From Chloroflexi bacterium CSP1-4 (GTDB taxonomy: Bacteria > Chloroflexota > Limnocylindria > Limnocylindrales > CSP1-4), in the NCBI GenBank assembly GCA_001443375.1, contig LDXM01000012.1, positions 2,089-66,088 on the forward strand: 64,000 bases of DNA. The letters are read 5' to 3'. A model generated the notes under the pieces. The model ran no database searches, had not been told where the DNA came from, and worked only from the letters and a program-made list of their open reading frames with translations. Shown piece after piece: positions 1-64,000 of this stretch (position 1 is its first letter; each line of letters opens with the position of its first letter). Both the position numbers and the translations under genes were made by a program.

Positions 1-342
1 CGCGCCTTCGCCTCGGCGGCCAGCTCCGGGTCGCGCTCGACCGAGATGACGCTGGCACCCATCCGCGCCAGCACGGCCGCCTGGTAGCCGGAGCCGGTGC
101 CGATGTCCAGCACGCGCGGCGGCCCCTCCGGGTGCGCGGCAATCCACGCACCGAGCTCGAGCGACTCGCTCATGCGGGCGACCATGTACGGCTGCGAGAT
201 CGTCTGGCCGCCGCCGATCCCGAGCGCGCCGTCGGTGTAGGCCAGCTCCAGAAGGAACTCGTCGACGAACCGCTCGCGGGGAACCTCGGCCATCGCCGCC
301 AGGACCAGCGCGTCGGCCACGCCCCGCTGCCGAAGCTGGGTC
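1..342 (-). CDS. pcm: protein-L-isoaspartate O-methyltransferase; the C-terminus runs off the left window edge
   Basis: The reverse-strand translation begins [32 protein letters not shown]...[74 protein letters not shown]. This is the PIMT fold with the SAM-binding motif [10 protein letters not shown]. The ATG is at 342..340. The gene is absent from the ORF track because it has no in-window stop. Confidence 0.75.
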
Positions 343-434
343 TCGACCATGCGGGCGCGGAGACGTGCGAAGCGCTCCGCATCCCGCTCTCGCCGCACGT
401 CGCGCCTCCGGGATTCGCCGCCGTCAGACCCGAC

Positions 435-992
435 TCAGCTCGGGCTGGGCGTGGGGCTGGGGGAGGCGCTGGCGGGGCTGGCGCTCGGGGCGGCGGACGG
501 GGCCACCGTGGGCGCGGGGCTGGGCGACGGGCTGGCGGGGCTGGCGCTCGGGGCCACTGTGGGCGCGGGGCTCGGCGAGGGCAGCGGCGTCAGCACTCCG
601 CCCTGGCCGAGGAAGATGCCGAAGGCGAAGATGGCCACGAAGGTCAGGACGATGAGGCCGACCCACAACTTCGAGACGCGATCGTCGATGTAGGGCAGCT
701 CCTCGACGGTCGGCGCCGGGACTGCGCCGGGCTTTGCCGCGACCTCGGGTGCGGCGGGCCGCTTGGGCGCCATGGCGGCCGCCGCCTCTGCGGCCTCGAC
801 GAGCACGGCCTCCTTGCGCGCGGCCTCCTCCTGGGCCTCGGTCTCCTCGAACGCCTCGGGTTCGAGCGCCTCTGGCTCGGGCTCGGTCTCCTCGATGGCC
901 TCGCTCAGCGCCGCGGTCTCCGCGGCGGCCAGCTCCTCGGGGGTCGGCGCCTCGCCCGGTGTCTGCGGGTCCGGTCGCTGGGGGTCCGTCAT
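435..992 (-). CDS. hypothetical membrane protein with an acidic Glu/Ala-rich N-terminus, one TM helix and a Pro/Ser/Ala-rich repetitive C-terminus
   Basis: 185-aa ORF from the track. It has a hydrophobic segment LWVGLIVLTFVAIFAFGIFL followed by LPSPSPAPTVAPSASPAS repeats. A GAGG RBS lies upstream of the ATG at 992. Composition is high-GC coding-like. Confidence 0.5.
   Translation of the reverse strand: MTDPQRPDPQTPGEAPTPEELAAAETAALSEAIEETEPEPEALEPEAFEETEAQEEAARKEAVLVEAAEAAAAMAPKRPAAPEVAAKPGAVPAPTVEELPYIDDRVSKLWVGLIVLTFVAIFAFGIFLGQGGVLTPLPSPSPAPTVAPSASPASPSPSPAPTVAPSAAPSASPASASPSPTPSPS
468..581. repeat. imperfect tandem duplication inside the CDS, a 63-nt unit followed by a 51-nt copy that lacks 12 nt
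   Basis: gctggcggggctggcgctcgggg...ccac(c/t)gtgggcgcggggct(g/c)ggcga(c/g)gg occurs twice in tandem. It encodes the PSPAPTVAPSA peptide repeats. Confidence 0.6.
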
Positions 993-1102
993 CTACCTCG
1001 TCCGTCTCTGTTCGTTCGGGTCCGTCGCGGTCGGCCCGGTCGGGCGTCCGGCGGAAGGGGGAGTCGCCGTAGTATGCCGACCCGCTCGCCCGCGCGCACG
1101 GG

Positions 1103-3178
1103 TCACGAGTCCCTGATCGCCGGCAGCAGCCACGCCACGCCCCCGGCGGCGACGGTCACGAGGCCGAAGATCGTGATGACCACGCCGGCCGACAGCACCT
1201 CGGCCATCGCCCCCGAGACGGCCATGGCCAGCGTCAGCGAGCCGAAGACGAGGCTCGATCGGATGGCGACCACGCGGCCCATCATGCGCAGCGGCGTCAG
1301 CTCGGCGAAGAGCGTCTGGGTGGGGATGACGTAGACGAGGTTGGCCACGCCGTAGCCGACCGAGGCCGCGGACGCCAGGAGCAGGTTGCCCGTCGCGCCG
1401 AGGAGCGCGATCGAGGCGCCCATGACGACGATGCCGCCGACGATCAGGCGGCCCTTGCGGAAGTGCGCCCCGACCGCGCCCACGGCCAGGCCGCCGACGA
1501 GGTTTCCGACGCCGATGGCGGCCTCGATGAGCGTGTAGTTCTGCGGATAGGCGACGAGCGAGCCATCGAGGACGTCGCGGGCATAGACCACCGTCAGGGC
1601 GATCGTGGCGCCGATGGAGACCTGTGCCACGGCGCTCACGAGCGTGTTCTGGTAGAGCGACGGGACGCCACGCAGGAAGCGCCACCCGTCGCGCAGCTCC
1701 CCGAGGAAGCGCCGCACCGCGCCGCCGACAGCTGGGCCCGCCGCGCGCACGATGGGTGGGACCGAGATGCCCAGGATGAGCGCCGCGCTGACCACGTACG
1801 TGGCCGCATCGGCCCAGAAGGCGAGCCTGATGTCCGCGCCGAGGAAGGCCACGAAGAAGCCGGCCAGCGGGTAGCCGGCGATGTCGGCGATGGTCTCGCC
1901 GGTCCACGTCGCACTGTTGGCGGCGAGCAGGTCGTCCCGGCGCACGATGCGCGGCACCGTCGCCGCCTTGGCCGGCCGGAAGAACAGGCTGACCGTGGTC
2001 ACGGCGAAGACGAGCGGGAAGACCAGCCACACGTCCTGCGCCGCGGCGACCGGGATGAGCAGCACGATGGACGCGCGCAGCAGGTCGCTCACGACCATCG
2101 TCGTCTTGAGGTCCCAGCGGTCCACGAAGGTGCCCGCGATGGGCGAGATGAAGAGGTTCGGGAGGGCCGCGGTCAGGAAGACGAGACCGGTCGCGAGGGG
2201 CGAGTTCGTGATGCCCAGGACGAGGACGGCGAGAGCGACCTGGTGCAGGCGATCGCCGAAGAGGCTGATCGTCTGGCCGATCCAGAAGGCCGAGAAGCGG
2301 GCGTCGAGCGCCAGCCGGACGTACGGATGCCGTCCGATGCGCACGACGATCGGCGGCACCGCCGTCTGGGCGCCGAGGAGGGCCGGAGCCGTGGAAGCGA
2401 GATCGCCCCAGTAGGTCGTGGCCGGCATGGCGCCGGCGCTGGTGCCGCCCAGCAACGTCGGGCGGTCGAGGGCGATCGACTCGGCATAGGCCAGCGGCGG
2501 GGCCAGCCCCGTTTCGGGCGCGATGCCGGTCCTGGAGAGGGCCGCCGCGATGGGCCGCCGCAGCCGGATCGACCCGACCATGCCCGCCGCGGCCGGGTCC
2601 GTGATGTAGAGCGTGCCCTCGCCGGTGGGACGCGTGCCGCGCAGCATCGTGGCCAGCACGAACCAGCCCAGGCCGGCGCTGATGAACGCATCGCCGATGC
2701 TGGCCACGTTGGCGAGGATGGGCAGGGGCAGCGGGATGAGGTCGCCGAAGGGGCCGGCCATGCGCAGGAACTGCACGTCCAGCGCCTCCGGCAGGAGCAC
2801 GTGGAACGTGGGCACGAGGTCGTTCGTGGAGAACCCGGCCAGGGCCAGCGAGGGACCCCAGACGGGCATCCAACCGCCGTTGGCGACGACGGCCAGGGTG
2901 TTCGAGGCGACCCCGACGCAGACGACCAGCATGCCCGGCTGCGCTCGGTTGAGCCACAGCGCCGCGAGGAGCAGCCCGAAGGCACCTGCGTACAGCGGCA
3001 GGCGCAGCGTCTCGGCGAGCGTCACGCCGTCGCGGATGGCGATCTCCGTCCCGAAGCGGACGATGACCGCGAAGAACAGCCCGGCCGGCCAGCGCAGCCG
3101 TGCGTCGAGGAGGTTGCCGGGGCGGCCGCGCAGGACGAGCCCGAGCAGGAAGCCGAGGACGATGCCGCCGATCAGCAC
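1103..3178 (-). CDS. 691-aa fusion protein with an N-terminal DUF5317-like membrane domain (~200 aa) and a C-terminal MFS transporter (12-TM-like)
   Basis: The N-terminus MLIGGIVLGFLLGLVLRGRPGNLLD...VVANGGWMPVWGPSLA resembles the DUF5317 family. From about residue 285 the sequence RHPYVRLALDARFSAFWIGQTISLFGDRLHQVALAVLVL is a typical MFS N-terminus. Internal Met codons at 2581 and 2428 could instead start a separate MFS gene. Confidence 0.65.
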   Translation of the reverse strand: MLIGGIVLGFLLGLVLRGRPGNLLDARLRWPAGLFFAVIVRFGTEIAIRDGVTLAETLRLPLYAGAFGLLLAALWLNRAQPGMLVVCVGVASNTLAVVANGGWMPVWGPSLALAGFSTNDLVPTFHVLLPEALDVQFLRMAGPFGDLIPLPLPILANVASIGDAFISAGLGWFVLATMLRGTRPTGEGTLYITDPAAAGMVGSIRLRRPIAAALSRTGIAPETGLAPPLAYAESIALDRPTLLGGTSAGAMPATTYWGDLASTAPALLGAQTAVPPIVVRIGRHPYVRLALDARFSAFWIGQTISLFGDRLHQVALAVLVLGITNSPLATGLVFLTAALPNLFISPIAGTFVDRWDLKTTMVVSDLLRASIVLLIPVAAAQDVWLVFPLVFAVTTVSLFFRPAKAATVPRIVRRDDLLAANSATWTGETIADIAGYPLAGFFVAFLGADIRLAFWADAATYVVSAALILGISVPPIVRAAGPAVGGAVRRFLGELRDGWRFLRGVPSLYQNTLVSAVAQVSIGATIALTVVYARDVLDGSLVAYPQNYTLIEAAIGVGNLVGGLAVGAVGAHFRKGRLIVGGIVVMGASIALLGATGNLLLASAASVGYGVANLVYVIPTQTLFAELTPLRMMGRVVAIRSSLVFGSLTLAMAVSGAMAEVLSAGVVITIFGLVTVAAGGVAWLLPAIRDS

Positions 3179-3267
3179 CCCGTCAGACTAGCGGCCGCGA
3201 TGCCCGGTCGTGCCGCTCCTCGGCGTATGCCCCGCGGTCATCCGAAGTGCCGGATCTGAGCGTGGCT

Positions 3268-3295
3268 GCCTCGCGATCGAACCTCATCGCGAGGC
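3268..3295 (-). terminator. GC-rich hairpin downstream of the LLM oxidoreductase gene; a candidate intrinsic terminator with no clear U-tract
   Basis: gcctcgcgat-cgaacctc-atcgcgaggc gives a 10-bp perfect stem with an 8-nt loop. Confidence 0.3.
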
Positions 3296-3340
3296 GATCA
3301 CACTCGGTTTCGTGGCCCCGCATGACCGCCAGGCATGCCC

Positions 3341-4288
3341 CTACCCGGCCTCGACCATCGGCTTCACCTCGGTCACCAGCCGCTCGATCGACTCGATGTC
3401 GTAGGGCGCGGGGTGCTCGGAGATGAAGGCGCGGAAGCCGATGGTCAGGTAGCCGGCCATCGTCTCGGCGACCTGCTCCGGCGTGCCGACGAACCAGGTG
3501 ACGTCGTCGCTGACGTCCTCCATCGGCGTCCGGTTGGCGGCCATCTGCTCCCCCCAGGCGCGCCGCGCCGCCTCGGCGGTGTCGCGGATGACGATCTTGC
3601 AGTTCACCGTGCGCTCGATCGTCTCCGGGTCGCGCCCCACGTCCGCGCAGTGCCGCCGCAGCACGGCGTCCTTGTGGGTCAGCGTCTCCACGGTCCCGCC
3701 CGCGTTCCACTGGTCGCCGTACTTCGCCAGCGTGCGCAGCGTCTTCTTCTCGCCCGTGCCGCCGATCATGATCGGCACGTGCGCCTGGACGGGCCGCGGG
3801 TGGTGGACCAGCTGCTCGGTGTGGTACCGGGGCCCGTGGTGCGTGACCGTCTCGCCGTCGAGCAGGGCGCGGATGATGCCCACCGACTCGTCGAGCCAGT
3901 CGAGCCGCTGCCCGAAGCCGGAGCCGAAGTCGATGCCGTGGGCGCTGTGCTCCAGCTCCATCCAGGCGCCGCCGAGGCCGCAGATGGCGCGACCGCCGCT
4001 GATGTGGTCGACCGTGGCGATCGACTTGGCCACGAGGCCCGGATTGCGGAACGTGTTGGCGCTGACCATCAGCCCGATCGAGATGCGTTCGGTCATCGCC
4101 GCCCACGCGCCGAGCGTGGTGTAGGCCTCGAAGATCGGCTGGTAGGGGTCGCCGAAGATGGCGTAGAGATGGTCCCACGACCAAAGGCTGTCGTAGCCGA
4201 GCGCCTCGGCTCGGACGGCGATGTCGGCGTAGGCAGGCCAGTCGGTGGCCTGGGACCAGGGCAGCAGCCCGAGCTTTACGATGGTCAT
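3341..4288 (-). CDS. LLM-class (luciferase-like) F420-dependent oxidoreductase
   Basis: 315-aa protein. The N-terminus MTIVKLGLLPWSQATDWPAYADIAVRAEALGYDSLWSWDHL and GGAWMELEHSAHGIDFG are typical of the TIGR03560 luciferase-like monooxygenase family. Confidence 0.8.
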   Translation of the reverse strand: MTIVKLGLLPWSQATDWPAYADIAVRAEALGYDSLWSWDHLYAIFGDPYQPIFEAYTTLGAWAAMTERISIGLMVSANTFRNPGLVAKSIATVDHISGGRAICGLGGAWMELEHSAHGIDFGSGFGQRLDWLDESVGIIRALLDGETVTHHGPRYHTEQLVHHPRPVQAHVPIMIGGTGEKKTLRTLAKYGDQWNAGGTVETLTHKDAVLRRHCADVGRDPETIERTVNCKIVIRDTAEAARRAWGEQMAANRTPMEDVSDDVTWFVGTPEQVAETMAGYLTIGFRAFISEHPAPYDIESIERLVTEVKPMVEAG

Positions 4289-4371
4289 CGAGGGTCTCCG
4301 TGCGGAAGGGCGTCAGGGTTTCGCGGCGGCCACGATAGTCGCCGGGCGGGGGGCGACGGCAGGGCCGTCCG

Positions 4372-5349
4372 TCACGACGATCCCGCCGAGGTGAGCGCGA
4401 TCCTGGTGGCCAGCCGGCGCGCCTCGTCCGGATCGAGCTCACCTGCCCCGGGCACGAGCGCGTTGGCGGCCGCCGCACCGGCGCCCGCGAAGAAGGCGGG
4501 GCCGAGGCCGAGGCCCGCGGCGAGACCGGCGGCCATGCCGGCCAGGAAGGCGTCGCCCGATCCGACCGGATAGCGACCCCGCACCGGGGGCGGACCGAGC
4601 CGAAGCTCGAGCCCCGTCCCGACGAGGACGGAGCCGCTGCTGCCGGCGGTGACCACGGCGTTGCCGGCGCCCCGCTCCACGAGCGCCTGCGCCAGGTCGC
4701 GGATGCCAGCCCCGGGCCCACCGACTGAGTCGGCGCCGAGTGCCTCGGCCGCTTCGGTGGTGTTGACCTTGACCAGCCAGGGATGTTTGGCCAGGGCGGC
4801 CGCGAGGCCCGGCCCGTACGCGTCGACGAGCGTCCGGGCACCCCAAGCGTGAGCCGTGGCCACGACCCGCGCGAAGGCATCGTCGGGCGAGCCGGTGGGC
4901 AGGCCGCCGGAGATGGTGACGATCGTCCCGTCGCCGGTGGCGGCGGCATGGCTCGCGATCGTCTCATCCAGCAGCGCCAGCAGCGCATCCCAATCCCCCG
5001 CGCCCACGGCGGGGCTGGGCTCGTAGATCTCCGTCAGCTCGGCCGTCGCGCGATCAAGGATCGAGACACAGGTCCGGGTTTCGCCGTCGACCCAGGTGAA
5101 GCGGCCGCTCACGCCGATGCCGGTCAGCGCTTCTTGGACCCAACGGCCGGCGTGGCCGGCCAGGAAGCCGATGGCCGTCACCGGGGCGCCGAGCCGGTGC
5201 GCGGCCCGGGCCACGTTCAGTCCCTTGCCGCCGGGCAGCGTGGTCACGGCCACCGGCCGGTGGATCGCCCCGGCCCGCAGCGCCTCGACCTCCTCGAGGC
5301 GGTCGATGGCCGGCGCAGGGGCGACGCAGATCAGCCGGCCACCGCTCAC
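4372..5349 (-). CDS. hexose kinase of the 1-phosphofructokinase family (PfkB superfamily; LacC/FruK-like tagatose-6-P or fructose-1-P kinase)
   Basis: Translation from GTG 5349 is VSGGRLICVAPAPAIDRLEEVEALRAGAIHRPVAVTTLPGGKGLNVARAA...GSGDAFLAGMAAGL. The GTG overlaps the upstream stop as GTGA. The 5' part of track ORF 4372..5772 is an out-of-gene extension. Confidence 0.8.
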   Translation of the reverse strand: MSGGRLICVAPAPAIDRLEEVEALRAGAIHRPVAVTTLPGGKGLNVARAAHRLGAPVTAIGFLAGHAGRWVQEALTGIGVSGRFTWVDGETRTCVSILDRATAELTEIYEPSPAVGAGDWDALLALLDETIASHAAATGDGTIVTISGGLPTGSPDDAFARVVATAHAWGARTLVDAYGPGLAAALAKHPWLVKVNTTEAAEALGADSVGGPGAGIRDLAQALVERGAGNAVVTAGSSGSVLVGTGLELRLGPPPVRGRYPVGSGDAFLAGMAAGLAAGLGLGPAFFAGAGAAAANALVPGAGELDPDEARRLATRIALTSAGSS

Positions 5350-6308
5350 TCCGGCAGGTCTCGTCCGGCGGCGAGCAGGGCCGCGCGCGCCTCCTCGAGC
5401 GTGGGTTGCCCGTCGGTGCCGCCCGCGCGCCGCGTGGACAGGGCGCCACAGGCCACGGCCAGCTCGAGTGCATCCGCCAAGGGCCAGCCTTGCAGGTACC
5501 CGCACAGGAAGCCGGCGTCGAACGAGTCCCCGGCCCCCACCGCGTCGGCCACGGTCACCTGCAGCGCGGCGCTGGTGACTGAGGCGGAGCCGCGCACGGC
5601 GAGAGCGCCCCGGTCGGCCTGCTTGACCACGACGGTCATGCCCTCCGGCCCGACCCCTCGGATCGCCTGTGCCGCGGCCGCGACGTCGCTCGTGCCGCCG
5701 ATCGCCCGTGCCTCGGCCGTGTTGGGCAGGAAGACGTCCGTCAGCGCGAGGATGTCCTGCAGCCCCTGCCACTCCTCGGCGGGGTCCCAGCCCGGGTCGA
5801 GCGAGGTCGTGAGGCCCTCGGCGTGTGCTGCTGCGAAGAGCCCGGGCAGGCCGGGGCGCAGCCGGTCCTGGAGGAACCAGCTGCCGACGTGCAGGTGGCG
5901 CGCCCGCATGAGCAGGGCCCGGGGGACTTCCTCCGCGTGGAGCGACGCCATCGCTCCCGGGGCGGTCAGGATCGCCCGGTCGGCGCCGGTATCGAGGACC
6001 ACGGTCACACCGGTCGGCAGCTCCGGGTCGATGCGGCAGGCGCTCACGTCGATGCCGCGGGCGCGCATCTCGTCGAGCATGAAGCGCCCGAACAGGTCGT
6101 CCCCCACGACGCCCACGAAGGCGGTGCGCAGCCCCAGCCGCGTGGCGCCGCAGGCGGTGATGACCGACGAGCTGCCCACGGCCAGCCGGATGGCGCGCAC
6201 GTACCGCTCCGCCTGCCCGAAGCGTGGCTGCGCGTGGGCGCCGGCGACGATGATGTCCGGGTTGATCTCGCCCACCACGAGCAGCCCGAGGTCGACCGGC
6301 GGCCCCAC
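5346..6308 (-). CDS. PfkB-family carbohydrate kinase (ribokinase-like sugar kinase)
   Basis: The sequence contains GLLVVGEINPDIIV...DTGADRAILTAPGA...GAGDSFDAGFLCGYLQG, the ribokinase signature. The likely start is GTG 6308, 2 nt after the aldolase stop. An alternative ATG at 6377 would overlap the aldolase gene by 67 nt. Confidence 0.75.
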   Translation of the reverse strand: MGPPVDLGLLVVGEINPDIIVAGAHAQPRFGQAERYVRAIRLAVGSSSVITACGATRLGLRTAFVGVVGDDLFGRFMLDEMRARGIDVSACRIDPELPTGVTVVLDTGADRAILTAPGAMASLHAEEVPRALLMRARHLHVGSWFLQDRLRPGLPGLFAAAHAEGLTTSLDPGWDPAEEWQGLQDILALTDVFLPNTAEARAIGGTSDVAAAAQAIRGVGPEGMTVVVKQADRGALAVRGSASVTSAALQVTVADAVGAGDSFDAGFLCGYLQGWPLADALELAVACGALSTRRAGGTDGQPTLEEARAALLAAGRDLPE

Positions 6309-6310
6309 GC

Positions 6311-7279
6311 TCAGTACTCCCGGTACCAGCCGTCGCCCGGCGGCTTCATGGCGGCCAGCCGGCTGGCCGTCTCCCACGGTCGTCCCAGCGCGTCCACGCG
6401 GTCTGCGAGCGCGGCGAGGCGGCGGCGACCCTCGCCGGTGAGGAAGGCATCGCGCTCGGCCGGCGGCATCGTCGCGGCCTGGGCCCAGATGGCGCGTCCC
6501 GCGAGCACGCCGCTGGCGCCGGCGGCGCAGGCGACCTCGACCTGGTGCTCGAACGTCCGCTCGTCCACGCCGCCCGAGAGGAGCACCCAGGGCACGCTCG
6601 AGGCCGCGGTCAGCTCGTCACACGCCTCGCGCCAGCGCTCTTCGTCGGCCACGGCCGCGTCGTAGGGGAACTCGGCCTTGAGGATGTCGCCGCCGATGGC
6701 CGTCAGGCGCCGCGCCGTCTCGATCACGACGCGACGCCGCTCCTCGCCGGTCAGCTTCCCGCCGTCCGCGATCGAGTAGCCCAGCGGCTCCAGGAAGAGT
6801 GGCAGGTCGCTGGCGCGCGCCTCGTCGGCGACGTAGGCCACGAGCGCCTCCTGGGCGGGCGCGTTGACGGCCTGGGGGTGGTAGTAGACGAGCAGCTTGA
6901 CCGCCGACGCGCCCAGCCGCGCCGCCTGCTCCACGCTCCAGCCCTCCAGGAGGCGGCTCTGGCGCGCGGTGGACGGGCCGTCGTAGCCGGTCGCCTCGAC
7001 CGCCACGATGAGGCCCGCCGACGCAGGCAGCGACCCGTCGGCGATGCACTGCGCCGCGCCGATCTCGGGATCGAGCAGGACGCCGGTGGCGGCACCGGCG
7101 AGCGCCCGCACCACGGCGCGCTTGAACTCGACCATCTCCTCGAAGGTCACCGAGGCCGGATCCGCGAGCCGCAGCTCGCGGCGCAGGTTCTGGCGATGAT
7201 CCAGCGCGAGCACGGTGAACGTGCCCCGCGGGGAGGCGCACTGGCGGAGGCCGCGCAGCGTGCCGGGGCGGAACGTCAT
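6311..7279 (-). CDS. class I tagatose-1,6-bisphosphate aldolase-like protein (LacD/DhnA family)
   Basis: 322-aa protein with TFTVLALDHRQNLRREL...KLLVYYHPQA...LLSGGVDERTFEHQVEVACAAGASGVLAGRAIW. It is similar to LacD-type aldolases and is the first gene of the aldolase-kinase-kinase operon. Confidence 0.7.
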   Translation of the reverse strand: MTFRPGTLRGLRQCASPRGTFTVLALDHRQNLRRELRLADPASVTFEEMVEFKRAVVRALAGAATGVLLDPEIGAAQCIADGSLPASAGLIVAVEATGYDGPSTARQSRLLEGWSVEQAARLGASAVKLLVYYHPQAVNAPAQEALVAYVADEARASDLPLFLEPLGYSIADGGKLTGEERRRVVIETARRLTAIGGDILKAEFPYDAAVADEERWREACDELTAASSVPWVLLSGGVDERTFEHQVEVACAAGASGVLAGRAIWAQAATMPPAERDAFLTGEGRRRLAALADRVDALGRPWETASRLAAMKPPGDGWYREY

Positions 7280-7304
7280 GGCGGGATGGTATCATCCGCG
7301 GAGG

Positions 7305-7323
7305 TACGGACGTCCGTATGTCT
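7305..7323. promoter_or_regulatory. perfect 14-bp palindrome TACGGACGTCCGTA plus 5 nt, in the divergent promoter region between the aldolase operon and the GH4 gene; a candidate operator
   Basis: The palindrome was read directly in the sequence. The 15-mer GACGTCCGTATGTCT at 7309..7323 recurs as its reverse complement at 8648..8662. Confidence 0.55.
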
Positions 7324-7333
7324 GGAGGCGCTG

Positions 7334-8629
7334 ATGACCCGGATCGTGCTGATCGGCGCGGGCAGCGTCGAGTTCACGCGCAACCTCCTGGGCGACTTCC
7401 TCTCCTACCCGGAACTGCACGACGCGACGTTCGCCCTCCACGACATCGATGCCGACCGGCTCGCCACGGCCGAGCGCATGGCGCACTGGACCGCCGGCGC
7501 CCTGGGGGCGACCCCGCGCATCGAGGTCCATCTCGACCGCCGCGATGCCCTGCGCGGCGCCGACTTCGTCGTGGACACGATCCAGGTCGGCGGTGCCCGG
7601 GCGACGCAGATCGACTTCGGCGTGCCGGCGCGCCACGGCCTGCGCTACACGATCAACGACACCATCAACATCGGCGGCGTGATGCGCGGCCTGCGCACCA
7701 TCCCGGTCGTGCTCGACATCGTGCGCGACATGGAGGAGCTCTGCCCCGACGCCTGGTTCCTCAACTACACCAACCCCATGTCGATGCTCATCTGGGCCGT
7801 GGCCGAGCGGAGCGACATCCGCACGGTGGGGCTGTGCCACTCCGTCTACTGGACGGTGGACACGATCGGTCGCTACCTGGGCATCCCGCGCGAGGAGATC
7901 GAGCACGTCTCGGCGGGCGTCAACCACCTCGCCTTCCTGCTGCGACTGGAGCATCGCGGCCGCGACCTGTATCCGGACCTGCGCCGCTTCGTGGCCGACG
8001 ACCGGATCCCCCCGGACGACCTGGTGCGCGCGGAGCTGTTCCGGCGCCTGGGCTACTACCCCACCGAGTCCTCCGAGCACCACGCCGAGTACAACCCCTG
8101 GTTCATCCCCAAGGGGGACGCCGTGGAGCGCTTCAACATCCCCATCGGGGAGTACCTCTCGCGCGTGGCCGCGAACCTCGATGAGTACGCGGAGACGAAG
8201 CGCCGGCTCGACGCCGGCGAGCCGTTCGAGATCGAGCGCAGCGGCGAGTACGCCGCGGTCTTCGTCCATGCCCTCCTGACCGGCCAGACGGAACGGATCG
8301 TGGGCAACGTCATGAACCGCGGTTTCGTGGCCAACCTGGATCCGGACGCCTGCGTCGAGGTGCCCTGTCTCGTGGACGGCGGCGGGATCCATCCCCAGAC
8401 CGTGGGCCCCCTGCCGCCCCAGTGCGCCGCGTACATCCGGCCGGCCATCGACGCCCAGCGCCTGACCATCCGTGCGGCGCTCGACGAGGACCGCGACGCC
8501 GTCTACCACGCGGCCATGCAGGACCCGCAGATCCAGGCCCGCCTCTCCCTCGAGGAGACGTGGCGCCTGGTCGACGAGCTGATCGCGGCCGAAGGGGAGT
8601 GGCTGCCGGCGTGGCTCCGCCCCGGTTGA
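7334..8629 (+). CDS. glycoside hydrolase family 4 (NAD+/Mn2+-dependent alpha-glucosidase or alpha-galactosidase-like)
   Basis: The N-terminus MTRIVLIGAGSVEFTRNLLGDF is a Rossmann motif. CHSVYW, GVNHLAFLL and NPWFIPKGD are GH4 hallmarks. A GGAGG RBS lies 6 nt upstream of the ATG at 7334. The long track ORF 6545..8629 carries a 5' antisense extension. Confidence 0.85.
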   Translation: MTRIVLIGAGSVEFTRNLLGDFLSYPELHDATFALHDIDADRLATAERMAHWTAGALGATPRIEVHLDRRDALRGADFVVDTIQVGGARATQIDFGVPARHGLRYTINDTINIGGVMRGLRTIPVVLDIVRDMEELCPDAWFLNYTNPMSMLIWAVAERSDIRTVGLCHSVYWTVDTIGRYLGIPREEIEHVSAGVNHLAFLLRLEHRGRDLYPDLRRFVADDRIPPDDLVRAELFRRLGYYPTESSEHHAEYNPWFIPKGDAVERFNIPIGEYLSRVAANLDEYAETKRRLDAGEPFEIERSGEYAAVFVHALLTGQTERIVGNVMNRGFVANLDPDACVEVPCLVDGGGIHPQTVGPLPPQCAAYIRPAIDAQRLTIRAALDEDRDAVYHAAMQDPQIQARLSLEETWRLVDELIAAEGEWLPAWLRPG

Positions 8630-8647
8630 CAGGCAGGGCTAGGCTGG

Positions 8648-8662
8648 AGACATACGGACGTC
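8648..8662. promoter_or_regulatory. second copy of the 15-mer operator-like motif, between GH4 and the ABC transporter substrate-binding gene
   Basis: AGACATACGGACGTC is the reverse complement of 7309..7323. It shares the core TACGGACGTC. Confidence 0.5.
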
Positions 8663-8708
8663 TGGACAACCTCGGTCACTCACTGACCGGGGCCATGGAG
8701 GAGATGCG

Positions 8709-9992
8709 ATGACCCGGTCCACTGCACGCCTCGGAGCGCTCCGGCGGGTCGCCGGTATCGCGGCGCTCCCGGTGATCCTCGCCTTCGTCGCCGCAGGCTG
8801 CGGCCAGGCCGCGACGACCATCGAGTACTCGATCTGGGGCGACCCGGCCGAGCTGGCCAGCCAGCAGGCGATCGTGGACGCCTTCCACGAGGCCAACCCG
8901 TCGATCACGGTCAAGGTGACCGTCTCGGACTGGGACACCTACTGGGACAAGCTCCAGACGGGCCTGGCCGGCGGCGCAGCGCCGGACGTCTTCGCCATGG
9001 ACGGCCCGCTCTTCCCGGACTTCCAGTCCCGCGGCGTGCTGCTCGACCTGAAGTCGTACGTCGAGAAGGACAAGTACGACCTGACGCAGCTCGCCGACCA
9101 GGGCGTGAAGGACTTCACGACCGCCGACGGCGGCCAGTACGGCCTGCCCCGCGACCTGAACGTGATCGTCCTCTACTACAACAAGGCGATGTTCGACGAG
9201 GCGGGCGTGGCCTACCCGGACGACACCTGGGACTGGGCCAAGCTCGTCGAGGCCGCCCACAAGCTGACCCTCGACAAGGACGGCGACGGCACGACCGACC
9301 AGTGGGGCCTCTACACCGAGACCACGGACATGGAGAACTACTGGTCGTCGCTGGTCTGGCAGAACGGCGGCGACATCATCGCCCCCGACGGCAAGTCGAC
9401 GCTCCTCGGCAGCGAGGAGGCGGTCGGGGGCCTGCAGTTCCTGCAGGACCTGATCTGGAAGGAGAAGGTCGTTCCCGAGCCGGCCCTCTTCGCCGAGACG
9501 GGCGACGCCTTCGAGCAGGGCCAGGCGGCCATGGAGGCCAACGGCTCCTGGCTGGTCCCGACGCTCGAGGCCGCCGGCATCGAGCTGGGCATCGCGCCGC
9601 TGCCGCAGGGTCCGGCCGGCCGGGCGACCTCGGTCAATCCGACCGGCGCCGTCGTCTACAAGGACAGCAAGAACCCCGACGCGGCCTGGCTCTTCGTCAA
9701 GTACCTCGCCAGCCCCGCGGCGCAGGAGAAGCTCATGGCGCTGAAGGCGTCGCTGCCGGTCTCCAAGGAAGTGCTCGCCGGGCCGTACGCGGCATCGTTC
9801 GACGGCGCGCAGGTGTTCGCCGATTCGCTCGCCTATGCGCACCTCAAGCCATCGTTCCTGGGCTACAACGAGTTCACGGCGATCCTCCAGGAGGAGCTTG
9901 ATACCAACGTCTTCAACGAACCGAAGAAGACCGCGCGCGATGCCATCGACACGGTCCTGGCCGAGCTGAACGCCCTCCTGGCGGGTCAGTGA
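8709..9992 (+). CDS. ABC sugar transporter substrate-binding lipoprotein (family 1 extracellular solute-binding protein)
   Basis: The signal peptide has a lipobox (LAFVAAGCGQA). The protein is 427 aa. The motif YSIWGDPAE...WDTYWDKL is typical of carbohydrate-binding SBPs. Confidence 0.85.
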   Translation: MTRSTARLGALRRVAGIAALPVILAFVAAGCGQAATTIEYSIWGDPAELASQQAIVDAFHEANPSITVKVTVSDWDTYWDKLQTGLAGGAAPDVFAMDGPLFPDFQSRGVLLDLKSYVEKDKYDLTQLADQGVKDFTTADGGQYGLPRDLNVIVLYYNKAMFDEAGVAYPDDTWDWAKLVEAAHKLTLDKDGDGTTDQWGLYTETTDMENYWSSLVWQNGGDIIAPDGKSTLLGSEEAVGGLQFLQDLIWKEKVVPEPALFAETGDAFEQGQAAMEANGSWLVPTLEAAGIELGIAPLPQGPAGRATSVNPTGAVVYKDSKNPDAAWLFVKYLASPAAQEKLMALKASLPVSKEVLAGPYAASFDGAQVFADSLAYAHLKPSFLGYNEFTAILQEELDTNVFNEPKKTARDAIDTVLAELNALLAGQ

Positions 9993-10900
9993 CCGTCGGC
10001 CCCGCGAGGGCCCGGCGGCGCACCGGGCCGCTCGCATCGGAGGCCCGCTGGGCCTGGTTCTTCCTGGCCCCGACGATCCTCGGCCTGGTCCTGCTCTCGG
10101 CGGGACCGATCCTGGCCACGCTGGCCATCAGCCTCACGAGCTGGGACCTGCTCCAGGCCCCCCGGCTCGTGGGGCTACAGAACTTCGTCGACCTGCTGGG
10201 CGACGACCGCTTCCTGCACGCGCTGCGCAACACGGTCTTCTACACGGTGACCTCCGTGCCGCTCGGCCTGGCGCTCGCGCTCGGGCTCGCCCTGGCGCTC
10301 AACCGGACGATCCGGGGCATCGCCTGGATCCGCACGGCCTACTTCCTGCCCGTGGTCACCTCGACCGTGGCCATCTCCCTGGTGTGGGCCTGGATCTACA
10401 GCCCCGAGCAGGGCATCCTCAACCAGGTCCTCGGCCTCTTCGGCGTGCCCGCGCAGAGGTGGATCTCGGACCCGTTCTGGGCGATGCCGGCGATCGTGGT
10501 CATGGCCGTCTGGCAGGGCCTCGGGACGAACGTGATCATCTTCCTGGCCGGCCTGCAAGCGATCCCGGAGGAGTACTACGACGCCGCGCAGGTGGACGGC
10601 GCCGGCCGCTGGGGCCGCTTCCGCCACGTCACGCTGCCGATGCTCACCCCGAGCATCTTCTTCACCGGCATCCTGAGCCTGATCGGCAGCTTCCAGGTCT
10701 TCGATCAGGTCTACGTCCTGGCGCGTCCCGGCAGGCCCACCGAGGCCACGACCACGGTGGTCTACTTCATCTACGAGAACGGCTTCCGCAACTTCAAGAT
10801 GGGCTACGCGAGCGCGGCCTCGTGGGTCCTGTTCATGATCGTGGCGCTGCTCACCGCCCTCTACTTCCGCTCCCAATCGCGCTGGGTCCACTACGGCTGA
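9989..10900 (+). CDS. carbohydrate ABC transporter permease (MalF/UgpA-like)
   Basis: 303-aa protein with 6 TM segments and the EAA-like motif region IFLAGLQAIPEEYYDAAQVDGAGRWGRFRHVTLP. It overlaps the SBP gene by 4 nt. Confidence 0.85.
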   Translation: MTVGPARARRRTGPLASEARWAWFFLAPTILGLVLLSAGPILATLAISLTSWDLLQAPRLVGLQNFVDLLGDDRFLHALRNTVFYTVTSVPLGLALALGLALALNRTIRGIAWIRTAYFLPVVTSTVAISLVWAWIYSPEQGILNQVLGLFGVPAQRWISDPFWAMPAIVVMAVWQGLGTNVIIFLAGLQAIPEEYYDAAQVDGAGRWGRFRHVTLPMLTPSIFFTGILSLIGSFQVFDQVYVLARPGRPTEATTTVVYFIYENGFRNFKMGYASAASWVLFMIVALLTALYFRSQSRWVHYG

Positions 10901-10904
10901 GGCG

Positions 10905-11813
10905 ATGGACCAGGCATCCGCCCTAGCCACCCTCGCGCCCCGGCGCCGGCCCCGGCGGCGGCCCTGGGCCCGGATCGGCCGGCGCACGATCGTCTACGCG
11001 CTGCTCATCGCGGGCGGGCTGCTGATGATGGGGCCATTCCTGTGGATGATGGCCACCTCGCTCAAGACGCGCGCCGAGGTCTTCGGCTCGCCGCCGCTCT
11101 CGCTGCCGTCGGGCGCGCACTGGGAGAACTACGCGCGGATGTGGGATGCGCTCCCCTTCTCGACCTTCTTCTTCAACTCGGTGAAGCTGGCCCTGCTCAA
11201 TACGGCCGGCCAGCTCGTCAGCAGCTCGATGGCGGCGTTCGCCTTCGCCACCCTCCAGTTCCGCTTCAAGGGACCGCTCTTCGGGATCCTGCTGGCGACG
11301 CTGATCATCCCCTTCCAAGTCGTGCTGGTGCCGAACTTCATCCTCTACCGCATCCTGCCGCACCCGCTCTCGAGCAGTGGCAACTGGATCAACACGCATG
11401 AGCCGCTGTGGGTCGGGGCGTGGCTGGGCGGCGCCTTCGGCACGTTCCTGCTGCGCCAGTTCTTCCTTACCATCCCGAGGGAGCTGGCCGACGCCGCCCG
11501 GGTGGACGGCGCCAACCCCTTGCGGATCTTCTGGCACGTCTACCTCCCGCTGGCCCGGCCCGCCCTGGCGACGCTCGCGATCTTCACCTTCATGTGGACA
11601 TGGAACGACCTCATCGACCCGCTCATCTACCTGCGCGACACGGAGCTCCAGACGGTGACCGTGGGGCTCTCGCTGTTCAAGGGACAGTTCGTCGGGAAGT
11701 GGCCGGAGATGATGGCCGGGGCGCTGGTCAGCCTGCTGCCGATGATCGTGCTGTTCGTGATCGCACAGAAGCACTTCGTGCGCGGCATCACGCTGAGCGG
11801 CCTGAAGGGCTGA
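10905..11813 (+). CDS. carbohydrate ABC transporter permease (MalG/UgpE-like)
   Basis: 302-aa protein with TM segments and RELADAARVDGANPLRIFWHVYLPLARPAL, an EAA-type permease motif. Confidence 0.85.
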   Translation: MDQASALATLAPRRRPRRRPWARIGRRTIVYALLIAGGLLMMGPFLWMMATSLKTRAEVFGSPPLSLPSGAHWENYARMWDALPFSTFFFNSVKLALLNTAGQLVSSSMAAFAFATLQFRFKGPLFGILLATLIIPFQVVLVPNFILYRILPHPLSSSGNWINTHEPLWVGAWLGGAFGTFLLRQFFLTIPRELADAARVDGANPLRIFWHVYLPLARPALATLAIFTFMWTWNDLIDPLIYLRDTELQTVTVGLSLFKGQFVGKWPEMMAGALVSLLPMIVLFVIAQKHFVRGITLSGLKG

Positions 11814-11820
11814 GGTCAAG

Positions 11821-12549
11821 ATGATCGTCGACGGGGTCCCGCTCTACCGCCAGATCAAGGCCGACCTGCTCGAGCAGATCAAGAGCGGCCAGCTGGCGCC
11901 CGGGGAGCGCATCGAGTCGGAGCTCGAGCTGATGGCGCGCTACGGCGTGAGCCGGGCCACCGTGCGGCAGGCGCTCGGCCAGCTCGTGGCCGAGGGCTAC
12001 CTGGAGATCCGCCGCGGGCTCGGGACGTACGTCGCCACACCCAAGCTGGAGCAGGGGCTGGGCGGCTTCTACTCCTTCAGCCGCGAGATCGAGCGGCTGG
12101 GCATGCGACCGGGCACGCGCGTGCTCGGGGTCCGCCTGGAGCCGGCTACCCGGACGGTGGCGGCGGCCCTGGGGCTGCCCCTGGAGACGCCGGTCGTGGC
12201 GCTGCGACGCCTGCGCCTCGCCGACGACGAGCCGCTGGTGGCCGAGACGAGCTACCTGCCGGCGGCGCGCTTCCCCGGCCTCGCCGAGCGGGACTTCTCC
12301 CGTCGCCGTCTCTACGACACGCTGTTGGCCGACTACGGCGTTCGCCCCGCGCGTGCCCACGAGGTGTTCGAGCCGGTCCTGCTCACGACCGAGGAGGCGT
12401 CGCTGCTGGGCAAGCACCGCGGCGACCCGGCGCTGGTGGTCGAGCGCACGGCCTTCGACACCACGATGCAGCCGATCGAGTTCTGCCGCAGCGTCGTGCG
12501 CAGCGACCGCGTGCGTTACTTCGTCGACCTGGGCGAGGCGCAGGCATGA
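11821..12549 (+). CDS. GntR-family transcriptional regulator of the HutC/UTRA subfamily
   Basis: 242-aa protein. The N-terminal wHTH is LYRQIKADLLEQIKSGQLAPGERIESELELMARYGVSRATVRQALGQLVAEGYL. A UTRA effector-binding domain follows. Confidence 0.85.
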   Translation: MIVDGVPLYRQIKADLLEQIKSGQLAPGERIESELELMARYGVSRATVRQALGQLVAEGYLEIRRGLGTYVATPKLEQGLGGFYSFSREIERLGMRPGTRVLGVRLEPATRTVAAALGLPLETPVVALRRLRLADDEPLVAETSYLPAARFPGLAERDFSRRRLYDTLLADYGVRPARAHEVFEPVLLTTEEASLLGKHRGDPALVVERTAFDTTMQPIEFCRSVVRSDRVRYFVDLGEAQA

Positions 12550-13559
12550 TCGCAGACGCTCGAGCCAGCGTCACCTGGCGCGAGGCGGCGACGAGCGGGG
12601 AGGCGGTGGCGGCAGCCCTGGAGGCAAGCGCGGCCGCGCCCGGGCGGATCGTCGAGTCGCTCCTCTCGGCGGACCTCGTCGTGTTCAGCGGCGCCGGATC
12701 CTCCTACCACCTCGCCCAGGTGGTGGCCTGGACCTACCGCGCGGAGACCGGGCGGCCGGCGATCGCCGTGCCGCTCTCGGAGATCCTGCTGCGGCCGGCG
12801 GGGGTCTTCGGGGCCGGCCCGGAGCGTGCCGTGGCCGTCGTCATCTCGCGCTCGGGCGAGACCTCCGAGGCGGTCGCGGTGGCCGCTCAGCGACGGGCGG
12901 CCGGCGCCGTCACCATCGCCGTCACCTGCCGCGCGGAGAGCCCGCTCGCGTCCCTGGCCACCGAGCGCCTGGTCTCGCCGCTCGGTGACGAGCGTGCGAT
13001 CGTCATGACACGCTCGTTCACGAGCATGCTGGCGCTGCTGCTGGGCATCGTCGGGCGGGGCGCGGTGGGATCGGCGCTCGGCGCAGACCTGGCTCGCCTG
13101 CCGGATCGCTTCGACGCCCTCACTGGCCCGGAGGTCGAGCGGGCGTGGGCTCGGTCGGCCGAGATGTCCTGGTCGCGCATCGTCGTCCTGGGCGGCGGCG
13201 CCACCTTCGGCCTGGCGCACGAGGCCTGCCTGAAGGTGACCGAGACGAGCCAGCTGCCGGCTTCGGCGTATGAACCGCTCGAGTTCCGCCACGGTCCCAT
13301 CTCGGTGTGCGAACCCGGTGTCCTCGTGCTCGGCCTGCCCGGCGGACCGGGCGCTGCCGAGGAGCGCAGGGTCCTCGACGAGTGCGCCGACCTGGGCGCC
13401 TCGACGTGGTGGCTGGACCCGGCCCCGGACCTCTACCATGCCGCCCGACTGCCCCTGCTCCTGCCGCCCATCCAGGCGCTCGCGCTCGGCCTCGCCGCGG
13501 CCCGCGGCCGCGATCCCGACGCGCCCCGCCACCTCTCGCAGGTGGTCGTGCTGGAGTGA
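12546..13559 (+). CDS. SIS-domain sugar-phosphate isomerase/deaminase-like protein (AgaS/GlmS-C-like, double SIS)
   Basis: 337-aa protein. VVFSGAGSSYHLAQV and ISRSGETSEAVAVA are SIS motifs. A second SIS-like half contains VVLGGGATFGLAHEACLKVTETS. The start overlaps the gntR stop as ATGA. Confidence 0.8.
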   Translation: MIADARASVTWREAATSGEAVAAALEASAAAPGRIVESLLSADLVVFSGAGSSYHLAQVVAWTYRAETGRPAIAVPLSEILLRPAGVFGAGPERAVAVVISRSGETSEAVAVAAQRRAAGAVTIAVTCRAESPLASLATERLVSPLGDERAIVMTRSFTSMLALLLGIVGRGAVGSALGADLARLPDRFDALTGPEVERAWARSAEMSWSRIVVLGGGATFGLAHEACLKVTETSQLPASAYEPLEFRHGPISVCEPGVLVLGLPGGPGAAEERRVLDECADLGASTWWLDPAPDLYHAARLPLLLPPIQALALGLAAARGRDPDAPRHLSQVVVLE

Positions 13560-14626
13560 CCGCCGACGAGCTGCGCCTGGCCGACTTCCGGCCGCGCTCG
13601 CGGCTGCGGGTGGCCGCGCACGGGGTGCCCCGGCCGGCCGTACCGGCGATCGATGCCCACAACCACCTCGGTGCGGCGTTCGGCGGCGCCTGGGCCTCCC
13701 GCCCGCCGGACGAGCTGCTGCCGATCCTCGATGAAGCCGGCGTCGAAGCCATCGTCGACCTCGACGGGGGATGGGGCGAGGCGCTCGTGGCGGAGATCGA
13801 GCGCTGGCAGCGGCCGCATCCCGATCGCATCGCCGTCTTCGCCGGCCTCGACTACGAACGCTGGGCCGAGGACGAACGCTTCGGCGAGACCGAGGCCCGA
13901 CGACTCGAGGCGGCGGCCCTGGCGGGGGCTCGGGGCCTGAAGGTCTGGAAGGTGCTCGGGCTTCGGGCGCGCGACACGGTGGGTCGTCTCGTGGCCGTGG
14001 ACGACGCGCGGTTGGACCCGCTGTGGGCTGCGGCTGCTCGGCTGGCGCTGCCGGTCGTCATCCACGTCGCGGACCCGGTCGCCTTCTTCGAGTCCCTGGA
14101 CCCGACCAATGAGCGCTGGGAGGAGCTCCACGCCCACCCCGACTGGCACTTCTGGCCCACGCGGCCGCCGGGACGCCCCGATCTGCCCGGCTTCCCGCCC
14201 TTCGACGAACTGCTGGAGGGGTTGCGCCGGGTACTGCTGCGCCACCCGGTGACGACGTTCATCGGCGCGCACGTGGGTTGCGCCGCCGAGGACCTGGCCT
14301 GGGTGGGGGCGACGCTCGAGGCGTGCCCGAACTTCCACGTGGACATCGCGGCCCGCCTGGGCGAGCTGGGGCGGCAGCCGTACACCGCGCGGGCGTTCTT
14401 CGAGCGCTACGCCGACCGCGTCCTCTTCGGTGTGGACGTCGAGCCGGACCCGGAGGTCTACCGCCGCTACTACCGCTTCCTCGAGACCCGCGACGAGTCC
14501 TTCGATTACGACGCCGACGAGGTGCCCGGGCAGGGCCGCTGGCAGATCCACGGCATCGGGCTGCCCGAGGACGTGCTGCGCCGCGTCTACCGCGACAACG
14601 CCCGGCGGCTCATCTTCGAGCGGTAG
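13556..14626 (+). CDS. amidohydrolase-family (TIM-barrel metal-dependent hydrolase, amidohydrolase-2-like) protein
   Basis: The GTG at 13556 overlaps the SIS stop as GTGA. Translation VTADELRLADFRPRSRL...PAIDAHNHLG contains an HxH metal motif. The downstream sequence HVADPVAF...FIGAHVG is also family-typical. The track ORF starts earlier at 13307 with an Arg/Pro-rich, non-native extension. Confidence 0.75.
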   Translation: MTADELRLADFRPRSRLRVAAHGVPRPAVPAIDAHNHLGAAFGGAWASRPPDELLPILDEAGVEAIVDLDGGWGEALVAEIERWQRPHPDRIAVFAGLDYERWAEDERFGETEARRLEAAALAGARGLKVWKVLGLRARDTVGRLVAVDDARLDPLWAAAARLALPVVIHVADPVAFFESLDPTNERWEELHAHPDWHFWPTRPPGRPDLPGFPPFDELLEGLRRVLLRHPVTTFIGAHVGCAAEDLAWVGATLEACPNFHVDIAARLGELGRQPYTARAFFERYADRVLFGVDVEPDPEVYRRYYRFLETRDESFDYDADEVPGQGRWQIHGIGLPEDVLRRVYRDNARRLIFER

Positions 14627-15026
14627 CGGGCCGCCGCGCGCGGGGGATGACCAGGCGCAGCGCGGTGTGCGTCGGCGAGAACGCGACCACCTTGTTGTCG
14701 ACGAGTCCGGCGGCCTTCGCCGCGCCGATCACGTCCACATCCCGGATGGTCGCCGCCTTGCCCTTGCGCGAGACGACCCAGATGGCGCCGTTCGGCTTCA
14801 GCGCCCGCTCCAGTTCGCCGAGCGAGGCCAGCTCGGCGAGCGAGTCGGCGGCGAGGAAGATGAGGTCCGTCCCAGGCAGCGGCGCCCCATCGGTGATGTC
14901 CTGCGTGTGGGCCTCCAGCGCCGCCCGGAAGTCGGGGTCCGCGACGCCCATCACGGCCACGCGAGCACCCGGGAAGACGCCGAGCTTGTCGATGACCGGC
15001 TTGTCGTAGACGCGCTCCGGGCTCAC
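14610..15026 (-). CDS. DUF3052-domain protein
   Basis: Translation from the GTG at 15026 is [39 protein letters not shown]...IWVVSRKGKAATIRDVDVIGAAKAAGLVDNKVVAFSPTHTALRLV. The GTG overlaps the upstream cyclase stop as GTGA. The remainder of track ORF 14610..15758 is antisense junk. Confidence 0.6.
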   Translation of the reverse strand: MSPERVYDKPVIDKLGVFPGARVAVMGVADPDFRAALEAHTQDITDGAPLPGTDLIFLAADSLAELASLGELERALKPNGAIWVVSRKGKAATIRDVDVIGAAKAAGLVDNKVVAFSPTHTALRLVIPRARRPATARR

Positions 15027-18000
15027 GCGGACGGGACGCGGCTCGCGCTCGGGGCTGCGGCCGCGCGCGAGGTCGCTGACGCCCGCGGGCCACGTTCGAT
15101 GGCGCCCTCGAGGAGGGCCAGCATGGTCGGCGATCCCAGTTCCGCGATGAGCGCGCGGGCCTGGTCGGCCGCCACGCGCCCATACGGCTCGTCCACGCCG
15201 AGGAGCCCGACGGCAGCCGTGAGCATGAGCGCCCGGTCCACCCGGAAGCCCAGCTGGTCGAGGACCTCGATGGCCGACCGGAAGCCCGCCGCCCCGGCCG
15301 CCACGCGGCCCTCGAAGACGTCGATGGCGGCATCGAAGGCCGTCGTACTCACGTCGGCCACCCGGCCGCGAACGCCGACGGATCGCCAGCCCTCGCGAAC
15401 GACTCGCACGGCGGCCTCGTCGCCGGCCAGGAGCGCGTGGGTGCCGGCGACGATGTGTCCGGACATGGCCCAGGTCCCGCTCATCGTGGGCAGCGCCGCC
15501 ATGACGGTCCGGTAACCTGCGTCTGGGTCGCCGGACAGCGTCCGAAGAAGGCCCGCGTTGAAGGCGTGATAGAAGTGCGACTGCGGATCGCCTTCGGCGG
15601 GGAGCTGAGCCTCGATCTCGTTGCGCTGCCGGAAGGCGCCCTCGAGGTCGCCCTGATAGGCGGCGATGGCCATGCGCGTCTCGGCGAAACCCAAGCGATA
15701 TCCGAGCGGCACCTCGTCGCCGGCGAACACGTCGGCCTGCGCCAGGCACCACGCCCAATCGCCCAGGTCGTGGGTGGCGGTCCCCAGACTCACGGCCACG
15801 AGTTGGCGTTCCCAGTCGCGGAGCCCGACGCGGCGCGCCGTGACGAGCCCCTGGCGGGCCCCTTCCAAAGAGTCGGCGGGATCGTCGAGGTCGAGGAACA
15901 GGAGGTTGTTGCGGGCGCGCAGCTCGGCCTCGATCAGGCCGTGCGCCTCCGCGAAGCGGACGGCGCCGCGCATCAGCGCCAGCGCCTCCTGGAGGCGGCC
16001 CACGTCGGCCATCGCGCCGGCCTTCGTGTTGAGTGTCTCGGCGATGACCGGCGCCAGGCCGAGGCGCTCGGCCGCGATGAGCGCCTTCTCCGCCCAGGGC
16101 AGCACGTTTTCGGGCGGCTCCGCGCTCCGCCAGTGAGCGCGCGCGAGCTCCGAGGCCAGGCCGGCGAAGACGGCGTCATCGACCCCCTCGCCGGCCTCGA
16201 TCCGCGCCGCCGCTGCCTCGAGCGTCGCGAGACCCGCGGAAACCTCGCCCTCATGCAGGAGGATGGCGCCGAGACGCGTCGCGGCACGCACAGCGTCGGC
16301 GGTCAGTCCGGCTCCGCCATACCATGCGATGGCTTCACCCAGCGCGCTTTTGGCGGCCTCGAAGTGGCCTCCGAAATAGGCGGCATCGGCCAGCCGTTCC
16401 GTGACCGCCGCCTGCTCCGCCGCGTCGGTCGTGACGGTCAGCGTCTGGCGGTACAGCGCCGCCGCCTGGTCATGCGAGTGGAGCGCCAGGGCGCGCTCGG
16501 CGGCGGCACGGAGCGTGACCCGTGCCTGGGCGGCAACGGCCTCGCCCTCCGGACCGGCCGGGCTGGCCTCGTAGGCGGCGACGTAGTGGCTGGCCAGGAT
16601 GCCCGCCAGTTCGTCGTCGTCGAGGATCTCGTAGAAGCGTGCTGCGGCCAGGTGGCGGGCACGTCGCTCGCGACGACCGAGGGTCCCGTAGGCGACCTCC
16701 CGGATGACCGACTGGACGAAGCCGTACTGGCCGCGCTCGGGCGATCGGGGGTCGACATCGAGCTCGAGGATGTCGCGCCGGATGAGGCCGTGCAGCCGGC
16801 TCTCGAGCGCCGCTTCGGCCTCTCCGGAGATGCCCGACAAGCCGGCCAGCGTGAAGGTCTTGCCCAGGATCGAGGCGTCCTGGAGCAGGCCGCGGTCGGC
16901 CGCGGGGAGCGCATCGAGGCGGGCCGCGATGAGCGCCTGCAGGTTGGCCGGGATCTCCAGGCGATCGAGGGAACCGGTAGCCCGGAAACCACCCTCGGTC
17001 GCCTCGAGGCGCCCGCTGTCGAGGAGCATGCGGAAGGTCTCCACCGCGTAGAGCGGGACGCCGTCGGCCTGCTCGACGATGCGCCGGACCACGCTGGCAT
17101 CCAGCCCCGCCGCCATCCCTTCGACCAGCTGGATCATGGTCCCGTCGGCCAGGGGCTCCAGGTGGATGGCGGTGAAGTGGTGCTGCCCCGCGCCCCACGT
17201 CGGGCGGCGGTCGATGAGTTCCGGTCGTGCCAGGCTGACGATGAAGATGGGACGCCCGCGCGACCATTCGAGGATCGACTCGATGAAGTCGAGCAGGCCG
17301 GCATCAGCCCAATGGAGGTCCTCGAAGACCATCATCACCGGACCGCGGTCGGCGACCCGCTCGAAGAACGTCCGCCAGGCGGCGAAGAGCTCCTCCCGCT
17401 GGCCCGGCGGCGCCTCCTCGAGGCCGAGCAGGGCCAGGATGCGCGGCGCGATCCAGTGCCGTTCGTCGTCGTCGGCCACGTACTCGGCAAGCGTCGCGGC
17501 CACCTTTGCCCGGGTGGTCGCCTCGTCGTCGCCCTCGGCCAGCCCGGCCCGCCGGCGAACCATCTCCCCGAGCGCCCAGAACGTCACGCCATCCCCATAG
17601 GACGGCGACCGGCCCTGGTGCCAGAAGACGTCCTGCGCCAGGCCGTCGAGGTACTTCTCCAGCTCCCAGGCCAGTCGGCTCTTGCCGATGCCCGCGATGC
17701 CCACCAGCGAGACCAGCCGCGCTCGTCGCTCCCGCGCCGTGGCGTGATAGAGATCCTTGAGGAGCTGCAACTCGTGGTCGCGACCGACGAAGGGCGGCTC
17801 GATGCCGGTCGTGCGACCCATGCCCTTGCGTCCGGCCACGACGCGCACCGCCCGCCAGGCCGCCACGGGCAGGGCCTTGCCCTTGACCGTCTGATCGCCG
17901 GCCGGCTCGAAGGTGATGGCGTCACTGGCAGCGAGGAGGGTCGCCTCGCCGACCAGGACCTCGCCCGCCGCGGCGGCCGACTGCAATCGTGACGCGGTGT

Positions 18001-18571
18001 TGACGAGGTCTCCGGCGACCATCCCTTCGCCCTGCGCCCCGACCGTGACCGCCGCTTCGCCGGTCAGGACGCCCACCCGCAGCTGCAGCCCGCCGACCGA
18101 GCCGACCTGGAGCGATGGGCCCGCCTCCACCAGGTCGAGGCCGGCCCGCACCGCCCGCTCGGCGTCGTCCTCGTTGGCGATGGGCGCGCCCCAGATGGCC
18201 ATCACGGCATCGCCGATGAATTTCTCGACCGTGCCGCCGTAGCGGCCGATGATTTCGCGCGCGACGTCGAAATAGCGCGAGAGGTACTCGCGAACGTCCT
18301 CTGGGTCGCGATCCTCGGAGGCGGCCGTGAACCCCACCAGGTCGGCGAAGAGGACGGACACCAGGCGGCGCTCCGCCTCCGGGGCCGTCGCGGCGACCCC
18401 CGGGGCGGGCGCCTCCCCCACCGACATCGGCGTTCCGCACTCGCCGCAGAAGCGATCGGCCGGCGGGTTCTCGTGGCCGCACTTCGGGCAAACGGCGGCA
18501 AGGCGCGTGCCGCACTGGCCGCAGAACTTGCGGCCCGGCTCGTTCTCGTGTCCGCAGGTCGTACAGCGCAT
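15023..18571 (-). CDS. multidomain signalling ATPase with an N-terminal double zinc-ribbon, a class III adenylate/guanylate cyclase domain, an AAA (AAA_16/STAND-like) NTPase and C-terminal TPR-like repeats
   Basis: 1182-aa protein. [46 protein letters not shown] is the DZR domain. [15 protein letters not shown]...[11 protein letters not shown] is the CYTH-independent class III cyclase core. [10 protein letters not shown] is the Walker A motif and [11 protein letters not shown] is the Walker B motif. Confidence 0.85.
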
Positions 18572-18606
18572 CCGCGGAGCGTAGCCGAAGGCGCGCCACG
18601 AGGGTA

Positions 18607-20712
<2,106 letters not shown>

Positions 20713-20737
20713 CTGGGTTGGCGGGTATCATGCCGAC

Positions 20738-21007
20738 GTGAAGATCACCCTGGACCTCGCCGATGCCGAGCTCTACCGCGCCATCAAGGTGGAGGCGGCG
20801 CGAAGTGACCTGACCGTGCGCGAGATCGTCGAGGCCGCGCTCCGGGACTGGCTCGAGCGCCGCGAGGACGAGGAGGACCGCCAGGCGGCCGCGGACGCAC
20901 TCGCGGAGTACGAACGCGACGGGGGCGTGGCGGTCGAGGAGTTCCTGAGCCGTGCGGCCGCCGAGCTGCGCGGGACGTACGGCGACGAGCCCGGTCAGGG
21001 GGCGTGA
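20738..21007 (+). CDS. type II antitoxin with a ribbon-helix-helix fold (CopG/Phd-like)
   Basis: The GTG at 20738 gives VKITLDLADAELYRAIKVEAARSDLTVREIVEAALRDWLERREDEEDRQAAADALAEYERDGGVAVEEFL. The stop overlaps the toxin start as GTGA. The track ORF is extended upstream to 20648. Confidence 0.6.
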   Translation: MKITLDLADAELYRAIKVEAARSDLTVREIVEAALRDWLERREDEEDRQAAADALAEYERDGGVAVEEFLSRAAAELRGTYGDEPGQGA

Positions 21008-21288
21008 CCAGGGAGCCGCCTCGCCACCGCGTGGAGATCGCCCCGGCGGCCCAGCGCGAGTTCAGCCGTCTGCGGCCCGACGATGCCGCCCGTCTTCGAG
21101 GCCCCATCCTCGCCCTGGCCCTGGATCCCCGTCCGCCGGGGGCGGCGACGCTCGTTGGGTCGGACTTCTGGCGTGTGCGGCTCGGGGATCTGCGGCTCGT
21201 CTACCTGATCGACGACGAGCGACGGCTCGTCGTGATCCTGCGCGTCGCCCGTCGCAGCGAGCGGACCTACCGGCGCCTGCGCGGCTAG
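21004..21288 (+). CDS. type II toxin of the RelE/ParE family
   Basis: 94-aa protein with HRVEIAPAAQREFSRL...DFWRVRLGDLRLVYLIDDERRLVVILRVARRSERTYR, a typical ParE/RelE fold signature. Confidence 0.75.
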   Translation: MTREPPRHRVEIAPAAQREFSRLRPDDAARLRGPILALALDPRPPGAATLVGSDFWRVRLGDLRLVYLIDDERRLVVILRVARRSERTYRRLRG

Positions 21289-21309
21289 CGGTGGCGCCTC
21301 ACGCGCGGC

Positions 21310-21708
21310 TCACGTCGGGCGGCCGTCCCAGATCGGGTCGACGATTCGGCCGATGATGTAGCCCGCCCCGGTGATGGCGAGGGCGACGATCACGGGGTCC
21401 ACGAGGACCACGAGGTCGATCTCGGGCGGCTCGAGGCCGTAGCCGAGGAGGCCGGCGCCGATCACCCCGACCCAGAGCGCAAGCAACCCCACGAGCCCAC
21501 GTCCGAAGGCGCCGCCGACGCCGCCGATGACGAAGCCGGCTGCGAGGACCGCGAACGTGTGGGCCAGCTCCCCATCAACGTTCGCCACCAGGGCGTCCGC
21601 GGCCCACGAGCCGCCCAGCCCGGCGCCGCAAGCCAACAGCGTACCGAGAATCAGGCCGCGGCTGACGACGACGGTCGAGGTTGCGGTCACGCCTTTGAGG
21701 GTAGCCAC
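21310..21708 (-). CDS. small integral membrane protein of the GlsB/YeaQ/YmgE (transglycosylase-associated) type, with duplicated Gly-zipper TM pairs
   Basis: 132-aa protein with four hydrophobic Gly-rich segments (GAGLGGSWAADALV...VLAAGFVIGGVGGAFGRGLVGLLALWVGVIGAGLLGYGL). Confidence 0.5.
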   Translation of the reverse strand: MATLKGVTATSTVVVSRGLILGTLLACGAGLGGSWAADALVANVDGELAHTFAVLAAGFVIGGVGGAFGRGLVGLLALWVGVIGAGLLGYGLEPPEIDLVVLVDPVIVALAITGAGYIIGRIVDPIWDGRPT

Positions 21709-21752
21709 CCGGCGCGTCGGCGGGAAGGGGTCGCCGCCGCTACATTCCCCGC

Positions 21753-22451
21753 GTGACGACGGACGACCTCGCCGCGCTGCCGCTGCCGGGCGCCCTGCTC
21801 TTCGATCTCGACGGTACCCTCGTCGATACTGTCGGGCGGCGCGTCGAGGGCTGGCAGGCGGCCTTCGCGGAGATCGGCATCGCCGCGGACCGCGACCGGA
21901 TCGCGGCTCTCATCGGGTCCGACGGCAAGCGCCTCGCCCGCGAGGTGAGCCGGGCCGCTGGGCACCGGCTGGCGGAGGACGTGATCGCACGCGTCGACCG
22001 GAGGGCCGGTGCCCTCTTCAGCGCGCTCAACCACGACCCCCACCCGCTGCCCGGCGCGGCCGAGCTGCTCCAGGCGCTGCTCGACGGGCCGTTGCCGTTC
22101 GCGATCGCGACCTCGAGCCTGGGCGCCCAGGTGATGGCCTCGGTGGACGCCCTGCGCCTGCCGCACCGACCGCCGATCGTGGACGGCGAGCACGTCGAGC
22201 ACGCCAAGCCCGCGCCGGACCTGCTGTTGCTCGCCGCGGAGCGAATGGGCACGCCGCCGGAGCGCTGCTGGTACGTGGGCGACGCGGTCTGGGACTTCCT
22301 CGCCTGCCGCGCCGTCGGCATGACGGGCGTGGCCGTGCCGACGGGCGCCGCGGGCGCGGACGAGCTGCTGGCCGCCGGCGCCGACGTCGCGCTCGACTCC
22401 CTGGATGAGCTGGCGGCCGAGCTGCGGCGCAGGGGCCTTCTGGCTGGTTAG
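21753..22451 (+). CDS. HAD-family hydrolase (HAD-IA, phosphatase-like)
   Basis: LLFDLDGTLVDT is HAD motif I. IATSS is motif II. K...YVGDAVWD is motif III/IV. Confidence 0.8.
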   Translation: MTTDDLAALPLPGALLFDLDGTLVDTVGRRVEGWQAAFAEIGIAADRDRIAALIGSDGKRLAREVSRAAGHRLAEDVIARVDRRAGALFSALNHDPHPLPGAAELLQALLDGPLPFAIATSSLGAQVMASVDALRLPHRPPIVDGEHVEHAKPAPDLLLLAAERMGTPPERCWYVGDAVWDFLACRAVGMTGVAVPTGAAGADELLAAGADVALDSLDELAAELRRRGLLAG

Positions 22452-22549
22452 GCCACGTTCCCGCTGGCGAAGGGCAGCACGAGGGGCCACGCCGGCGCCA
22501 TCCCCCGCAACGGCGCGTCGGGCGGCGTATCGACCAACCAGAAAGTCAG

Positions 22550-22573
22550 GAAGCCGGCCCGAAGGCCGGCTTC
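22550..22573 (-). terminator. bidirectional intrinsic-terminator-like hairpin between the convergent HAD and S8 peptidase genes
   Basis: ggaagccggcc-cgaa-ggccggcttcc is a perfect 10-bp GC stem with a 4-nt loop. A T-rich stretch follows on the minus strand (ctgactTTCTggTTgg). Confidence 0.5.
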
Positions 22574-22655
22574 CCGGGTAGGTAGGTCGACGCGAGGCGG
22601 CTGGGTCAGTCGTCAGGCCCGATGACGTCGAGGCTCCAGCCCTGCTGCGGGCCCA

Positions 22656-24083
22656 TCAGTTCCAGCTCCCCGTAGACCAGCTGTTGCCCGACCAGCTGTT
22701 GCCCGACCAGGAGTTGCCGTTCCAAGTGCCGCCCGACCAGGAGTTGCCGTTCCAAGTGCCGCCGGACCAGCTGTTGCCGGCCGCCTCGGCGGTCGCCATT
22801 GCAGCCGAATCGAAGGCCTGACCGAAGATGTCCTGTTCGCCGGAGAGCACGACGCCGTCGCGGGTGAGGTGCTCTGAGCCACGCGAGAGCTCGAGCGAAC
22901 CGGTGCCGGTCGAGGCTTTGGGAAGGGCGCCCTTCTTCGTGTACGGTGTAAGCGCCAGCATCTTCGCGAGGTCGATCTCCCCTTGGCCCTGGGCGCGCTG
23001 CGAGCAGCCCCCGCAGGGGAGGACGTGCGCGCTGCTACGGAACAGGTACTTCAGCGTCAGCGGGTCGATCGAAGGGTACCGCTGGATGGCGAGTGCCGCC
23101 GCGCCTGCCACGATCGCCGCCGCCTGGCTCGTACCGCTTCCGCGGAAGAAGCGCGTGTCGATCCGCCCTCCCGGATAGGTCGCGTCGATGTACGAGTTGG
23201 GGACTTGCAGGCCCTGGAGGTGCGACCCGGGGGCGACGACGTCGACGTACCGTGAGGGACTCCCGGTGGAGGAGAATGCCGCGACGACGTCGTCGGCAAG
23301 TCCGGCCGTCCCCATCGAGTCCGAGGCGCCGACTGCGAGGATGTTGGGGTCGTACGCCGGGTTGGTCAGCGAGCCCGTCCTCGCCACGTAGCCCTCGTTG
23401 CCGGTGGCCGCGACGACGAAGATTCCGGCGTTCCACGCCTGCTCGACCGCGAAGGCGAGCGGATCGGCGACGTAGGACTGGCTCGAGTCCGTCCCGTAGG
23501 ACAGGTTGAGCACCCGGATGTTCATGCCGTTGTCGTTCTTGTGCTGGACCACCCAGTCGATCGCCGCGATCATCTGGGAGACGTCGGTTCCGCCGTCGGC
23601 GACGCCGACCTTGAGGCTGACGATCCGCGCGTCGGGGGCCACGCCGAGGAAGTCGGCCATGTCGGTCGCATAGGTCCCGGGTTGGGCGTTGCTACCCCGG
23701 CCGGCGATGATGCCGGCCATGAATGTCCCGTGCCCGTTCGTGTCGAGGTTCGTGAGGTTCGACGCCTGGGACTCGAGTGAGAGGTCCGGGCCGTAGATGA
23801 TCTTGCCGGCGGTAGCGAGGCCCTCGACCGGGCTGACGCCCGTGTCGATGAGCGCGACGTCGACGCCCGCGCCCGTGTAGCCGGCGGCCCACCAGGCCGT
23901 CGCGCCGGTGTACGCCGTCGTGTTGTACATCGAGTTCATGTCGCTCGCAGGGTCGTAGGGATCTGCGGCGTGCGCGGGTGCCGGCACAAGGAGGGCCGAG
24001 CCCAAGAACGCGACGGACATGACTGTCGCGAGCCGGCGCGTCGCACCGGTGAAGTCGAGGCTCCAGCCGAACGAGATGGTCAT
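22656..24083 (-). CDS. secreted S8-family subtilisin-like serine peptidase with a C-terminal Gly/Ser/Trp/Asn-rich repeat tail
   Basis: A signal peptide precedes the catalytic triad motifs VALIDTGV (Asp), HGTFMAGIIAG (His) and GTSQAAAIVAG (Ser). The C-terminus is SWSGGTWNGNSWSGGTWNGNSWSGNSWSGNSWSTGSWN. Confidence 0.85.
   Translation of the reverse strand: MTISFGWSLDFTGATRRLATVMSVAFLGSALLVPAPAHAADPYDPASDMNSMYNTTAYTGATAWWAAGYTGAGVDVALIDTGVSPVEGLATAGKIIYGPDLSLESQASNLTNLDTNGHGTFMAGIIAGRGSNAQPGTYATDMADFLGVAPDARIVSLKVGVADGGTDVSQMIAAIDWVVQHKNDNGMNIRVLNLSYGTDSSQSYVADPLAFAVEQAWNAGIFVVAATGNEGYVARTGSLTNPAYDPNILAVGASDSMGTAGLADDVVAAFSSTGSPSRYVDVVAPGSHLQGLQVPNSYIDATYPGGRIDTRFFRGSGTSQAAAIVAGAAALAIQRYPSIDPLTLKYLFRSSAHVLPCGGCSQRAQGQGEIDLAKMLALTPYTKKGALPKASTGTGSLELSRGSEHLTRDGVVLSGEQDIFGQAFDSAAMATAEAAGNSWSGGTWNGNSWSGGTWNGNSWSGNSWSGNSWSTGSWN
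22676..22790. repeat. tandem DNA repeats (30-nt unit x2 and 15-nt unit x2) encoding the GNSWSGGTWN peptide repeats
   Basis: gagttgccgttccaagtgccgcccgaccag is repeated at 22711..22740 and 22741..22770. ctgttgcccgaccag is repeated at 22681..22710. Confidence 0.7.
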
Positions 24084-24480
24084 CTCGTCACCGTCCGGCC
24101 AGCTGGCGGACGGGACCTGCTGCTCCGCGCCCGGTCACAGACGGCGATGAGCCCGGCGCGACAGCACGTGGGAAAGGGGAGCCTGCACGTACCGCGGGCG
24201 GCCGATCCTGCCACATCAAACCCACTCCCTTCGAGTGCGGTGCTGATGCGGTTCCTGGCAGCCGGGCGGTCCTTGGCGTTGAGCCCGAGGATCCCTGGCT
24301 TTGCGTCCCCGCCTCTCGACGGGTTTGCCGTACTTCAGACCGATCACGCGGGCGACGGTCGTCGTCGCCTCATGTGACCCAGAGGCTAGGGCCGGGCGTG
24401 CGGGCGGCCAGCCCGACGATGGTACCGGTCGGTGCACCGGTGCACAGCCCATTCGGCGGGGGCGCCAGGCTGTTGCCGGG

Positions 24481-27018
24481 TCAGGCAGCTCCTGCGGTGA
24501 GGCCGTCCTCGCCCGAGGTGCGGCGACCGTGCGGGAACCGTGCCTCGAGGTCGCTCGCGGGCATCGGCCGGGCGAGCAGGAACCCCTGCGCCCGTCGGCA
24601 GCCGAGCTCCTGGAGCCTCTGGAGCTGCGCCTCCTCCTCGACCCCCTCCGCGACCACGTCGAGGCCGAGGGTGTTGGCCATGGCGATGATGGCGGCAGCC
24701 AGGCCCCAGCCGTGCGGCCGATCGGCAGCGATGTCGACGAACTCGCGGGCGATCTTGAGCCCGTCGACCGGGAACCGTTGGAGGTAGCCCAGGGATGAGT
24801 AGCCCGTCCCGAAGTCGTCGATCATCAGATGAACGCCCAGCTTCCTAAGCGCTTGGAGCTTGTCGCTGGACTCCCGGGCGTTGGGGATGAGGCCGGACTC
24901 GGTCACCTCAAGGGCCAACCGACCCGGTGCGATCCCGCTCGCCTCCAGGAGCAGCCTGATGTCGTCGACGAAGTCGGCCTGCTCGAGCTGCCTCGGCGAC
25001 ACGTTCACGCTCAGCCACCAGGACCGGAACGGCTCCCCGAGTTCCTGCCAGGCATCCAGCTGCTCGAGTGACGCCCGGAGCACCCAGCGTCCGACATCCA
25101 GGATCAGGTTCGACTGCTCCGCGAGGCCGATGAACTCGAGCGGTTCGAGCAGGCCTCGGTGCGGGTCGTTCCAGCGCACCAGAGCCTCTGCGCCGACGAT
25201 CTGCTCCGTCTCCAGGTCGAACACCGGCTGGAAATGAAGGACGAGCTGATCATCGACGACGGCTCGCTTGAGCTTCGCCGACATGTCGCGTCGCTGCGAG
25301 AGAGCGGCCGCCATGTTGGGCTCGAACAGCACGACACGGCCCTTGCCGCTCGCCTTCGCGACGTACATCGCGACGTCGGCGTTCAGCATCAGCTCATCGG
25401 CCGAGGCGCGGCCTCGCCGACCGGCGGCGATCCCGAGGCTCGCGTGGACCGAGACGATCGACGTATCGAGGACGAACGGCTCGTCGATAGCGGCCATGAG
25501 CCGTTCGGCCGTTCGACGTGCGCCGACGAGGTCAGCACGATCCTCGAGCAGAACGGCGAACTCGTCGCCGCCGAGCCGGGCAGCGACGTCTTCTGCCCGC
25601 ACGCTCGCCGTGATCCGCTGACCGACCGCGCGCAGCAACGCGTCTCCGACCGGGTGCCCCATCGTATCGTTGACGAGCTTGAAGTCGTCGAGGTCGAGGA
25701 ACAGCACGACGGGGACCAGCTCCGCTGGACCGCTCGCCGCCAACCGTTCGCTGACCGCCTGTCCGAACAGCGCACGGTTGGCCAGTCCGGTCAGCGGGTC
25801 GTGGTTCGCCTGGTGGTGCAGCTCCTCCTTCAGCTCGGCAAGCCGATGGAGCGACTGCTCCAGCTGTCCGTTCTCGAGGGAGATCGCAATGTGGCTGGCG
25901 AGCGTCTCGAACAGGCGAAGGTCGGATGCGTCGAACGTGCTGATATCGCTCAGGCGGTTCGCGACTACGAGCGTCCCGATCAGCCGGTTCTCGCCGACGA
26001 GCGGGGCCACCATGGCGTTCCGGAACCGTGGCGCGGACGCCGGGTCCGCGACCGTCACGAGGAGTGACCGGCGTTCATCCATCGCCCGGAGGAGGAGCGG
26101 GTCGTCGACGGTTGTCCCCACGGGCACCATCGACCCCCCCTCGGCGTCGCTTCGGCTGGTCGTTCTCAGGAGCTCGTCGCCTTCGCGCGCCGGGAGCAGC
26201 GTGAGTTCCGCGACATCGGCCCTGAACATCGTCCGGGCATGCTGGAGGAGCTCCGCCACCGCGCGCTCCACCTGGGGGCTGCGCTGGAGGATGCGCGTCG
26301 ACTCGTGCAGCATCTCCAGCCCCTCGGTCTGCTGGCGCTGCCCGACATACGCACGATAGGAGACGAAGGCGACGCCGACCGGGACGGCGAGAAGGATCGA
26401 GGCAATCGGCTCGTACTGAAGGATGACGATGGCGAGCAGGGCGAGGCTCGCGTTCGCGAGCGCGATGAACAGGCCCGTGCGCAGCATCTCCGGGATCCGG
26501 TGGAGCTGGGCCTTGCCCTCGGCGAGTGAGATCGCGGTCGCGATCGCGGACACGCTGACCACGTTCTCCGCAGTCGTCGCGAGGTACGCGGCCCCCCACT
26601 CGAGCGGACCGAAGCCGGTGCGTCCCGCGGCGAGGACGTGGATGATTCCGATGGCCACCACCGAGCCGAACAGGAACTGGGCGAGGTTGAACGCCAGCTT
26701 CACGGACCGCTGGCGGCGCACGAACGCGAGTGCGAAGCCGCCGCCGAGCATCCGCGCGATGATGAACGACATCGGTTCGAGGAAGAAGAGGCCGAAGAGG
26801 ATCGGGATCTCGGCCATCGAGAACGAGTGCGCGCTGCGTCCGATGTGCAGGTGAACGACCCTGGCTTCGACGATGAAGAAGGCCAGCGCTACCAGGGGCC
26901 AGGGGACCGGAAACGGGAGCGAGCGTGGGGCGCCCCGAGGCAGCTCGAGGACCGAGATAACGAGCGCGCTCACGACAAGCACGATCGTCAGGATCCCGAC
27001 GCGCTGGGTTCCCGTCAT
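24481..27018 (-). CDS. membrane sensor diguanylate cyclase/phosphodiesterase (N-terminal multi-TM domain, GAF, GGDEF, EAL)
   Basis: VPVVLFLDLDDFKLVNDTMGHPVGDALL...RLGGDEFAVL is the GGDEF domain. QPVFDLETEQIVGAEALVRW...EVTESGL...IDDFGTGYSSL is the EAL domain. The start was placed at Met-56 (27018) where the TM domain begins. The track ORF extends to 27183 with an Arg-rich N-tail. Confidence 0.75.
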   Translation of the reverse strand: MTGTQRVGILTIVLVVSALVISVLELPRGAPRSLPFPVPWPLVALAFFIVEARVVHLHIGRSAHSFSMAEIPILFGLFFLEPMSFIIARMLGGGFALAFVRRQRSVKLAFNLAQFLFGSVVAIGIIHVLAAGRTGFGPLEWGAAYLATTAENVVSVSAIATAISLAEGKAQLHRIPEMLRTGLFIALANASLALLAIVILQYEPIASILLAVPVGVAFVSYRAYVGQRQQTEGLEMLHESTRILQRSPQVERAVAELLQHARTMFRADVAELTLLPAREGDELLRTTSRSDAEGGSMVPVGTTVDDPLLLRAMDERRSLLVTVADPASAPRFRNAMVAPLVGENRLIGTLVVANRLSDISTFDASDLRLFETLASHIAISLENGQLEQSLHRLAELKEELHHQANHDPLTGLANRALFGQAVSERLAASGPAELVPVVLFLDLDDFKLVNDTMGHPVGDALLRAVGQRITASVRAEDVAARLGGDEFAVLLEDRADLVGARRTAERLMAAIDEPFVLDTSIVSVHASLGIAAGRRGRASADELMLNADVAMYVAKASGKGRVVLFEPNMAAALSQRRDMSAKLKRAVVDDQLVLHFQPVFDLETEQIVGAEALVRWNDPHRGLLEPLEFIGLAEQSNLILDVGRWVLRASLEQLDAWQELGEPFRSWWLSVNVSPRQLEQADFVDDIRLLLEASGIAPGRLALEVTESGLIPNARESSDKLQALRKLGVHLMIDDFGTGYSSLGYLQRFPVDGLKIAREFVDIAADRPHGWGLAAAIIAMANTLGLDVVAEGVEEEAQLQRLQELGCRRAQGFLLARPMPASDLEARFPHGRRTSGEDGLTAGAA

Positions 27019-27375
27019 GCCGCGGATGAGACCGCGGACGCCGATCGTGGCGATCCGCGGCTGGGCTCGCGGGACATTCACGTCGGGGTGCGCTCCCTCG
27101 TTCAGATTCGGATGCCGACGGAAGCCCCGATGCGGCAACACCCCGGCGGCCTGACGGTACGGGCCACCCCGGCGCGGGGCCATGACCCGAACGGCGGACG
27201 CTGCCGGTACCTGGGTACCGGCTCCCGCGCGATCTCGGCACGCCGCGCACCAGCCATTCGGGAACAGCCAACGCGTCGTCGGTGCCGCCGGCGTGACGAA
27301 CGGGAGCGTTGAGTCCTGCCCACTCGAACCTGCCCCGGCATCGGTCAGTCGGCGCCCGTGCCGGCGCCGGCCGCC

Positions 27376-28113
27376 TCAGGCAGGACCTTGGAGCTCGATC
27401 CGGATGCGCTTGTTGATCCGGCCCTTGCTCTCGTAGCCGGTGACGCGAATCTGGCCGACCTCGCGTGTGTTGGCGACATGGGTCCCGCCGTCGGCCTGGA
27501 GGTCGAGGCCGACGATCTCGATGGTCCGGATCTCCTCGATCCCCGGCGGCAGGAGGTTGATCTTGGTCCGGATGAGGTCGGGGATGGCGAAGGCCTCGTC
27601 GCGCGGCAGGATCTTCACGCGCACCTCGCGCTCGGCCGCCAGCTCGGCGTTCACCCTGGCCTCGATCTCGCCCACGAGCTCGCCGGACATCGTCTCGAAC
27701 TCGAAGTCCATGCGCCCGGCGCCGGGCTCCATGTTGCCCCCGGTGACGAGCGCCCTGTAGTCGCGCCAGACCACGCCGCACAGCGTGTGCAGCGCGGTGT
27801 GGGTGCGCATCAAAAGGTGGCGGCGCTCCCAGTCGATGGTGGCCGTGACCGCGTCGCCCACCGCCGGTCCCTCGACCGCGTCGAGGAGGTGGACGATCCC
27901 CCCGCCCGACTTGCGGGCGCCGAGGACGGTCCAGGTCGTCCCGTCCGCCCGGACGATCGTGCCGCTGTCCGCGGGCTGGCCGCCGCCGCCGGGGTAGAAG
28001 ACGGTCCGGTCCAGCGTGACGAGCGTGCGCCCATCGTCGCCGGTCTCGACCGCGGTGACGGCGGCCTCGACGGATCGGGCGTAGGCATCCCGGTAGCAGA
28101 CCGCGTCGGTCAC
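27376..28113 (-). CDS. alanyl-tRNA editing protein AlaX-M-like (misacylated tRNA(Ala) deacylase, second additional domain of AlaRS)
   Basis: HTALHTLCGVVW...GGTHV zinc-binding motifs are present. The GTG at 28113 overlaps the upstream stop as GTGA. The track ORF extends to 28167. Confidence 0.7.
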   Translation of the reverse strand: MTDAVCYRDAYARSVEAAVTAVETGDDGRTLVTLDRTVFYPGGGGQPADSGTIVRADGTTWTVLGARKSGGGIVHLLDAVEGPAVGDAVTATIDWERRHLLMRTHTALHTLCGVVWRDYRALVTGGNMEPGAGRMDFEFETMSGELVGEIEARVNAELAAEREVRVKILPRDEAFAIPDLIRTKINLLPPGIEEIRTIEIVGLDLQADGGTHVANTREVGQIRVTGYESKGRINKRIRIELQGPA

Positions 28114-28562
28114 GGTACGATCGTGAAGGTGCCCTTCATCACGGAGTAGTGGCCGGGGAGGGTGCACCCGAAGGCCAGCGGGCCGTCAGCGTCGAAGGTG
28201 TACGTGAACTCCTTCGTGCCGCTCGAGAACGGCAACACGCCGGCCATGTGCTCGTGCCCGCCGCCCTTCAGCTCCTCGTCCGTCGCGACGTGGAAGTCGT
28301 GGTCGTAGCCGGCCGTGTTCTTGATGCGGAAGGTGTACGTCTCGCCCTTCTTCACCGTGATCGACGCGACCTGCTGGCCAGCCTGCTCGATCTTGAGGGC
28401 GCCGGTCAGCTCCAGCTCGATGACCTCGCCCGGGATGGGCGTACCGGTCACGGGGGTAGGCGTGGCCGCCGTCGCGCCACCGCAGGCGGCAAGAAGGGCA
28501 ACGACGGCGATCGCGACGATGACGGTGAGGGCGCGCCGGGGGCGCGGTCTGCGTGTGTACAT
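28110..28562 (-). CDS. blue (type 1) copper protein lipoprotein with a cupredoxin fold
   Basis: The signal peptide MYTRRPRPRRALTVIVAIAVVALLAACGG has a lipobox. The copper ligand pattern is H(DFHV)...C(TLPGH)...H...M (YDHDFHV...FGCTLPGHYSVMKG). The likely start is Met at 28562. The ORF extends to 28646. Confidence 0.65.
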   Translation of the reverse strand: MYTRRPRPRRALTVIVAIAVVALLAACGGATAATPTPVTGTPIPGEVIELELTGALKIEQAGQQVASITVKKGETYTFRIKNTAGYDHDFHVATDEELKGGGHEHMAGVLPFSSGTKEFTYTFDADGPLAFGCTLPGHYSVMKGTFTIVP

Positions 28563-28673
28563 GCGGATAGTGTCGCGCACGGCGACCATGTCCGCCCTTG
28601 TTGCCGATCGTTCAGCACGCAGCGCGCTGGCGAGCAGGGCGCGCACCGGCCCGCGTGTCCTGGCTGCTGCCTC

Positions 28674-31600
28674 CTATCGACCCGCCCTCGGCGCCACGCC
28701 GGGTACGAGCCCCAGCCGGATGGCCACGCTGGTCGCCTCGACGCGGCCCGACACGCCGAGCTTGGCCAGGATGTTGCGCACGTGCACGGCCACGGTTCGC
28801 TCGCTGATGAAGAGCCGCTCGGCGATCTCGCGGTTGGTGCGCCCCTCGGCGATGATCGCCAGCACCTCGTACTCGCGCGGGCTGAGGTTGAAGGGGTCGC
28901 GCGGCGGCGGCGGCTCGATGGGCAGCAGGCGCTCGCTGATGGCACGCCCGGTGGCGCTCGTGGGGAAGGCCACGAGCGGCGCGCCAGCATCGCTCCACGC
29001 GTCGGCCGCCGGCAGCCCGGCCAGGGCCTCGACGATCGTCGTCGGCGCCGTCTCCTCCGCGGACAGCTCGACTGGCCAGCGCCCGGTGGCGTCGAGGCTG
29101 AGCTGCGTCGCGTCGGCGGCCTCGGGCGCCCAGAAGGAGAACGCCGGACCGGCCACGGCGTCGGAGGGACGCCCGGGTCCGACCGCCACGATGGCGGGCC
29201 GCACCCGAGCCTCGGTTCCGGCCTCGGGCAGGGAGATCCGCCCCCGTTGCGCCAGCCGCGCCAGCTCGCGTAGGAGCGGACGTGCGGGCAGCGCCGCCGC
29301 CAGCTCCCAGGCCGCGCGCAGCGCATCCTTGGCCCGCGGCCGCTGGTCACGCGCCTGGAGGGCGGCGGCGGCCTCCCACCAGCGCGCCCTGGCGGCCGAG
29401 TACGGGACGTGCAGCTCGAGCCAGCCCTCGGCGACGGCGGCCCAGTCGGCGGGGTCCGCGCGGCCGCGTAGCCGGGAGTGGTGCGCGCGAGCGGTCGCGA
29501 CGTGGAGCCGGGCCTCCCGCGTCGAACCGAGCCCGGCCGGCATGACGTCGCCGCCCGTCCGACGCTCGGCCTCGGCCACGACCGACGCGGCAAGCTCGCC
29601 GGCCGCAGCCACGGCGCCCATGTCGCGCCGCGAGCGAGCGGCGTCGGCGACGGCGGCACAGACCTCGGCCGTGGTCGAGGCGGCCAGCGCGACCTGGCGG
29701 CGGTCGTCCGTCTGGAGGACGCGCTCCCAGCCACGCCGCGCGACGCGCTCGGCGTCCGCGATGTCGTCGCGCCAGAGTGCGAAGCTGACGGCGTTGCGCT
29801 GCACCGTCGCCGACCACTGGCCCTCGGGGACGGCCTCGAGCTGGAGGAGGATCTGGCCCACCAGGCGGCTCGCCTCCTCGTCGCCACGGGACTCGACGAG
29901 GACGGCGCCCAGCGCCAGCAGCGGGCTCCAGGCGAGGCGGCTCGGGCTCCACTCGAGAGCCGCCCGGCATTCCGCCTCGGACTCTGCCCAGCGTCCGAGC
30001 TTGAACAGGATGTCGGCGGCGTTGCCGCGCAGGAAGGCGCCGTAGGCCGCCTCTTGGCCCCACCGGCGCGCCTCCGCGATGCCTTCCTGGACGACGGCCA
30101 GGGCGGCTTCGCCACGCGCGTCGAGCTCCAGCAGGTGGGTGCGGTTGGCGTACGTCCGCATGAGGTCATCGAGCCGCCCCGCCCGACGGGCGATCGCTGC
30201 CGCATCCTCGAGGACGGCCAGCGCACGGTCGATCTCGCCGCCGTAACCAAGGTCGACGCCCAGCGTGCACGTCGCGTGGCCCAGCTCCGCGTCGGCGGTC
30301 TCCCCGGCGCCGGCGGCCGTGGACCGCGCCTGCTCCGCCAGGGCGGCGCTCTCGGGGAAGCGGCCGTCGAGCATGAGCAGCTGGGCGAGCGACCCCAGGG
30401 CGCGTGCCCGCTCGGGCGTCGGCTCGTCGGGGATGAGCTGGGCCGCCGTCTCGAGCGCGTGCTGCGCGCCCACGTGGTCGCCGGCCGCGGAACGGTACTG
30501 GCCGAGGCGCAGGTACAGCAGCCCCACCTCGACCTGGAGGTCGCGGCGGGCGTGATCGCCGCGTCGCGCGGCGTCGGCCACGGCCGACGCGCCGGCCAGC
30601 TCGGTGATCGCCTGCTGGGCGAGGCCGGCGGCGCGGCTGGCGTTGTCGTCGGCGAATGCGGCATCGGCGGCTCGGGCGAGCAGCTCCGGCGTGGAGATGG
30701 CCAGCGCGGGGACACGCGGCTCGCGCGCGTCCACGAGCTCCAGGGCCCGCTGGTAGTGCAGGAGCGTCGTGCCGCCGGGGTCGAGCCGCTCCGCCGCGGT
30801 CCCGGCCGCAAGGTGTGCGTTCCGGGCGGCGGCGAAGCGCATCGCCGCCTCCAGGTGCCACGCCTGTTCGGCCGGCGCACCGGCAAGAGTCCGGGCGAGC
30901 GCATCGTGGACGGGCTGGCGTTCGGCCGGCAACCCGAGCGCCTCGATCGCCTCCGCGTGACGTTCGTGGAGGATGGCCATGGTGCGCTGTTCGTCCCGCG
31001 AGGTGGACTCGGTCGCCAGACCGCAGGCGATGGCCTCGGCGAGCGATGCCTTGGACAACCGGCCGTCCGGCAGGTCGACCGCGAGGATCGTATCCACCGG
31101 CAACGGGCGTCGCGCGGCGGCGAGCAGGCGCAGGCAGCGCGCGGCGCCCACGCTGAGGGTAGCCAGACGGGCCCGCACGATGTCGTCGAAGGGGTCGGAG
31201 AGCCGGATCCCCTCGTGGACCTGGGCGGCGACGAGCTGCTCGGCGATGAGCGGGTTGCCGCCGCTGCCCTCGACCACGGCAGCCACGAAGGCACCGGACG
31301 GCCGCTCGCCGAGCAACGCCTCGAGCAAGCGCACGATCTCGTGCCGCTCCAGCGGCCCGACGTTCAGGCGCTCCACGCTGCCATCCGTCTCGATCGCTGT
31401 GGCCAGGCCGCTCATCGGGTGGCGGCGGTGGATCTCGTCGGGGCGGTAGGCCAGGACCAGGCAGACAGGGAGGCCGCGCCCGATGCGGAGCACGGTCTCG
31501 ACGAAACGCCGCGTGCCGGGATCGGCCCAGTGGAGGTCCTCGAGGGCGAGCAGCACGACGCCTTGCCCGGCCAGCCGCTCGAGGGTGCCCAGGATCCCCT

Positions 31601-32006
31601 CGGCGAGGCGGCTGGCCTGCTGGTCGGGGGACGAGCGCAGCGGCGCTTCCGGTACGACGCCGAGGCTCTCGAGGCGCTCGGCCAGCCCGGGCAGGAGCGC
31701 GGCGACCTCCGTGCCGGCCGGTCCCACGACGGCCGCCAGGCGTTCATCGGGCAGCCGCGCCAGGACGGGCTCGAGCGCCGCCGCGAGCGGCGCGTAGGGC
31801 ACGCCGCCGAGGGGCTCGTGGGCGGTACCGCGGGCGACGATCACGTCGGGCAGGTCCGCCAGGCGGACCTCCAGCTCGGTCACGAGGCGCGAGATGCCGA
31901 TGCCGGTCGGTCCGGTGAGCGCGAGGCGGCCCGGGCGGCGATCGGCCGCCCGTTCGAGACCGGCGGCGAGGCGTGCGAGCTCCCGATCCCTGCCGACGAA
32001 GGCCAT
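28674..32006 (-). CDS. LAL-family (large ATP-binding LuxR) transcriptional regulator with an N-terminal AAA/STAND NTPase, TPR-like middle region and C-terminal LuxR HTH
   Basis: The real start is Met-211 of the track ORF (MAFVGRDRELARLAAGL...LTGPTGIGISRLV, Walker A). VVLLALEDLHWAD is the Walker B motif. The C-terminus LSPREYEVLAIIAEGRTNREIAERLFISERTVAVHVRNILAKLGV is the LuxR HTH. The 5' 210 codons of the track ORF overlap the divergent methyltransferase gene. Confidence 0.85.
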   Translation of the reverse strand: MAFVGRDRELARLAAGLERAADRRPGRLALTGPTGIGISRLVTELEVRLADLPDVIVARGTAHEPLGGVPYAPLAAALEPVLARLPDERLAAVVGPAGTEVAALLPGLAERLESLGVVPEAPLRSSPDQQASRLAEGILGTLERLAGQGVVLLALEDLHWADPGTRRFVETVLRIGRGLPVCLVLAYRPDEIHRRHPMSGLATAIETDGSVERLNVGPLERHEIVRLLEALLGERPSGAFVAAVVEGSGGNPLIAEQLVAAQVHEGIRLSDPFDDIVRARLATLSVGAARCLRLLAAARRPLPVDTILAVDLPDGRLSKASLAEAIACGLATESTSRDEQRTMAILHERHAEAIEALGLPAERQPVHDALARTLAGAPAEQAWHLEAAMRFAAARNAHLAAGTAAERLDPGGTTLLHYQRALELVDAREPRVPALAISTPELLARAADAAFADDNASRAAGLAQQAITELAGASAVADAARRGDHARRDLQVEVGLLYLRLGQYRSAAGDHVGAQHALETAAQLIPDEPTPERARALGSLAQLLMLDGRFPESAALAEQARSTAAGAGETADAELGHATCTLGVDLGYGGEIDRALAVLEDAAAIARRAGRLDDLMRTYANRTHLLELDARGEAALAVVQEGIAEARRWGQEAAYGAFLRGNAADILFKLGRWAESEAECRAALEWSPSRLAWSPLLALGAVLVESRGDEEASRLVGQILLQLEAVPEGQWSATVQRNAVSFALWRDDIADAERVARRGWERVLQTDDRRQVALAASTTAEVCAAVADAARSRRDMGAVAAAGELAASVVAEAERRTGGDVMPAGLGSTREARLHVATARAHHSRLRGRADPADWAAVAEGWLELHVPYSAARARWWEAAAALQARDQRPRAKDALRAAWELAAALPARPLLRELARLAQRGRISLPEAGTEARVRPAIVAVGPGRPSDAVAGPAFSFWAPEAADATQLSLDATGRWPVELSAEETAPTTIVEALAGLPAADAWSDAGAPLVAFPTSATGRAISERLLPIEPPPPRDPFNLSPREYEVLAIIAEGRTNREIAERLFISERTVAVHVRNILAKLGVSGRVEATSVAIRLGLVPGVAPRAGR

Positions 32007-32033
32007 CGGCACAGGATACGCGTCCGAAGCCGG

Positions 32034-32984
32034 ATGCTGCGGGCCCACGCCAGGCGCCTGGGCGATACTGCGCCCGTGTCCGACCCTAGGCCCGCGATCC
32101 ACCCGAGCAACCGCCTCAACGAGCTGGGCGGTGAAGCCTGGCTCTACTTCACGAAATCGCTCTGGACGACGGCCTACCCGTCCGAGCTGGGCCACGCGGC
32201 GCGCAAGGCGCACGGCGCCAACAAGCCGCCGCGGCTGATGGCCCGCCTGATCGAGTTCTTCACGGTCGGCGGCGAACTCGTGCTCGACCCGTTCGCCGGC
32301 GTGGGCGGGACACTGCTGGGTGCCGCCATCTGCCGAACGCCCCGCAGGGCCCTGGGCTTCGAGCTCGAGCCGCGCTGGGCACAGGTCTACGACGAGGTGG
32401 TGCGCGCGGCGCTCGACGAGCGCGGCGGCCTTGGCCCCGAGCTGGCCGACCTCGGGCCCTCCGACCCCGGCGGCCCGCGCCGTTTCGACCCCTCGGGTTG
32501 CCGGCTGGAGGTCGGCGACGCGGTCGGGCTCCTGGCGGCGCTGCCCGAAACGTCGGTCGACTTCGTGGCCACCGATCCGCCCTACAACCCTCAGCTGAAG
32601 CTGACCATGGCCGGTGGCCCGCTGGCCGAGACGCACGCCAACCGGCGCACCGACTACGCGATGGTCACCGACTCACCGGCCGACCTCGCCAACAGCTCCA
32701 CGTACGAGGAGTACCTGGAGCGGATGGGCGCCGTCTTCGCCGAGCTTCGGCGCGTCCTGCGGCCCCGGCGGTACGCGACGATCATCGTCCGCGACGCCTA
32801 CCAGGACGGCCGCTACCGCTTTACCGGGGCGGACCTGGCCGCGCGTGCCGAGGCCGTGGGCCTCGTGCCGAAGGGCGACCTGGTCTGGTATCAGGCCGGC
32901 ACGCGGCTGCGCCCGTACGGCTATCCGCACGGTTTCGTGCCCAACATCGTGCACCAGCACATCCTCGTCGTGCGCGCCGGCTGA
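32034..32984 (+). CDS. DNA methyltransferase (N6-adenine/N4-cytosine, DNA methylase N-4/N-6 domain), apparently orphan
   Basis: Translation from the ATG at 32034 is MLRAHARRL...LYFTKSLWTTAYPSELGHAARKAHGANKPPRLMARLIEFFTVGGELVLDPFAGVGGT (motif I FxGxG). The later sequence VDFVATDPPYN is motif IV (DPPY). No restriction endonuclease gene is adjacent. Confidence 0.75.
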   Translation: MLRAHARRLGDTAPVSDPRPAIHPSNRLNELGGEAWLYFTKSLWTTAYPSELGHAARKAHGANKPPRLMARLIEFFTVGGELVLDPFAGVGGTLLGAAICRTPRRALGFELEPRWAQVYDEVVRAALDERGGLGPELADLGPSDPGGPRRFDPSGCRLEVGDAVGLLAALPETSVDFVATDPPYNPQLKLTMAGGPLAETHANRRTDYAMVTDSPADLANSSTYEEYLERMGAVFAELRRVLRPRRYATIIVRDAYQDGRYRFTGADLAARAEAVGLVPKGDLVWYQAGTRLRPYGYPHGFVPNIVHQHILVVRAG

Positions 32985-33011
32985 CGGCGACGGGCGAGCG
33001 CCGGGCTCTGG

Positions 33012-34382
33012 TTAGTGGATGCCCCGCTCACGCAGGAAGCGGGCGGCGAGGCCCTCACCGCCCAGGATCGGCTCCGGCTCGAAGATCCGGCGCAGCTGGA
33101 GTTCCCCGAAAGCCGTCCGCACGTCGTCGTCGATGTCCTCGGCGCCGGGGGCGAAGCTCGTCGGGTCCGGAGCGACGAGGTCGCCCAGCGTCATCTTGTG
33201 GACCCAGCCGACCTGGCCCAGCGGCGTGCGCACCTGCCAGTAGAGGCCGGAGCGCTCCAGCAGCTCGACCTCGTCGTCCTCATCGAGGCGCCCGATCTCG
33301 GCGCCACGGAGTTCGTCCGGCGCGTCGGTCAGGCGGACCATGCGGTAACGGATCCTGCGCCGCTCGAGATCGTCGCCAGGCGCCACGAAGGCCCGATCGA
33401 AGGTGAGCCGCTCCGAATGGAGCGGGGCGAGGCTGGTGCCGGGATCGGACCTGCGGGCCGCGGCGAGGGAGGGGCGGCGCCAGCGGGGCAGGGCCATCTC
33501 CTGGCTCGCGGCGTCGAAGCCTGTTGCCGGCCGGGTATGGTCGTTGCTCGACCGATCCGCGTCGCGCCGCTCCCGTAGGTCCTCGTCCTCTTCGCGGCGG
33601 CGCCGCTTGAACGTGAAGAGGGCCATGGCCACGGCCGCTGAGCCTGCCGCGGAGATGGCCGCGCTGCGGGAGGCGAGAAGCAACCACTCTTCGCTGCCGA
33701 AGCCGGGCAGGCGCGCGGCCAGGAGGGCGATCCCTTGCACCGGCGGTCCTTCGCCTCCGGGCGCGTCACCCGGTCCGAGGACGGACGTCGAGACATCGCC
33801 GACGGGCGCCTCAGGGAGTCCACCGTCCATACCAGGACCACCCTGCGTCTGGCCTCCGCCGGAGATGCCGTTGGAATCGGGTGCGATGACGCCGGCGACA
33901 AAGCCGCCGCCCACATCGGGGGTGGCCGTGGTGGCGGGCGTGGGGGCCGGGGTCGGCGCGGGCGTCGGTGCGGGGGCCACGGCGATCGTGCCGCCGGACA
34001 GCTCGACCGTCCGATCCTTGCCGTCGGTGGCCGCGAACGAGTAGGTATGGCTGCCGGCGTCCAGCTGCACGATGGTGCGATAGCGGGTGCCGTCGCGGAA
34101 GTTGGTGTCGGAGGCGTCCACCTGCGCCATGTCGACGGCCACGCCGTCGATGAGCACGCGGACCCAGGCCGGCTGCACGTCGTCCTTGCTGAGGTAGGTG
34201 ACGGAGAACGTGAAGGGGTCGCCGGCCGTGCCCGCCCCGGGCGAGGCCTGTCCGCCGGACAGACTCAGGGGCCCGGAAGCCCATGCCGACGCGGTGGCCG
34301 AGAGGCAGAGGAGCAGGACGAGCGGGAGGATCACGAGAAGCGCCCGCACGCGCTGGCCCCGGATGATTCCGTAGACGTTCAA
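33012..34382 (-). CDS. hypothetical bitopic membrane protein with a signal peptide, extracellular domain, Pro/Thr-rich linker, TM helix and cytoplasmic charged segment plus C-terminal domain
   Basis: 456-aa protein. The N-terminal signal is MNVYGIIRGQRVRALLVILPLVLLLCLSATASAWA. The linker is APTPAPTPAPTPATTATP. The TM is AAISAAGSAAVAMALFTF, followed by KRRRREEDEDLRERRD. Confidence 0.55.
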   Translation of the reverse strand: MNVYGIIRGQRVRALLVILPLVLLLCLSATASAWASGPLSLSGGQASPGAGTAGDPFTFSVTYLSKDDVQPAWVRVLIDGVAVDMAQVDASDTNFRDGTRYRTIVQLDAGSHTYSFAATDGKDRTVELSGGTIAVAPAPTPAPTPAPTPATTATPDVGGGFVAGVIAPDSNGISGGGQTQGGPGMDGGLPEAPVGDVSTSVLGPGDAPGGEGPPVQGIALLAARLPGFGSEEWLLLASRSAAISAAGSAAVAMALFTFKRRRREEDEDLRERRDADRSSNDHTRPATGFDAASQEMALPRWRRPSLAAARRSDPGTSLAPLHSERLTFDRAFVAPGDDLERRRIRYRMVRLTDAPDELRGAEIGRLDEDDEVELLERSGLYWQVRTPLGQVGWVHKMTLGDLVAPDPTSFAPGAEDIDDDVRTAFGELQLRRIFEPEPILGGEGLAARFLRERGIH

Positions 34383-34519
34383 AGAGATGATCCTCCGGTC
34401 CTGGGCCTATGGCCCGGAAGTGACCCGAGGATGCGCCCCTGCCGGAGCGCGGGCAATGGTACGAGGGTCCCCCCGACGATGGCCCGCGTGTCGCCATCCG
34501 GCGACGGGGGCATGACCCG

Positions 34520-35320
34520 ATGGCGCCATGGCACTCGGGGGGCGCGCGCGAGCATGATGCGCGCATGCAGGTGATCCGAGCGGCAGGTCCGCAGCGGCGA
34601 CGCGCCGCCGCCTCGGTCGTGGCGGGTCTCGTGGCCGGCCTCATCCTGCTCGCCATCGGCGCCGTCATCGTCTGGTCCATCTTCACCTCAAACCTGCTCG
34701 ACGGGCTCGACCGGGTGGGCAGCTCCGCCCTCGAACAGCAGCTGCTGGGCACGCTGGCCTGGGGGCTGGCCTTCCTCGTGCCTGGCTCGTTCGCCGTGCT
34801 GGGGCTCCTGAGCATCGTGCGGGCGGCGGATGGGCGGCCACGGAGCCGCCGCTTGCGCCCGGCGGCGTCGCTGCAGGCCGCCCTGTCCGATGACTACATC
34901 GTGGCCGAAGACGTGCGTCTGCCCGATGGGCGCCTCGTGCCCGAGATCGTGATCGGGCCGCACGGGCTGACCGTCATCGAGGAGCTTCCGCCGGCTGCTG
35001 TCAGTCGCCCCGGCAGCCACGGCTGGGAGGTGCGCGGTGCGGGTGGCCGGTGGCTCAACATCGAGAACCCGCTCGACCGCGCCGCCCGAGACGGCGAGCG
35101 GGTGCGCCGATGGCTTGGTAGTCACATGGAGGACTTCGTGCCCCGCATCAGCGTGGCCGTCGTGGCCGACGATCGGCGCGTGGCGCGCACGGCCGAGGTG
35201 GCCGTGCTGCGTCCCGAGGAGCTGCCCGGCTTCTTGGCGGCCCAGCCGGCCCTGCGCCAGATGTCGCCCGATCGCCGCGGGCGCATCGAGGCGCTGCTCC
35301 GGGAGCTGCTGGTCGCCTGA
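34520..35320 (+). CDS. NERD (nuclease-related domain)-like membrane protein with two N-terminal TM helices
   Basis: The TM segments are VVAGLVAGLILLAIGAVIVWSIF and LAWGLAFLVPGSFAVLGLLSIV. YIVAEDVRLPDGRLVPEIVIGPHGLTVIEEL resembles the NERD core. The start may be Met-16 (34565). Confidence 0.55.
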   Translation: MAPWHSGGAREHDARMQVIRAAGPQRRRAAASVVAGLVAGLILLAIGAVIVWSIFTSNLLDGLDRVGSSALEQQLLGTLAWGLAFLVPGSFAVLGLLSIVRAADGRPRSRRLRPAASLQAALSDDYIVAEDVRLPDGRLVPEIVIGPHGLTVIEELPPAAVSRPGSHGWEVRGAGGRWLNIENPLDRAARDGERVRRWLGSHMEDFVPRISVAVVADDRRVARTAEVAVLRPEELPGFLAAQPALRQMSPDRRGRIEALLRELLVA

Positions 35321-35334
35321 CGCCCTGCGGGGTG

Positions 35335-36339
35335 TTACTTCGGCTGCTGCTCCTGCAGGTTCGTCAGCAGTCCCTTGAGGTCGAAGAGGAACTGCTGTCC
35401 GCCCGGTACGACCACCACCTGCAGCTTGTCGGTGAGCTTCTGGATGTAGGTGTAGATGAGCACCGGGTCCGTCAGCGACTCGGCCAGCTGCCGGTTCGCC
35501 TCCGCCTGGCCGTTCGCCCGCTCGACCGTGGCGGTGGCCTCGCCCTTGGCCGTGACGACGTTGGCGTCGGCGGCGCCCTGCGCCTCGGCCACCCGTTGCT
35601 GGGCCTGGATCTGCTTCTGGGCCAGGATCTCGCGCTCGGTCTCGACCTGCTGCTGCGCCACCTGCTTCTGCTCGATGGCCGCCCCGTACTCGGGGCTGAA
35701 GGCGATGTTCGAGATGTAGATGTCGTCCACGATGAGGTGGTAGCGGGCGAGATTGTCGCCCAGCGCCTGCTTCGCCCGCGAGCGGATCTCGTCGCGTTTG
35801 CCCAGGATCTCGCCGATGGCGTAGGTGGGCACGACCTCCTTGATGAAGTCGTTGAAGGCCGGGTCGATGACCTTCTCTGCGAAATCGGGACCCACAAGCC
35901 GATACAGGTCGAAGGCCTGTGCCGGGTCGATGTGGTAGTTCATGTTCCCCGTCAGCTTGACGATCTGGTACTCCTTCGACGCCGCGTCGATCTCCTGGAA
36001 GGGGTGCGGCTGGACGCGCACGTCGATCAGCACGACCTGCTCCGCGATCGGTGTGACCACCTGGAGACCGGCCGGCAGCGTCCGCTCCTCGACGCGCCCG
36101 AAGTTGGTGACCACGCCGACGTGGCCGGCGGGGATCACGACCACGAAGGTCGTGACGAGAGCGATGAACATGGCCACCGCGCCGCCGATGACGAAGAGCC
36201 GCCATGCCGCGGCGAAGGGGGCCGTCTCGACGTCTCGCCCGCGGGCCGTGGCCGTGATGTGCTGCGCCCGGCCGACCACGAACGCCGAGATGCCGATGGC
36301 GACGAGAGCGCCGCCGATGATGAAGAGGATCGTAGACAT
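35335..36339 (-). CDS. SPFH/Band 7 (prohibitin/stomatin-like, HflK/C-type) membrane protein
   Basis: 334-aa protein with an N-terminal TM, PAGHVGVVTNFGRVEERTLPAGLQVVTPIAEQV (SPFH core) and a Gln/Ala-rich coiled-coil C-terminus. Confidence 0.85.
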   Translation of the reverse strand: MSTILFIIGGALVAIGISAFVVGRAQHITATARGRDVETAPFAAAWRLFVIGGAVAMFIALVTTFVVVIPAGHVGVVTNFGRVEERTLPAGLQVVTPIAEQVVLIDVRVQPHPFQEIDAASKEYQIVKLTGNMNYHIDPAQAFDLYRLVGPDFAEKVIDPAFNDFIKEVVPTYAIGEILGKRDEIRSRAKQALGDNLARYHLIVDDIYISNIAFSPEYGAAIEQKQVAQQQVETEREILAQKQIQAQQRVAEAQGAADANVVTAKGEATATVERANGQAEANRQLAESLTDPVLIYTYIQKLTDKLQVVVVPGGQQFLFDLKGLLTNLQEQQPK

Positions 36340-36454
36340 CTTGCGTTGACTCCCCTGACGAGCGGCCCGATCGGGCCAAGCCTACATCTGCGGCTGACGC
36401 GCGGGACGCCCGACCGTCACGGGCACGACACGCGCCTCCCCTATCCTGTCGGTC

Positions 36455-37645
36455 ATGCAGAGTGCCACGCTGGCGCGGCCGATCCTCGCCGCCACCGGTC
36501 TCGCCCACGAGGTCGCGGGCGCCTTCGGGGATATCGGCGTCTTCCTGCCCCTCGCGCTGGGGCTGATCGCGGTCAACGGCATGGACCCGACCCTCGTCTT
36601 CGGCCTCGCCGGTGCCTACTACCTGCTCACGGGCCGCTTCTACCGGCTGCCGCTGCCGGTCCAGCCGTTCAAGGCTGTCTCGGCCATCGCCATCGCCGGC
36701 GGGCTCTCGGCGGGCACCGTGCAGGGCGCCGCGCTGGGCATGAGCGTCGGGCTGCTGCTCCTGTCCCTGGGCCGCGCGCCGGCGATCATCGACCGCCTCT
36801 TCGCGCCGCCGGTCGTGCGCGGCATCCAGCTCGGGCTGGGCATCATCCTGCTGCAGGGCGGCCTGCAGCTCGTGGTGCGCGACCAGCGGCTGCCCGCCGG
36901 AGCAGGAACGATCGGCGCGGGTGCCCTCCTCCTGGCGGGCGTCATGGCGGTGGCGCTCGTGCAGGCGCGGGGCCGCGTTCCCGCCATCCTCGTGGCCGGC
37001 GTGGTGGGCCTCATCTGGGGGGCGCTGACGCTGCCCGCTGCCCTGCCACCGGTCTCATTGGGGCCGGTGCTGGCCCTGCCGGTTCTGCCCACCGCCGCCG
37101 AGCTGGGCACTGCCCTCGCCGTCCTCGTCCTGCCGCAGCTGCCGCTGACGCTGGGCAACTCGGTCGTCTCGACCGCGGCCGTCGCGCAGGAGTACTTCGG
37201 GGAGCGGGCCGTCCGGGTGACCCCGCGGACGCTGCTGCGCGACATGGGCCTGGCGAACCTCGCGGCGGGCCTGGGCGGCGGCATCCCCATGTGCCACGGG
37301 GCCGGCGGCCTGACCGCCCATGTGCGCTTCGGCGCCCGCACGGCCACTGCGGCCTACGTGGCCGGCGTCTTCTACCTCGTCCTCGCGGTCGGCCTCGGCG
37401 CGGCCGCGCCGGCCTTCCTGGCGCTCTTCCCGATGGCGATGCTGGGCGTCCTGGTGGGCTACGTGGGCTGGCAGCACCTGCTGCTGGTGCGGCGGCTCAG
37501 CGCGCCGGCCGACCTCGCCGTCGCGGGGCTGATCGGGGCCGTGACGCTCGTCGCGGGATCGCTCGCCCTTGGCTTCGGCGTCGGGCTTGCCGTCTACTGG
37601 GGCCGCCGGCTGGCGATCGCGCGCATCTCCAGGAAGCCCACGTAG
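36455..37645 (+). CDS. putative molybdate/sulfate transporter (MOT1/SulP-related MFS_MOT1-like permease)
   Basis: 396-aa polytopic protein with the motif GGIPMCHGAGGLTAHVRFGA, which is characteristic of the MOT1-type family. Confidence 0.6.
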   Translation: MQSATLARPILAATGLAHEVAGAFGDIGVFLPLALGLIAVNGMDPTLVFGLAGAYYLLTGRFYRLPLPVQPFKAVSAIAIAGGLSAGTVQGAALGMSVGLLLLSLGRAPAIIDRLFAPPVVRGIQLGLGIILLQGGLQLVVRDQRLPAGAGTIGAGALLLAGVMAVALVQARGRVPAILVAGVVGLIWGALTLPAALPPVSLGPVLALPVLPTAAELGTALAVLVLPQLPLTLGNSVVSTAAVAQEYFGERAVRVTPRTLLRDMGLANLAAGLGGGIPMCHGAGGLTAHVRFGARTATAAYVAGVFYLVLAVGLGAAAPAFLALFPMAMLGVLVGYVGWQHLLLVRRLSAPADLAVAGLIGAVTLVAGSLALGFGVGLAVYWGRRLAIARISRKPT

Positions 37646-37667
37646 CGCCCCGCGGCCAGGCCGCTGC

Positions 37668-38186
37668 TCAGGCCGAGGCCCCGCCCATGCGGATCGTCTC
37701 GCGCGCGCCGGGGAAGTAGGCGCCAAGCTCGATGTCGGCCTCGTAGGTTTCGATCGCGTAGCGGTTCACCCAGGCGAAGTCATGCTCGACCTCACCCAGG
37801 GCGGGAGCGCCCACGAGCGAGATGGCGACCCGCCCGAGCAACACGAAGGGTCCGCCGGGCCGGGTCAGCGAGCGTCCCGGGTCGAAGCCGGGCAGGGTCG
37901 GCATCTCGGCCACGACGTGGTACGGGCCGACCTCCAGCACCAGTTCGTGCCAGGCGGCATGGACCGGTGTCGGCGTGTCCGGGGGAGCGACGACGAGGAG
38001 CAGGTCGTCGATCTCCACGACCGCACGTGCCTGGGATTCCGACGCACTCCCGTCGAGGGGCTGCAGGGCGGCGCGCTCGACGGCGAGGCTGTCCATCGTC
38101 TCGAGCAGGTCGCCCAGCCGGTCCCGCGCGACCAGACGCGCCTGCAGCACCCCCGCCGCGGTATACGCCTCGAAGTCGGTGGCCAT
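37668..38186 (-). CDS. hypothetical protein
   Basis: 172-aa ORF with native-like composition (MATDFEAYTAAGVLQARLVARDRL...). The competing + ORF 37569..38729 is Arg/Gly/His-rich junk. Confidence 0.45.
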   Translation of the reverse strand: MATDFEAYTAAGVLQARLVARDRLGDLLETMDSLAVERAALQPLDGSASESQARAVVEIDDLLLVVAPPDTPTPVHAAWHELVLEVGPYHVVAEMPTLPGFDPGRSLTRPGGPFVLLGRVAISLVGAPALGEVEHDFAWVNRYAIETYEADIELGAYFPGARETIRMGGASA

Positions 38187-38312
38187 GCCCTTCCCTCATG
38201 GAGGTCCGTTGAGGGTGCCACGCCGGAGGCCTGTGGCCTAGACCCGTCCGTACCGCGGGTGCCGAGCGTTTCGTACCGCAACGCGGTGCGAGGATGCGCC
38301 GCGTTCGCCCCG

Positions 38313-38693
38313 CTAACGCGCCGCGACGACCTCGATCTCGCAGCGCGCCCCGAGGGCGAGGCGAGACACGCCCACCGTCGCGCGCGTGGGCGGATCGACG
38401 GGGAAGAACTCACGGTACGCCTCGTTGTAGGCGGCGAACTCGTCCATGTCGGTCAGGTAGACCGTCGCCTTCACGACGTCGCCGAAGTCGAGGCCGGCGA
38501 GGCGGAGCTTGGCGCCGACGTTCTCGAGCATCTGGCGCACCTCGGCCCCGATCCCGCCGGGCACGACCGCGCCGGTGGCCGGGTCGTCGCCCACCTGGCC
38601 GGCGACGAAGACGAAGCCGTTCGCCTCCACGAGCTGCGAGAACGGGTAGCGGCCCTCGGGCAGGCCGGCGGGTCGGAGGACGGTCTTGGGCAT
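38313..38693 (-). CDS. RidA/YjgF/TdcF-family reactive intermediate deaminase
   Basis: 126-aa protein with YPFSQLVEANGFVFVAGQVG...VVKATVYLTDMDEFAAYNEAYREFFP...PTRATVGVSRLALGARCEIEVVA. Confidence 0.85.
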   Translation of the reverse strand: MPKTVLRPAGLPEGRYPFSQLVEANGFVFVAGQVGDDPATGAVVPGGIGAEVRQMLENVGAKLRLAGLDFGDVVKATVYLTDMDEFAAYNEAYREFFPVDPPTRATVGVSRLALGARCEIEVVAAR

Positions 38694-38723
38694 GGCGCGA
38701 CTCCCGGTGTGGCTCGGCTTGAC

Positions 38724-38799
38724 TGGTAGGGGAGCCTGGATTCGAACCAGGGACCGGCGGTGTATAAGACCGCTGCTCTAACCGCTGAGCTACTCCCCC
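38724..38799 (-). tRNA. tRNA with anticodon UAU as read (nominally tRNA-Ile(UAU)); 76 nt including the encoded CCA
   Basis: The reverse complement folds as a cloverleaf: GGGGGAG-TA-GCTC-AGCGGTTA-GAGC-A-GCGGT-CTTATAC-ACCGC-CGGTC-CCTGG-TTCGAAT-CCAGG-CTCCCCT-A-CCA. The stems are 7/4/5/5 bp, the T-loop is TTCGAAT, U33 is present, A37 is present, and A73 is the discriminator. Confidence 0.8.
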
Positions 38800-38811
38800 G
38801 ACGCGATGCTA

Positions 38812-39228
38812 CTACTCGTGCGAGCCGAGGAGTCGCGCGGCGATGGAGCGCAGCCCGCCCTGGCTCGAGGAACGCAGGGTCTCGTGGGCTGCGGCCTCCT
38901 GGGCAGACCGGGCGCGGCTCGCTTCGGCGAGCAGGCGCTGCTCTTCCGCGGTCCGGAACGCCTCGAGGGGCAGGTCGTCGGGGTCGAAGGGGCGCTCCGT
39001 CGGCGGCGCCGCCCGTGGCGGGCGCGCATAGGCGGGAGCGCCCAGCAACCGGGGCATGGCGAAGTGCGCGGCGCCCCCGCCATCCGCCGGGACGGACGGA
39101 GCGTGGGACGAGGGGCCGGAACCGTTGCTCGACGTCGCCTGATGCGGCAGGTGTCCGTCGGGGTCGTCCGACGCACGGGCGGTCGCTTGGGCGACGCCTG
39201 CCTCGCCGGTTGGCCGCGGGCTCAACAC
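38812..39228 (-). CDS. hypothetical protein
   Basis: The GTG at 39228 has a GGAG RBS upstream (ggagtcaacGTG). The C-terminal two-thirds (HFAMPRLLGAPAYARPP...EAFRTAEEQRLLAEASRARSAQEAAAHETLRSSSQGGLRSIAARLLGSHE) looks native. The N-terminal extension of track ORF 38812..39462 looks non-coding. Confidence 0.4.
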   Translation of the reverse strand: MLSPRPTGEAGVAQATARASDDPDGHLPHQATSSNGSGPSSHAPSVPADGGGAAHFAMPRLLGAPAYARPPRAAPPTERPFDPDDLPLEAFRTAEEQRLLAEASRARSAQEAAAHETLRSSSQGGLRSIAARLLGSHE

Positions 39229-39352
39229 GTTGACTCCACGATGCTTGCCAGTCGATCGACGGCCACAGGATAAGACCGAAAGTACTGCCTCGCCACTCCA
39301 CGTGGCGCCTCGGCGCCAAGAACCGGTGACCGCCGACACCGCCGCGCCTCGT

Positions 39353-39727
39353 TCAGAGCAGCGGCCGCACCACCTGGAAGGCGACGACGAGGACGATGTA
39401 GACGACGGGGAAGGCGGCGAACATGCCGAGCATGGCGGCCCACGGCGAGCGACGCCGCTCACCCGAGGCCCCGCTCGGCAGCGGCGCCCAGAGGTACGTG
39501 AGCAGGCCCCCGGCAGCGACGACCCCCACGACGTAGAGCGCGAAGGCGCCCAGGCCCGCTCCGCCCGATGCGAGATCCCAGCCCAGGAGCACGATCCCGC
39601 CCACCACCGCTACGACGACGTCGGCGACGACGGCGCGCACGATGGGCGGCGGCGCGTTGCGCGCCTGTCGCCAGCGAACCTCCAGCTCCGAGCGCTCGCG
39701 GGCGTCGGTCGGATCGATGGGCGACAC
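39353..39727 (-). CDS. small membrane protein with two or three TM helices
   Basis: 124-aa protein MSPIDPTDARERSELEVRWRQARNAPPPIVRAVVADVVVAVVGGIVLLGW...LYVVGVVAAGGLLTYLW...FAAFPVVYIVLVVAF. Confidence 0.5.
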   Translation of the reverse strand: MSPIDPTDARERSELEVRWRQARNAPPPIVRAVVADVVVAVVGGIVLLGWDLASGGAGLGAFALYVVGVVAAGGLLTYLWAPLPSGASGERRRSPWAAMLGMFAAFPVVYIVLVVAFQVVRPLL

Positions 39728-39730
39728 CCG

Positions 39731-40984
39731 TCAGGCGCCAGGCGCCGCGTCGGACGGCAGCATCACGAGCGCGGGCCGGCGGGGGAGGGTGGCCGGCGTG
39801 TGGCGCGCCAGCTCGGCGACCGCTTCGGCGAAGCGCTCCAGCTCGTCCTCGGAGTTGAAGAAGCCGACCGAGATGCGCAGCGCGTCCACGGCGGCGACCG
39901 TGCGCGTGATGGCGAAGACACGCCGCGATAGCTCCTCGCGCAGCTCCAGCGGCGTCCAGCCCTGGACGCGGAACGAGACCAGGGTGGCCATCCGCTCCTG
40001 CGGCGTCACCAGCGTCACTCCGGGGACGGCCGCCAGGCGAGCGGCGGTGGCGCGGGCGATGCGACCCGCCCGCTCGAACGCCCACGCCAGGCCCACGTGC
40101 ATCTCCAGCCAGCCCACCGAGCGCGCCAGCCCGACCGTCGAAGGCTTGTGGTAGTTCGTGGCCTCGAAGCGACGTGCATCGGGCCAGCGGTCCCCGCGGG
40201 CATGCGCGTCGAGCGTCGCGAAGCTGAGCCAGCCGGCCGTGACCGGGAGCGCCTCCGCAACGGCTCGCGGCGACGCCCACAGCGCGCCCGTCCCCTCCGG
40301 CCCCAGCAGCCACTTCTGGCCGGGGAAGGCGATGAAGTCGGCGCCGATGGCCTCCGCGTCCACGAGGATCGCCCCCGCCGACTGGGCCGCGTCGACCGCG
40401 TACCAGACGCCGCGCTCGCGGGCGATGCGGCCGATCTCGACCACCGGCAGCACGGCGCCCGTCGTCCACAGCACGTGGGAGAGGGAGACCAGGCGCGTGC
40501 GCGGGGTCATGGCCGCGGCGATCCGTTCCTGGATGAGGGCCGGGTCACCGCCGCCCTCCACGTCCACGATGTCAAGGGCGACGCCGGCGCGGTCGCGGAC
40601 GGCGACCAGAGGCCCCAGCAGGCCGGGGTGCTCGGCGTTCGTCGTCAGGGCCCGGTCGCCCGGTCGCCAGTCGACGCCCCACGTGGCGATGTTCATGCCG
40701 TCGGTCGTGGAGTGGGTCAGCGCGATCGACTCCGGGCCGGCAGAGAGGAGCGCGGCGAGCACACCGCGGCACTCGTCCATGCGCTCGAGGAAGGCATCCC
40801 AGCCGGCCGGGTCGGCGCGCCCCACCCGCTCCTCCCAGTCCTCCAGCTCGCGCATGGCCCTGACGGTGGCGGCGGGCAGCGGACCCGACGTGCCGGTGTT
40901 GAGGTAGATGCCCGCCCCGGTCGCCGGGAGCGCCGCGCGGATCGCGGCGAGCTTCTCCGGATCGGGCTGGAGGGGGGCGACCAT
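39731..40984 (-). CDS. class V aminotransferase-fold PLP-dependent enzyme (cysteine desulfurase/SufS-CsdA-like)
   Basis: The real start is Met-34 (40984): MVAPLQPDPEKLAAIRAALPATGAGIYLNTGTSGPLP. The sequence ...AVDAAQSAGAILVD...FPGQKWLLGPEGTGALW contains the PLP-lysine region. Confidence 0.8.
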   Translation of the reverse strand: MVAPLQPDPEKLAAIRAALPATGAGIYLNTGTSGPLPAATVRAMRELEDWEERVGRADPAGWDAFLERMDECRGVLAALLSAGPESIALTHSTTDGMNIATWGVDWRPGDRALTTNAEHPGLLGPLVAVRDRAGVALDIVDVEGGGDPALIQERIAAAMTPRTRLVSLSHVLWTTGAVLPVVEIGRIARERGVWYAVDAAQSAGAILVDAEAIGADFIAFPGQKWLLGPEGTGALWASPRAVAEALPVTAGWLSFATLDAHARGDRWPDARRFEATNYHKPSTVGLARSVGWLEMHVGLAWAFERAGRIARATAARLAAVPGVTLVTPQERMATLVSFRVQGWTPLELREELSRRVFAITRTVAAVDALRISVGFFNSEDELERFAEAVAELARHTPATLPRRPALVMLPSDAAPGA

Positions 40985-41006
40985 GGGGCGGCTATGATAG
41001 CCCGCG

Positions 41007-41849
41007 ATGCCCGCGACCTTCGCCCGTCCGGAATTGCTGGCGAGCCCCGACTGGCTGGCCGAGCACCTCTCGCGACCGGGCATCCGGGTCGTGGATTGCC
41101 GCTACCGGGTGGACGGGACGGGCCGCCAGGTCCACGCCGCGGGCCACATCCCCGGCGCCGTCCACCTCGACTGGGCGCACGAGCTCATCGACGCCGACGA
41201 CCCGCTCCCCTTCCAGCTCGCCGGCCCCGACGAGTTCGCGGCCGCGATGTCCCGGGCGGGCGTCGGCGATGGAGCCACGGCCATCCTCTACGACGACACC
41301 GCATCGCTCTATGCCAGCCGCGTCTGGTGGAGCCTGCGCTGCTACGGCTTCGAGGGCGTGCGCGTCCTCGACGGCGGCTGGGCTGCCTGGGTGGCCAGCG
41401 GGCGGCCGACCTCGACCGCCGCGCCCGGGCCCGAACCGGCTGTCTTCACCCCCCGCAGCGCCTCGAGCCTGCGTCTATCGACGCCCGACGTCCGCGCCCT
41501 CCTCGGTTCGCCGGACGTCGAGCTCGTGGACACGCGCGGCCCGGCCGAGTACCGGGGCCAGGAGGGCAACGCGAAGCGCCTCGGCCACATCCCTGGCGCG
41601 GTGAACGTGCCGGCGGCGCTGCTGACGGTGCCGGGCAGCCAGGTCTTCGAAACGCCCGAGCGATTGTCCAGACTCTACGTCGAGGCCGGCGTCCAGCGCG
41701 GGCGGCGCGTCGTCCTCTACGACGGCGCGGGTATCGGTGCGGCGAAGGCGGCCTTCGTTCTGGCGCTGCTGGGATACGAGGATGTCGCCCTCTACGACTC
41801 CGGCTGGGCCGACTGGGGCAGCCGGCTCGACCTGCCGGTCGCTCGCTAG
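41007..41849 (+). CDS. rhodanese-domain sulfurtransferase (thiosulfate/3-mercaptopyruvate sulfurtransferase, SseA-like, tandem rhodanese)
   Basis: 280-aa protein with LVSPDWLAEHLSRPGIRVVDCRY...GHIPGAV (domain 1) and the catalytic Cys loop region in domain 2 (...YDGAGIGAAKAAFVL). Confidence 0.85.
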   Translation: MPATFARPELLASPDWLAEHLSRPGIRVVDCRYRVDGTGRQVHAAGHIPGAVHLDWAHELIDADDPLPFQLAGPDEFAAAMSRAGVGDGATAILYDDTASLYASRVWWSLRCYGFEGVRVLDGGWAAWVASGRPTSTAAPGPEPAVFTPRSASSLRLSTPDVRALLGSPDVELVDTRGPAEYRGQEGNAKRLGHIPGAVNVPAALLTVPGSQVFETPERLSRLYVEAGVQRGRRVVLYDGAGIGAAKAAFVLALLGYEDVALYDSGWADWGSRLDLPVAR

Positions 41850-42436
41850 GACTCGCCTGCCCCGGTTCCGCGCTCGGCGTCGGCCCCTTCCCCGATCGTC
41901 ACGCCCGCCCAGACGTCGGTCTCTCGGTAGGGCGCCAGCACCTGCGCGCGCGAGTGGTTGACGGCCAGGAAGGGCGCCTGCGTGCGCGCCTCGCCGAGGC
42001 TGTCCGACCAGTACGTGGCGTCGGTCACGGGCAGGAAGCGACCGGCCAGGTCGCTGAGCGCGTGATGCAGGTTGCGTTCGGGCAGGAGGTGGATGCGCCC
42101 CACGATCTTGAAGGGGGGCACGCTCACCAGCGCGCGTTCTGGCACCTTCATCGTGCGCAGCTCGGGGGTCGCCTCGACCGCCACCTCCGCCACGGCGAAC
42201 AGGATCGTGGCCAGGTTGACCTGAGCGTAGTCGGCGCGCTCGATCGTCGCTCGGGCGCCGAAGTCCTCGAGGATGACCTCCTCGAGGACCACGAAGGACG
42301 CATCCGTCGCGTTCAGGACGTCGGTCAGTCGCCGCTGGCGCGTGCGCAGCATGCCGCGCACTACGTGGCTGTCCGTGAACAGCGTGACGTGTGACGAGGA
42401 CTCGACGCCGTACTGGTCCAACATGCCGGTTAGCAT
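41846..42436 (-). CDS. hypothetical protein
   Basis: 196-aa ORF with native-like composition. It overlaps the rhodanese stop by 4 nt. Confidence 0.45.
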   Translation of the reverse strand: MLTGMLDQYGVESSSHVTLFTDSHVVRGMLRTRQRRLTDVLNATDASFVVLEEVILEDFGARATIERADYAQVNLATILFAVAEVAVEATPELRTMKVPERALVSVPPFKIVGRIHLLPERNLHHALSDLAGRFLPVTDATYWSDSLGEARTQAPFLAVNHSRAQVLAPYRETDVWAGVTIGEGADAERGTGAGES

Positions 42437-42515
42437 ACCCGCGGCGCGACGCCCCGGGGAGAGCGTGCGGCCCCCATTTCAGCTCGTCGTGGACGGCGCG
42501 CACCGCAAAACGCCG

Positions 42516-44207
42516 TCAGCCCGCGCCGGCCTCGAGCCGGTAGCTGACGCCGGCCTGCAGCTGCTCGTGCATCCTCTCCACGGTGGCGAGGCGGTCGATC
42601 TCGGAGGGCGGCTTGTCGGGCCGCAGCCGGACGATGCGCGGGAAGCGCAGCGCGAACCCGGACCCGTGGCGGCTCGAGCGCATGATCACGTCGAAGGCGA
42701 CCTCGACCACGACCGTCGGCTCCACCACCCGGTAGCGCCCGAAGCGCTCCAGCGTGTGTGCCTCGAACCAGCGCGTCATCTCCGCCAGCTCCGCGTCGGT
42801 CAGGCCGCTGTAGGCCTTGCCGATGGTGGCCAGCGGCTTCGTCGCATCGGCGCGGTCGTCGAGGACGGCGAACGTGTAGTCGGACAGCACGCCGTGGCGC
42901 TTGCCGTGGCCGACCTCCACGCCGACCACGACGCAGTCGAGCGTGGCCAGCGGCCGCTTCAGCTTCAGCCAGCCGTAGCCGCGGCGACCGGGCGAATAGC
43001 CGCTCTCCGGGTCCTTGACCATCAGACCCTCGTTGCCGCGCTGCCGGGCGGCCGCGAAATGGCGCTCCAGCACCGCCCCGTCCGCGGCAGTCAGGAGGTT
43101 GGAGACGCCGAAGCCCGGGGTCCGAGCCAACCCGAGAGCGTCGAGCCGCGCACGGCGCTCGCGCAGCGGCAGTCGAAGCAGGGGCTCCACCGGCGCGCCG
43201 TCGCCGGGACCCAGCGCGAGCGCATCGAAGGCGACGAAGATGCAGGGCACCTCCGCGATGAGGGCCGCCGGCGGCTTCTTGCGCCCGAGGCGCGCCTGGA
43301 GCTGCTGGAAGGGCAGCGCCGTGCCCCCCTTCCAGGCCAGCAGCTCGCCGTCGAGGAGGCCGTCCCAGCTCAGCTGGACGGCCGCCGCGACCACCTCGGG
43401 GAACTGGCCGCTCACGTCATGGAGGTCGCGGCTGTAGAGGCGCGCCTCCCCATCGCGCCGGTGGAGCTGGGCCCGGATCCCGTCGTACTTGTCCTCCACC
43501 CAGACGGGCGAGCCCAGGCGCATCAGAACCTCGGCGGCATCCGCGGCCGGCGAGGCGAGCATGGACTTCAGCGGCCGGAAAAGCGTCAGCTCGGCCGCGT
43601 CCAGCCGGTCGTCGCGGGCCAGCTCGGCGGACTGCCCGAGGTCCCCGGTGAGCATGCCCGCCCACTTCACGGCCTCGACGTCGCGCCCGAAGGCGGCGGC
43701 GATGGCCGTCTCCAGGTGCCCCTCGCGCAGGCCGATGCGCATCTCGCCGGAGAGCGTCTTGACCACGTACTTGGCGGTGAGCGGATCGCAGCGCCAGAGC
43801 AGCGTGCGGAAGATCCGCGTCTTCTCCGCCGCGCCCCGCGTCGTCGCGATCTCGGAGAGCGCGGCATCCACATCGGTCAGCGCCGGCAGCTCGCCGGAGG
43901 GGCGTCGGCCGCTCGCCGCGAGGACGTCGTGTACGGCCTGCCCCAGGTCCGACGATCGGTCGTACGCTCGCCCGAGGGCGCCGTCCTCGGCGTCGGCATC
44001 GGCCTCCGCGGCGGCCGCGATGGCGGCCCAGCCCAGGCCCGTGGTGCGCGGGTCGCGCTCGGGGAAGGGGCGGCCGGAGAGATAGGTGACGGCCAGCGGC
44101 AGCTCGGCCGGGGTGAGGGTCCGGAGGTACGCGGCGAGGATGGCGACCTTCTCCGAGGTGCGGCTCGTGGCCGCCACGCGCTCGGCCGTCTCGCTCCAAC
44201 GGCGCAT
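42516..44207 (-). CDS. ATP-dependent DNA ligase (LigB/LigC-type, eukaryotic ligase I-like)
   Basis: Start at Met-25 (44207). The adenylation motif I is VEDKYDGIRAQLH (KxDG). The OB-fold domain contains ...EGLMVKDPESGYSPGRRGYGWLKLK. The protein is 563 aa. Confidence 0.85.
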   Translation of the reverse strand: MRRWSETAERVAATSRTSEKVAILAAYLRTLTPAELPLAVTYLSGRPFPERDPRTTGLGWAAIAAAAEADADAEDGALGRAYDRSSDLGQAVHDVLAASGRRPSGELPALTDVDAALSEIATTRGAAEKTRIFRTLLWRCDPLTAKYVVKTLSGEMRIGLREGHLETAIAAAFGRDVEAVKWAGMLTGDLGQSAELARDDRLDAAELTLFRPLKSMLASPAADAAEVLMRLGSPVWVEDKYDGIRAQLHRRDGEARLYSRDLHDVSGQFPEVVAAAVQLSWDGLLDGELLAWKGGTALPFQQLQARLGRKKPPAALIAEVPCIFVAFDALALGPGDGAPVEPLLRLPLRERRARLDALGLARTPGFGVSNLLTAADGAVLERHFAAARQRGNEGLMVKDPESGYSPGRRGYGWLKLKRPLATLDCVVVGVEVGHGKRHGVLSDYTFAVLDDRADATKPLATIGKAYSGLTDAELAEMTRWFEAHTLERFGRYRVVEPTVVVEVAFDVIMRSSRHGSGFALRFPRIVRLRPDKPPSEIDRLATVERMHEQLQAGVSYRLEAGAG

Positions 44208-44235
44208 CCGGGCGATGGTATAGCATCGCCTTCCG

Positions 44236-44856
44236 ATGGCCTCCGAGCTCGCCCGCGACCGCTGGCATCCGCCGGTCATCGAAGGCCGGCTGGTGACGTT
44301 GCGCCGGCATGTGCCCGAGAATCTTGCCGCGGTCGTGCGCTGGTACCGCGACCCCGAGCTGGCGCGGCTCTCGCGCTACCAGACGCGGCCGATGCCCTTC
44401 GAAGAGATCGAGCACTTCTTCCGCACGCGACTGCTGGCCGCCGACGCCTTCGCCTACGCCATCCACCAGCGGCCGAGCGGCCGGCTCGTGGGCCTCACGA
44501 CCTTCTCCAACCTCGATCCGGACAACGGCACGGCGCTCTTCCACATCACCATCGGTGAGCCGGACTCCCAGGACCGCGGCCTGGGCACGGAGGCGACCGA
44601 GCTGATGATCGGCCACGCCTTTGACGTGCTCGGCCTGCACCGCATCGGGCTCAGCGTCTTTGCCTTCAACAGCCGCGCCATCCGCGCCTACGAGAAGGCC
44701 GGCTTCCGCGTGGAAGGGCGGCTGCGCGAGGCGATCTGGCGCGACGGCCGCCACTGGGACGAGGTGCAGATGGGCATCCTCGCCGACGAGTGGCGGGCGG
44801 GGCGTGTCGGTGCGGTGGCCGCGCCGGCCGTCGGCGAGGCGGAGCTCGTGCCGTGA
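44236..44856 (+). CDS. GNAT-family N-acetyltransferase (RimJ/RimL-like)
   Basis: 206-aa protein with ...IGEPDSQDRGLGTEATELMIGHAFDVLGLHRIGLSVFAFNSRAIRAYEKAGF (acetyl-CoA binding motif A). Confidence 0.8.
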   Translation: MASELARDRWHPPVIEGRLVTLRRHVPENLAAVVRWYRDPELARLSRYQTRPMPFEEIEHFFRTRLLAADAFAYAIHQRPSGRLVGLTTFSNLDPDNGTALFHITIGEPDSQDRGLGTEATELMIGHAFDVLGLHRIGLSVFAFNSRAIRAYEKAGFRVEGRLREAIWRDGRHWDEVQMGILADEWRAGRVGAVAAPAVGEAELVP

Positions 44857-45131
44857 GCCAGGGCAGGGATCCCGCCGCCGCCGCTCGCGCCGAGTTCCGC
44901 GCCATCCTGGCCGAGAAGGGCCACGCGGTGGAGAACGCCCGCCGGGCCGTGGACCGGCTGGAGGCGGGCTTCGCCGACGGTTCGCTGCACCGGACGCCGT
45001 TCATCGACCAGGCCATCCGCGACCTGATGGCCGCGCTCGACCAGGAGGCGGGCCAGAAGCTCGGCGGCAAGAGCGCAGAGGCCTCGCGCTTCATCCTGCG
45101 CGCCATCGACCGCGCCCTCGAGGAGGCGTAG
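44853..45131 (+). CDS. hypothetical small protein (92 aa)
   Basis: The GTG at 44853 overlaps the GNAT stop as GTGA. Translation is VSQGRDPAAAARAEFRAILAEKGHAVENARRAVDRLEAGFADGSLHRTPFIDQAIRDLMAALDQEAGQKLGGKSAEASRFILRAIDRALEEA. Confidence 0.4.
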   Translation: MSQGRDPAAAARAEFRAILAEKGHAVENARRAVDRLEAGFADGSLHRTPFIDQAIRDLMAALDQEAGQKLGGKSAEASRFILRAIDRALEEA

Positions 45132-45469
45132 CCGGGCGATCTCCGGTTCTGGCGAACTCGGCCCTCGTTCTAAGTTCGTGCCACGCGGAGGGAACGCGCG
45201 CAGTGGCCGCCCGAGCGTCGTTGTCGGCCACCCCGACCTTAGAACGTGTCCCCCAGGGGGGTTCCGGTCGAGAAGGGCCGAATGCCCAGCGCCAAGGGCC
45301 GAAGGCCCGGCGCCTTGTGTCCTGCCAAGCCTGGTTCCCGACCATAGACCGAGGTTGGCGCGTCACATCCTCGTCATCTCCGGATCCCGGCGCCTGCGTA
45401 GACTTGGCGCAGACACCCGACGCGCGCCGAGCGCGGCGGCCGGCACCCGCGAAAGGACCCCAGACCCCG

Positions 45470-46072
45470 ATGTTGGACCGACTCATGGGCGGCACCAAGC
45501 TCTCCGACGAGCAGAAGCGCCGCGTCCCGCCCGGCCAGTACGTGACCGAGAAGTTCCCCGTCCTCCACTACGGCTCCGTGCCGCACGCCGACCTTGCAAG
45601 GTGGGATTTCAAGGTCTTCGGTGACGTGGCGAGCCCCTTCACGTTCCGCTGGGACGAGTTCAAGCTCATGCCGCGCAAGCGGGTCCACACGGACATCCAC
45701 TGCGTCACGCGCTGGACCAAGCTCGACACCGACTTCGAGGGCGTCCCGATCCAGCACATCCTCGAGCTGGCGCAGCTGAAGCCGACGGCGAAGTTCGTGG
45801 TCGCCCACTGCGAGCAGGGCTACACCACGAACCTGCCGCTCGAGGTGCTCGACGACGACGACGTCCTGCTGGCCGACTCGTTCGACGGCAAGCCGCTGGA
45901 GGCCGAGCACGGCTGGCCGGTGCGCCTCTTCGTGCCCAAGCGCTACTTCTGGAAGAGCGCCAAGTGGGTCCGCGGCCTCGAGTTCATCGCCCAGGATCGC
46001 CTCGGCTTCTGGGAGCGCTACGGCTACCACAACAGCGCCGACCCCTGGCGGGAAGAGCGCTTCTCCGAGTAG
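45470..46072 (+). CDS. molybdopterin-dependent oxidoreductase of the sulfite oxidase family (YedY/MsrP-like Mo-binding domain only, 200 aa)
   Basis: ATG at 45470 with a GAAAGGA RBS. The motifs are VPPGQYVTEKFPVLHYGSVP...WDEFKLMPRKRVHTDIHCVTRWTKLDTDFEGVPI...HGWPVRLFVP. The track ORF is extended 5' to 44621. Confidence 0.75.
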   Translation: MLDRLMGGTKLSDEQKRRVPPGQYVTEKFPVLHYGSVPHADLARWDFKVFGDVASPFTFRWDEFKLMPRKRVHTDIHCVTRWTKLDTDFEGVPIQHILELAQLKPTAKFVVAHCEQGYTTNLPLEVLDDDDVLLADSFDGKPLEAEHGWPVRLFVPKRYFWKSAKWVRGLEFIAQDRLGFWERYGYHNSADPWREERFSE

Positions 46073-46421
46073 CGCTGCGGTAGCGGTCGAGGTGGCGGAT
46101 CGCGGCCCCGTGGCAGCTCCACCCGGGGCGTAAGGTGGATCTGCGCCGCAGGTTCCACTTCAAGTGAACAGGAACCCGACGCTCACGGAGCAGCGGCCGG
46201 CGGTCCCCGTCGGTGGAGGATGGGCGACGGATCCTGCGAGCGTGAGTCGGCGGGCCAGACGGTCGAATGAGGCGCGGAACCGGGCAGGCGGACGGCCCCC
46301 TGGTGGCGGTGGCGGCGTCAGGCAGCCGCGCTGTTCACTTGAAGCTGAAAGCGAGGTCGCCGGTGGGGCGTAGCGGCGTTGCTCGCCGACCGGCCCGCGG
46401 ACCGGGACCGCGCCTCGCGTC

Positions 46422-47225
46422 CTAGTTCCGCCGCGACTCCGCGCCACGGGCGTCGACGACGAGCGGCTTCAGATGCCGGTCGAGGAGGCGGATCTCGCGG
46501 CTCAGGAGGTCGTCGAGACGGCGCAGCCGCGCCTCGGTGTCCATGGCCTCGAGGAGACCCTGGCGCGCCGGCAGCTCCACGTGGACCAGCCCGGCCAGCA
46601 CGTACGAGAGGGCGGTCGGGTCTTCGGGGGTGACGAGGCGGCGAGCGGCGGCCATGAGCAGCTCACGGCGGTCGGCATCGGTGCCGGCCGTGACATCCTC
46701 GTGCTCTGGGCGGCCCGCAGCCCCCGAGCCTTCGGAGCGTTCGGCGTCGGGCTCGTCATCGACGATGACCTCGATCTCGATCTCGGGGCCGTCGTCGTCA
46801 TCGAGCGCCGGCTGGAGCAGCTCGAGGTAGCGCAGGAAGCGCTGACTCACCCGCTCGGACAGTCCGCGCGCGGTCAGCGCATCGCCGATCGGTTCGTCGA
46901 GGTAGCGCACGTCGGCCGTGAGGTAGGGCTCGGGCCCGTTCTCCACGTCAGCGATGCGGAACCGGCGGCCGCCCACGGTCATCAGATCGTAGCGGCCATC
47001 CGGGTAGCGCCCGGCCTCGCGGATGAGCGCGGTCGTGCCCACCCGGGCGATGCGGCCGTCGAGCGGCCCCACCTCGCGGCCCTGCCGGATGAGCACCACG
47101 CCGAACGGCTCCCCGAGGTCGATGCAGCGCCCGACCATCACGCGGTAGCGCTCCTCGAAGACATGAAGCGGAAGCGCGACGCCGGGGCAGAGGACCGTGT
47201 GGAGCGGGAAGAGCGGCAGGTCCAT
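46422..47225 (-). CDS. LON N-terminal (substrate-binding, PUA-like) domain protein
   Basis: 267-aa protein beginning MDLPLFPLHTVLCPGVALPLHVFEERYRVMV...FGVVLI. Confidence 0.75.
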   Translation of the reverse strand: MDLPLFPLHTVLCPGVALPLHVFEERYRVMVGRCIDLGEPFGVVLIRQGREVGPLDGRIARVGTTALIREAGRYPDGRYDLMTVGGRRFRIADVENGPEPYLTADVRYLDEPIGDALTARGLSERVSQRFLRYLELLQPALDDDDGPEIEIEVIVDDEPDAERSEGSGAAGRPEHEDVTAGTDADRRELLMAAARRLVTPEDPTALSYVLAGLVHVELPARQGLLEAMDTEARLRRLDDLLSREIRLLDRHLKPLVVDARGAESRRN

Positions 47226-47319
47226 CGCTGTGCGTCAGTGTAGGGAATCGAAGAGCCGCCGGAGCGACTCCGACGGCTCGACGTGCGGCGGGCCCGGCGC
47301 AGGGCCGACCACCACGGGA

Positions 47320-47742
47320 TCAGTGGCTGCAGCCACCGGGGCTGCCGGCCGAGTCGGCGGTGCGGAAGCTGCTGCCGCAACCGCAGGCCGATACGGCGTT
47401 CGGGTTGTTGACCGTGAAGCCGGCGCCCATGAGCGTGTCCACGTAGTCGATCTCGGAGCCGGTGAGGTACTGCGTGCTCGCGGCGTCGACGTAGACCTTC
47501 ACGCCGTTGTTCTCGACCGAGACGTCCTCGGAGGTCGGCTGATCCTCGAGCATCATCCCGTAGCGGAAGCCGGAGCAGCCGCCGCTGTAGACGTAGACGC
47601 GCAGCCCGATGTTCGGGTTCGCCTCCGCCGCGGTCAGCTCACGGAGCTTGCCAGCGGCCGCGTCCGTGATGCGGACGAGCGTCTCGGCGGAGGGCGTGGG
47701 GGCCGGCGCCGTGGGAAGCGGCTGGGGCTCGGTGTTCAACAT
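47320..47742 (-). CDS. HesB/IscA-family iron-sulfur cluster insertion (A-type carrier) protein
   Basis: Start at the Met at 47742 with a GGGAGGAG RBS. Motifs are LRVYVYSGGCSGFRYGM...FTVNNPNAVSACGCGSSF. The track ORF is extended to 48060. Confidence 0.8.
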   Translation of the reverse strand: MLNTEPQPLPTAPAPTPSAETLVRITDAAAGKLRELTAAEANPNIGLRVYVYSGGCSGFRYGMMLEDQPTSEDVSVENNGVKVYVDAASTQYLTGSEIDYVDTLMGAGFTVNNPNAVSACGCGSSFRTADSAGSPGGCSH

Positions 47743-47805
47743 CGGGTTCGGACTCCTCCCGGAGCGGGTGCTGGCTGTTCGGGCGCCGATCGCGCGGTCC
47801 CGCGC

Positions 47806-47833
47806 ATCGTACGCATCTCGATGAATTCTGACA
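47806..47833 (-). promoter_or_regulatory. sigma-A-like promoter TTGTCA-16-TACGAT for the iscA-like gene
   Basis: The -35 and -10 hexamers were read on the minus strand about 60 nt upstream of the start codon. Confidence 0.35.
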
Positions 47834-48194
47834 AGGGCGCCACGAAAACCCATCGCTCGATGGTCCGGGGCCACCCCACGACCGCGGACCGCGCGGGTCT
47901 GCCGGTCCTCCCGTCGCTTCCATTCGGGCGAGGCATGGCTGCTGAGCCAGGGTGGCATGGACGGTTCGCGGCTCGGTCTCGCGGGCTCACGGCACGGTCC
48001 CGCGTGCGGGCTGGGCTCCCGGCCATGCTTGGTGAGCATGGATCCGGCTCCGGCGGGCATCGCGAGCCTCTACGCCGGCCGCGTGCGCAAGTCCCGCGTG
48101 CGCAGCTATGTCCCCCAGGCATGGGATGACCCCGGGTTTGCCGGCGAAGGCATTGGCCACGGCCACCGGCGAAGGCACGCCCCACGCGAGCCTC

Positions 48195-49898
48195 TCAGAA
48201 GAGCCCCACCACGTTGCCTTCGGCGTCGATGTCCACGCCCTCGCCGGCCGGGCGCGAGGGGAGGCCGGGCATCGTGCGCATGTCGCCGCAGTAGGCGGTC
48301 ACGAAACCGGCCCCGGCGAAGAGGCGCGCTTCTCGCACCGGCACCCGGAAGCCGCTCGGGCGGCCCTTGCGCGCGGGATCGTGGCTCAGGGAGAGGTGGG
48401 TCTTGGCCATGCAGATGGGCAGGTGGCCATAGCCGATGCCCTCGATGCGCTCCAGCTGCTCGAGCACGCCGGCCCCGAAGTCGACGCCGTCGGCGCCGTA
48501 GATCCGCGTGGCGATGGTCTCGATCTTCTCGCTCAGCGGCGCATCGTCGGGGTAGAGGAAGCGGAAGTCGGGCGCGCCCTCCTGTGCCGCCGCCCAGACG
48601 GCCCGGGCCAGATCCTCGGCCCCGGCGCCGCCGTCGGTGAAGTGTGTGGCCGTGACGGCGTCGCGTGCCCCTGCCGCCAGGGAGACCTCGCGCACCGCGG
48701 CCACCTCCGACGCGGCATCGGTGGGGAAGCTGTTGATGGCCACGACCACAGGCACACCGTACGCGCGCACGTTCTCGATCTGCTTGGCCAGGTTCGCGGC
48801 TCCGCGGCGCACGGCCTCCGCGTCCTCGGCCTCCAGCGCCGGGTCGAGCGGCTTGCCGGCCACGATCCGCCCCACGCCACCGTGCATCTTCAGGGCGCGG
48901 ATGGTGGCCACGATGACGGCCGCCGAAGGTCGGATGCCGCCCAGCCGGCACTTGATGTCGAAGAACTTCTGGGCGCCCATGTCGGCGCCGAAGCCGGCCT
49001 CCGTGCAGACCGCGTCCACAAGCTTCAGCGCGACCCGATCGGCCAGCACGGATGAGTTGCCGTGGGCGATGTTGGCGAAGGGCCCGGCATGGACGAAGGC
49101 GGGTCCGCCCTCGAGGGTCTGGAGCAGGTTCGGCTTGATCGCGTCGCGCAGCAGGACGGTCATCGCGCCGGCCACCTTGAGATCGTCGAGCGTCACAGGA
49201 CGGTCGTCCGTCGTTCGCGCCACGACGATCCGCCCGAGCCGAGCGCGCAGATCGTGGATGTCGGTGGCCAGGGCGAGGATGGCCATCACCTCCGACGCGA
49301 CCGTGATCTGCCACTCGGTCTCGCGCTGCACGCCGTCCTCGGCCGTGCCCAGCCCGATGATCGCGTGGCGCAGCGCGCGGTCGCTGATGTCCACGACGTG
49401 TGGCCAGGTGATCGTCTGCGGGTCGATGCCCATGACGTTGCCGTGGTGGAGGTGGTTGTCGAGGAAGGCGCTGGCGAGGTTGTGCGCGGCGCCCACGGCG
49501 TGGTTGTCGCCGGTGAGGTGGAGGTTGAAGTCCTCCATGGGCACGATCTGACTGTAGCCGCCGCCCGCCGCGCCGCCCTTGATGCCGAAGACCGGCCCCA
49601 GCGACGGCTGGCGGACGGCCACCGCGGTGCGCACGCCGAGCCGGTTCAGGCCCTGCGCGAGCCCGATCGTGGTGGTCGTCTTGCCCTCGCCGAGCGGCGT
49701 CGGCGTGATGGCCGTGACGACGATCTCCTTGCCGTCCGGCCGGTCCGCCAGGCGCCGCAGGACCTCCAGCCGCACCTTCGCCTTATAGGGGCCGTAGAGC
49801 TCCAGCTCCTCGGGCAGCAGGCCCAGCTCCGCACCGAGCTCGGCGATCGGGCGAAGCGGGGCCGCCTGGGCGATCTGGAGGCTGCTGGCCATGGCCAT
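48195..49898 (-). CDS. fhs: formate--tetrahydrofolate ligase
   Basis: 567-aa protein with TPTPLGEGKTTTTIGL...the P-loop, and FTHS family-wide identity. Confidence 0.9.
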   Translation of the reverse strand: MAMASSLQIAQAAPLRPIAELGAELGLLPEELELYGPYKAKVRLEVLRRLADRPDGKEIVVTAITPTPLGEGKTTTTIGLAQGLNRLGVRTAVAVRQPSLGPVFGIKGGAAGGGYSQIVPMEDFNLHLTGDNHAVGAAHNLASAFLDNHLHHGNVMGIDPQTITWPHVVDISDRALRHAIIGLGTAEDGVQRETEWQITVASEVMAILALATDIHDLRARLGRIVVARTTDDRPVTLDDLKVAGAMTVLLRDAIKPNLLQTLEGGPAFVHAGPFANIAHGNSSVLADRVALKLVDAVCTEAGFGADMGAQKFFDIKCRLGGIRPSAAVIVATIRALKMHGGVGRIVAGKPLDPALEAEDAEAVRRGAANLAKQIENVRAYGVPVVVAINSFPTDAASEVAAVREVSLAAGARDAVTATHFTDGGAGAEDLARAVWAAAQEGAPDFRFLYPDDAPLSEKIETIATRIYGADGVDFGAGVLEQLERIEGIGYGHLPICMAKTHLSLSHDPARKGRPSGFRVPVREARLFAGAGFVTAYCGDMRTMPGLPSRPAGEGVDIDAEGNVVGLF

Positions 49899-49937
49899 CG
49901 GTGGTAGGGCTCCCTCGATCTTCGGGCTGCGGGTGGG

Positions 49938-50858
49938 TCAGGTGGTCGAGCCGGCAGGGTGCCGGGTGGGCGCGCGGCGCAGGCGCCGGTCGGGCGGGCC
50001 CTCGACCTGGTCGCGGGCGGCGCGCAGGAGGTGCTGGAGCAGGATCGCGTTGGTGATCGGGCCGACACCCCCCGGCACGGGCGAGATGGCCGAGACGACC
50101 GCCGACGCGCTGGCCATGTCCACGTCGCCGACGATGCCCTCGGCCACCATATTGATGCCCACGTCCACGACCACGGCCCCCGGCTTGAGCATCGTGCCGG
50201 TGATCAGGCCGGGGCGGCCGGCGGCCACGACGACGATGTCCGCGGCGCGCGTATGGGCGCCCAGGTCGACCGTGCGCGAGTGGCAGACGGTGACCGTGCA
50301 ATGCTCGCGCAGGAGCAACAGAGCGGCCGGCTTGCCCACGACGTTGCTGCGCCCGACGACCACGGCGTGCCGCCCCTCCAGCGCGATGCCAGAGCGCTTC
50401 AGGATCTCCACCGCCGCCTGCGCCGTGGCGGGCAGGAAACCCTCGTAGCCGAGCGCCAGCAGCCCGAAATTCCGCGGGTGGAGGCCGTCGATGTCCTTGG
50501 CCGGATCGATGGCGTCGATGACGACGCTCAGCGGGATCCGTTTGGGCAGCGGCATCTGGACGATGATCCCGCTCACGAGCGGATCGGCGTTCAGCAGCTC
50601 GATCTCGCGGCGCAGGTGCGCGGCCGTCTCGCCGGCGGGCAGGTGCACCAGGCGCCCCACCGCACCCGCATTGCGGCAGGACCGGAGGATCTGCTGGAGG
50701 TAGACGGCCGACGGCGCGTCCCGGCCCACGAAGACGACGGCCAGCGTCGGCGTGAAGCCGTGGCGGCGTCGGAAGGCCGCCATCTCGACTTTCAGGCGGG
50801 CCCGCATCTCGGTCGCGATGGGCGCCCCGAGCAGGAGTCTCGGGCCGGACGCGGTCAC
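49938..50858 (-). CDS. folD: bifunctional methylenetetrahydrofolate dehydrogenase/methenyltetrahydrofolate cyclohydrolase
   Basis: Motifs VVFVGRDAPSAVYL...GIIVQMPLP...AVVVGRSNVVGKP...PVPGGVGPIT. Confidence 0.9.
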   Translation of the reverse strand: MTASGPRLLLGAPIATEMRARLKVEMAAFRRRHGFTPTLAVVFVGRDAPSAVYLQQILRSCRNAGAVGRLVHLPAGETAAHLRREIELLNADPLVSGIIVQMPLPKRIPLSVVIDAIDPAKDIDGLHPRNFGLLALGYEGFLPATAQAAVEILKRSGIALEGRHAVVVGRSNVVGKPAALLLLREHCTVTVCHSRTVDLGAHTRAADIVVVAAGRPGLITGTMLKPGAVVVDVGINMVAEGIVGDVDMASASAVVSAISPVPGGVGPITNAILLQHLLRAARDQVEGPPDRRLRRAPTRHPAGSTT

Positions 50859-51517
50859 GCCTCTTCCGGGTCCCGCAGCTTGCCCCGACCCACGCGCTCG
50901 CGCACCTGGGAAGCGAGGTCCTCGATGAGCTCGAGGTGCCCGGTCAGCTCCCTCATCGTGGCGCCCTCGAACGGCGGGTCACCGACCGACGGCAGGTTCA
51001 CGAGGATGTTCGCGGCCGCCCCGCGGGCCGCGGCTTCGACGAGCAGCGTCCCGACCGTCAGGTCGCTCGACGCGTTGAGGTTGCTCCTGCCGGCCAGCGC
51101 CTCCAGCTCCGCGGCCACCAGCCGGCACGCCCGGATGATCTCGAGCGGGATCTCCGTGGCGTGGCGAGCCGCTGAGTGGAGCGCAGCCCCGCGCGCGGCG
51201 ATCTCGTCGGGCGCCTCCCTGGGAAGCTTCAACGCGGCGGAGAACGCGTCGTAGGCTCGAGCGTCGTCGTCGGCCAGGACGAGAAGGCGGCGGCGCGCGT
51301 CGGCGGCGACCGCGAGGGCCCGCGCCAGCGTCTTCTCGTAGGCCGCGTACTTCGGGCGCCCCTGGGACAGGCCGGCGACCATTGCCAGCAGGCTCGCGGC
51401 CAGGCTGCCCGCGACGGCCGCGGCACTCCCTCCGCCCGGAGTCGGGTCGGACGACGCGAGGCGCACGGTGAAGGCCTCGAGCGAGAGCCCTGCCACGTCC
51501 GATGGCGTATCGGTCAC
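50855..51517 (-). CDS. cyclodeaminase/cyclohydrolase-family protein (formiminotransferase-cyclodeaminase C-domain-like; methenyl-THF cyclohydrolase FchA-like)
   Basis: 220-aa protein. TPGGGSAAAVAGSLAASLLAMV is typical of the FTCD_C family. It overlaps folD by 4 nt. Confidence 0.75.
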   Translation of the reverse strand: MTDTPSDVAGLSLEAFTVRLASSDPTPGGGSAAAVAGSLAASLLAMVAGLSQGRPKYAAYEKTLARALAVAADARRRLLVLADDDARAYDAFSAALKLPREAPDEIAARGAALHSAARHATEIPLEIIRACRLVAAELEALAGRSNLNASSDLTVGTLLVEAAARGAAANILVNLPSVGDPPFEGATMRELTGHLELIEDLASQVRERVGRGKLRDPEEA

Positions 51518-51544
51518 GGGCGCGATTGTCGCACGCGCCGGGGA

Positions 51545-52195
51545 TCAGTCGAGGCGGCGGATGACGCCGATCAGCTTCCCCTGGATGCGCACGTCCTCGT
51601 AGACCATCGCCTCGTAGCGCGAGTTCGCCGGCTGGAGGCGGACCTTGCCGTTCTCCTTGAAGAAACGCTTGAGCGTGACGGCGTTCTCCTCGACCTGGGC
51701 GACCACGATGTCGCCGTTGCGGGCCGTCTGCTGGGGCCGGATGACGACGAAGTCGCCGTCCTGGATGTGGGCGTCGATCATCGAGTCGCCGCGCACCTTG
51801 AGCACGTAGGCATCCCCGGCCGGGGCGAGGATCTCCGGCACCGAGAGCGTCTCGCTGGCGTCCTGGTAGGCCTCGATCGGGCCGCCGGCGGCGATCTCGC
51901 CGACGATGGGCAGAACATGGCTCTGCTGCGGTGGCACCTGCGGCAGGAGTTCGCTGGAGAGGCCCGACTGCAGCGCGGCATGCGGCGTCAGGCGGATGGC
52001 GCGCGAACGCGTGGCGCCCCGCTCGAGATAACCATCACGCTCGAGCGCCTCGAGGTGGTGGTGCACCGCCGAGGTCGAGGCGAGGCCGACGGCCTGCGCG
52101 ATCTCCCGGACGGAGGGCGGGTAGCCCCGTGCCCGGAGCGTGGCGGCGATGTGGTCGATGATGCGCTGCTTGCGGGTGGCGTCGTGTCTCGTCAC
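51545..52195 (-). CDS. lexA: LexA repressor
   Basis: N-terminal wHTH LTRKQRIIDHIAATLRARGYPPSVREIAQAVGL. The S24 peptidase motifs are ...VRGDSMIDAHI (catalytic Ser)...KRF, with the cleavage region VPIVGEIAAG. Confidence 0.9.
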   Translation of the reverse strand: MTRHDATRKQRIIDHIAATLRARGYPPSVREIAQAVGLASTSAVHHHLEALERDGYLERGATRSRAIRLTPHAALQSGLSSELLPQVPPQQSHVLPIVGEIAAGGPIEAYQDASETLSVPEILAPAGDAYVLKVRGDSMIDAHIQDGDFVVIRPQQTARNGDIVVAQVEENAVTLKRFFKENGKVRLQPANSRYEAMVYEDVRIQGKLIGVIRRLD

Positions 52196-52217
52196 GCGGC
52201 GCCTCCTTTCCTCGAGA

Positions 52218-52231
52218 GCACGGTACCGAAC
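52218..52231. promoter_or_regulatory. LexA operator (Cheo-type SOS box) CGAACGTCTGTTCG between lexA and the divergent DUF1232 gene
   Basis: The sequence matches the Gram-positive/actinobacterial consensus CGAAC-N4-GTTCG exactly. It lies about 23 nt upstream of the lexA ATG (coordinates +/-1). Confidence 0.7.
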
Positions 52232-52257
52232 GTCTGTTCGATTGTCAAGCCCCGGGG

Positions 52258-52797
52258 ATGGCGCGGGAGTCGGCGCCCGATATACTCCACGCTCCGATGC
52301 CCCGCTCTCGTCGTGCCGGCCCCGCCCGTGGCCTGTTCCGGACCCTCAACTACCTCGCCTTCGTGCCGCTCGCGTCGCGCGCGCCGATGTACGGTCGGCT
52401 GCTCTGGTCGCTCCTGCGCGACGAGCGGATCCCGACCGCCCGGAAGGCGATCCTCGGCCTAGCGGCCGGGTACCTGGCGTCGCCGATCGACCTCGTGCCG
52501 GACTTCGTGCCGGTGCTGGGGGCGCTCGACGACCTGGCCGTCGCCGTCCTGGCCATCGACCTCTTCCTGGAGAGCGTGCCCGACGCGCTGCTCGAGGAGA
52601 AGCTCGTGGAGCTGGGCATGGACCGGTCGGCGCTGGAACGCGACATGAGCCAGGTGCGGCGCCTCGTGCCGCGCCCGGTGCGCCGGCTGGTCCGGCGGTT
52701 GCCCGATCTCGTCGATGGTGTCGGAACCCTCGTCCAGCGCAGCGGCGTGGAGCGCCGGCTGCGCACATGGATCCTGAAGGAGGAACGCTCCGCGTGA
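52258..52797 (+). CDS. DUF1232 (YkvA-like) membrane protein
   Basis: PIDLVPDFVPVLGALDDLAVAVLAI is the DUF1232 signature. The start may be Met at 52258 or 52297. Confidence 0.7.
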   Translation: MARESAPDILHAPMPRSRRAGPARGLFRTLNYLAFVPLASRAPMYGRLLWSLLRDERIPTARKAILGLAAGYLASPIDLVPDFVPVLGALDDLAVAVLAIDLFLESVPDALLEEKLVELGMDRSALERDMSQVRRLVPRPVRRLVRRLPDLVDGVGTLVQRSGVERRLRTWILKEERSA

Positions 52798-53240
52798 AGG
52801 TCATCCTGACCAACGACGTGGCCAAGCTCGGCAAGAGCGGCGAGCTCAAGGAAGTCGCCGACGGCTACGCCCGCAACTACCTCATCCCGAACAAGTTCGC
52901 CGTGCCCGCGGCGGGCGGCGCCTACCGTGCCTGGCAGCACGACATCGCCAGCCGCGAGGACAAGCGCAAGCGGGAGCGCGAGGAGGCCGACATCTACGCG
53001 ACGCGCATCGCCAGCACGACCCTCACGATGGGCGTGAAGGTGGGTGAGGGCGGCAAGCTCTACGGCTCGATCACGGCCAAGGACATCGCCGACGCGCTCG
53101 GCCGCCGCGGCATCGTCGTCGACCGCCACAAGGTCGATCTCGATGAGCCGCTCAAGACCCTGGGCACCTACAAGGTCGCGGTCAAGGTCTACGCCGGCAT
53201 GACGCCGGAGGTCACGGTCGTCGTCGAGCCGAAGGGCTAG
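52794..53240 (+). CDS. rplI: 50S ribosomal protein L9
   Basis: The GTG at 52794 overlaps the upstream stop as GTGA. A GGAGGAA RBS is present. Translation is VKVILTNDVAKLGKSGELKEVADGYARNYLIPNKFAV... Confidence 0.9.
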   Translation: MKVILTNDVAKLGKSGELKEVADGYARNYLIPNKFAVPAAGGAYRAWQHDIASREDKRKREREEADIYATRIASTTLTMGVKVGEGGKLYGSITAKDIADALGRRGIVVDRHKVDLDEPLKTLGTYKVAVKVYAGMTPEVTVVVEPKG

Positions 53241-53357
53241 GCCCGCCCCGGCGCTGAGGGCTCCGCCCGGGCGCGACCCCGGCGCTTCACCGAGGGCCCC
53301 CTCCGGGCCGTCGCCGGCGTCGCCGGCGTCGCCGGCCGCGGTCATACACTCCCCTGA

Positions 53358-54602
53358 GTGAAAGCCACGCCGCGTCCGGCACTCAGTTTCGCGGAACTCT
53401 ACCGCCGGCTGCCCACGCCGCGATCGGCTGACGATCTCGAGCTGGGCGGGCTGCTCGGGCTCAGCCTGTTCCTGCTCATCGTCCTCTCGGGGCGCGACCT
53501 CGACCTCCTGCCCAGCCCCGTTCGACTGGCGCTCGTGCTGAGCTGGCCGATCGTCGTCTACGCCTTCGTGGTCAGCGGTCGGGCATCGATCCCGGTCGCC
53601 TACATCGTCCTCGGGGCGATCGGTCTGCGCCTGAACGAGCTCCAGGGCTATGGCGGCTCCGACGTCCTGGACTCCGTGTTCGAGGCGATCGGCGTGCTGC
53701 TGGCCGGCAGCTCCCCGTACGGCCACTCGTACACCATGACCCAGCCACCCGGCTCGCCGATGCCCTACCCGCCGGCGACGCTGCTCCTGCACCTGCCGGG
53801 CCACCTCCTCGCCGGCAAGGACGGCGTCTTCTACAACGAGGCGGCCACGGCAGGCGTGGTCATCGCCGCCCTCGTCGCGCTCGCGGCGCGGGTCTCGTGG
53901 ACGCTGGGTCTGCCCGCCCTGGCTGCCTACGCCGCCCTCGGCAACCTCGTCTACACCTCGGCCGACGGCAGCAACGACACGAGCACCGGGGCCATGCTCC
54001 TGCTCGCCGTGCTGGCCGTGGCCTGGGCCTGGGACGGCGGCTGGGACGGGCAGCGCGTGCGCATCGCCGGGCTCGCCGCGGCGCTGGCGCTGGCGACGAA
54101 GCAGTCGAGCCTCTTCGTCGTCGTGCTCCTCGCCATCGCCGTGTGGCAGATGGCCGGGCGTCGGAGCGCGGCCCTGTATGTCGGCGCGGCCGGTGTCCTC
54201 CTGCTGGCGTTCTCGATCCCCTTCCTGCTCCTGGGTCCGGTCGAGTACGTGCGCAGCCTGACCGCCTTCGCGGGCGTGCACGAGGACATCTATGGCTGGA
54301 CCATCTGGGCCTTCGCACAGGGGATGGGCTGGCCGGTCCTCGACGTGCCGGAGGCGCGGCTCGTGAACATCGTGCTCACGCTCGGGGCCCTGCTCGCGGT
54401 CACGCGCTACCGCCTCTCGAGCATCGCCCTGGCCACGGCCTTCGGCGTGCTGGTCACGCTCGTCCTCTTCCTGACCGCGCGCTGGATGAGCTTCGCCTAC
54501 TTCGCCATGGTCACCCCGATCATCCTGGTCTTGCCGCTCCTCGCCGCGTGGGCGGCCCGCGGACCGACGACACCAGTGGAGCCGAAGTCGGAGGTCGCCT
54601 GA
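53358..54602 (+). CDS. polytopic membrane protein, putatively a GT87/DUF2029-like glycosyltransferase
   Basis: 414-aa protein with about 10 TM segments and no cytoplasmic catalytic domain. The family assignment is tentative. Confidence 0.55.
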   Translation: MKATPRPALSFAELYRRLPTPRSADDLELGGLLGLSLFLLIVLSGRDLDLLPSPVRLALVLSWPIVVYAFVVSGRASIPVAYIVLGAIGLRLNELQGYGGSDVLDSVFEAIGVLLAGSSPYGHSYTMTQPPGSPMPYPPATLLLHLPGHLLAGKDGVFYNEAATAGVVIAALVALAARVSWTLGLPALAAYAALGNLVYTSADGSNDTSTGAMLLLAVLAVAWAWDGGWDGQRVRIAGLAAALALATKQSSLFVVVLLAIAVWQMAGRRSAALYVGAAGVLLLAFSIPFLLLGPVEYVRSLTAFAGVHEDIYGWTIWAFAQGMGWPVLDVPEARLVNIVLTLGALLAVTRYRLSSIALATAFGVLVTLVLFLTARWMSFAYFAMVTPIILVLPLLAAWAARGPTTPVEPKSEVA

Positions 54603-55855
54603 TGGCCGGCCCCACGATCCTGCACGTCGATCTCGACGCCTTCTTCGCGGCGGTCGAGCAGCGCGACAGACCCGAGCTGCGCGGCAGGCCCGTGATCGTG
54701 GGCGGCGGGGGACCGAACGACCGCGGCGTGGTGAGCGCCGCCTCCTATGAGGCCCGTGCCTTCGGCGTCCACTCGGCGATGCCGCTGCGCACGGCCGGCG
54801 CGCTCTGCCCGCGGGGCGTCTTCCTGCCCGTGGACGGCGCGAAGTACCAGCGTGTGAGCCGGCAGGTGATGGCCATCCTGCGTCGCTTCACGCCGCGCGT
54901 GGAGCCCGTCTCCATCGACGAGGCCTTCCTCGACGTGGCCGGCTCGGAGGCGCTCTTCGGGGACGGCGAGACCATCGCCCGCGCCATCAAGGACGCCATC
55001 CGCTCCGAGCTGGAGCTGACGGCCTCGGTGGGCGTGGCCGGCACGAAGCTGGTGGCCAAGATCGCCTCGGACCTGCGCAAGCCAGACGGCCTGGTGGTCG
55101 TGCCCCTCGGCGAGGAAGCGGCCTTCCTGGCGCCCCTGCCCATGGCGCGGCTGTGGGGCGTCGGGCCGCAGACACGCCTGGCGCTGGCCGACTACGAGGT
55201 GCGCACCATCGGCGACCTGGCCGCCCTGCCCGCCGACGTCCTCGTGCGCCGTCTGGGACAGCACGGCGCCGAGCTGGCGGCCCGGGCGCGGGGCATCGAC
55301 CCCTCACCGGTCTCCGACGGCGCCGACCCGAAGTCGGTCAGCCACGAGCACACCTTCACCGTCGACACGCACGACCCCGACGAGATCGAGCGCACTCTCC
55401 TGGCCCTGGCCGAGGGAGTGGGCGGCCGGCTGCGCGCCTCGGGCCTGCGGGCGGCGACGATCTCGGTCAAGGTGCGCGACGAGCACTTCGAGACGCGCAC
55501 TCGCCAGCGCACGCTCGAGGAGCCGACCGACCAGACCGAGACGATCTGGCGCACCGCCCTCGAGCTGGCCCGGCCCGAGGTCCGCGGACGGACGATCCGC
55601 CTGCTCGGCGTGGGCGCCTCGCACTTCGGGGAGCGCCAGCAGCTGGGCCTCTTCGAGACGGGCGATGAGCGGCGGCGGCGGGTCACGGAGGCGGCCGACG
55701 AGATCCGTCGGCGGTTCGGGTCACGCGCCATCACCCGCGCGCGACTCCTCGGCAGCCGCGTGGCCGAGCCCTTCGAGCGCGACCCCATGACCGCGCCCGA
55801 CGCCCGTCGCGTGGGCCGGGTGCGCCGGGATCCGGGCGCCGATGGATCCGCTTGA
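54602..55855 (+). CDS. dinB: DNA polymerase IV (Y-family translesion polymerase)
   Basis: ILHVDLDAFFAAVEQRDRPELRGRPVIVGG...SIDEAFLDV...is followed by the little-finger domain. The start overlaps the upstream stop (TGATG; +/-1 nt). Confidence 0.9.
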   Translation: MAGPTILHVDLDAFFAAVEQRDRPELRGRPVIVGGGGPNDRGVVSAASYEARAFGVHSAMPLRTAGALCPRGVFLPVDGAKYQRVSRQVMAILRRFTPRVEPVSIDEAFLDVAGSEALFGDGETIARAIKDAIRSELELTASVGVAGTKLVAKIASDLRKPDGLVVVPLGEEAAFLAPLPMARLWGVGPQTRLALADYEVRTIGDLAALPADVLVRRLGQHGAELAARARGIDPSPVSDGADPKSVSHEHTFTVDTHDPDEIERTLLALAEGVGGRLRASGLRAATISVKVRDEHFETRTRQRTLEEPTDQTETIWRTALELARPEVRGRTIRLLGVGASHFGERQQLGLFETGDERRRRVTEAADEIRRRFGSRAITRARLLGSRVAEPFERDPMTAPDARRVGRVRRDPGADGSA

Positions 55856-55881
55856 CATCGTACATCCGTTCGATTTAGGAT
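55852..55881 (+). promoter_or_regulatory. sigma-A-like promoter TTGACA-18-TAGGAT immediately after the dinB stop
   Basis: Read directly in the sequence. The predicted TSS is about 55888, overlapping the SOS box. Confidence 0.4.
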
Positions 55882-55892
55882 GCACCCCATAC

Positions 55893-55906
55893 CGAACAGA
55901 CGTTCT
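55893..55906. promoter_or_regulatory. second LexA operator-like site CGAACAGACGTTCT at the predicted TSS of the 93-aa gene
   Basis: 13 of 14 positions match CGAAC-N4-GTTCG. It lies 35 nt upstream of the ATG at 55941. Confidence 0.55.
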
Positions 55907-55940
55907 CCCGCTACGCCCCCGGAAAGGAGCCGTGGCCGAT

Positions 55941-56222
55941 ATGGCGATGGTGCGCATCAGCCCACTGGAAGTCCACGTCCGCACCGACTGGTTCGACGGC
56001 CGGCCGCGGAGCATCCGCATCGCCCAGGCGACCGTCCCGGTCGTGGCCGTCGAGGCCGTCCGCGAGGAGTCGGCAGCCTACCCGGCCGCGACCGGGCCGC
56101 GGACCCTGTTCCGTGTCCTCACCCCCGCGGCCCGATACGCCCTCACCTACGAGCATGGGCGTCGGCGCTGGTTCGTCGAGGCGCTGGACCCCGACGTCAG
56201 CGCTCGGCCCGCGGCGGCCTGA
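55941..56222 (+). CDS. hypothetical 93-aa protein, predicted SOS-regulated
   Basis: A strong GGAAAGGAG RBS lies 11 nt upstream of the ATG. Translation is MAMVRISPLEVHVRTDWFDGRPRSIRIAQATVPVVAVEAVREESAAYPAATGPRTLFRVLTPAARYALTYEHGRRRWFVEALDPDVSARPAAA. The track ORF starts earlier at 55842. Confidence 0.55.
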   Translation: MAMVRISPLEVHVRTDWFDGRPRSIRIAQATVPVVAVEAVREESAAYPAATGPRTLFRVLTPAARYALTYEHGRRRWFVEALDPDVSARPAAA

Positions 56223-56355
56223 TCGTCCACAGGCCGTCCACAGCCCCCGGTATGCATCGTCCGCCTTGGGGATACATCTGGTGGACAGGTCTCTTTCGGC
56301 GGGGCCGCACCCGGCCGCACCATTGAGGCGTCCCTGAACCCGCCCTGGAGTCGCC

Positions 56356-57714
56356 GTGTCCCTCGACCGCCTTCCGCCGCAGTCCATCGAGGCCGAGCAG
56401 TCGGTCCTCGGCGCCCTGCTCATCGACAAGGACGCCGTCATCGAGGTCGCCGAGTTCCTGCGCGCGGACGACTTCTACCGTGGCCACCACGGCACGATCT
56501 ACGCCGCGGTCCTCGACCTCTACGAGCGGCGCGAGCCGGTGGACCTCGTCACCGTGTCGGAGGTCCTGGAGCGGAACGGCCACCTCGACGCGGTGGGCGG
56601 CTCAGCCTACCTGACCAGCCTCATCAACCTCACGCCGACGGCCGTGAACGCCGTCCACTACGGACGGATCGTCGAGCGCAAGGCGGTGCTGCGCAACCTC
56701 ATCGCCGCCGCGGGGCGCATCGCCGGCATCGGCTACGAGGAGACCGCGGACGTCTCGGCGGCCGTGGACCGTGCCGAGCAGGAGCTGTTCGCGGTCAGCC
56801 AGAAGCGCATCGAGGCTGGCTTCAGCCCGCTCAAGGCCCTGCTCCACTCCGCCTATGACCGGCTGGACTACCTGCACCAGCACAAGGGCGAGATCAGCGG
56901 CGTCAAGACCGGCTTCAAGGATCTGGACACGCTCACGACCGGCCTCCAGCGGTCGGACCTCATCGTCCTCGCGGCGCGACCCTCGATCGGCAAGACGAGC
57001 CTCGCGCTCAACATCGCCGAGCACGCCGCCGTCCGCGAGGGCAAGACAGTGGGCATCTTTTCGCTCGAGATGAGCAAGGAGCAGCTGGTCCTGCGCCTGC
57101 TCAGCTCGGTGGCCAACATCGACTCGCAGCGGCTGCGCACCGGTTTCCTCGAGGAGATGGACTTCACGCGCCTCGCGCCTGCCATGAACAACCTGGCCGA
57201 GGCGCCCATCTACATCGACGACACCCCGAACATCAGCACCATGGAGCTGCGCACGAAGGCCCGGCGCCTGCAGGCGGAGGCCGGCCTGGACATGCTCGTG
57301 GTGGACTATCTCCAGCTCATGCAGTCGACCATCCAGTCGCGCGACGCCAACCGCGTGCAGGAGGTCTCGGAGATCACGCGCGGCCTGAAGAGCCTCGCCC
57401 GGGAGCTGCAGGTGCCGGTCGTGGCGCTCTCGCAGCTCTCGCGCCAGGCGGAGATGCGCGAGTCGAAGGAGCCGCGCCTCTCGGACCTGCGCGAGTCGGG
57501 CTCGATCGAGCAGGACGCCGATCTGGTCATCTTCCTGTGGCGCGAGAAGGATCACGGGACGGAGGAAGCCGACGCCGACGGCGAGGTCGTCAAGCTCAGG
57601 CTGGCCAAGCACCGCAACGGGCCCACGGGCGAGCTGGCGCTCTGGTTCAAGAAGCGCCAGACCCGCTTCATCAGCTACGCGGACTCGGAGCGCTTCGCCG
57701 AGGAATACGCCTAG
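56356..57714 (+). CDS. dnaB: replicative DNA helicase
   Basis: 452-aa protein with the N-terminal domain EAEQSVLGALL, the Walker A motif ARPSIGKTSLALNIA and the RecA-like motifs. There is no intein. Confidence 0.9.
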   Translation: MSLDRLPPQSIEAEQSVLGALLIDKDAVIEVAEFLRADDFYRGHHGTIYAAVLDLYERREPVDLVTVSEVLERNGHLDAVGGSAYLTSLINLTPTAVNAVHYGRIVERKAVLRNLIAAAGRIAGIGYEETADVSAAVDRAEQELFAVSQKRIEAGFSPLKALLHSAYDRLDYLHQHKGEISGVKTGFKDLDTLTTGLQRSDLIVLAARPSIGKTSLALNIAEHAAVREGKTVGIFSLEMSKEQLVLRLLSSVANIDSQRLRTGFLEEMDFTRLAPAMNNLAEAPIYIDDTPNISTMELRTKARRLQAEAGLDMLVVDYLQLMQSTIQSRDANRVQEVSEITRGLKSLARELQVPVVALSQLSRQAEMRESKEPRLSDLRESGSIEQDADLVIFLWREKDHGTEEADADGEVVKLRLAKHRNGPTGELALWFKKRQTRFISYADSERFAEEYA

Positions 57715-58616
57715 CTCTGCTCGTCGGGCAGCAGCGGCCGCAGCGAGATCGTGTACGGCGCGCGGTCCGGCCCGAAGACGCCGACCGCGAACAGGCCGCC
57801 CTGCGGCGCGTCGGAGAGCGCCATCGCCTGGTCGGGGGTCAGGACGGCGACCCGGACGCCGAACTCGCCCTGGGCCACGAAGTCGTCCAGCGTCAGGTCT
57901 CTCCACGGCCAGTCGAGGCCCTCGCCGATCTGGGCACCCTCGTTGAGGATGGCCCGATACGCTGTCGGCTCGTAGAGGCCGGCATCGGTGGCGTTGCCGC
58001 GCCTGACCTGGGTCCGGAAGTCCGCCAGCAGCTCGTAGAGGCGGGCCATCTTCGCCAGCTGGGGCGCGTCCGGGTCGGTCGGGTCGTCGGCGATGCCGAG
58101 GGCCTGGACGCTGACCGTCTTCGCCACCGCATCCGTGACGATGGTGAAGACCGTGTCCGGCGCGTCCATGACGCGGTTGTTGAGGTACTGCTCGCGTGCG
58201 GCCTCCAGGCCGCCCGCGCTGAGCGCAAAGGCGAGCAGCGCATCGACCTGCTCCGCGTTCATCTTCGCGACCCCGAGCGGCGGCGGTCCGGCCGCCAGCC
58301 CGGCGTTCGGATCTGCGGGCAGCTCGTAGATGGCCGTGCCGTCGCCGTAGAGGCTGAACTGCGGCGTCCGAGTGACGAGGAAGGTGGGGGGCACGAACCC
58401 GCCGGCCTGCTCGACCCGCAGGATCAGGGTGTGCGGGTCGGTCGAATGGCCGATGGCCTGTGAGGCTGCCGGCGTCGCGCTTGCGCCGGGGCTGGGCGAG
58501 CCGCTCGGACCCGGAGTCCCGCTTCCGCCGGAAGTGCACCCGGCCAGGGCGATCACCAGGAGGAGGGGCAGGGCGAGATGGGCAGTGCGGGCAGAGCCCC
58601 GCGGTCGGGTCAGCAT
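57711..58616 (-). CDS. hypothetical lipoprotein
   Basis: Start at Met-187 of the track ORF (58616): MLTRPRGSARTAHLALPLLLVIALAGCTSGG (lipobox), followed by a Ser/Pro/Gly linker. The upstream 186 codons of ORF 57711..59174 overlap the divergent zinc-ribbon gene and look non-native. Confidence 0.6.
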   Translation of the reverse strand: MLTRPRGSARTAHLALPLLLVIALAGCTSGGSGTPGPSGSPSPGASATPAASQAIGHSTDPHTLILRVEQAGGFVPPTFLVTRTPQFSLYGDGTAIYELPADPNAGLAAGPPPLGVAKMNAEQVDALLAFALSAGGLEAAREQYLNNRVMDAPDTVFTIVTDAVAKTVSVQALGIADDPTDPDAPQLAKMARLYELLADFRTQVRRGNATDAGLYEPTAYRAILNEGAQIGEGLDWPWRDLTLDDFVAQGEFGVRVAVLTPDQAMALSDAPQGGLFAVGVFGPDRAPYTISLRPLLPDEQS

Positions 58617-58713
58617 GGAGCGCAGGACGGCAGGCCGCGCAGTCCGGTTCCCGTCACGCTCGACATACTTCGACATCCGCGGCGAATAGTGCCACCCAGG
58701 GGCGCGAATCGTA

Positions 58714-58742
58714 TTGCACGGCACTTCGCGGCACGGTATGGT
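58714..58742 (+). promoter_or_regulatory. sigma-A-like promoter TTGCAC-17-TATGGT upstream of the zinc-ribbon gene
   Basis: Read directly in the lower-GC 190-bp divergent intergenic region. Confidence 0.4.
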
Positions 58743-58808
58743 CGCCCGGTCCAACACGGCCCGGGCGGCAGGGAGGGGCCGCGCCACCTTGAGGGAGTGG
58801 GAGCAGGG

Positions 58809-59111
58809 GTGTACACGGATCGGACGCTGGCCTGCCGCGATTGCGGCGACGCCTTCGTGTTCTCGGCCGGGGAGCAGGCCTTCTTCGCCAGCAAGGGGCT
58901 CGTCAACGACCCGCAGCGCTGTCCCAGCTGCCGGGCCATGGCGAAGCAGGCTCGCATCAGTGGCGGCGGGCCGCGCGAGTACCACGCGGCCATCTGCGCC
59001 CGGTGCAGCGGCCAGGCCATGGTGCCCTTCGCGCCGCGCAACGATCGGCCTGTCTACTGCAGCACCTGTTTCGACGTCGTGCGCATGGGAGCAGCCGGCG
59101 CCACCGTCTGA
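58809..59111 (+). CDS. zinc-ribbon protein with four CxxC motifs
   Basis: GTG start with a GGGAG RBS. Translation is VYTDRTLACRDCGDAF...QRCPSCRA...ICARCSGQ...YCSTCF. Confidence 0.65.
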   Translation: MYTDRTLACRDCGDAFVFSAGEQAFFASKGLVNDPQRCPSCRAMAKQARISGGGPREYHAAICARCSGQAMVPFAPRNDRPVYCSTCFDVVRMGAAGATV

Positions 59112-59139
59112 AGCGAAGCTCCCCGGGGAGGCTCGCACC

Positions 59140-59343
59140 ATGGGCGTCATCATCATCCGCGAGATGGTCGGCACGAGCCCGCGCTCGTGGAGCGATGCGG
59201 CCCGTCAGGCCGTGGCCACCGCCGCGAAGACCGTCCGCAACATCCGCAGTGTCGAGGTCGTGAAGTCCTCGGCGGAGGTACGCGACGGCGAGATCGTCGA
59301 GTACCGCGTCGACCTGAAGATCGCCTTCGAGTACGAGGAGTAG
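59140..59343 (+). CDS. dodecin-family flavin-binding protein
   Basis: 67-aa MGVIIIREMVGTSPRSWSDAARQAVATAAKTVRNIRSVEVVKSSAEVRDGEIVEYRVDLKIAFEYEE, which resembles dodecins (IEVVGTSP...). A GGGGAGG RBS is present. Confidence 0.8.
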   Translation: MGVIIIREMVGTSPRSWSDAARQAVATAAKTVRNIRSVEVVKSSAEVRDGEIVEYRVDLKIAFEYEE

Positions 59344-59776
59344 GTCCGACTCACAGCCGGCGCCCATGCGTCGGTTGCTCACGAGGCGTTCAACCGGACG
59401 AAGGCGCGGCCGCGTGCCGGGGCTGGAGGGCACCACCGCGGGGTTCCTTCGCCGTCCTGCACGCCGCGTGTTCAACATGGCGGAGGAACCTCGAGGTCTG
59501 GCCGCGCGGTGACGGGCCGTTCGCCGGTTTGAACGCGGCCTGCACACGGACCTTCTCGAAGGTCCGATGATCGCGCTGCGGGCCGCAGCGGCTGCTCCTG
59601 CCCGTGGACCAGCAGGGCATCGACTACTTCGACCTCGGGCCCCTCATGCCCGGCCGATACGTGGTGGCGGTCGGCAGCCTGGCGCAGACCTCGGGTCCAG
59701 CGCCACCGGCGTCTCCGGCCTACGCCTGGGCGTCATCCATCGCCGCCCTGATCGTCATGGCCGGCGCCGGGTCGCC

Positions 59777-60385
59777 CTAGATCTGATCCCGCCCCAGACG
59801 CGCCCGCAGGTGCGCCTTCACGTCCGGCCACTCGTCGTCGGTGATGCTGTACCAGGCGGAGTCGCGGCGCTCCCCGCCGCGCACGAGCATGTGCTTGCGG
59901 AAGACGACCTCGAACGTCGCCCCGATGCCCAGGAGTGCGGCCCGTGAGGCTTCGTTCTGCGCATCGGTCTTGAACTCGACCCGCCGGCAGCCGAGCGCCT
60001 CGAAGGCGTGCGTGAGCATGAGCAGCTTCGCCTCCGTGTTCACCGCGCTGTGCTGCCAGGCCGGCGCGATCCACGTCCAGCCGATCTCCAGGCGGGCGTG
60101 CTCGAGGGCGATGGCCAGGTAGCGCGTGCTGCCCACCACCAGGCCGGAGGCGCGCTCCACCGTCACGAACGGGAACTCCGTGCCGGCATCCCGGGCCCGC
60201 AGGGCCGCGTCGACCAGGCCCCGCAGGTCGTCGGGCGTGCGGACCACGAAGGGCATCCACGTCCAGATGGCGGGCTCAAGGCCGACCGTCACGAGACCCG
60301 GCAAGTGCTCGAGCGTCATCGGCTCGAGCCGTACGTGGTCACCCTCGAGCACGATGGGCTCGACGCGGCTGGGGCCCTGGGTCAT
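59777..60385 (-). CDS. GNAT-family N-acetyltransferase
   Basis: 202-aa protein with ...IGWTWIAPAWQHSAVNTEAKLLMLTHAFEALGCRRVEFKTDAQNEASRAALLGIGATFE. Confidence 0.8.
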   Translation of the reverse strand: MTQGPSRVEPIVLEGDHVRLEPMTLEHLPGLVTVGLEPAIWTWMPFVVRTPDDLRGLVDAALRARDAGTEFPFVTVERASGLVVGSTRYLAIALEHARLEIGWTWIAPAWQHSAVNTEAKLLMLTHAFEALGCRRVEFKTDAQNEASRAALLGIGATFEVVFRKHMLVRGGERRDSAWYSITDDEWPDVKAHLRARLGRDQI

Positions 60386-60429
60386 CGGCGGAGTCTACGG
60401 GCTGCGGCGATCCGAGTGCTCGCCCGAGC

Positions 60430-61128
60430 CTATGCTGTCGACCCCTCGGCGCCGCCGCCTGTCGCCCGGTCATAGACGACGACCCGCCAGAAGAACGTCG
60501 CCCGTTCCGACCTCGGCCGGAGACCCTCGGCGGCGACGAGCTGATCGATCCGCGAGTTCGTGTGGGCGTACGCGCGGTAGGCCCGGCGCCGGATCTGCGA
60601 CCCGAGGTTCAAGATCCGGATGGCCACCCGGACGAGCCACCGATCGCGGGGCAGGACGAGTCCGTGCACCCTCCGCGCCCGAGCGGCGGACGATCCGACC
60701 AGGGCGTCCGCGTCGGGGTAGCAGCAGACCACGCGGTCGAGCGTGACGATGTCTGCAGCGTCGATCTCCGTGGCCCGCCGGACGAAGTCACCGTGCACGA
60801 ACTCGATCCGCTCGAGCAGGTTCGCCTGGCGCGCCTCCTGCCGCGCGACGTCGAGGTAGGCCGCCGACGCGTCGACGAGGACGGCGTGGCCGGCACCTGC
60901 CCGGAGAAGCTCGCTGTCGATGACCCCGATCCCGCCGCCGACGTCGAGGACGGTCGAGCCCCCGACGCGGTACGGCCGGATCATGTCGAGGAGCATGCGG
61001 GTCGTTCGATCCGGGCCTTTCCGGCGGTAGCGATCGCGGTCGTGTTCGGCGGTCGAAGATCGAGGCGAAGTCGTCGCAGCCTCAGGCATCCATGACCGGA
61101 AGCCTACACGCGTGGCCGCCTGCTCCAC
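60430..61128 (-). CDS. class I SAM-dependent methyltransferase
   Basis: VLDVGGGIGVIDSELL (motif I) ...ADIVTLDRVVCCYPD. Confidence 0.75.
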   Translation of the reverse strand: MEQAATRVGFRSWMPEAATTSPRSSTAEHDRDRYRRKGPDRTTRMLLDMIRPYRVGGSTVLDVGGGIGVIDSELLRAGAGHAVLVDASAAYLDVARQEARQANLLERIEFVHGDFVRRATEIDAADIVTLDRVVCCYPDADALVGSSAARARRVHGLVLPRDRWLVRVAIRILNLGSQIRRRAYRAYAHTNSRIDQLVAAEGLRPRSERATFFWRVVVYDRATGGGAEGSTA

Positions 61129-61182
61129 GGGGGCCGTCGCGCAGCTAAGCGGCGGTGAAGTCCCAGTCGCGACACTCGCGTC

Positions 61183-64000
61183 ATGTTCGATCGTCCGCCC
61201 ACCTACCGCCTGCCCGACGACGCCTCGCCCTCGGGGCGCGCAACTGCCCTCTCCGCCCCGCCTCGTGCGCCACGCGTTGACCAGTCGGCTGAACCGTCCC
61301 TATCCTTCGCCTCACGTCCGGCGGATGTGGCGTTCGCGCCTCTGACTCGGGACGCGACGATCGTGCGCCCGGACGAGCCGATCCCCGTCGGCCCGGGTCG
61401 CCCGCAGCCCGCCTACCTCTTCGAGGACGTGGACCCGCCCGCCGACTTCGAACCGATCTCCCGCGCGAAGATCACCCCGGCGCCGGTGCGCCCGGAGACG
61501 CTCCACCGCGGGCGCCTGCTGGACTGGCTGTCTCGTCACGTCCGCCGGCGCCTGTCGTTCGTCGTGGCCGATGCCGGCTACGGCAAGACGACCCTGCTGG
61601 CCGACTTCACCCAGCGGGGCAACGTGCGCTGCCTCTGGTTCAAGCTCGACCACACCGATGGCGACTGGGTCACCTTCATCAACTACCTCATCGCCGCCTA
61701 CCGCGAGGCCGTCCCCGACTTCGGGCGCGTGACGCTGCCGCTCCTCGCCAATATCGCGGCCGCCAACCCGACGCGCGAGGTGGTGCTGGGCACCTTCATG
61801 AGCGAGCTGGGGCGGCTGACCGAGGAGCCGATGCTGCTCATCCTGGACGACTACCACCTCGTGGACGAGTCGTCGGACGTGCAGCTGATCATGAGCCGGC
61901 TCCTGCGCGATGCGCCGCCGACCCTGAGCTACGTACTCCTGACGCGCCGGAAGCCGGAGCTGCCCATCGGCCGGCTCAGCGCGATGGGCGAGGTCTCCGA
62001 GCTCGAGACGGGGGACCTGCGTTTCACCCGCGAGGAGACCGGCCGGCTCTTCGCCGAGGGTTACGGCCAGCCGCTCGAGGACGACGTCCTCGACGAGGTC
62101 GAGCGGCGCACGGAGGGTTGGGCGGCCAGCCTCCAGTTGCTGCGTTCGACCCTCCGCGGGCGGTCCAACGTGGAGGTTCGGGCGTTCGTCCGGCAGCTGT
62201 CCGGCGCGACCGAGCCCGTCTACGACTTCCTGGCGCAGGAGGTGCTGCGCGAAGCGACGCCGGGGATGAGGCGATTCCTCGTCGGGACATCGTTGCTCGA
62301 GCGCATCGTGCCACCTCACACCGTCGCGCTCTTCGCGGCCGATGAGCCACCGCCCTCGGAGGAGGCGCTGCGCGAGCGGATCACCGAGGCATATGACGTC
62401 GGCCTCCTTGGCCGGCGCGGCGAGTCGAGTCACGGTTTCCGCTACCACCCGCTGCTGCGCGAGTTCCTCCTGCGCCAGCTGACGCAGGAGGCCTCGCCGG
62501 ATGAGATCCGCGAGATGCACCTGCGGGTCGCCCTCGCCGCCGAACGCGACGCCTGGCTCACCTCGTGCCGCCACTACATCGCCGCCGGTGCGCTCGCCGA
62601 CGCCGCTCGCGTCCTCGTGCGCTCCGTGCTCGTCGCCCTCGGCACCGGGTCCTGGGGCGCCGCCGCCGAGATCGTCGCCCAGCTCGAGGGCCACACCACC
62701 GAGCCCGACATCGAGGTCATCCTGGCCCTCCAGGAGATCGAGGAAGGCCGCCTCCCCGAAGCCCTCGACCGCCTCGAGGCCATCGACCTCGACACCGTCG
62801 GCCCCACCACCCGCGCCCTCGTGCGCCATGGGCTGTACCGGGCGAATTGGTGGGCGCGCAACCCCGAAGATGCCTCCGAGATGCTGCGCGAGCTCAGATC
62901 CGATCCGGAAACTCCCCCTGTCCTCCGAGACGTTGCGGAGTCGCACCTACTTCTCTTTGGTGACGACACCGTTTCGCTCGAGGGGGCATACCGCGTCTTG
63001 GCTCGGGCCGCCGCTTCGCAAGCGGCCGCTGAGCTGCACTTCTTCGCCGGGATCACTTATCACAACGCAGCAGCCGTGGCCCGGGCTCGGGCCGACTACC
63101 GCGAGGCCATCAGTTGCGGGAACTCAGCGCTCATGCACCTTGGAGAGGCCGGATCGGCGCCGCTAGGCATCCATGCGACGCAGGCGATTCTAGCGTCGTG
63201 CTACGCAGAGCTGGGCTATCGGCAGGAGGCCGGCGAGTCAGCGGCCCTCGCCTTAGGCAAGGGCGCCACCGACGCGGACGCTTTCGCTGAGCTGGCCTAC
63301 TACCTCGCCGCGATCGGCGACGTCGGTGCCGCCGAAGACGCGTGTCGCCGAGCAGCGGAACTGATCAGGCTCGGTCCAACCGAACAGCTACAGCAAACGA
63401 ACCTCGCGTTGGCCGTCTCGAGGACGGCGCTATCGGCGGGGCTGCCGACGCGGGTTGAAGCCCACCTGGGCGCCGGCACCCCACAGCCGACCGGTATCGC
63501 CGCGAAGACGGTGGCGTTCTACCTGAGATCGACGGCGGCCATGGCCATGGACGAGCACGAGGTCGCGGCAGCCCTGGCATTCGAAGGGCTGCGACTCTCC
63601 CGTGCGGAGGGCTCGCGACACTGGGAGGCACGACTGGCGCTCGTCCTTGCTGCAGCCAAGTTCGACACACGAGAGCTTCTGTCCGCAGTGCATGACGCGA
63701 GTCGAGTTGGGCAACTGGTCCTCGTTGAGAACGCTGATGCGATTGCGGGAGTGTTGCAGCTGCTCAGTCCGGTTCCGGATGACTTAGTAGCGTCTGTCTC
63801 CACCTACGGCGCTGCGTGGCTCCCAGCACTGAGACGACGCATGGATCACGGGTTCTCGCCAGCTGGTCTAGCTTGCGCCCGCCTACTCGATCAGTACGGA
63901 GCTCGCGAAGACGTCTCCCGTCTGCGTGCCTACGAGCGCACGTACCTGAAGGGGACCCGGGCGGTCGGGCTTGGTCGAGCACTGGCTCGGCGGACCGCTC
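61183..64000 (+). CDS. MalT/LuxR-like STAND/AAA ATPase (N-terminal P-loop NTPase followed by long helical TPR-like repeats); partial, continues past the window end
   Basis: The gene is not in the ORF track because it has no in-window stop. Manual translation of frame +1 from the ATG at 61183 gives MFDRPPTYRLPDD...RPETLHRGRLLDWLSRHVRRRLSFVVADAGYGKTTLLADF (Walker A) ...MLLILDDYHLVD (Walker B) ...TEGWAASLQLL..., with high GC3 throughout. The first ~95 codons are Pro-rich, and alternative GTG starts at 61327 and 61363 are possible. It is antisense to the junk track ORF 61312..62946. Confidence 0.7.
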   Translation, partial: MFDRPPTYRLPDDASPSGRATALSAPPRAPRVDQSAEPSLSFASRPADVAFAPLTRDATIVRPDEPIPVGPGRPQPAYLFEDVDPPADFEPISRAKITPAPVRPETLHRGRLLDWLSRHVRRRLSFVVADAGYGKTTLLADFTQRGNVRCLWFKLDHTDGDWVTFINYLIAAYREAVPDFGRVTLPLLANIAAANPTREVVLGTFMSELGRLTEEPMLLILDDYHLVDESSDVQLIMSRLLRDAPPTLSYVLLTRRKPELPIGRLSAMGEVSELETGDLRFTREETGRLFAEGYGQPLEDDVLDEVERRTEGWAASLQLLRSTLRGRSNVEVRAFVRQLSGATEPVYDFLAQEVLREATPGMRRFLVGTSLLERIVPPHTVALFAADEPPPSEEALRERITEAYDVGLLGRRGESSHGFRYHPLLREFLLRQLTQEASPDEIREMHLRVALAAERDAWLTSCRHYIAAGALADAARVLVRSVLVALGTGSWGAAAEIVAQLEGHTTEPDIEVILALQEIEEGRLPEALDRLEAIDLDTVGPTTRALVRHGLYRANWWARNPEDASEMLRELRSDPETPPVLRDVAESHLLLFGDDTVSLEGAYRVLARAAASQAAAELHFFAGITYHNAAAVARARADYREAISCGNSALMHLGEAGSAPLGIHATQAILASCYAELGYRQEAGESAALALGKGATDADAFAELAYYLAAIGDVGAAEDACRRAAELIRLGPTEQLQQTNLALAVSRTALSAGLPTRVEAHLGAGTPQPTGIAAKTVAFYLRSTAAMAMDEHEVAAALAFEGLRLSRAEGSRHWEARLALVLAAAKFDTRELLSAVHDASRVGQLVLVENADAIAGVLQLLSPVPDDLVASVSTYGAAWLPALRRRMDHGFSPAGLACARLLDQYGAREDVSRLRAYERTYLKGTRAVGLGRALARRTA

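Follow-up and report, generated by a model that had tools for sequence, protein, structure and literature searches.

A small gene beside dinB, very likely under LexA control in the Limnocylindria, probably encodes a very divergent free-standing ImuB C-terminal domain

Genes at the locus

The window, that is, the whole 64,000-nucleotide stretch of Chloroflexota DNA analysed in this study, contains a small gene of 93 codons plus a stop (55941..56222, + strand), proposed here to encode a divergent standalone ImuB-C (DUF6504-like) domain. It lies between dinB and dnaB and close to lexA, an arrangement reported in an earlier reading of the letters alone (the sequence-only reading) and confirmed by the Pfam assignments of the neighbouring genes. 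The upstream gene, dinB (54590..55855, + strand), encodes a Y-family polymerase of the Pol IV type (Pfam IMS, 6.5e-53; IMS_C, 2.3e-28) in which the catalytic residues DLD...SIDE are present, so that the active site appears intact and the enzyme active. On the other side, dnaB was recognized by Pfam at 56356-57714. The lexA gene (51545..52195, - strand) was recognized by its Pfam LexA_DNA_bind and Peptidase_S24 domains, and its translation reads EIAA/GG at the cleavage site; the small gene is located 3.7 kb from it, behind dinB. A motif scan placed a perfect LexA box, CGAACGTCTGTTCG (52227..52240, no strand assigned), between lexA and its divergent neighbour, a DUF1232 membrane protein gene (52258-52797) that shares the lexA operator, and this box served as an internal calibration of the operator motif.

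The 93-codon frame has the properties of a genuine gene, as had been supposed. Its GC content by codon position is 0.75/0.57/0.90, and its substitutions relative to homologues are concentrated at third positions (8/8/40 in one example), indicating purifying selection. The N-terminal sequence MAMVR is conserved among the homologues, which fixes the start codon.

Promoter and LexA operators of the small gene

A sigma-70-like promoter scan recovered the promoter previously described for the small gene, with a -35 hexamer TTGACA (55852..55857, + strand) and a -10 hexamer TAGGAT (55876..55881, + strand) separated by an 18-nt spacer, and this was the sole promoter-like site in 54000..58000 (0.1 expected from shuffles). 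The sequence-only reading had put the promoter immediately after the dinB stop; the stop TGA (55853-55855) sits within the -35 hexamer, not before it. It had also described a single Cheo-type SOS box overlapping the transcription start. That box, CGAACAGACGTTCT (box 2; 55893..55906, no strand assigned), is present but begins 12 nt past the -10, which places it at about +5 to +18, slightly beyond the predicted start and not on it. Another Cheo-type box, CGTACATCCGTTCG (box 1; 55859..55872, no strand assigned), with one mismatch to CGAAC-N4-GTTCG, was found in the -35/-10 spacer, and the two boxes, of which the lexA product is the presumed repressor, bracket the -10 element. The strong RBS was confirmed as GGAAAGGAG (55921..55929, + strand), 11 nt upstream of the ATG at 55941.

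LexA of Firmicutes and Actinobacteria is described as binding GAAC-N4-GTTC, with a variation in Chloroflexi (PMC4951493, citing Fernandez de Henestrosa 2002), and the palindromes at the small gene are placed where they would occlude its promoter, a feature of LexA regulons of the Gram-positive/Chloroflexi type. The exact GAAC-N4-GTTC motif occurs twice in the 64-kb window against 0.45 copies expected, once in the lexA promoter (52228-52239) and once as box 2. A strict pattern of the -35, box 1, -10 and box 2 layout, with TTGAC(A/G/T) as the -35 at the same relative position, fitted 71 of 87 related loci, and the layout could be seen by eye in most of the rest. Box 1 is a perfect CGAAC-N4-GTTCG at the same position in most relatives, the -10 reads TAnnnT or CAGGAT at the equivalent position, box 2 is nearly invariant in both subfamilies of the protein described below (CGAACAGACGTTCT or AGAACAGATGTTCT), and the RBS core CCCCGGAAAGGAGCC is kept. 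The layout extends to a second subfamily with a protein identity of just 30-45%. The operators accompany the small gene regardless of the genes downstream, and where extra genes (PIN, transposase) have been inserted, the promoter remains with the small gene.

The same operator motif was found upstream of lexA in three related 12-kb loci (L090, L092 and L094), in which the only three boxes are the one at lexA and the two at the small gene. SOS control is well supported in silico because the promoter layout is conserved in both subfamilies, and LexA control of the small gene is considered very likely given that two operators are conserved across the whole bacterial class and that the same motif lies upstream of lexA; binding of LexA to this promoter and its induction by DNA damage would be expected from these motifs. 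The search for terminator-like sites gave none between the small gene and dnaB in the window, so transcription from the SOS promoter could also extend into dnaB in the clade to which the window belongs. RNAalifold found no convincing consensus structure among the leaders of relatives. A hand-specified leader hairpin was moderately supported in relatives, the window sequence having no such hairpin.

Distribution and gene neighbourhood

The absence of the ORF from related genomes, or its lack of conservation there, had been named as a finding that would count against the gene; instead, 208 or more species-level genomes carry it, almost all of them labelled Limnocylindria or Chloroflexota. The homologues, whose host organisms are uncultured, form about 220 plus about 700 clusters at 90% identity, have a fixed length and fall into two subfamilies that are 30-45% identical. 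A profile search of the full library returned only this narrow family together with frameshifted or fragmentary gene calls, and tblastn of one family member against plasmids gave no meaningful match. The apparent long fusions (P0175, P0186, P0205, P0208 and P0235) were dismissed as Arg/Pro-rich out-of-frame artefacts and not domain fusions.

Of 96 loci, 90 have dinB upstream, a median of 140 bp from the small gene, and in 19 loci other DNA has been inserted between the two with neither being lost. The genes on the 3' side vary by clade, being dnaB or, in most relatives, FTCD_C-folD-fhs. Adjacency to dnaB is restricted to the window's own small clade (L010-L014 and L086), where dinB and the small gene have entered the usual rplI-dnaB neighbourhood by insertion; a functional link to dnaB was therefore rejected. 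A link to the folate genes was likewise set aside, given that FTCD_C-folD-fhs is absent from the window clade and that a formyltransferase gene on the opposite strand intervenes in L092. The lexA gene is no more than about 4 kb away, and subfamily 2 has a single gene string, lexA-(alkZ)-dinB-small. The conserved linkage of the small gene is accordingly with dinB, not with the lexA promoter or dnaB. Neither imuA nor dnaE2 was seen in any 12-kb locus examined.

The small protein and its similarity to ImuB-C

The small protein is basic (pI 10.2; about 10.2-10.4), is predicted to be soluble and all-beta, and ends in -AAA. Its AlphaFold model (pLDDT 85) has seven strands, at residues 4-15, 22-27, 30-33, 36-43, 54-60, 65-71 and 76-83. 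No hydrophobic segment was found (maximum Kyte-Doolittle 19-mer 0.87; GRAVY -0.1), Pfam gave no LysM match and no SulA match at E<=10, the predicted all-beta fold also differs from the RecA-like alpha/beta fold of SulA, and the S24 peptidase of UmuD, an Ala/Cys-Gly cleavage site and a YolD SH3-like domain are all absent. The earlier analogy with the division inhibitors YneA, ChiZ, DivS and SidA thus receives no support from its hydrophobicity profile or from the LysM and SulA searches. A possible clamp-binding motif, GPRTLF, was rejected because it lies within a predicted beta-strand.

At normal thresholds, Pfam, NCBIfam, PHROGs and PADLOC assigned no family to the small protein or to 27-86 family members; the window protein matched nothing in Pfam even at E<=10, and a sequence-profile search of the PDB gave nothing below E 0.7. 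Weak scattered matches to Peptidase_S6, DUF5818, a CysW permease and REase_II were judged to be noise. The statement that the protein belongs to no recognisable family holds for these four resources but fails in profile-profile comparison, where the family resembles ImuB-C. The model concerned, DUF6504 (PF20114), corresponds to the C-terminal domain of ImuB, since it covers residues 428-500 in a Rhizobium ImuB of 504 aa and residues 419-495 in one from Roseomonas, and it also labels fragments annotated as protein ImuB; no papers on DUF6504 came up in the literature.

DUF6504 was the commonest weak Pfam match of the family (12 of 86 members), the best of them, P0179, scoring 16.4 bits (E 0.011) and so below the gathering score of 24.2 bits; genuine ImuB proteins reach only 19-24 bits against the same model. 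In hhalign the family matched ImuB-C with a probability of 59-62% (P 7.5e-5 to 9.2e-5), which leans towards homology but is below the usual confidence level of 90%, over 76 collinear columns spanning both domains and with P, V, R, F, V and W positions matched. The ImuB-C alignment behind this result is narrow and mainly alphaproteobacterial (Neff 2.5), and it is ImuB C-terminal domains to which the family was aligned, standalone ImuB-C proteins such as GSU0042 being compared by description. At P<0.01 an ImuB-C HMM picked out 149 of the 242 family members, compared with 29 of 242 controls made by shuffling or reversal. The AlphaFold strands of ImuB-C (6-11, 21-24, 27-41, 54-62, 67-73 and 86-91) coincide in pattern with those of the small protein, both models having a loop at about 42-53. 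The HMM and structure predictions had been proposed as checks by the sequence-only reading, and it is the DUF6504 signal and the seven-stranded model that they brought out.

The published signature of ImuB-C combines a C-terminal Trp with basic residues, all of them conserved (PMC3765255). In the Limnocylindria family W77 and R41 are invariant, R54, R75 and R76 are present in at least 90% of 86 sequences, and in the alignment W77 falls on the Trp of the ImuB motif RWFLHG. Two further ImuB-C traits are shared, a mainly beta domain of some 80-90 residues that has no related solved fold, and a standalone gene beside a Y-family polymerase, in many cases together with lexA. Standalone ImuB-C genes next to DinB and LexA have been described computationally (PMC3765255, PMC6511836 and PMC12926913, from 2013, 2019 and 2026); according to these sources they are most often paired with DinB and often also with LexA (PMC3765255), and their partner polymerases bear a RecA-NT-like motif (PMC6511836). 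The similarity of the small protein to ImuB-C is remote but consistent across these comparisons, and the protein is probably a very divergent free-standing ImuB C-terminal domain. The earlier suggestion of a novel SOS effector is weakened by this distant relationship.

The C-termini of the family end in -AA in 245 of 274 sequences and in -A in 259 of 274, and the tail preceding them is variable. The ssrA tags provide a well-known C-terminal signal for degradation by ClpXP. An Ala-Ala rule for C-termini in E. coli goes back to Neher et al. 2003 (as cited in PMC10584840 and PMC3159453), and by analogy the conserved Ala-Ala is a putative ClpXP degron. ImuB itself does not have an -AA end, so the degron idea has no precedent within that family.

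The C-terminal tail of DinB

The DinB tail carries QLGLF (residues 351-355; 55640..55654, + strand), read from the translation, which we take to be a beta-clamp-binding motif on the strength of the established consensus QL(S/D)LF; QLxLF is conserved in the DinB tails of relatives. It is followed by a RecA-NT-like motif, DERRRRVTEAADEIRRRFGSRAITR (residues 359-383; 55664..55738, + strand). A profile of 76 distinct DinB tails aligned to residues 4-29 of E. coli RecA with 6.5 bits (i-E 5e-4), a score reached by none of 200 shuffles, though this is weak evidence because Pfam DUF4113 was not matched in the tail by hmmscan, BLASTP also finding nothing. After the RecA-NT-like motif the window DinB has the conserved tail AEPFERDP, and relatives have an extra conserved segment, APFERDP or RRFDFGEKP, in the same place, which could be a docking site.

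A split ImuB-like module

Together, dinB and the small gene would reproduce the ImuB domain order of polymerase core, clamp motif, RecA-NT-like motif and ImuB-C, here split over two proteins and with a polymerase that appears catalytically intact. The best reading of the locus is a split ImuB-like translesion module of Pol IV, RecA and ImuB-C, the small protein being a highly divergent free-standing ImuB-C beta-barrel that forms a functional pair with the adjoining DinB (probability about 0.62). Of the two roles that the sequence-only reading had offered, that of a mutagenesis modulator is the one consistent with the DinB and LexA context and the ImuB-C similarity. In undamaged cells, LexA dimers on both operators around the -10 would hold the small gene tightly off, and after DNA damage RecA-stimulated LexA cleavage would open the promoter, as the conserved motifs imply. 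By analogy with the roles of ImuB-C in ImuB and of UmuD' in Pol V, the basic beta-barrel would then join DinB, probably with RecA bound to the RecA-NT-like motif of the polymerase, as a non-catalytic accessory for recruiting, positioning or licensing the translesion polymerase where forks have stalled. The conserved Ala-Ala would expose it to ClpXP-type degradation, dismantling the module once LexA re-accumulates, if the rules for ssrA tags and LexA fragments in E. coli apply. Both the physical complex of DinB and the small protein and its proteolysis are suggested by such analogies.

That the small gene specifies a lineage-specific checkpoint protein, produced only on LexA cleavage, quickly proteolysed and blocking either division (through FtsZ or the divisome) or replication (for example through DnaB), seems improbable. 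Potentially toxic SOS products are typically kept under tight repression by two operators, the protein is small and lineage-restricted, and its -AA end fits rapid clearance; the distance of 3.7 kb from lexA, the lexA-(alkZ)-dinB-small string of subfamily 2 and the position directly before dnaB in the window point the same way. Its constant neighbour, however, is dinB and not the lexA promoter, dnaB follows it in the window clade only, FTCD_C-folD-fhs being found in most relatives, and the DUF1232 membrane gene divergent from lexA is a better positional analogue of yneA or sosA. As a predicted soluble protein without a membrane segment, it is an unlikely division inhibitor; the lack of a transmembrane segment or LysM sets it apart from YneA, ChiZ, SosA, DivS and SidA, no SulA match was found, and the resemblance to ImuB-C also counts against a checkpoint inhibitor.

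Less easily dismissed, though still unlikely, is an ImuB-C-like or novel DNA-damage-binding protein that works independently of DinB, the adjacency of dinB reflecting shared regulation. The small gene has its own promoter and is neither translationally coupled to dinB nor part of a plain operon with it, so it could act independently; its high pI and conserved arginines, and the 19 loci in which both genes are retained despite inserted DNA, agree with this. Aravind et al. proposed that ImuB-C is a small basic beta-barrel recognising damaged or single-stranded DNA and recruiting several repair systems, and the same source reports standalone copies beside Ku/ligase, SplB photolyase and SRAP, suggesting a DNA-binding sensor role (PMC3765255). 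Against it, the order of dinB and the small gene is kept across two subfamilies while all other neighbours change, the extra segment of the DinB tail could be a docking site, and in AlphaFold models ImuB-C contacts the DnaE2 PHP domain and ImuA, not DNA (PMC12926913). It is similarly doubtful that the likeness to ImuB-C is fold-level convergence or very distant, and that the protein is a class-specific SOS 'timer' subunit or a soluble replisome checkpoint effector; as a timer, a doubly LexA-repressed, ClpXP-cleared barrel would toggle Pol IV between accurate and mutagenic or clamp-bound and RecA-bound states, and UmuD'-like licensing would have arisen independently in the Limnocylindria with no characterised equivalent. 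High-GC DNA such as this yields many long overlapping ORFs, and the missing terminator-like site would allow the promoter to serve dnaB by read-through, but a spurious ORF, or boxes present by chance or for another gene, is effectively refuted by the frame-specific GC3 and third-position bias, the hundreds of fixed-length homologues with a conserved start, the confident fold prediction, and operators that travel with the small gene whatever lies 3'.

On the reading of a split module, the small gene probably does not stand for a new class of SOS effector; what is new is its own dual-operator promoter and the conserved C-terminal Ala-Ala. The family would extend the ImuB-C superfamily beyond current Pfam detection, and points to a split form of the ImuB architecture in which the polymerase is catalytically active. 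In many bacteria, standalone ImuB-C proteins are predicted to partner error-prone polymerases, and to our knowledge none has been characterised biochemically. With one DinB bearing clamp and RecA-NT-like motifs, one ImuB-C-like protein and a putative degron, the locus offers an unusually clean natural case and testable hypotheses on Pol IV-type mutagenesis gated in time by operator strength and proteolysis. The DinB motifs, the double-operator SOS promoter and the putative degron are conserved across the Limnocylindria, an abundant uncultured class of soil and freshwater.

Comparison with known systems

The SOS division inhibitors (SulA, YneA, ChiZ/Rv2719c, DivS, SosA and SidA) resemble the small protein in being small, lineage-restricted, LexA-repressed and probably short-lived. 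The small protein differs in having no membrane anchor, LysM domain or SulA fold, and whereas YneA-type inhibitors are usually divergent from lexA and share its operator, the small gene is tied to dinB. UmuD' of Pol V and YolD/YqjX, the latter accompanying the UmuC-like polymerases of Gram-positives, are likewise small, LexA-controlled and all-beta, and are found beside a Y-family polymerase with a RecA-NT-like motif, for which the match in DinB is weak; proteolysis of UmuD/UmuD' by ClpXP and Lon parallels the putative -AA degron. Unlike them, the small protein has no Peptidase_S24 or YolD match in Pfam and no self-cleavage site, and its partner is a DinB-type and not a UmuC-type polymerase.

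The C-terminal domain of ImuB in the ImuA-ImuB-DnaE2 mutasome (PF20114) shares with the small protein a collinear full-length alignment, the same predicted strand order and an SOS context, and in the order from polymerase to ImuB-C both would have the domain after a RecA-NT-like motif, weakly matched in DinB. In ImuB, however, the domain is fused to a dead polymerase and has been modelled on the DnaE2 PHP domain and ImuA, whereas here it is separate and beside an apparently active DinB.

The standalone ImuB-C systems, as represented by the lexA-imuB-C-polY genes of Geobacter sulfurreducens (GSU0042-like) and the 'PolY-ImuB-C-RecA' module (Timinskas & Venclovas 2019/2026; Aravind et al. 2013), pair the protein with an active Y-family polymerase and LexA and differ from the present case in several respects. 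The window protein is not detected by DUF6504, its homology coming from profile-profile comparison at about 60% probability; here polY precedes imuB-C and a separate dual-operator promoter divides the two, whereas a single lexA-imuB-C-polY transcript is reported in Geobacter; the C-terminal Ala-Ala is conserved in the Limnocylindria family; and nearly all members of the family belong to one uncultured Chloroflexota class, of which the accounts of standalone ImuB-C drawn on here make no mention. As far as these accounts describe them, the likenesses are a non-catalytic, all-beta protein of about 90 residues with no related PDB fold and with a conserved C-terminal Trp and basic residues, encoded beside a DinB-type polymerase, near lexA and under LexA-type control, and a partner polymerase with a RecA-NT-like motif, which in the DinB tails profiled here is a weak match.

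The small gene and its distribution

The 93-aa protein encoded downstream of dinB (ATG at 55941, stop at 56220-56222, forward strand) is probably a new, very divergent and class-specific protein of the standalone ImuB-C kind, ImuB-C being the C-terminal domain of ImuB. A spurious ORF is excluded. GC content by codon position is 0.75/0.57/0.90 in a window of 72% GC, and substitutions relative to homologues are mainly in third positions (8/8/40 for the related locus L011, with 30 codons differing only synonymously and 14 non-synonymously). A word-indexed search found 223 homologue clusters of 86-97 aa, while the 163 representatives (at 50% identity) from a full-library profile search comprised the same narrow family together with fragments and frameshifted calls. 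A second, divergent homologue group (subfamily 2), 30-45% identical, adds about 700 further clusters. At least 208 genomes of GTDB species representatives encode a homologue, so the ORF is neither absent from nor unconserved in related genomes. Among the 80 loci listed, nearly all labels were Limnocylindria, Limnocylindrales, Chloroflexota or Chloroflexia; the few odd ones (Gaiellaceae, Verrucomicrobiia, Saccharimonadales and Methylomirabilota) were taken as binning or labelling noise. The N-terminus MA[MLF][VI]R is conserved in the family, and P22, R41, E43, G52, P53, R54, R75, R76 and W77 are among the positions with little or no variation.

Promoter and LexA boxes

As the sequence-only reading had claimed, the gene has its own promoter at the dinB stop (TTGACA at 55852-55857 and TAGGAT at 55876-55881, spaced by 18 nt), as well as a ribosome-binding site (GGAAAGGAG, 55921-55929) ahead of the 93-codon ORF. 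This promoter was the sole sigma-70-like site within 54000-58000, against 0.1 in shuffled sequence. The dinB stop TGA (55853-55855) lies inside the -35 hexamer, leaving no space for a terminator there, and dinB read-through may supplement transcription from the SOS promoter. No terminator-like site was found between the small gene and dnaB (56356-57714; Pfam).

The LexA box previously described was located at 55893-55906 (CGAACAGACGTTCT, box 2), roughly positions +5 to +18 if transcription begins where expected, but a second had been overlooked, occupying the -35/-10 spacer at 55859-55872 (CGTACATCCGTTCG, box 1). GAAC-N4-GTTC is described as bound by LexA of Firmicutes and Actinobacteria, with a variation of it in Chloroflexi (PMC4951493, citing Fernandez de Henestrosa et al., 2002). 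Only two exact copies occur in the 64 kb (0.45 expected), namely box 2 and the perfect box CGAACGTCTGTTCG (52227-52240) of the promoter of lexA (51545-52195, minus strand; Pfam). A strict pattern of TTGAC, box, -10 and box in that order was satisfied in 71 of 87 related loci, the remainder mostly matching the layout by eye or having longer leaders, and the layout was also found in subfamily 2. Three 12-kb loci (L090, L092 and L094) contain three boxes only, lexA's own and the small gene pair. The LexA boxes at the small gene are not chance occurrences; two operators flanking the -10 imply tight repression, and from the promoter sequence LexA binding and induction by DNA damage would be expected.

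In most relatives (L001, L019, L026, L036, L037 and others) the leader is longer, box 2 and the ATG being separated by 50-90 nt. A hairpin (GTCGCC...GGCGAC) whose loop motif GTGCCCC hardly varies starts directly after box 2, with 77% of cells paired and double changes in four of seven pairs, and outperforms slid controls. It is absent from the window (55907-55940), whose clade has lost it.

Gene neighbourhood

A same-strand dinB precedes the small gene in 90 of 96 loci, with a median gap of 140 bp; most of the six exceptions lack enough sequence on the upstream side, and one (L009) carries an inserted transposase gene there. The spacer between dinB and the small gene looks like a hot spot for insertions, holding a PIN-domain gene (L004, 4368-4688), a 168-aa ORF (L008, 4232-4738) and an HTH_29/HTH_32 transposase-like gene (L009, 571-1899), and despite these insertions the dual-box promoter stays with the small gene. 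Downstream content varies: most genomes have FTCD_C-folD-fhs, and adjacency to dnaB is restricted to the clade of the window (L010-L014 and L086). Subfamily 2 has the compact gene string lexA-(alkZ-like)-dinB-small gene, with the AlkZ-like DNA glycosylase family gene at 3728-4684 in L090 and 3614-4546 in L094. An intein with a LAGLIDADG endonuclease lies inside the DnaB of L094 (1-893).

The window's dinB (54590-55855, forward strand; Pfam IMS 6.5e-53, IMS_C 2.3e-28) encodes a DinB-type Y-family polymerase and has no LexA box of its own in the window. In the window clade an ORF for a 414-aa multi-pass membrane protein sits between rplI and dinB (here 53358-54602, forward strand). This ORF overlaps the beginning of dinB by 13 bp, so the LexA-boxed promoter divergent from lexA may drive dinB as well as DUF1232-rplI in a single transcript.

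The 133-bp spacer preceding dnaB contains three DnaA-box-like sites, a tandem pair of 8-mers (CGTCCACA, twice, 11 bp apart, 56224-56242) right after the small gene stop and an inverted one (TGTCCACC, 56280-56287) 40 bp beyond. These are three sites in 64 bp, compared with 31 one-mismatch sites in the entire 64 kb; the pair is kept in the dnaB-adjacent L010-L012 and is looser in L013, L014 and L086. The arrangement could represent a dnaB promoter under DnaA control. Elsewhere in the window there is a tRNA-Ile with anticodon TAT (UAU) at 38724-38799 (minus strand), which is uncommon in bacteria, where AUA is usually read by a lysidine-modified CAU tRNA.

Probable relationship to ImuB-C

The earlier view that the protein has no recognisable family holds at normal thresholds, with no match in Pfam, NCBIfam, PHROGs, PADLOC or a PDB sequence profile, but similarity to ImuB-C emerged from hhalign, HMM and strand comparisons. 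The only recurrent weak Pfam match was DUF6504 (PF20114), in 12 of 86 members (best E 0.011). This model can be equated with ImuB-C because, among the three ImuB proteins from annotated plasmid imuA-imuB-dnaE2 cassettes used as reference, two match it over their final ~75 residues (19-24 bits), and it also labels 'protein ImuB' fragments. Aligned by hhalign against 18 ImuB-C sequences, the family (27 or 86 sequences) gave a probability of 59-62% (P 7.5e-5 to 9.2e-5) over 76 collinear columns spanning both domains, pairing grP with D.PP, V34 with the V of RV, PRT.F.V with RDYF.V and RRW with RWFLHG. With an ImuB-C HMM, 149 of the 242 family members scored at P<0.01, as did 29 of 242 control sequences made by shuffling or reversal; the reverse test gave 34 of 120 against 7 of 105. 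The AlphaFold model of the small protein (mean pLDDT 85) has seven beta-strands (4-15, 22-27, 30-33, 36-43, 54-60, 65-71 and 76-83) and shares a loop at ~42-53 with an ImuB-C fragment modelled by AF2 (strands 6-11, 21-24, 27-41, 54-62, 67-73 and 86-91). Individually weak but concordant, these lines place membership of the ImuB-C superfamily at a probability of roughly 70-75%.

The partner polymerase retains the catalytic motifs DLD and SIDE. Its tail carries the clamp motif QLGLF (55640-55654), then a RecA-NT-like segment (DERRRRVTEAADEIRRRFGSRAITR, 55664-55738), and lastly a conserved AEPFERDP segment. A profile of 76 distinct DinB tails aligns with E. coli RecA residues 4-29, the RecA-NT oligomerisation motif (6.5 bits; 0 of 200 shuffles reach the score). 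The resemblance is only suggestive because Pfam DUF4113 and BLASTP miss the motif.

Possible functions

The sequence-only reading had proposed an SOS gene for a mutagenesis modulator or a cell-division inhibitor. The protein is predicted to be soluble, its highest Kyte-Doolittle value over a 19-mer being 0.87, and basic, with a pI of 10.2 against a family median of 10.4. An inhibitor resembling YneA, ChiZ, SidA or SulA is unlikely, as neither a membrane segment nor a LysM domain nor a match to SulA is present, and the gene is linked to dinB. The DUF1232 membrane protein gene (52258-52797, forward strand), divergent from lexA with the perfect LexA box in common, is a positional analogue of yneA, sosA, divS and chiZ and a better SOS division-inhibitor candidate; the lexA/DUF1232-rplI arrangement is kept in related loci where lexA is seen. 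It is also possible that the small protein is a damage sensor acting without DinB. An SOS gene, probably for a mutagenesis modulator, is what stands of the proposal.

A C-terminal Ala-Ala is present in 245 of 274 members and a C-terminal Ala in 259, following 5-10 variable residues. A free C-terminal -AA forms the core of the signal for ClpX in the E. coli ssrA tag. Self-cleavage of E. coli LexA is reported to expose such a signal on its N-terminal fragment (Neher et al., 2003, cited in PMC10584840; PMC3159453), and cleavage of the window LexA at EIAA|GG would yield an -IAA end. By analogy, the small protein may be cleared in a ClpXP-type manner.

Comparison with known ImuB-C systems

ImuB-C was defined as a beta-rich domain with a conserved C-terminal Trp and basic residues, also occurring standalone, chiefly paired with DinB and often LexA (Aravind et al., 2013, PMC3765255). 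Modules of an active PolY with standalone ImuB-C, such as the damage-inducible Geobacter operon lexA-imuB-C-polY, have been described, with a RecA-NT-like motif noted in the partnering polymerases (Timinskas & Venclovas, 2019, PMC6511836). In the models of a 2026 survey, ImuB-C adopts a novel fold, a beta-barrel, and touches the DnaE2 PHP domain and ImuA (PMC12926913). ImuB combines polymerase, RecA-NT and ImuB-C in one protein, whereas dinB and the small gene present the same order in two genes. The standalone ImuB-C kind is thus already known, though uncharacterised; what distinguishes the present gene is its own dual-operator promoter and putative degron.
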